Source of the DNA: Octopus sinensis
Lineage: Eukaryota
Length of the DNA stretch: 30,496 nt
Reading direction: 5' to 3'
NCBI RefSeq assembly: GCF_006345805.1
Contig: NW_021832702.1
Location: 1 to 30,496 of the forward strand
Part shown: piece by piece, positions 1-30,496 of the stretch
Numbering within the stretch: the first letter of the stretch is position 1
How the letters are laid out: every line of letters begins with the position of its first letter
The notes under the pieces: generated by a model
The model's database searches: none
What the model saw: the letters and a program-made list of their open reading frames with translations, nothing else
Told to the model about the DNA's origin: nothing
Position numbers and translations under genes: made by a program

Positions 1-500
1 CCATCATCCTCATCATCATCGACATCGTCATCATCATAATCAACATTTTCACACCAACACCCGCCATAATCATCATCACCACCACCACTACCATGGTCAT
101 CATCATCATCATTATCATCAACATCATCATCATCGTCATCGTCGTCGTCGTTGTGTCATTATTATTTCCCTACCACCACCACCACCACCACCACCACTGC
201 TATCATAAGCATCACCACTTCTATTAGTGCCACCACCATCAAAAACCACTACAACCATAGCTGACACCACCACCGCCGCTACCACCTACGTTGGCACTAT
301 CACCACCACCGCCAGCATCACCACCACCATCACCACCACCGCCGTCACCAAACATTATTACCATCAACACCACCACCACCATCCTCATCATCCTCACGAT
401 CACCTCCTCTGCCAGCGTCATCGCTACCATCACCATCACCACCACCACCACCACCACCACCACTATCAGCAACCACCGCCACCACCACCACCAACTCCTC
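1..500. repeat. (CAT)n/(CAC)n degenerate trinucleotide microsatellite
   Basis: Runs of catcat/caccac; explains the His/Thr/Pro-rich ORFs at 227-677. Confidence 0.9.
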
Positions 501-834
501 CCCTTTAATGCCGTCGCAGTTGTCGTTGCTGTTGTTAAGAAAATTGCTCGAACGACAATAAATACAAAGATGTATGGGCGGTGGGGGGCTTGCTGCTACG
601 CCCATAGACTCCCACCACACACACACACACACACACACACACCTTATTCTTGGCAACAGTAACTGCGGCAGCAGCAATTACAACAAGAACAAGAAAAACC
701 AACATTAATAAAAAAAAAACAACAAAAAACTAATCACGACATCAACACGAGAAGCAAAACAAAAAGAGGTTGTAACAACAACAACAACAACAACAACAAC
801 GACAACGACAACAACAACTACAGCAATAACAAAA

Positions 835-1424
835 CCTATTTCTTTACTACCCACAAGGGGCTAAACACAGAGAGGACAAGCAAGGACAGACAGAGGGATT
901 AAGTTGATTATATCGACCCCAGTCGTAACTGGTACTTAATTTATCGACCCCGAAGATAAGGCAAGTCGAAACCTCGGCGGAATTTGAACTCAGAACGTAG
1001 CGGCAGACGAAAACCTATTTCTTCTTTACTACCCACAAGGGCTAAACACAGAGGGACAAACAAGGACAGACACACGATTAATCGATTATATCGACCCCAG
1101 TGCGTAACTGGGTACTTAATTTATCGACCCCGAAGATGAAAGGCAAGAGTCGACCTCGGCGGAATTTTGAACTCTAACGTAACGGCAAGACGAAATACCT
1201 ATTTCTTTACTACCCACAAGGGCTAAACACGAGAGGACAAGCAAGGACAGATACACGGATTAAGTCGATTATATCGACCCCAGTGCGTAACTGTACTAAT
1301 TTATCGTCCCGAAAGGATGAAAGGCAAAGTCGACCATCGGCGGAATTTGAACTCAGAACGTAGCGGCAGACGAATACGGCTACGCATTTCGCCCGGCGTG
1401 CTAACGATTCTGCCAGCTCACCGC
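835..1424 (-). mobile_element. Head-to-tail trimer of tRNA-derived SINE family A (two 5'-truncated units plus one full-length unit)
   Basis: Units start at 835, 1014 and 1198 (cctatttctttactacccacaagg...). Only the last keeps the head (minus strand GGTGAGCTGGCAGAATCGTTAG, B-box-like GAGTTCAAATTCC). Matches copies at 4993-5181 and 14930-15161. Confidence 0.85.
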
Positions 1425-1494
1425 TTTGTAAATAGGTATATAACGTCAATAACAACAACAATATGAAGGTTGCATGTAAGAACAGGTGGAAGGA

Positions 1495-1661
1495 GTCGAT
1501 TACATTGACCCCAGTGTTTAACTGCTACTTATTTTATCGACTCCGAAAGGATGAAATGTAAAGTCGACATCGGCGGAATTTGAACTCAGAACGTACCAAC
1601 AACGGGCGAAATACTGTTAAACATGTCATCCAGCGTACTAACGATTCTGCCAGTTCGCCGC
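1495..1661 (-). mobile_element. Diverged SINE family A copy, duplicated together with its 5' flank
   Basis: Homologous to 1265-1424; the flank tttgtaaataggtatataa...gcatgtaagaaca occurs at both 1425-1484 and 1662-1721. Confidence 0.75.
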
Positions 1662-2055
1662 TTTGTAAATAGGTATATAATGTCAATAACAACAACAATA
1701 TGAAGGATGCATATAAGAACACGAAGTCTTGGTTGCATGACAAAAACAAACGCGATGGTCATGGTTAAAACGTTGTTGAAAGAAACGAAACATCAACAAC
1801 AGAAACAATAAACACAACAGCTGTAAAAACAACAGTAAGAAGAGCCAGTGTGTGTATATTTATGTGGTCAGATGCCATGCTTGAAAGACTTGTTAAATTC
1901 AGTCAGACAACGTCTTATCGTCTTAAAAACAAACGAAACGACGATTAAACAATGCTGCTTATTAATTCATGGGATTCTAACAAAATAGTGAGATTCCAAA
2001 CAAAGAGCTCGTGGTTTAGTCAGATTCATAGATTCATTGTTTCGGTGAGGGTAAT

Positions 2056-2102
2056 TTTGACTGAAGAGACACAACGAGGCCGAAACACCGACATGTCTCA
2101 GA
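2056..2102 (+). ncRNA. Type I hammerhead ribozyme-like motif, catalytic core intact
   Basis: Stem I UUUGA(2056-60)/UCAGA(2098-2102); CUGAAGA 2061-67; G2068-C2081 closing a weak stem II; GAAA 2082-85; stem III ACA/UGU; GUC cleavage triplet 2095-97. Folded by eye only. Confidence 0.55.
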
Positions 2103-2387
2103 CTCCCTTACACTGCTGAATCGCGTGCGCTATGAGCGCACCTCGTGTAAAAGATGGAAGTGTTCTGCAGTGGCAAAAAAAAAAAAAAAAAAAAAACAAT
2201 AATCAGATATTCACGTTCGAATCTGCCCCGAATTTATTAAGAAGGAATAGATACGTTAGTGTTTGGATTCTTACTATTCTGCGTGTACTCCCTGAATTAT
2301 TATTTGTTATCACCAAATAATTTGTTTGCTGATAACCCTTAACAAGAGCTTGTACTTTTGTCAAATTCATTGATCCGACGGGGTAAC

Positions 2388-2437
2388 TTTGACTAAGGAG
2401 ACACTCAACGAGACCGAAACGTCGCGATGTATATAAG
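2388..2437 (+). ncRNA. Degenerate type I hammerhead-like motif (second repeat unit)
   Basis: CUAAGGA 2393-99 (G5 changed to A), GAAA 2416-19, near-palindromic stem III ACGUCGCGAUGU, GUA triplet 2429-31; stem I mostly lost. Confidence 0.4.
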
Positions 2438-2565
2438 GGTCGCCTTACACCGGTGAATCGCGTGCGTTGTGAACGCACATTGTCTAAAAGAAAGAGATGT
2501 TCTCCGATGACGGAAAACAACAGCGATCATGTCTTCACGTTTGACTAAGCCAAAACGTATTAAGA

Positions 2566-3127
2566 ATGGCGGCGGCGGTGGTGGTAGTGGTGGTAGTGGT
2601 GGTTTTGGTGGTGGTGGTGGTGGTGGTGGTGGTGGTGGTAGTGATGGTGGTGGTGGTGGTTTTGGTGGTGGTGGTGGTTTTGGTGGTGGTGGTGGTGGTG
2701 GTGGTGGTGGTGGTTTTGGTGGTGGTTTTGGTGGTGGTGGTGGTGGTGGTGGTGGTAGTAGTGGTGGTGGTAGTGGTGGTGGTTTTGGTGGTGGTTTTTT
2801 GGTGGTGGTGGTGGTGGTGGTGGTTGGTGGGGTTTTGGTGGTGGTGGTGGTTATAGCAATGGTAGTGGTGGTTGTGATGGAGATGAACGCAGCAATAATG
2901 TTGGTATTAGAAGTGTTAAAGGCGGTGGGAGTATGTCGTGGCAGTGAAGGAAGTGAGGCAGTGGTTGAGGTGGTAGTGGTGGTAGTAGTGATGGCAGTAG
3001 TGGTACGGCTTGGATGCTTATGGTGGGGTTGATGGCAGTGGTAGCGCTGGTGATGTTCGTCGCGGTCGCTATAGACGTCATCGTCATCGTGGTCGTCGTG
3101 GTCGCCGTCGTTGTCGTCGTCGTCATC

Positions 3128-3187
<60 letters not shown>

Positions 3188-3270
3188 ATAAAGTGGTGGT
3201 AGAGGTTGTGGTGGTGTAGGTTGTGGTGGTGTAGGTTCTGGTGGTGTAGACTGTGGTGGTAACGGTGCAG
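2566..3270. repeat. (GGT)n, (TAG)n and 15-bp GGTTGTGGTGGTGTA low-complexity tract
   Basis: Direct inspection; source of the Gly/Val homopolymer ORFs. Confidence 0.9.
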
Positions 3271-3320
3271 ATGTTATTCATATAATTGCATAATGTATAA
3301 TGGATAAGCATGTGCATCGG

Positions 3321-3529
3321 TGAGACAGACAGACAGACAGACAGACATACATACAGATAGATATATATAGATAGAGAATAGATAGATAGGTAAATAGATA
3401 GATAGATGATAGATAGATAGATATAGATAGATAATAGATAGATAGACGACAGACAACAGATAGATAGACGATAGATAGATAGATAATAGATAGATAGATA
3501 GATAGATAGATGACAACAGATAGACAGAC

Positions 3530-3588
<59 letters not shown>

Positions 3589-3860
3589 CAGACAGATAGA
3601 TAGATAGATAGTAATAGATAGATCGATATATAGACAGACAGACGACAGATGATAGACAGATGATAGATGATAATAGATAGATAGATAGCGATAGATAGAT
3701 AGATAGATAGATAGGTATAATAGATAATAATAGATAGACGACCGATAGATAGATATATAATAGATAGATAGATAGATGATAGATATATAGATAGATATAT
3801 AGATAGATATTATATATACAGACGATAGATACATAGGTAGATAGATAGATAGACATATAT
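3321..3860. repeat. Degenerate (GATA)n/(GACA)n microsatellite
   Basis: Direct inspection. Confidence 0.9.
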
Positions 3861-4193
3861 AGAGCGATATAGTCACAATGAAAGAGAGACAGAAAGGTTG
3901 AAAGACGGAACTTGAGAAAGTGTTGATGTCAGATCTGTATATAGCCGAGGCGGAAAAGCGTAGTTCGAAACCTGAACTACGAATTTGTTCACCCCACAAA
4001 TCCGCCCACATTTCCACCTTCCATCATCTCATATTGCTTGCCTCATTCGACACTCCTCTAATTATTATAAGTGTTTTATGTATGAATGTGTGTATGTATG
4101 TCCATGAAAGAAAATAATAACAATACAAACTATATTATATTATACATTTATATTATATATACACTATAAAACACCCACACACACACACACCAC

Positions 4194-4226
<33 letters not shown>

Positions 4227-4228
<2 letters not shown>

Positions 4229-4408
4229 CATAGAGGTGTGCATTTTTTTTTATTCATTGTATGCATACTCGAAAAGAAGTACTCGATACTTATATGGAGT
4301 AGTATTTTATCTAGACACTTCGCGATTGCTTATCTGCTTTCAGGCTACGAAATCAGATACTTTACGCACAATACATACACCGCCGCACACACACACAACA
4401 CACACACC

Positions 4409-4439
<31 letters not shown>

Positions 4440-4459
4440 ACAACCACATATAATATATA

Positions 4460-4492
<33 letters not shown>

Positions 4493-4652
4493 CTCATAGA
4501 GGTGTGCATTTTTATTCATTGTATGCATACTCGAAAAAGAAGTACTCGATACTTAATATGGAGTAGTATTTTATCTAGACACTTCGCGATTGCTTATCTG
4601 CTTTCAGGCTACGAAATCAGATACTTACGCACAAATACATACAACGCACACA

Positions 4653-4703
<51 letters not shown>

Positions 4704-4705
4704 CA
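4227..4705. repeat. ~267-bp tandem duplication (160 bp unique + (CA)n + (TA)n)
   Basis: tcatagaggtgtgcattttt...gaaatcagatactt occurs at ~4227 and ~4494; differences are almost all homopolymer-length indels. Confidence 0.85.
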
Positions 4706-4992
4706 TAAATGAACATACCAAGAGTGACGCATATATACATTCAAACACGTGCACACACACCGATCTAAACAGTGCCTCACGGAAGGCTGTAACAACGCAG
4801 ATCCAATATTAGATATGAATAACATCAACATCAGTTACTTCTGATATTTCGGGTAAACTGCACCTTTTCAGAAGCATCGAAAGAATAATAGCGGATAATC
4901 GCCCGTTACCTTGATATTTCATTTATGATATACATACATACCTATATTCATCTATATATGGGTGTACGTTTATATATATATATATATATATG

Positions 4993-5181
4993 CTTAGCGG
5001 TATTTCGTCAGTCGCTACGTTCTGAGTTCAAATTCCGCCGAGGTCGACTTTGCCTTTCATCCTCTCGGGGTCGATAAATAAAGTACCAGTTTCACACTGG
5101 GTCGGTGTAATGGACTTAATCCCTTTGTCTGTCCTTGTTTATCCCCTCTATGTTTAGCACCTTGTGAGTAGTAAAGAAATA
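4993..5181 (+). mobile_element. 5'-truncated SINE family A copy
   Basis: tatttcgtc...gagttcaaattccgccgaggtcgactttgcctttcatcc...gtagtaaagaaata matches the family A reverse complement. Confidence 0.85.
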
Positions 5182-5187
5182 TATATA

Positions 5188-5375
5188 AATTAGAAACTGG
5201 AGGAAACTTTAGATCAATAAATCTATTGGACCACATCTGTAGCTCATTATATAATACAAAACATGACATGATGTACCATTTATGTCACATAAATGTTGTT
5301 ATGTCATGTTTTGTATTAAATAATAATAAGCTACAGATGTGGTCCAATTGATTTGTTTTCCTCCATTTTCTAATT
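5188..5375. mobile_element. 188-bp foldback (near-palindromic) element, MITE-like
   Basis: Arms aattagaaactggagg...ttggaccacatctgtagct...taatacaaaacatgacat and atgtcatgttttgtatta...agctacagatgtggtccaa...cctccattttctaatt; inner stem CATTTATG-tca-CATAAATG (5277-5295). Confidence 0.7.
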
Positions 5376-5607
5376 ATTAAATTTGATTTCTGATAACTTT
5401 TGTTATTCTGTTGTTACCTGTACTCCACGAGCATAGTGTGCCTGCATACCCATGCCCAGAGATAACACGGGTAACTGATGCCGATAGTAAATACGGATAA
5501 TTAATTTATCCCTTAGTCGGTTACCATAACCGCTAACTCTGCTTACCTATGTATAAATATATATATATATATGTGTGTATATATATTCACACACACACAT
5601 ATATGCA

Positions 5608-6006
5608 TACTCTTTTATTGTTTCAGTCATTTGATTGTGGCCGTGCTGGAGCACCACCTTTTTACTCGAGCAAATCGACCCCAGGACTTATTATTTGTAA
5701 GCCTAGTACTTATTCTATCGGTCTTTTTCGCCGAACCGCTAAGTTTACGGGGACGTAAACACACCAGCATCAGTTGGGGGGACAAAGACAGAGACACAAA
5801 CATATACACATACACATACATATATATATATATACATATATACGACGGGCTTCTTTCAGTTTCCGTCTACCAAAATCCACTCACAAGGCTTTGGTCGGCC
5901 CGAGGCTATAGTAGAAGACACTTGCGCAAGGTGCCACGCAGTGGGACTGAACCCGGAACCATGTGGTTCGTAAGCAAGCTACTTACCACACAGCCACTCC
6001 TACGCC
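5608..6006 (-). mobile_element. tRNA-derived SINE family B (bipartite, internal TA/CA microsatellite)
   Basis: Head GGCGTAGGAGTGGCTGTGTGGTAAG...GGTTCAGTCCC, CORE-like GCACCTTG(G)GCAAGTG block, tail (AGTAAAAG)n-like; seven more copies in the window. Confidence 0.85.
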
Positions 6007-6210
6007 TATATACATGATATTAAAATTGATAATACTATGTACGGAAATTTATGTCAACACAACATTATCAAGGTAATCCATATTGGTGAAATTTTAACGG
6101 AACATCTGAAATATTTTTAGCTGTTAAATATGCTAACAAAAAGAAACGGCAAACCAAATTCAACTTCAGAAATTCATTCATTCAACCGAAAACGACGTCA
6201 CTGAATAACT

Positions 6211-6430
6211 ACTCTTTACTCTCTTTTTAGTCTTTTACTTGTTTCAGACATTTGACTGCGGCCATGCTGGAGTACCCGCTTTAGTCGAGCAACTCGGCCC
6301 CGGGACTTATTCTTTGTAAGCCCAGTACTTATTCTATCGGTCTCTTTTGCCGAACCGCTAAGTTACGGGGACATAAACACACCAGCATCGGTTGTCAAGC
6401 AATGCTAGGGGGACAAACACAGACACACAA

Positions 6431-6499
<69 letters not shown>

Positions 6500-6665
6500 A
6501 TATGACGGGCTTCTTTCAGTTTCTGTCTACTAAATCCACCCATAAGGCTTTGGTCGGCCCGAGGCTATAGTAGAAGACACTTGCACAAGGTGCTATGCAG
6601 TGGGACTGAACCCAGAACCATGTGGTTCGTAAGCAAGCTACTTACCACACAGCCACTCCCGCGCC
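6211..6665 (-). mobile_element. SINE family B, full length
   Basis: Collinear with 5608-6006 and 14301-14728. Confidence 0.85.
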
Positions 6666-6723
6666 TATTTATTTAGTATAATAAACCCTATTAATAGGCA
6701 CTAACCTTATTTTATAACATGTA

Positions 6724-7230
6724 GGCGTGGCTGGGTGGTAAGAAATTTGCTTCCCAACCACATGGTTCCGGGTTTAGTCCCATTCTGTGGCACCTTGGGC
6801 AAGTGTGTTCTGCTATAGCTTCGGGCCGACCAAAGCCTTGTGGGTGGATTTGGTTGACGGAAACCGAAAGAAGCCTGTCCATCCCACACCCCCGCATTAT
6901 AGCTTGACAACCGATGTTGGTGTGCTTACGTCCCCAAAACTTAGCGTTTCGGCAGAAAATCCCGATAGAATAAATACTAGGCTTGCAAAGTTCGCCATTA
7001 CCTTCTGCCGGAGTCACGTGCAGATGATGTGTTTTGCTCATAAACACACACGTCGCCCGGTCTGAGATTCGAACCAGCGATCCCTCGACCGCGACTCCGC
7101 TGCTCTAACCACTAGGCTATGTGCCTCCACGCATTGACATATGGGGTCGATTTGTTCGACTAAAGGCGGTGATCCAGCATGGCTGCCGTCAAATGACTGA
7201 AACGAATAAACGATTAATAGAATAAAAAGA
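6724..7230 (+). mobile_element. SINE family B, interrupted by a family C fragment
   Basis: Family B homology at 6724-6985 and 7142-7230; foreign insert between. Confidence 0.8.
6990..7130 (-). mobile_element. 5' part of tRNA-derived SINE family C, nested in family B
   Basis: Minus strand GTGGAGGCACATAGCCTAGTGGTTAGAGCAGCGGAGTCGCGGTC...GGTTCGAATC matches the head of 11104-11490. Confidence 0.8.
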
Positions 7231-7383
7231 ATATATATACATATGTACACGCACATGCATACACACACACACACGCAGATACACATTCACTTACACACAT
7301 GTGTGTGTGTGCACTTTTCTTTTTATCGTTCATCCTCTCACTATCCCTCTCTCCCTCCCTCTCTCTCTCTCTTTCTATCTATT

Positions 7384-7451
<68 letters not shown>

Positions 7452-7629
7452 CGTATCTGTCTCTCTTTCACTCATTCTGTCTCCAGTCAGTCTCATGTTG
7501 CTAGAAACGAAGCACGTGATCAAGTCACGTGCGACGCGGTCTGAAAACGCTTTTGCGGCTTTTGCACGTCTTCCTTGCCGTGTGTCGTTCGGCAATTATT
7601 AGCAGAGAAATGTGACACACTAATAAAGA

Positions 7630-8460
7630 TGGGTGTGGCTGTGGAGGTTGATGTAGTGGGGGCATGAGATGAGGATAGTGATGGCGGTGGTGGTGGTGGT
7701 GGTGATTGTTGTGGTAGTGGTTGTAGTGGTGGTATTGATGGTTATGTGGGTGGGTGTGTTGTATTGGTGAGTTTCGTAATGGAGTTAGCGGTGGCTGTTG
7801 TGGTGGTTGTGATAGAAGTAATGATAGTTGTGATGGTGATAGTGGTAGCTTTCGTAGTGGTGGTAATGGTGGTGGTAGAAGTGATTGTGGTAGTAATAGT
7901 GGTGGTAGTAGTAGTAGTAGTAGTGGTAGTGGCGGCAATGTAGTGGTGGTAGAGGTGTTGGTTGTGGCGGCGGCGGTGACGGCGGCGTGGCGGCGGCGGT
8001 GGCGGCGGCGGTGGCGGCGGCGGTGGGCGGTGGCGGCGGCGGTGGCGGCGGCGGTGGCGGCGGGCGGGGGCGGTGGCGTCACGACGTGGCGGTGGTGAGG
8101 GTGGTAGTAGTGGTAGTGGTGGTGGTGGTGGTGGTGGTGGTGGTGTGGTGAAGGTAGGGGTTGTAGAGGCAGTGGTGGTGTTGGTAGTGGCTGACAGTGT
8201 AATGATAGTTGTGGTTGTAGTAAGTGTTAACAGAGATGACACTGACTGAGATTGAGGTAATAGCGATTGACACGAGGCGTGGTCGTGGTTGCTGTGGTCT
8301 TGATTGTGGTTACGGTGCTAGCAGTAGATTCTGAGGGCGTGGTTAAAGGTGGTTGTGGTATTGGTGCTAGTTGCGATGGAGATAATAGTAACTAGTTTCT
8401 GCTGTGGTTGTGGTTGTAGCAACTGTGGGTGGAAATATGGTATTTGTGGTTGCAGGTCTA
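7630..8460. repeat. (GTG/GTA)n low-complexity tract with a GGCGGCGGCGGT 12-mer block at ~7965-8080
   Basis: Direct inspection. Confidence 0.85.
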
Positions 8461-8551
8461 TGATCAAAGCCGTTTCATCCATGACCACCCCGAATTTCGA
8501 GAATTATCTATGACTTCATACAGTATCATGGAGGCGTGTAGCATATATATG

Positions 8552-8690
8552 TATAGACATTTCTACAGCTGAGTGAACTTGACTAACGTGAAATAATGTG
8601 TCTTGCTCAAGAACACAACACGCAGCCCAGTCCGAGAATCGAACTCACAACTACATAATTGTTAGCTTGACGCTCTAACCACTGAAACAA
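8552..8690 (-). mobile_element. tRNA-derived SINE family D fragment (CORE/Deu-like central block)
   Basis: Minus strand TCAGTGGTTAGAGCG (A box)...GAGTTCGATTCTC (B box)...GTGTTCTTGAGCAAGACAC...CACTCAGCTGTAGAAATG. Confidence 0.65.
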
Positions 8691-8734
8691 AATTTATCTC
8701 AGTGCTTTGGCTGCAGACATAAGCTAGGATGATT

Positions 8735-8779
8735 GTCATACTGATGAAGGATACTGAACCCGAAACACATGTCCGTGAC
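8735..8779 (+). ncRNA. Minimal type I hammerhead-like motif (Penelope-like), weak stems
   Basis: GUCAU-A/C-GUGAC stem I, CUGAUGA 8741-47, GG..CC stem II, GAAA 8762-65, AC-acau-GU stem III, GUC 8771-73; AATAAA at 8789-94. Confidence 0.4.
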
Positions 8780-9302
8780 TATCCAGACAATAAACCTAGA
8801 AATGACATTAACTTTTTGGAGAGTTCTTGCATCTTGAGATTATCTCCCCTTCTCCAGTGCAGCTGCCCTTAATTGCCATTTGGCAATTGTGATACATCTT
8901 GAAGAGGCAAAATTAATTTTAATAAATCAAGAATTTAAGTTCTATGGTATTTGGTACACCTTTATTTGAAATACATGTCACCAGTAACGGTTGAGTTATT
9001 TCCCTTATCGCATCTTATTTAAACTACCTATAGGTGTATGGGGGTGGATGTATGTGTGTTTGTTTTGTGTGTACGGAATTATCCATCTATGCTTCCATAT
9101 CTATCTGTCTATCTATCTATCTATCAACCTATCTATCTATACATATACATATATATATAATAATAATAATATTAGGGAGTATAACTCCAAACTTACAGGG
9201 TAAAATTTTTATATATTATATTAATTATATATATTATTTGTTATTTATGTATTGGTTTATGTCTATCACTCTTTGAGTTGCATAATAGTGGTTTTATCTC
9301 TA

Positions 9303-9345
<43 letters not shown>

Positions 9346-9759
9346 ATATATAGTATGTATTTATATATACATACATATATATATATATATACATATATAA
9401 ATATATATTTGTATCATGTATATATATATATGTATATATGTATATGTATGTATATATATATATATATATACATATACAAACATATATATATGTACATATA
9501 CATAAGTAAAAGCTGATAGACAGACAGATAAAAGGACGTTAAGGTAGTATGTATACACGTGTATATGTATAAGCGTGTGTTTGTATGTGTGTATATGGGT
9601 GAGTGTGTATAGCTGTGAGTGTACGTGTATATGTGTGTGTATGTGTGCGTGTGTGTATGCGTGTATGCACTTCATATTGCTGTTGATACTCCATCATCAT
9701 TATTATCGTTGTGGTCGTTCTTATCGCATCATCGCTGGTTTCTGTGGCTGTTAGCAATG

Positions 9760-9838
9760 TTATTATCATTATTGTTATTAACATTATCATAATCATTACC
9801 AACGTCATGAATATTATTATTATTATTATTATCATTAC

Positions 9839-9907
<69 letters not shown>

Positions 9908-9960
9908 TATCATTATTATTTCTGTTGTTGTTGTTGTCTATTTTGGATGTTGTTGTTTTT
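9760..9960. repeat. (ATT)n/(GTT)n microsatellite
   Basis: Direct inspection; source of the poly-Ile/poly-Asn ORFs. Confidence 0.9.
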
Positions 9961-10205
9961 TTTTGCTTGTTTGTTGTTACGTCTCTAACAAGCATTCGCC
10001 GTTGAGAAGACAACCTCACTTATATATAGAGTGACAGTAATGATAGATCTGCCGTACTTTTTCTCATCAACCGGAAGTGAACGGAAATGGACCGCAGATT
10101 TCCATTTTGTTTTCATTTACTCAATTGATTTTTACGTTTCTCTTTCTTCTAAAATGTTCTTCTTGTAGTTACTGTTATTGTTTTTTTTATTCTTATGCTT
10201 TCTCT

Positions 10206-10271
<66 letters not shown>

Positions 10272-10719
10272 ATATTATATATATATGGTAATGGTGGGTT
10301 CAGTCACTATATTATAGAAAAGACATCTAATTGATCAGCGGGAGAGGTTTAGCCTCTTTTTCATTACTTGCATTTTTTTAACGTTTACATCCACCACCCG
10401 TCCTCTTCCCCCACCTCAGTCACAGCCGCCGCCACCACCGCCACCGCACCGCCGTCCTCTTCTCTTACCATTCTGTCATTTACTTGCTCATTTACTCTAC
10501 AAGACTTCGCATGTAGACTTTGCTTACCGACCTCTCTGTCTCTTCATAAATGTTTGTGATCATACACACACACACAGAAATACACATATGCATACACACA
10601 TATATGCCCAGATAGGTACATACATATATATAGACCTACGTACATACGTTGATGAATGCATACATTCATACATGCATACATACAAATACGCTTATATACA
10701 TGTGCGTGTGCATGTATGC

Positions 10720-10754
<35 letters not shown>

Positions 10755-10958
10755 ATATATATATACCACATACCCACACATGTGTGTCTATGTCTGTCTC
10801 TGAGTGCGCCAGCGCGTGTATCTAGATGTTTGTATAAATACACAACCGTGCACATACAAAAGCTGTAGTTTCAAAAACTTAAGAAATATATACTTGAACA
10901 GAGACATTTTTTTTATCAATCTAGGTAATTGCAAATATATACATACACACACACATAC

Positions 10959-11009
<51 letters not shown>

Positions 11010-11103
11010 TATAACTTACATACTAGATTCATAAACGACTAATTTAGCTATTTTTCCGTAGACTGAAAAAGTAATGAACAAACTTTATCGATTTTCGAAT
11101 ATT

Positions 11104-11490
11104 GATGGAAGCACTCCGTCGATTACGACGATGAGGGTTCCGGTTGGTCCGAATCAACGGAACAGCCTGCTCGTGAAATTAACGTGTAAGTGGCTGAGCA
11201 CTCCACAGACACGTGTACCCTTAACGTAGTTCTCGGGGATATTCAGCGTGACACAGAGAGTGACAAGGCCGGCCCTTTGAAATACAGGTACAACAGAAAC
11301 AGGAAGTAAGAGTGAGAGAAAGTTGTGGTGAAGGAGTACAGCAGGGATCACCACCATCCCCTGCCGGAGCCTCGAGGAGCTTTAGGTGTTTTCGCTCAAT
11401 AAACACTCACAACGCCCGGTCTGGGAATCGAAACCGCGATCCTATGACCGCGACTCCGCTGCCCTAACCACTGGGCCATTGCGCCTCCAC
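11104..11490 (-). mobile_element. Full-length tRNA-derived SINE family C with 11-bp target-site duplication
   Basis: Head GTGGAGGCGCAATGGCCCAGTGGTTAGG...GGTTTCGATTCCC; TTTCGAATATT flanks both ends (11093-11103 and 11491-11501). Confidence 0.9.
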
Positions 11491-11522
11491 TTTCGAATAT
11501 TATTGGATTCTCATCAGAGGAA
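11491..11522 (-). ncRNA. Hammerhead-like core (CUGAUGA-stem II-GAAA) split from its stem III by the SINE insertion
   Basis: Minus strand CUGAUGA GAAU-ccaauaau-AUUC GAAA; palindromic AUCGAU lies on the far side of the SINE at 11087-11092. Confidence 0.4.
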
Positions 11523-12513
11523 TCTACATCATTTTGACCAATGCCAGTGAAATATGCAACCAATCTGTTTATATATTCAACAATTACAGTAGCTACAGAA
11601 AACAGGAGCTGCTAATTTGCATACCTTGTGAACCTTGCGCTAGGAAGTTTTCATTAGTTACCTGATATTTATGAAAACTCATTTGACATTGATGCAACAT
11701 GGCTATATCTGTGTTGCTCTACAATTCACCTAGCCTTTACCTTCTGTTAGCCATACACGTGACACACCACAGCAGGGCAGCAACAGTAACCATTCCTATC
11801 ATGCGGTAACTATTATGTTTTTGTTGAGCGTTGAGGGTTCACTCTGCATTTCCATCTTTACCCTTTCTTAGACAATGGCATAGCAATGATATAGAATTTT
11901 CACCAATGCACGCTACATCCACTATAAATATTTTCATCTCTACAGATATTTCTGGGTTAGCTCTTTGAGCAACTCCATTTTCTGCAGTTCACTCAGTGTG
12001 TGGCTAATATTGGTAATATATCGGTTACCCATCTCTGTTCAATGCAAGTCAGAACTTAACGTTCTTTAAACCTCAACACCGATGTCGACCCTTTCAGTGC
12101 AGTAATTGAACGCTACATGTGTCTGCAACAATTAAATGCTGCTACTTTGGTAGTTTCGTAACACGGAAGATATAGCTTAGGCGGGAATAGCTACGAAATT
12201 CTGGTTGGCAGTGCAGTTGCATCTTCCGTAGCTACGGTGTTTGGGAGGTGGTGGAATCTTGGCTATCTTTGAAAATGGAGGAGTAACAATCAAGCAAGAA
12301 TCTGTATTACTTGTGAACGATATAACAGCTGTCAAGTGTGAATGTATTGATGGGCGAATACACGAATGGAGTAGCGGTTATAGGAGTGAATATATGGATG
12401 TATGGATAAATAGAGGAGTCGATTATTTGGATTCGGAAACGGCAGAGAGCATGACTTTCTCAGGGACACTAACAATCGCATGCAAACAGGCTTACATATT
12501 TACATACTTACAC

Positions 12514-12554
12514 ACATACATAGGCGCAGGAGCCACTCTTGCGCCTATGTATGT
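12514..12554. repeat. 41-bp palindrome made of two inverted SINE family B 5' ends
   Basis: ACATACATAGGCGCAGGAG-cca-CTCTTGCGCCTATGTATGT; 19-bp arms with one mismatch. Confidence 0.7.
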
Positions 12555-12582
12555 ATGTATGTATGTATGTATGTATGTATGT

Positions 12583-13000
12583 CATTATTCAGTTTATTTC
12601 AAGATTTCCTGCCAATAGAGAAATAACCTACATCCAAAGCTCCTTCATTGGAATTTTAATATCAACAACATGGTATGTATGTATGTATATGTGCAGATTT
12701 GTATGTTTTGCTTTATGTATATATTCTCATGCATATAATTGCATATCTAGACATTCTCATATATATTTAAATGATAAACTTCTGGAAACTTTTACAGATT
12801 TTTAGTTCCATTGATGGATTGGATCTGTAGTCTTCGAATTAGCTTTCTCCTTTCTGGTTTTCTGGCTAATTTCTCAAGACTGGTATTTAGGCAGTGTGTT
12901 ACATATCCCAGGGCCCTAATAATTACAGGTATATACCTCAACTTGTAATCTGGATAGAGTAACTTCACATTTCTAAATAGTTCAGCACAGGTGTTTTCTT
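12583..13000 (-). pseudogene. 3' end of an R4/Dong-like (RLE-class) non-LTR retrotransposon, decayed
   Basis: Minus-strand translation ELFRNVKLLYPDYKLRYIPVIIRALGYVTHCLNTSLEKL...LIRRLQIQSINGT, then after a frameshift KICKSFQKFII*. This resembles the RLE C-terminal xIPxVIGALG motif. It is followed by a 3' UTR with AATAAA and a (CATA)n tail. Confidence 0.7.
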
Positions 13001-13656
13001 GTATGTATGTATGCATGTATGTATGTATGTATGTATGTATGTATGTATGTATGTATGTATGTTTGTGTGTGTGTGTGTGTATGTGTGTGTGTGTGTGTAA
13101 TATGTATATATGTATGATGTATGCATGTGTGTATGTATGTGTGTAGAAAGAACAGTATCCTGCTTCGAGTATGCAACTATCTTTTTCCCTTCGCGGCAGT
13201 TATACTAACTTCCGTAATGGAGTCATCGAAGCGCACAATGGAGTGTGGAGATAATTCTATGTCATGGAAAAGGAAGCTTGCGATTCTATCTAGTCTCCCA
13301 CGCTCTTAAATACGACATTAATAAACAAGTATTAGCATTATGACAATAATGTTCTCAGAAATTTCATACGCATGCAGCCACACACACACATACACACGCA
13401 CATACCCACAAACACATACATTCAGATAGGTAGATAGAGAGATAGAGTGCCAGACAGACAGACAAACAAACAGGCAGACAGATAAAAAGACAGAGACACA
13501 CACGCACGCACACACACACACACACACCACACACACACACGAGTGGGCGGATGGACGGGCAGACGGACGGAAAAACGGATGGACAGACAGACGGACAGAG
13601 GGATGTATGGTCTGACGGATGGCTGGTCAGACAGACAGACTGACAGGCAGACAGAC

Positions 13657-13712
<56 letters not shown>

Positions 13713-13728
13713 GGATAGATAGATAGAT

Positions 13729-13850
13729 AAGTTTCTTTATTGGCCACACAGGGCTGCACACAGATGGGACAAGTTACAAGGTAGAGCTTTTCTTTTGGGG
13801 GATGAAAAAAAAAAAGGTGGTGTAGGTTTTCGATCAAAAGGGATCGTAAA
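13729..13850 (-). mobile_element. Probable 3'-terminal fragment of a non-LTR retroelement with a (TATC)n tail
   Basis: Minus strand ...CCCTGTGTGGCCAATAAAGAAAC runs directly into (TATC)n. No coding signal, so the family is not assignable. Confidence 0.4.
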
Positions 13851-14185
13851 AGGGGGAAAAAAAGGAAAAGAAAAAAAAGGAAAAAAAGAAAAAAAAGGAA
13901 AAAAAAAGAAAAAAGGAAAAAAAGAAAAGAAAAATGAAAAAAGAAGAAAAAAGATAGATAGATAGATAGATTGATAGATAGATAGATAAGGCAGACAGAC
14001 AGATAGATAGATAGAGAGTGCTAGAGAGATAGAGAGATAGATTTGCCATTTTGAACCATCCTGGGGCAAAAGGAACGTATCTCACTGTCAACGCAACGCT
14101 ATGATTGTGAATTTCAGCGGAAATTTTTTACCAGCTATTTCTGGACAATTGCTCAATAATGGTTGAATTAATAAAGATATATGTC

Positions 14186-14843
14186 CAGGGTGCACCAAAA
14201 GTAGGCTTACAGCTATCACGTGGGCGCTTTAAATTTCTATTCAAACATTTTGTTACATTTAAATTTGTATCTTACAAACAGAAAAGGAAGCTTGACAAAA
14301 GCAGAATGGCTGTGTGGTAAGTAGCTTGCTTACCAACCACATGGTTCCGGGTTCAGTCCCACTGCATGGCACCTTGGGCAAGTGTCTTCTGCTATAGTCC
14401 CGGGCCGACCAAAGCCTTGTGAGTGGATTTGGTAGACGGAAACTGAAAGAAGCCTGTCGTATATATGTATATATATATATATGTATGTGTGTTTGTGTGT
14501 GTTTGTGTGTGTGTGTGTGTGTTTGTCCCCCTAGCATTGCTTGACAACCGATGCTGGTGTGTTTATGTCCCCGTTACTTAGCGGTTCGGCAAAAGAGACC
14601 GATAGAATAAGTACCGGGCTTATAAAAAATAATAAGTCCCGGGGTCGAGTTGCTCGATTAAAGGCGGTGCTCCAGCATGGCCGCAGTCAAAATGACTGAA
14701 ACAAGTAAAAGAGTAAAAGAGTAAAAGAAATTAGCATAGAATAGCGGTTTCATATTTTTTTAATGATTAAGATCTAAACTGTAAATATATAAATGCGAAA
14801 GAGATAGTTGAATAACTGTAAGCCTACTTTTGGGGCCACCCTG
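14186..14843. mobile_element. Tc1/mariner-type MITE (~32-bp TIRs) carrying a nested SINE B
   Basis: Left CAGGGTGCACCAAAAGTAGGCTTACAGCTAT (14186-14216); right arm reverse complement CAGGGTGGCCCCAAAAGTAGGCTTACAGTTAT (14812-14843) followed by TA. Confidence 0.8.
14301..14728 (+). mobile_element. SINE family B
   Basis: Collinear with other family B copies; (AGTAAAAG)n tail. Confidence 0.85.
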
Positions 14844-14929
14844 TATATTGATGAGGAATGAAACTCGGAGTTATAAAGTATTTTCTGTAAATGGTTGTAA
14901 TCACTCTCTACGTATATATTTGTATATAT

Positions 14930-15161
14930 CTATTTCTTTACTACCCACAAGAGGCTAAACACAGAGGGGACAAACAAGGATAGACAAACGGATAAAGTCG
15001 ATTACATCGACACCAGTGCGTAACTGGTACTTAATTTATCGACCGCGAAAGGATAAAAGGCAAAGTCGACCTCGGCGGAATTTGAACGCAGAACGTAACG
15101 ACAGACAAAATACGGCAACGCATTTCGCCCGGCGTGCTAACGTTTCTGCCAGCTCACCGCC
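14930..15161 (-). mobile_element. Full-length SINE family A
   Basis: Head GGCGGTGAGCTGGCAGAAACGTTAG through tail GTAGTAAAGAAATAG. Confidence 0.85.
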
Positions 15162-15599
15162 TTTTTTGTATATTTGTATATATCTGCATGTGTATATGTA
15201 TGTGTGTGCGAACTCGCGTGTGTGTATTTGCCTCTGTGTGTGTCCGAAATTTGTTATGAAAATTATGTCTAATAAAAGACAGCATCGTTGCGGTTTAAGT
15301 TCCACTCCCATGGAATAATTCAAATGTTGAAGTATAAATGGAAGTTTATAGCCTGTGTTTATAAGGAGATCAAAGAAATGCGTTTCTTTATAATAAACTA
15401 ATGGGAAGTCGATGGGAAAATGCATGTAATAACAACAGAATGAATAAATTAAGAAGTATATATTCATGTACGTGTATGTGTATGTCGTATATATATATAT
15501 ATACACACACACACCCACGTGTGTGTGTGTGTCTCGAAAGAAAATCACCCTGCATGATAAATTACAAGCCAACGGGAAATAAAATAAATTATATGTGTT

Positions 15600-15656
<57 letters not shown>

Positions 15657-15945
15657 TATATATGTATATATGTATGTATGTATATATATATGTGTGTATG
15701 TATGTATATATATATGTATGTAAATATACCTGTTTATGTAAAAAAAATGATATGTGTGTATGTGTATGTGTGTGTGTGATTCAAGATACATTTGCTGCTG
15801 GCTTAAATTTAAGGTGGTTATATAAAATAGGTATGTATATATATATACACACATATATGTGTGTGTGTGTGTGTGTGTGTAAGCATGTACGTCTCTGTGT
15901 GCACGGGGTTATGGAGATATGAGTGTGTGCACCTATATATATATA

Positions 15946-15996
<51 letters not shown>

Positions 15997-17070
15997 AACT
16001 CACGCACGTATATTCATAGGATAATTTGCTGCGGGCATGAAACCCGTATCATATATACATATATATGGATACTTATAACGGGTATGTGTTTACTGCAGCT
16101 TCACACGCCCTAATGCTTCATGCGACAATGTATGTGTGTGTGTGTGCGTGCGTGTGAGTGTATGTTTCTCCGCGCCTCTCAACTCACCCTCACGGTTTTT
16201 TTTTTTTTGTTCACCGCTTACGTGCGAGATTGGGAGAGAAACGTAACCCTAATGGTTAAATTTTACGGCAACAAAGTTCATACTGGCTGGATATACTGGT
16301 TAGTTGAATTCTTGTCACTTTTGATGATTTGATAAATAACTCCTAAATTACCACTTATTTTCCACATTCTGCCGGCAATATATTGCTTCCCTAGAGGGCA
16401 CAGCAAGCCGAATAATACAAACAACAATATATAACAAATGAAAAGAAACGATGCAAGTGTTAAGTAGCTGCGAATAAAAACATTTAATACAGCCATTTTG
16501 GATTTTACACCAGGCCAATTACGGGAGTTTAAATATTGCTTTATATTAAGGCAGTTAATTTACAATCATGTTTTGCTTTTCGCAATAATAGCCAAACTGT
16601 GACCTCATTGTTATATATTTTATCTATCGATTTATCTACCCATCAGTCTATCTATCAATATATCTAACTTCGGAGTTATCTATTAATTTATCTATTTGTC
16701 GGCCTATACAAGCTGCCTATATATCTGTACATATATCATGCTAATATACATATATATATTTATATATATGTATATATATATATATTCTTTTATTCTCTTA
16801 CTTGTTTCAGTCATTTGACTGCGGCCATGCTGGAGCACTGCCTTTTAGTCGAGCAAATCGACTACAGAACTTATTCTTTGCAAGCCTAGTACTTATTCTA
16901 TCGGTCCTCTTTTTGCCGAACCGCTAAGTTACGGGGACGTAAACACACCAGCATCGGTTGTCAAGCGATGTTGGGGAGGACAAACACAGACACACATACG
17001 CACACGCACAAACACACACATACATACACATACACGCACGCACACATACACACACACACACAAATATATT

Positions 17071-17274
17071 TTGTTGGACCGTTAGCTCCTACACGCATTT
17101 TTTCTCTCCTTGTTTCTCTCCTTGTTTCTTTTCTGTGTATCTTTCTGTCGAAGAGCGTAGGCTCGAAACGTAAAAGACTTGTTTTATTTCTATTCATGAG
17201 CGCCATACTAATACAATTGTTTGTTTGTACTCCACCTGCCTTCGTCTTTTGTTTATTTTCGTAAACCTTCCCGT
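17071..17274 (+). mobile_element. Short non-coding insertion with a hammerhead-like motif (Penelope pseudo-LTR-like)
   Basis: Absent from the other family B copies; contains the motif at 17140-17177. Confidence 0.5.
17140..17177 (+). ncRNA. Minimal type I hammerhead-like motif with a variant core
   Basis: UCUUU/AAAGA stem I; CUGUCGA+A; GAGC-guag-GCUC stem II; GAAA; palindromic ACGU stem III; GUA triplet. Confidence 0.45.
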
Positions 17275-17476
17275 TATATATATATATATATATATAATAT
17301 ATATATATATATTATATATATATAATATATATACGACGTGCTTCTTTCAGTTTCCGTCTACCAAATCCACTCACGTGGATTTGGTCGGACCGAGGCTATA
17401 GTAGAAGACACTTTCCCAAGGTGCCTCGCAGTGGGACTGAACTTGGAACCATGTGGTTGGTAAGCAAGCTACTTAC

Positions 17477-18048
17477 CTCTACTCTACTTTTGCCCGATCC
17501 TGCCTTGAATACTGTTGCTTACTGTGGTCTCTCCATACGAAGCAAAGCATTATGAAAGTGGAAACACTCCAGAGGTCAATAACAAGAGAGATATGACAGG
17601 CATTGGCTACTGGGGTTGATTAAAAAACTCAATCTCAACTCTCTCCGACGCCGCTGTGAGCGCTACATTATTTGTGTGATATGGATAATATTTAATCAAT
17701 ATTGCACAAATGATGTTGGCATCAATTTTAAAATCCACCCAAGACTTGGCCGCCGCGCTGTTCACCCACTGCAAATATCGAACTCAAGACACATGACAGT
17801 ATTACAATACAACTACTTTAGTTCAACCGGTCCAGGTTTGCTCTTTTACTCTTTTACTTGTTTCAGTCATTTGACAGTGGCCATGCTGGAGCACCGCGTT
17901 TAGTCGAGCAAATCAACTCCAGGATTTATTCTTTGGAAGCCTGGAAATTATTCTATCGGTCTGTTTTGCCGAACCGCTAAGTTACGGGGACGTAAACACA
18001 CCACCATGCGATGTTGGGGTGGGGACAAAGACAGACACACAAACATAC

Positions 18049-18079
<31 letters not shown>

Positions 18080-18533
18080 CATACATACATACATACATAC
18101 GACGGGATTCTTTCAGTTTCCGTCTATCAAATCCATTCACAAGGCTTTGGTCCGCCCGAGGCTATAGTAGAAAACAGTTGCCCAAGGTGCCATGCAGTGG
18201 GACTGAATCCGGAACCATGTGGTTCGCAAGGAAGCTACTTACCACACAGCCACTCCTACGCCTATAGGCTTTCCTACACTTTCTTTAATATTATTACCAA
18301 AATACATCAAAACGGAAACAAAATTCAAAAGGTTTCTGAACAATTTTTTCCAAAACGTCCGGACTAACCTCCTACACCCGGATATGTCTCCAATAATAAT
18401 AACTCTTTGCTAGTGTGGGCCATGGTGGCCCATATATGACTGAGGTGTGAATCACGATCTAAAAGACTTTACCAGATGTTCTATTAAGTTAGACATGTCC
18501 TGGGACTATAATGGCCCAAACATGTCTAAGTTA
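17477..18533 (+). pseudogene. CR1/L2-group LINE ORF2 C-terminus and 3' UTR relic, split by a SINE B insertion
   Basis: LYSTFARSCLEYCCLLWSLH...KVETLQRSITREI*, then KKLNLNSLRRRCERYIICVIW...HPRLGRRAV, then after the SINE PD*PPTPGYVSNNNNSLLVWA. These match the post-RT motifs LEYC..WSP, LxxLxLxSLxxRRxR and PDxP. Confidence 0.75.
17841..18262 (-). mobile_element. SINE family B, full length, inserted in the LINE relic
   Basis: Collinear with other family B copies. Confidence 0.85.
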
Positions 18534-19214
18534 TCTCTCTATATATAAAACTGAGAATGTGTGTCTGTCTGTGTGTTTCCCTAAAACTTGAGAACTACAC
18601 AACCAATTTCATTCAAATTTTACACATGCGGGGAGTGTCATCGGCAAAAAATCTTAACTTTTTCCCTAGGGCGACCCCACAGCAGTATCATCTTCTCCAC
18701 TATTTCAGTATTACGTGTTAAAAGTGAAACAAAAACATCTCTCTTTTGTAATGCAGACACTTTCACTATTAAAGTGAAAATATTATATAACAAGGATGAA
18801 CCATTAACAATGGTCATCCATTTTGCTAGAAGATCCTCTATGGCCTTATATGCTACACCACAGGTTTTCAATTCATATTAATCAAAATAATATTCAATAT
18901 TTCACCCTTATTATGTGTATGTGTGTGTGTATTAGCAATTCGTATAAAATTGCATCAATGACTTGAACTTGAATAAGTGGTTTCACATAAATGGGGATTA
19001 ATTAAAAAGGTTTGTTATTATTATTACTGTTTGACTATTGTAATCACGTTTGTTGGTTCCTCGTCAGGGACGCGCTGTTGTGTTGCATTTGTTAAATAAT
19101 TGTAAACCGTAATCCTCCCACTTTCGGGGAAAATTGAAATTCTCTGCACTTCTATACAAGAAGGAGGACAAGATCCAATTGATCGAAATTGCAACAGAAG
19201 GGCCTACAATTCCA

Positions 19215-19749
19215 ATTTTTGAAAATTTTTTTCAAAATTTTCCCCAAATATTTTTGACAAATTTTTTGAAAATTTTCCCCAAAAATTTTGAAAAATTTTT
19301 TGAAAATTTTCCTCAAAAATTTTAGAAAATATGCTTTGAAAATTTTCCCCAAAAATTTTTGAAAAATTTTTCGAAAATTTTCACCGAAATTTTTGAAAAT
19401 TTGTTTGAAAGTCTTTTGAAAATTTTTACCGAAAATATTTTGAGAAATTTTTTGAAAATTTTCCCCAAAGATTTTTTTTTAATTTTTTGAAAATTTTCCT
19501 CAAAAATTTTTGAAAAATTTCTTGAAACTTTTCCCCATAAATTTTTGAAAACTTTTTCAAAAATGTTTCAAAAATATTTAGAAAATTTTTAGTAAATTTT
19601 GCGGTAAAATTTCTTGAGAATTTTCCCAAAAAATTTTTGAAGAAGTTTTTAGAAACTTTTCACCAAAATTTTTGAAAAATTTTTTGAAAATTTTCCCCTA
19701 AAATTTTTGAAAGATTTTTTGAAAATTTTCCCCCAAAATTTTTGAAAAG
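19215..19749. repeat. ~35-bp AT-rich minisatellite (GAAAATTTTCCCCAAAAATTTTTGAAAAATTTTTT-like)
   Basis: GAAAATTTTCC recurs at ~19269, 19303, 19339, 19374 ... 19687, 19721. Confidence 0.85.
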
Positions 19750-19755
19750 TCTGTG

Positions 19756-22700
19756 ACCTCTTTCGGCAAACTCTTTCATGTCTTTCGACACCCTCTTTGA
19801 TCTCTTTCGGCATTCCTTTGATCTCTTTCGGCACCCTCTTTGATCTCTTTCGGGACTCCTCTTTGATCTCTTTCGGCACCATCTTTGATCTCTTTCGGCA
19901 CACTCTTTGATCTCTTTCGGCACCCTCTTTGATCTCTTTCGGCACCCTCTTTGATCTCTTTCGGCATACCTCTTTGATCTCTTTCGGCATATTCTTTGAT
20001 CTCTTTCGGCACCCTCTTTGATCTCTTTCGGCATCCCTCTTTGATATCTTTCGGCACCCTCTTTGATCTCTTTCGGCACCCTATTTGATCTCTTTCGGCA
20101 CCATCTTTGATCTCTTTCAGCACCCTCTTTGATCTGTTTCGGGACTCCTCTTTGATCTCTTTCGGCACCCTCTTTGATCTCTTTCGGCACCCTCTTTGAT
20201 CTTTTTCGGCACCCTCTTTGATCTCTTTCGGCACCCTCTTTGATCTCTTTCGGCACCCTCTTTGATCTCTTTCGGCATACCTCTTTGATCTCTTTCGGCA
20301 CTCTCTTTGATCTCTTTCGGCACCCTCTTTGATCTCTTTCGGCACCCTCTTTGATCTCTTTCGGCATACCTCTTTGATCTCTTTCGGCACCCTCTTTGAT
20401 CTCTTTCGTCGGCACTCTCTTTGATCTCTTTCGGCACCTTCTTTGATCTCTTTCGGCATCCCTCTTTGATCTCTTTCGGCACTCTCTTTCATCTCTTTCG
20501 GCACCCTCTTTGATCTCTTTCGGCACCCTCTTTGATCTCTTTCGGCATCCCTCTTTGATCTATTTCGGCATCCCTATTTGATCTATTTCGGCGCCCTCTT
20601 TGATCTCTTTCGGCACCCTCTTTGATCTCTTTCGGCACCCTCTTTGATCTCTTTCGGCACCCTCTTTGATCTCTTTCGGCACCCTCTTTGATCTCTTTCG
20701 GCATACCTCTTTGATCTATTTCGGCACTCTCTTTGATCTCTTTCGGCACCCTCTTTGATCTCTTTCGGCACCCTCTTTCATCTCTTTCGGCACCCTCTTT
20801 GATCTCTGTCGGCATCCCCTTTGATCTCATTCGGCACCCTCATTGATCTCTTTCGGCACCCTCTTTGATCTCTTCCGGCATCCCTCTTTGATCTCTTTCG
20901 GCACTCTCTTTGATCTCTTTCGGCACCCTCTTTGATCTCTTTCGGCATTCCTCTTTGATCTCTTTCGGCATCCTTCTTTGATCTCTTTCAGTACCCTCTT
21001 TGATCTCTTTCGGCACCCTCTTTGATCTCTTTCGGCACCCTCTTTGATCTCTTTCGGGACTCCTCTTTGATCTCTTTCGGCACTCTCTTTGATATCTTTC
21101 GGCACCCTCTTTGATCTCTTTCGGCACCCTCTTTGATCTCTTTCGGCACCCTCTTTGATCTCTTTCAGGACTCCTCTTTGATCTCTTTCGGCATCCGTCT
21201 TTGATCTATTTCGGCACCCTCTTTGATCTCATTCGGGACTCCTCTTTCATCTCTTTCGGCACCCTCTTTGACCTCTTTCGGTACCCTCTTTGATCTCTTT
21301 CGGCATCCCCCTTTGATCTCTTTCGGCATATCTCTTTGATCTCTTTCGGGACTCCGATTTGATCTCTTTCGGCACTCTCTTTGATCTCTTTCGGCACCCT
21401 CTTTGATCTCTTTCGGCACCCTCTTTGATCTCTTTCGACACCCTCTTTGATCTCTGTCGGCATCCCCTTTGATCTCTTTCGGCACCCTCTTTGATCTCTT
21501 TCGGCAACCTCTTTGATCTCTTTCGGCATCCCTCTTTGATCTATTTCGGCACCCTCTTTGATCTCTTTCGGCACCCTCTTTGATCAATTTCGGCACACTC
21601 TTTGATCTCTTTTGGCATCCCTATTTGATCTCTTTCGGCATCCCTCTTTGATCTCTTTCGGCACCCTCTTTGATCTCTTTCGGGACTCCTCTTTGATCTC
21701 TTTCGGCACCCTTTTTGATCTCTTTCGGGACTCCTCTTTGATCTCTTTCGGTACACTTTGATCTCTTTCGGCACCCTCTTTCATCTCTTTCGGGACTCCT
21801 CTTTGATCTCTTTCGGCACCCTCTTTGATCTCTTTCGGCACCCTCTTTGATCTCTTTCGGCACCCTCTTTGATCTCTTTCGGCACCCTCTTTGATCTCTT
21901 TCGGCATACCTCTTTGATCTATTTCGGCACTCTCTTTGATCTCTTTCGGCACCCTCTTTGATCTCTTTCGGCACCCTCTTTCATCTCTTTCGGCACCCTC
22001 TTTGATCTCTGTCGGCATCCCCTTTGATCTCATTCGGCACCCTCTTTGATCTCTTTCGGCACCCTCTTTGATCTCTTCCGGCATCCCTCTTTGATCTCTT
22101 TCGGCACCCTCTTTGATCTCTTTCGGCAACCTCTTTGATCTCTTTCGGCATTCCTCTTTGATCTCTTTCGGCATCCTTCTTTGATCTCTTTCAGTACCCT
22201 CTTTGATCTCTTTCGGCACCCTCTTTGATCTCTTTCGGCACCCTCTTTGATCTCTTTCGGGACTCCTCTTTGATCTCTTTCGGCACCCTCTTTGATCTCT
22301 TTCGGCACCCTCTTTGATCTCTTTCGGCACCCTCTTTGATCTCTTTCGGCACCCTCTTTGATCTCTTTCAGGACTCCTCTTTGATCTCTTTCGGCATCCG
22401 TCTTTGATCTATTTCGGCACCCTCTTTGATCTCATTCGGGACTCCTCTTTCATCTCTTTCGGCACCCTCTTTGATCTCTTTCGGTACCCTCTTTGATCTC
22501 TTTCGGCATCCCCTTTGATCTCTTTCGGCATATCTCTTTGATCTCTTTCGGACTCCGATTTGATCTCTTTCGGCACTCTCTTTGATCTCTTTCGGCACCC
22601 CTCTTTGATCTCTTTCGGCACCCTCTTTGATCTCTTTCGACACCCTCTTTGATCTCTGTCGGCATCCCCTTTGATCTCTTTCGGCACCCTTTTGATCTCT

Positions 22701-24732
22701 TTCGGCACCCTCTTTGATCTCTTTCGGCATCCCTCTTTGATCTCTTTCGGCACCCTCTTTGATCTCTTTCGGCACCCTCTTTGATCAATTTCGGCACACT
22801 CTTTGATCTCTTTTGGCATCCCTATTTGATCTCTTTCGGCATCCCTCTTTGATCTCTTTCGGCACCCTCTTTGATCTCTTTCGGGACTCCTCTTTGATCT
22901 CTTTCGGCACCCTTTTTGATCTCTTTCGGGACTCCTCTTTGATCTCTTTCGGTACACTTTGATCTCTTTCGGCACCCTCTTTCATCTCTTTCGGGACTCC
23001 TCTTTGATCTCTTTCGGCACTCTCTTTGATCTCTTTCGGCACCCTCATTGATCTCTTTCGGCACCCTCTTTGATCTCTTTTGGCACCCTCTTTGATCTCT
23101 TTCGGCACCCTCTTTGATCTCTTTCGGCATCCCTCTTAGATCTCTTTCGAAATCCCTCTTTGATCTCTTTCGGCATCCGTCTTTGATCTATTTCGGCACC
23201 CTCTTTGATCTCATTCGGGACTCCTCTTTCATCTCTTTCGGCACCCTCTTTGATCTCTTTCGGCACCCTCTTTGATCTCTTTCGGCATCCCCCTTTGATC
23301 TCTTTCGGCACCCACTTTGATCTCTTTCGGGACTCCTCTTTGATCTCTTTCGGCACTCTCTTTGATCTCTTTCGGCACCCTCTTTGATCTCTTTCGGCAT
23401 CCTCTTTGATCTCTTTCGGCACCCTATTTGATCTCTTTCGGCACCCTCTTTCATCTCTTTCGACACCCTCTTTCATCTCTTTCGGCACCCTCTTTGATCT
23501 CTGTCGGCATCCCCTTTGATCTCATTCGGCACCCTCTTTGATCTCTTTCGGCACCCGCTTTGATCTCATTCGGCACCCTCTTTGATCTCTTTCGGCACCC
23601 TCTTTGATCTATTTTGGCATCCCTCTTTGATCTCTTTCGGCATCCCTCTTAAATCTCTTTCGGCATCCCTCTTTGATCTCTTTCGGCACCCTCTTTGATC
23701 TCTTTCGGCACCCTCTTTGATCTCTTTCGGCATCCCTTTTTGATCTCTTTCGGCACTCTCTTTGATCTCTTTCGGCACCCTCTTTGATCTCTTTCGGGAC
23801 TCCTCTTTGATCTCTTTCGGCACCCTCTTTGATCTCTTTCGGCACCCTCTTTGAACTCATTCGGCATCCCTCTTTGATCTCTTTCGGCATCCCTTTTTGA
23901 TCTCTTTCGGCATCCTCTTTGATCTCTTTCGGCACCCTCTTTGATCTCTTTCGGCATACCTCTTTGATCTCTTTCGGTACCCTCTTTGATCTCTTTCGGC
24001 ATCCCTCTTTGATCTCTTTCGGCATATCTCTTTGATCTCTTTCGGCACCCTCTTTGAGCTCTTTCGGCACCCTCTTTGATCTCTTTCGGCACTCTCTTTG
24101 ATCTCTTTCGGCACCCTCTTTGGTCTGTTTGATCTCTTTAAGCACCCTCTTTGATCTCTTTCGGCACTCCTCTTTGATCTCTTTCGACACCCTCTTTGGT
24201 CTCTTTCGGCACCCTCTTTGATCTCTTTCGGCACCCTCTTTGTTCTCTTTCGGCACCCTCTTTGATCTCTTTCGGCATCCCCTTTGTTCTCTTTCGGCAC
24301 CCTCTTTGATCTCTTTCGGTACCCTCTTTGATCTCTTTCGGCACCCTCTTTGGTCAGTTTGCTCTCTTTAAGCACCCTCTTTGATCTCTTTTGGCACTCC
24401 TCTTTGATCTCTTTCGACACCCTCTTTGGTCTCTTTCGGCACCCTCTTTGATATCTTTCGGCACCCTCTTTGTTCTCTTTCGGCACCCTCTTTGATCTCT
24501 TTCGGCACCCCCATTGATCTCTTTCGGTACCCTCTTTGATCTCTTTCGGCACCCTCTTTGGTCTGTTTGATCTCTTTAAGCACCCTCTTTGATCTCTTTT
24601 GGCATCCCCTTTGTTCTCTTTCGGCACCCTCTTTGATCTCTTTCGGTACCCTCTTTGATCTCTTTCGGCACCCTCTTTGGTCTGTTTGATCTCTTTAAGC
24701 ACCCTCTTTGATCTCTTTCGGCACCCTCTTTG
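19756..24732. repeat. 22(-23)-bp satellite GCACCCTCTTTGATCTCTTTCG, ~5 kb (~220-225 units from length/unit)
   Basis: Contiguous units with no spacers; recurrent variants GGACTCC, GCATCCC, GCATACC, GTACCC. Confidence 0.95.
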
Positions 24733-24967
24733 TATATATCTGTATATATATACGTCAAGATGTGTGTGTGTGTTTGTGTATGTGATTGTAGTTTATGCAC
24801 ATCCACAAATTAGCACGCATGTCGCTGAAATTTTAGGATTGCATTCGTCAACATCCTATCTGGGTTTTGTCAACTTATTTTTTCCCGAGGCACCGGCGGA
24901 TAGCGGTAAATACTTATTTTCAGCCATAACTTTTAGCGGTAAATATCTATTTTTAGCCATATAAAGT

Positions 24968-25180
24968 AAAGTGGAAAAGAGAGGCATAGAGTTTCACGGG
25001 AAAGACAAAGTGACAGAGGGAGAGAGAGTAAGTGACGACGTTCCTAAAAATCTATTTTCAGCCATAGCTTTCTGACGGCGTCTAACAAAAAAAACAAGAT
25101 AAAGAAAAGTGGAATGAAGCAGAGAGTTTCACGGGAAAGACAAAGTGAGAGAGAGAGAGTAAGTGACGACGTTTATAAAA
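24968..25180. repeat. 135-bp-period direct repeat inside the Helitron
   Basis: GAGTTTCACGGGAAAGACAAAGTGA...GAGAGAGTAAGTGACGACGTT at 24989 and 25124. Confidence 0.8.
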
Positions 25181-25950
25181 TATAAAATGCAAAATGTTTT
25201 GTCTTTTCTTAACCACGAGATATAGTGATCAAATTCAGGATGTTTTTGAAAGACACTATATTTTATAATCTTAGTATATATACTTTCTCACACAACAATT
25301 AAAATATATTTATTTTAAATCATTTATTTATTTGAAATCGTTTATCTTTCTCCCCTCTCTCTCTCTCACATTACTTTGGGTGCGAAAGAGTTTTATTTTT
25401 ATTTTACGCCCAGTAAAAAAGTGTTTTGTTGACAATCCATTTATTTAACATCAAAGAAACAAAGAGGTGAGTAGCAATTTGTCAGTGAATTGCACAATAT
25501 AAATGGGTACAATTTCCGAAGCTTCCACCACACCCAGTCCGTTTCACGGACTACAAAAGGTTTTTGTAGCATATTTGGAGGCCAGAGTAGTTGATTCCAC
25601 GCAAAAAAAAAAAACGATTATTTTTCTTAGTGAAAATCGTGCGAATGTTAATCTACAAATTTAACAACATTTTTCCATTCATTTCTGTTTATGAACTGTT
25701 TATGAACATACACAAAATATGCAATAGGTGTACTACGTACATGTGTGTTCGTGTCTGTTGCCCATATATATTTATATTATATTATATTATATATATATAA
25801 TATATATAATATATATGATATATATATAATATAACCAATTTCAACGGATTTTGCCCAAATTTGACGTCGATATTAGTTTGAAATAAAGAACTTGATTAGC
25901 TTAATAATCGTAACTTAATCCCGGGCAAGGCCGGGTTATACTGCTAGTCT

Positions 25951-25996
<46 letters not shown>

Positions 25997-26144
25997 TCTA
26001 TTTCCCTCTATTCCTATCTGCCCATCTGTCTTTGTAATTACCTGACTATCTATCGCTCTGTATACGTGTACATATGTGTATGAGTATCTGTGTAAGTATG
26101 TATGTCGGTACGCACACAATCAAATGACTCCATAAATATATTAT

Positions 26145-26192
<48 letters not shown>

Positions 26193-26279
26193 TATATATA
26201 TATATATACATACATATACATACAAGTTCTAAAGAGAATCAAGACAGACAAAAACAGACGAGCAGACATACAGACAAAC

Positions 26280-26336
<57 letters not shown>

Positions 26337-26756
26337 TATAGATAGATAGATAGATAGACTGAACATCAAAAGAAACATTAGACACGAGTAAGACGATGTA
26401 CAAAGTAATATCTGATCTACTATTAATTACATATTAATTCAAAGCGCTCAAAAAGCGGAAGGAATATTTATTCATATGGAATATGTCAAGGTATTCTGTA
26501 ATTAATTGCTAATTAGCTATGAAATATTCATATAGTATGTATATGCGTGTGTTTACGTGTATCTTTGTGTGTGTATGTATGTATGTATGTATGCATATAT
26601 TGATATATACCTGTTTATTTATGCATATGCAAGTATATGAATGTTTTCTGAATGTTTTTATGCATATATATATGCAAATTTAATTACATATACATATATG
26701 TATTATATATATTATATATATATATATATATTATATATATATATATATAATATATA

Positions 26757-26792
<36 letters not shown>

Positions 26793-26866
26793 TGTATACA
26801 GAGAGAGAGAGAGATTCAGATGAATATGGTACTTATATTTGTTGCTTATTTTGATTTTAATCACCT

Positions 26867-26919
<53 letters not shown>

Positions 26920-27069
26920 CAGAGAAAAATACAGTGTACGTTCAAACACAATAGAGATACTCGAAGAATTGGATATCTGACTCGCTAGAAAGAGCAGTTA
27001 AAAACTCCAAGCCACCAATTGTTTTAATTCCGAAAATTAAGGAAAAATTTTTTTTTCCAATCACTTCCG

Positions 27070-27124
<55 letters not shown>

Positions 27125-28314
27125 ATATATATATAAGGTTAATCCAAACGAGAAAACAGAAAAAACAACAACACAAGGAAGTGGAACATTTAAAGTATTA
27201 TTATTAATATATATATATTTTTTTTAACCCAATATATGAAAAGAATATCATGCTTTTCACGGGGATATATACGTTAAGTATGATACATAGCTGACTATTC
27301 TAATTTATTGTTATTTCAGTTGTGTACACCGAGATTTGTTTCTTATATATTGATATGAACTGGGTCGTTAGAGAGATAAGTGTCTTGACCATAGAATAAT
27401 TTAATTAATTAAACAAAAGCAAGAAATGATACGGTGATGCTGGAAGGTGAACTCCTGTCTTTGAATTTATATTTTCGATTTGTTACTGCTTGGTCAAACA
27501 GCCATCCTTTCAATGGCTTCATAATTAACAAATAAAGAGACATTAACTTTCCCATTTAACCTATAAAAAAAAGTCGCGTGGGAAGTTTGTACTTTTTTGT
27601 TTTCCTCGTCGACTAATTGAATATTGAATATATTAATAATTCCGCGAAATAAATACATAATTACGATTTTAAAATAAGTCGCCATTATTGTGTATTTTAC
27701 AGTTTAATGCTTGCCTGGTTTTCTGTATTTATGTATGCATAATGGGTGGGTTAAATTATATGTGGTCTCGTATAAAGGTTTTGTATCTTTTTTTGTGGTA
27801 GTTTGTTTTTTTCATTATCCTGTATTTCGTTGTAATTAACTGATATTATGCTAACTATATTGAATTAGCATTGATTTAATTAGCTAATTAAGAACACAGC
27901 ATGCTTCTATCATGTATCTCATATCTTCCATGCATATTTTCAAAGCTATAATAACTTCTCCGGTTCACTTGGCACAGATACAAGAGTGAGGTCTGCTGTT
28001 GAAATTACTTCGACTCACACTGATGAGGTTTCAAATCTTAGAGATGCCTTTATTATTTATCACATGTTTTTTTGTGATCGTTATCATGAGTATACCAGTA
28101 ATATTATGTGGAGGGGTCTGATGATGATATAGTCACAAGACTTTTGCTTCAAGCATTTACTATCCAAGTTGAGCTGAACTGTTCATTTTTTTTATTACAG
28201 TTAGTGTACGCTAAAAGGTCTGATCAAAAATTATTGGAGTTGTTGTTATGGTAACGAAGCTAAAGTACGCAGAATGAAGCCATTGACACAAATTTGCATT
28301 GAACATACATACAA

Positions 28315-28379
<65 letters not shown>

Positions 28380-28391
28380 ACACACACACAG

Positions 28392-28495
<104 letters not shown>

Positions 28496-28527
28496 TGTGT
28501 GTGTGTGTGTGTGTGGTATACAATATA

Positions 28528-28569
<42 letters not shown>

Positions 28570-28762
28570 ATATATATATATAATATATATGGCAAATGAA
28601 AGACGGAAGATGGAATATACGAGAATTTATTATCAATCACGACATGAAGCACTCTGGACACCACTACGACACAATCCCAGAAGCACACTGCTCCTTCCAT
28701 TTAGCCAAGCCAAATCCACAGTAAGCTACCAAGTGTAAACCATTCGTTTTGCTATATATATA

Positions 28763-28923
28763 TACGACGGGCTTCTTTCAGTTTCCATCTGCCAAGTCCA
28801 CTCACAAGGCTTTGGTCGGCTCGAGGCTATAGTAGAAGGCACTTGCCCAAGGTGTCACGGATTAGGACTAAACCCGGAACCATGTGGTTGGGAAACAAGC
28901 TTGTTGCCACGCAGCTACCCCTG
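28763..28923 (-). mobile_element. SINE family B, 5' half only
   Basis: Homology ends at the internal (TA)n. Confidence 0.8.
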
Positions 28924-29007
28924 AGACTTTTTTGAGACTGTTTGTTAGGCCAGGCCGTCATAACTGTCCTAGGTTATTGCAATTTTAGTATATAATTACT
29001 ATATATA

Positions 29008-29392
29008 GGCGCAGGAGTGGCTGTGTGGTAAGTAGCTTGTTTACCAACCACATGGTTCGGGGCAAGTGTCTTCTACTTTAGCCTCGGGCCGACCAATGCC
29101 TTGTGAGTGGATTTGGTAGACGGAAACTGAAAGAAGCCTGTCGTATATATGTATATATATACGTGTGTGTGTGTATGTGTGCGTGTATGTTTGTGTGTCT
29201 GTCTTTGTCCCCCTAGCATTGCTTGACAACTGATGCTGGTGTGTTTATGTCCCCGTCACCTAGCGGTTCGGCGAAAGAGACCGAAAGAATAAGTACTGGG
29301 CTTACAAAGAATAAGTCCCGGGGTCGAGTTGCTCGATTAAAGGCGGTGCTCCAGCATGGCCGCAGTCAAAATGACTGAAACAAGAAAAAAGA
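29008..29392 (+). mobile_element. SINE family B with an internal deletion removing most of the B-box region
   Basis: ggttcggggcaagtg replaces ggttccgggttcagtcccactgcgtggcaccttgggcaagtg. Confidence 0.85.
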
Positions 29393-29503
29393 AGTATATC
29401 AAATGAACTGATCTGCCAACTTTTCTTTATATTCCAGACTGAAGGAGACGGATATAAGAGCTCTTTGAACACACCCCACTAAATACTGCTTGTATTTAAT
29501 TCC

Positions 29504-29762
29504 ATCAAAACCCTTCCAACAGTACAGACCTTGCTCCTGTACCCCAAGCTAAAGGAGAACCTCGGAGGCGGTCATTTTGAAGACATAGAGGAGATAAAAG
29601 GAATTGTGACAATGGAAGATTACCATAGGACCTTCACGAAGTGGCCAGAGTACATTGAAGTCAAAGGACCCTACTTTTGAAGGTGATCAGAGTTTTGTAC
29701 TTCTTTGAAATTAATAAATGTCTCACCTGAAAAAGAATCAAAATTCCTGGAATGCACCTCAT
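29504..29762 (+). pseudogene. Mariner transposase C-terminal relic plus right TIR
   Basis: IKTLP..STDLAP (YSPDLAP-like), then KLKENLGGGHFEDIEEIK...FTKW..YIEVKGPYF(EGD) with deletions and frameshifts; ends GGAATGCACCTCAT, like the TACGAGG-type mariner terminus. Confidence 0.75.
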
Positions 29763-30454
29763 TTATAATGAAGGGGTGACCTGATGAGACTAACTGGGAC
29801 AGGAAGTGATTTGGGGGTTGCTTAGTGGTTGGTATTATCGATTATCTTCAGGTCAGTTCTGGCTGTGTAGACCTATGGCCAAAACCATTTCAAGACTGAA
29901 CATTTCTTTTTTTGTTTTTTTTGACCTGTGTAGGTGAACCAGAACCACATTACATTATCCAACAGATTCTTTTCTGAGACAGTGGGATGTAATTTGAGTG
30001 ATTTGCTTGCTATTTCTAGATGGTCAAGCGACCACATACAGATCCCGTCGTTCGATCGTTTTTAAGATTGTGTTGTATTAGTTTCTAAAATTATGTTGTA
30101 GATGTCAATGACTAAGAAATGGTGTTGTACATGTATTGAGAGGCGTTGTGGATGTGGCTTGGCTAAGTGGAAGGTTTGTTTATGGGATTGCGTCGCAGTG
30201 GTGTTCAGAATGCTGCAGATGTACCTTTGCTAGATCGGATAGGGAGTGTTACTAAAATAGTGGGTGCAGGAGGAGTTTTCAACGGGTCTTGCAGATACGT
30301 CTAGCCGAGGATAACAGAGCCTGTTAAATGTTAAAGTTTCCTACAACCACAAACTATGCCACTCTCAGGAGCGTGTAAAAAAAGTAGTTAGATGAATAAG
30401 TGGTCGAAGTATTTCACATTCTGATTTCACGTAGAGCAAACAAAATGCTTTACC

Positions 30455-30496
30455 TCTCTATACATAAAGCTAAAGTATGGCAGGTTTTGTAGCCTT
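30455..30496 (+). mobile_element. Possible 5' end of a second Helitron-like element (runs off the window)
   Basis: TCTCTATACATAAAGCTAAAG resembles the 5' end at 18534; the preceding bases are not the canonical A. Confidence 0.35.

What the first reader, a model, noticed from the sequence alone, without database searches (positions are those of the whole stretch)
18534..25947. Helitron-like element acting as a vehicle for a 5.5-kb satellite cargo
Seen: canonical Helitron termini (A|TC; GC hairpin, 8 nt, CTAG|T) bracket two abutting tandem arrays that make up about 74% of the 7414 bp. AACCAATTTC occurs near both ends (18601, 25833). Established: non-autonomous Helitrons/Helentrons with central tandem arrays seed satellites in Drosophila and oysters. 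Inference: a cephalopod instance caught mid-expansion, in which rolling-circle transposition may disperse and amplify a new satellite.
Basis: partly seen in the sequence, partly recalled or inferred. Interest (0 to 1): 0.8.

Follow-up and report, generated by a model that had tools for sequence, protein, structure and literature searches.

The report
Tandem arrays between decayed rolling-circle transposon modules
A 5.5-kb pair of tandem-repeat arrays sits among three worn copies of a short Helitron-type (DINE-1/Hel-2-like) transposon module in what looks like octopod DNA; this is a known kind of arrangement, and nothing here shows the 7.4-kb block ever moved as one unit.

Summary
A|TC is at 18533/18534. 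CCCGG-6 nt-CCGGG, then 8 nt, then CTAG|T lies at 25920-25948. Two abutting arrays (35-bp unit, 19214-19748; 22-bp unit, 19750-24732) make up 74% of the interval. AACCAATTTC occurs only at 18601 and 25833.

The flanks do look like rolling-circle transposon DNA, but of the DINE-1/HINE/Hel-2 layout: a 5' hairpin, a (TG/TCTG)n microsatellite, a core motif, and a 3' inverted repeat next to a palindrome. There are three same-strand module copies:
- A, 18534-~18700
- C, 24739-~24915, abutting the array end
- B, ~25700-25947

The shared 10-mer therefore marks homologous positions in two copies.

The 5' TC is one of 17 A|TC sites in 947 bp. The 3' hairpin is weak (z -1.1).

The 22-mer array grew in place: it holds a 1203-bp higher-order duplication at about 98% identity. 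No other copy, empty site or autonomous partner could be reached, so movement of the block as one unit is untested. This is at most a new member of a known kind, of modest interest.

The parts
18483..18533 (+). 5' hairpin. Arms TAAGTTAGACATG (18485-18497) and CATGTCTAAGTTA (18521-18533), 12 of 13 paired, 23-nt loop. ATTAAGTTA at 18483-18491 is the candidate 5' subterminal inverted repeat with its nested IR.
Evidence: DNA fold dG -13.7 kcal/mol, z -6.6, 0 of 200 shuffles fold as well. It is the only hairpin of this size in non-microsatellite sequence in the window; Markov expectation is 0.2.
18534..18700 (+). Module copy A. TC start, TCTC(TA)4, microsatellite GTGTGTCTGTCTGTGTGT (18559-18576), core-like AACCAATTTCATTCAAATTTTA (18601-18622), and a degenerate 3'-like piece TAACTT-TTT-CCCTAGGGCGACCCC-ACAGCAGTA (18655-18687) with no stable hairpin and no CTRR.
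   Evidence: The core matches the metagenome family motif at 15 of 22 positions (read from the sequence). The family profile does not detect it (E = 59).
18701..19213 (.). Spacer of about 510 bp, single-copy within the window, of unknown origin.
   Evidence: No match elsewhere in the window. The ORF here has no homologue.
19214..19748 (+). Array 1: an AT-rich tandem array with a 35-bp period (sub-periods of 23/24 bp), degenerate.
   Evidence: TRF gives 15.4 copies at 75% matches. It has no detectable relation to array 2 or to the core motif.
19750..24732 (+). Array 2: a 22-bp satellite-like array of 222 monomers (TCTTTGATCTCTTTCGGCACCC). A 1203-bp (54-monomer) higher-order duplication spans about 20420-23203. 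The minus strand has no stop codons.
   Evidence: ORFs reach 288 aa on the minus strand.
24739..24915 (+). Module copy C. A|TC start 6 bp after the array end, (TA)n, (TG)n, a core-like stretch ending in GAAATTTTA, and AACTT-T6-CCCGAGGCACCGGCGG-ATAGCGGTA. It has no hairpin and no CTRR.
   Evidence: Alignment with A has 72% mean column identity. Full-length z is 7-9 but is driven by the microsatellites. The part after the microsatellite gives p of about 0.01. nhmmer results are.
24897..25180 (+). Short local duplications: AGCGGTAAATAYYTATTTTYAGCCATA occurs twice, and a 138-bp-period repeat pairs 24961-25049 with 25099-25180 (84% identity).
25700..25947 (+). Module copy B. Microsatellite GTGTGTTCGTGTCTGTTG (25743-25760), an (AT)n run (25764-25833), core AACCAATTTC + AACGGATTTTGCCCAAATTTGA (25833-25864), 3' subTIR TAACTTAAT (25911-25919), palindrome CCCGGGCAAGGCCGGG (25920-25935), 8-nt spacer, CTAG (25944-25947).
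   Evidence: family profile E = 0.0011; A+C profile hits 25835-25934, E = 0.086. B's upstream DNA shows no homology to A's hairpin region.

Best explanation
The interval is an old, decayed compound locus built from DINE-1/HINE/Hel-2-type non-autonomous rolling-circle transposon modules.

The left module carries the family's 5' hairpin, a microsatellite and a core (about 18483-18640). The right module carries the 3' inverted repeat, a palindrome and CTAG (25911-25947). Two further partial module copies lie inside: the 3'-like tail of A, and C plus the 5' part of B. The two tandem arrays occupy the slot where this family typically carries its central repeats.

The 22-bp array reached 5 kb by in-place duplication of multi-monomer blocks (unequal exchange or replication slippage), not by transposition.

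Shown: the anatomy, the strong 5' hairpin, the match of B's core motif to an external repeat family, and the higher-order duplication. Inferred: that the modules are homologous to each other, and that the outer ends once belonged to one rolling-circle insertion or read-through unit. This copy looks resident and inactive.
For: - Layout matches published descriptions (PMC4067079, PMC7492417, PMC4344730): 5' subTIR with nested IR, microsatellite, core, central tandem repeats, 3' subTIR followed by a palindrome; Hel-2 adds TC/CTAG ends and a (CTGT)n microsatellite.
- 5' hairpin at 18485-18533: z -6.6. It is unique among complex-sequence hairpins in the window.
- The gap from hairpin to microsatellite is 25 nt. 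This equals the gap I counted by eye in one termite-contig copy; it was not computed across copies.
- B's 17 specified core bases recur in 22 metagenome stretches. About 13 of them, representing 8 distinct family sequences, have the (GTCY)n microsatellite and palindrome upstream.
- The family profile hits 25843-25867 with E = 0.0011.
- ATTAAGTTA/TAACTTAAT are the only two occurrences in the window, and one directly abuts the palindrome.
- Only the leftmost copy has the 5' hairpin and only the rightmost has the hairpin plus CTAG|T. All three copies are on the same strand.
- In-place growth: the 54-monomer shift shares 29 variant monomers. Blocks 20420-22000 and 21624-23203 are about 98% identical, against roughly 89% between neighbouring monomers.
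Against: - Module homology is weak once the microsatellites are removed (p about 0.01-0.04 per pair, and the segments were chosen post hoc).
- A's core is not detected by the family profile (E = 59).
- The subTIR match is only 9 bp (p = 0.046), against 11-15 bp in the described families.
- The 3' palindrome is no more stable than shuffles (z -1.1).
- The 3'-end structure is expected 0.5 times per window by chance.
- The right module lies 1.2 kb from the array, whereas in oyster HINEs it follows the last repeat directly.
- A and B each look like a complete short element.
- The modules are far more diverged (about 55-70% identity) than the array, so 'one event' would be very old.
- No external copy was found.
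Confidence: 0.42

Rival explanations
1. Three independent (or locally duplicated) short non-autonomous Helitron-type copies happen to lie around an ordinary minisatellite. The arrays sit between elements A and C, not inside any element. The reader's 5' and 3' termini belong to different copies.
For: - A has its own 3'-like piece right after its core. It aligns with B's 3' module: AAAAATCTTAACTTTTTCCCTAGGGC versus AATAATCGTAACTTAATCCC--GGGC.
- B has its own microsatellite and core just before its 3' end.
- Each unit is 160-250 bp, the size of a complete Hel-2-type element (250-bp consensus, PMC4344730).
- C begins with A|TC 6 bp after the array.
- Rolling-circle elements are common in octopus genomes: 43,735 to 121,101 copies (PMC6279123).
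- A subTIR match between copies of one family is expected whether or not they belong to the same element.
Against: - Three same-strand copies fall within 7.4 kb and none in the other 23 kb.
- Only the leftmost keeps the 5' hairpin and only the rightmost keeps the 3' terminus. If decay were random, that arrangement would be about a 1-in-9 coincidence.
- A and C have no recognisable 3' terminus of their own.
Confidence: 0.3
2. A single canonical Helitron (A|TC at 18534 to CTAG|T at 25947) carries the arrays as cargo. It is, or recently was, mobile and spreads the 22-mer satellite.
For: - The terminal motifs are present.
- It is the only 3'-end-like site in the window.
- Experimental read-through of a weak 3' end to a downstream terminator is documented for Helraiser (PMC4778049). 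A start at A that ended at B would produce exactly this unit.
- Elements that carry tandem repeats and seed satellites are known (PMC7492417).
Against: - The 5' motif is one of 17 in 947 bp.
- The 3' hairpin is weak.
- The strong hairpin would be left outside the element by coincidence.
- The internal copies A-3', C and B-5' are unexplained.
- There is no second copy in the window or in any collection reached.
- The array shows in-place block duplication.
- The flanking modules are much older than the array.
Confidence: 0.12
3. There is no transposon. The terminal motifs and weak similarities are chance in AT-rich, microsatellite-rich non-coding DNA, and the arrays are an ordinary minisatellite/satellite locus.
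For: - Markov expectation is 0.51 3'-end-like sites per window.
- Most of the A-C score comes from (TA)n(TG)n runs, which are everywhere in the window.
- Pairwise p values of 0.01-0.04 were obtained after visual selection.
Against: - The exact 17-base core motif is shared with an external repeat family in the same context relative to a microsatellite.
- The hairpin at 18485-18533 has z -6.6 and sits 25 nt before the microsatellite.
- AACCAATTTC and TAACTTAAT are each confined to these two sites.
Confidence: 0.1

Closest known systems
Cg_HINE elements of the Pacific oyster (Helentron non-autonomous elements carrying satellite-like arrays; PMC7492417)
   Same: The left flank has a subTIR, a complementary IR and a short GT/GTCY-type microsatellite, followed by a variable spacer and then central tandem repeats. 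The right flank has a subTIR followed by a palindrome. Some of these elements carry double arrays. Repeats and flanks share one orientation.
   Different: - Oyster arrays are short (a few to about a dozen monomers of roughly 100-170 bp). Here there are 222 monomers of 22 bp plus a 35-bp array.
- The oyster right flank follows the last repeat directly. Here it lies 1.2 kb away, with extra module copies in between.
- The subTIR here is 9 bp, not 11-12 bp.
- Family copies and empty sites were shown in the oyster and not here.
DINE-1 / DINE-TR1 and other HINEs (PMC4067079)
   Same: Composite structure: a 5' subTIR with a nested IR 3-22 bp away, a conserved core, a microsatellite, central repeats, a 3' subTIR and a 3' stem-loop. 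The elements are non-coding.
   Different: - DINE-1 subTIRs are 13 bp.
- Insertion is at TT, with T runs at the boundaries. Here the flanks are only loosely T-rich (gttct... / ...tctttta).
- No autonomous Helentron partner was identified here.
- My recollection that the DINE-1 core resembles the motif found here is from memory. It is a lead, not a test.
Hel-2 (BmHel-2/MITE01) non-autonomous Helitrons of Lepidoptera and their viruses (PMC4344730)
   Same: 5'-TC and 3'-CTAG ends flanked by A and T. A 3' stem-loop upstream of CTRR. A 5' IR and subterminal inverted repeats. A variable (CTGT)n microsatellite near the 5' end. A consensus of about 250 bp, the size of units A, C and B.
   Different: Hel-2 copies are at least 65% identical over the consensus across many species and were found in high copy number. 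Here only three weakly similar units were seen, and no sequence comparison with Hel-2 itself was possible.
Helraiser/Helibat 3'-end bypass and transduction (PMC4778049)
   Same: This provides a mechanism by which a copy with a defective 3' end (A, C) could read through to the next terminator (B). The result would be a composite from the first 5' end to the last CTAG.
   Different: Nothing here shows that such an event took place. It would be visible only as further copies of the composite.

Membership tests
Canonical Helitron (non-autonomous) | 5'-TC terminus next to host A | tested here: met
   A 18533 | TC 18534. The motif has no discriminating power: there are 17 A|TC sites in 18267-19213.
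Canonical Helitron (non-autonomous) | 3'-CTRR terminus next to host T | tested here: met
   CTAG 25944-25947 | T 25948. It is the only CTRR-T on the + strand in 24733-26100.
Canonical Helitron (non-autonomous) | GC-rich hairpin about 10-12 nt upstream of the 3' end | tested here: inconclusive
   A 5-bp stem with a 6-nt loop lies 8 nt from CTAG, and it is unique in the window. However, chance expectation is 0.51 per window, and dG is -5.3 with z -1.1.
Canonical Helitron (non-autonomous) | Repeated family whose copies share both termini, with an empty site lacking a target duplication | not testable with these tools
   No other copy in the window. No hits in viral, metagenome, GTDB or protein collections. 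No cephalopod genome is on hand.
HINE / DINE-1-like (Helentron non-autonomous) | 5' subTIR with a complementary IR a few to about 22 bp downstream | tested here: met
   13-nt arms with 12 of 13 paired and a 23-nt loop at 18485-18533. z -6.6. Markov expectation is 0.2 per window.
HINE / DINE-1-like (Helentron non-autonomous) | Short microsatellite downstream of the 5' IR | tested here: met
   GTGTGTCTGTCTGTGTGT at 18559-18576, 25 nt after the hairpin. The metagenome family shows the same arrangement.
HINE / DINE-1-like (Helentron non-autonomous) | Conserved core after the microsatellite | tested here: inconclusive
   B's AACGGATTTTGCCCAAATTTGA matches the external family (E = 0.0011), but the family was retrieved using that same motif. 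A's core matches at 15 of 22 positions by eye and is not detected by the profile (E = 59).
HINE / DINE-1-like (Helentron non-autonomous) | Central tandem repeats between left and right modules | tested here: met
   Arrays at 19214-19748 and 19750-24732. They are far longer than in described HINEs.
HINE / DINE-1-like (Helentron non-autonomous) | 3' subTIR (11-15 bp) complementary to the 5' subTIR, followed by a palindrome | tested here: inconclusive
   A 9-bp perfect match, ATTAAGTTA 18483-18491 with TAACTTAAT 25911-25919, directly abuts the palindrome. p = 0.046. These are the only two occurrences in the window. The match is shorter than in the family definition.
HINE / DINE-1-like (Helentron non-autonomous) | Insertion at TT or T-rich sites, with boundaries confirmed by empty sites | not testable with these tools
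   The flanks gttct / tcttttattt are loosely T-rich. No empty site is available.
Satellite DNA (genome-wide) | The same monomer occurs in long arrays at many loci or in heterochromatin | not testable with these tools
   Only one array was seen. The 22-mer profile finds nothing else in the window. Metagenome scan: 0 hits. The three GTDB hits are bacterial coding sequence with the peptide VPKEIK, from my own six-frame translation, and are chance matches.

The most novel reading that the evidence does not exclude
A cephalopod DINE-1/HINE-like rolling-circle element whose central-repeat slot has grown into a 5-kb 22-bp array. As a read-through unit running from the 18483/18534 end to the 25947 end, it would have copied this array to other loci and so founded a new octopod satellite.
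Probability: 0.12. Interest if true: 0.55.

Novelty: new member of a known kind. Interest (0 to 1): 0.3.

Why it matters
If the modules prove to be a real family, this would extend a known link to cephalopods. Helitron/Helentron non-autonomous elements associated with tandem arrays are documented in Drosophila, bivalves, mites and mosquitoes. My literature searches found no such report for cephalopods.

There are also practical points for annotating the source genome:
- The 7.4-kb block should not be entered in a repeat library as one Helitron.
- The left boundary probably lies about 50 bp upstream of the TC.
- The stop-free minus strand of the 22-mer array (ORFs up to 288 aa) can produce false gene calls.

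Tried and rejected
1. Protein-space searches for other copies. The satellite ORF, the 97-aa left-flank ORF and the 54-aa ORF across module A found nothing. A control with an ORF from the window's SINE did find Logan ORFs and an Argonauta hians protein. Cephalopod ORFs are therefore in the library, but the negatives remain weak evidence, because diverged non-coding copies rarely keep an ORF.
2. DNA pattern scans. The 22-mer dimer in metagenomes gave 0 hits. The 3' end in viral contigs gave 0. The core motif in viral contigs gave only chance phage hits, once with a wrong spacing of my own. The 22-mer in GTDB genomes gave 3 chance hits in bacterial coding sequence with the peptide VPKEIK.
3. Array 1 as a diverged form of array 2. 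A profile of 22-mers finds nothing in array 1. Rejected.
4. Array 1 derived from the family core motif. nhmmer hits were weak and high-bias (E 0.2-0.8), and there was no fuzzy match at up to 5 errors. Not supported.
5. Homology of the spacers after A and after C. Not significant.
6. Homology of B's upstream DNA to A's hairpin region. None.
7. Rfam and tRNA scans of the window. Nothing.
8. A paralogous empty site inside the window. None.


Full report
**What is there**

A|TC lies at 18533/18534. CCCGG-GCAAGG-CCGGG lies at 25920-25935, followed by TTATACTG and CTAG|T at 25944-25948.

Tandem Repeats Finder reports two arrays:
- an AT-rich array with a 35-bp period at 19214-19748 (75% matches);
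- a 22-bp array at 19750-24732 (consensus TCTTTGATCTCTTTCGGCACCC, 88-89% matches).

I segmented the second array into 222 monomers, 67 of them identical to the consensus. Together the arrays cover 5518 of 7414 bp. AACCAATTTC occurs only at 18601 and 25833, both on the + strand, against 0.15 expected.

**How much of the 'canonical termini' exceeds chance**

I scanned both strands for a GC-rich stem of at least 5 bp, a 3-8 nt loop, a 4-14 nt spacer and CTRR followed by T. Only the site at 25920-25948 qualifies, but first-order Markov simulations of the window give 0.51 such sites.

As single-stranded DNA the hairpin has dG -5.3 kcal/mol and z -1.1; 25 of 200 shuffles fold at least as well. A|TC occurs 17 times in the 947 bp between the upstream SINE copy and array 1. 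The terminal motifs alone therefore do not define an element.

**What the flanks resemble**

The right flank contains AACGGATTTTGCCCAAATTTGA (25843-25864). I scanned metagenome contigs for AACGGATTTTNNNNAAATTTG followed 70-100 nt later by CTAGT. This returned 22 stretches.

About 13 of these, representing 8 distinct sequences and mostly from termite-gut samples, are copies of one eukaryotic repeat. In it the motif lies just downstream of a (GTCY)n microsatellite, which in turn lies about 25 nt downstream of a palindromic TTCGCAAAATTGCGAA.

That order is the published left-module layout of several families:
- DINE-1/HINE elements: 13-bp subTIRs, an IR 3-22 bp away, a microsatellite, a conserved core, central repeats and a 3' stem-loop (PMC4067079).
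- Oyster Cg_HINEs: subTIR, IR and a GTCY/GTCC microsatellite in the left flank, and a subTIR plus palindrome in the right flank (PMC7492417).
- Lepidopteran Hel-2: TC/CTAG ends, a 3' hairpin, a 5' IR, subterminal inverted repeats, a (CTGT)n microsatellite and a 250-bp consensus (PMC4344730).

A profile of the external family hits 25843-25867 with E = 0.0011. This is partly circular, because the family was retrieved with that motif. The context around the motif, however, was not part of the query.

**Three module copies, not two ends**

The window has the same order of parts three times on the + strand: (TA)n, a (TG/TCTG)n microsatellite, an AAC..ATTT..AAATTT core, then a T-rich stretch with CCC and a GC-rich piece.
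- A: 18534-~18700
- C: 24739-~24915
- B: ~25700-25947

C starts with A|TC and TCTGTATATATATA only 6 bp after the last 22-mer. This parallels A's TCTCTCTATATATA.

The full A-C alignment gives z = 7-9, but stringent scoring shows that the microsatellites carry most of that score. After removing them, the remaining ~120 nt still align better than dinucleotide shuffles:
- A-C: 10 of 1000 shuffles reach the observed score
- A-B: 12 of 1000
- C-B: 38 of 1000

A-C and A-B also score near the maximum of 600 random window segments. A profile built from A and C alone finds B's distal half colinearly (25835-25934, E = 0.086).

These values are modest, and I chose the segments after reading the sequence. 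I therefore rate module homology as probable, not proven.

TAAGTTAGACATG (18485-18497) pairs with CATGTCTAAGTTA (18521-18533). The fold has dG -13.7 kcal/mol and z -6.6; 0 of 200 shuffles fold as well.

Among hairpins with 13-nt arms and at most one mismatch, it is the only one in non-microsatellite sequence in the window. Markov expectation is 0.2. It ends exactly at the A before the TC and sits 25 nt before A's microsatellite. That equals the spacing I counted by eye in a termite-contig copy; it was not computed across copies.

Its left arm is nested in ATTAAGTTA (18483-18491). The only other occurrence of that sequence in the window, in reverse complement, is TAACTTAAT (25911-25919), which directly abuts the 3' palindrome. 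A 9-bp match has p = 0.046.

This fits the DINE-1 scheme of a 5' subTIR with a nested IR and a 3' subTIR followed by a stem-loop. By that reading the element starts near 18480, not 18534. The subTIR match shows family relationship between the ends. It does not show that they belong to one element.

**One element or several**

In favour of one old unit, or one read-through or tandem product:
- Only the leftmost copy has the 5' hairpin (B's upstream DNA shows no similarity to it).
- Only the rightmost copy has the hairpin plus CTAG|T.
- All copies share one orientation, and there are none in the other 23 kb.
- Two different arrays within one element are known in oyster HINEs.
- Bypass of a poor 3' end to a downstream terminator is experimentally established for Helitrons (PMC4778049).

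In favour of separate short elements:
- A has a 3'-like piece immediately after its core, which aligns with B's.
- B has its own microsatellite and core.
- Each unit is the size of a whole Hel-2-type element.
- The modules are about 55-70% identical, while the array is 89-98% homogeneous.
- Rolling-circle copies number 43,735 to 121,101 in octopus genomes (PMC6279123).

**How the array grew**

At a shift of 54 monomers (1203 bp), 29 non-consensus monomers recur. No other shift gives more than 7.

Blocks 20420-22000 and 21624-23203 align at about 98% identity. This is somewhat inflated by register shifts within the repeat. Between neighbouring monomers identity is roughly 89%. That corresponds to about 2.3 copies of a 1203-bp higher-order unit.

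This is the signature of in-place unequal exchange or slippage. It needs no transposition, and it says nothing for or against dispersal.

I found no relation between the 22-mer and array 1, the modules, or anything else in the window.

**Reach of the negative results**

No cephalopod genome is available in these tools. The following found no further copy:
- searches with the satellite ORF, a left-flank ORF and an ORF across module A;
- scans of viral, metagenome and GTDB contigs.

The three GTDB hits of the 22-mer are bacterial coding sequence with the peptide VPKEIK, from my own six-frame translation. A control ORF from the window's SINE did find Logan ORFs and an Argonauta hians protein. This supports an octopod origin and shows that cephalopod ORFs are present in the library. 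Diverged non-coding repeats rarely keep ORFs, so absence here is weak evidence.

**Verdict**

The locus belongs to a known kind of arrangement: tandem repeats associated with non-autonomous Helitron-superfamily elements. At most it is a new member from a cephalopod. The boundary should be corrected and the internal structure is more complex than proposed. There is no evidence that the 7.4-kb block is or was a vehicle. The deciding tests are genome-wide copy and empty-site analyses, listed under next steps.

Noticed in passing
window 5608-6010, 6225-6668, 6721-6990, 14304-14725, 16786-17057, 17297-17477, 17837-18266, 28754-28922, 29004-29389: At least nine copies (77-93% identical) of a SINE-like repeat of about 420 bp. 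By eye it has a tRNA-like head, though ARAGORN and Rfam call nothing. It has a central (TA)n(TG)n...TTTGTCCCC microsatellite and a conserved tail. An ORF from it matches Logan ORFs and an Argonauta hians hypothetical protein, which fits an octopod source. Its internal microsatellite resembles the one in modules A, C and B.
   Followed up: partly
window 19649-24806, minus strand: The reverse strand of the 22-mer unit has no stop codon in any frame. The array therefore yields overlapping ORFs of up to 288 aa (repeating VPKEIKEGAERDQRGCRKRSKR) that a gene caller could report as proteins. The VPKEIK stretch gives chance DNA matches to bacterial coding sequence (L040-L042).
   Followed up: yes
window 831-1721 and 5065-5181: A tandem repeat with 181-bp and 237-bp periods (2-3 copies, 85-87% matches). 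A related inverted piece lies at 5065-5181 (85% complementary to 837-953). This is another interspersed repeat family, not examined.
   Followed up: no
window 4201-4701: A 264-bp unit repeated 1.9 times (93% matches), bounded by (AT)n and (CA)n microsatellites.
   Followed up: no
window 2-493, 2577-3260, 7678-8190: Long, impure trinucleotide tracts: CAT/CAC, GGT/GTA and GGC/GTG. They create spurious low-complexity ORFs of 90-185 aa on both strands. No real gene was seen anywhere in the window.
   Followed up: no
window 24897-25180: Between modules C and B, AGCGGTAAATAYYTATTTTYAGCCATA occurs twice, 39 bp apart. A block of about 89 bp also recurs at a 138-bp spacing (24961-25049 and 25099-25180, 84% identity). 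The origin is unknown.
   Followed up: partly
L020, L023, L024, L025, L026, L028, L032 (metagenome contigs, mostly termite gut): These contigs carry copies of a repeat that looks like a host (eukaryotic) DINE-1/HINE-like element. It has a TTCGCAAAATTGCGAA palindrome, a (GTCY)n microsatellite and AACGGATTTTCATGAAATTTGATATTTGAG. This suggests eukaryotic host DNA in those metagenome assemblies.
   Followed up: partly
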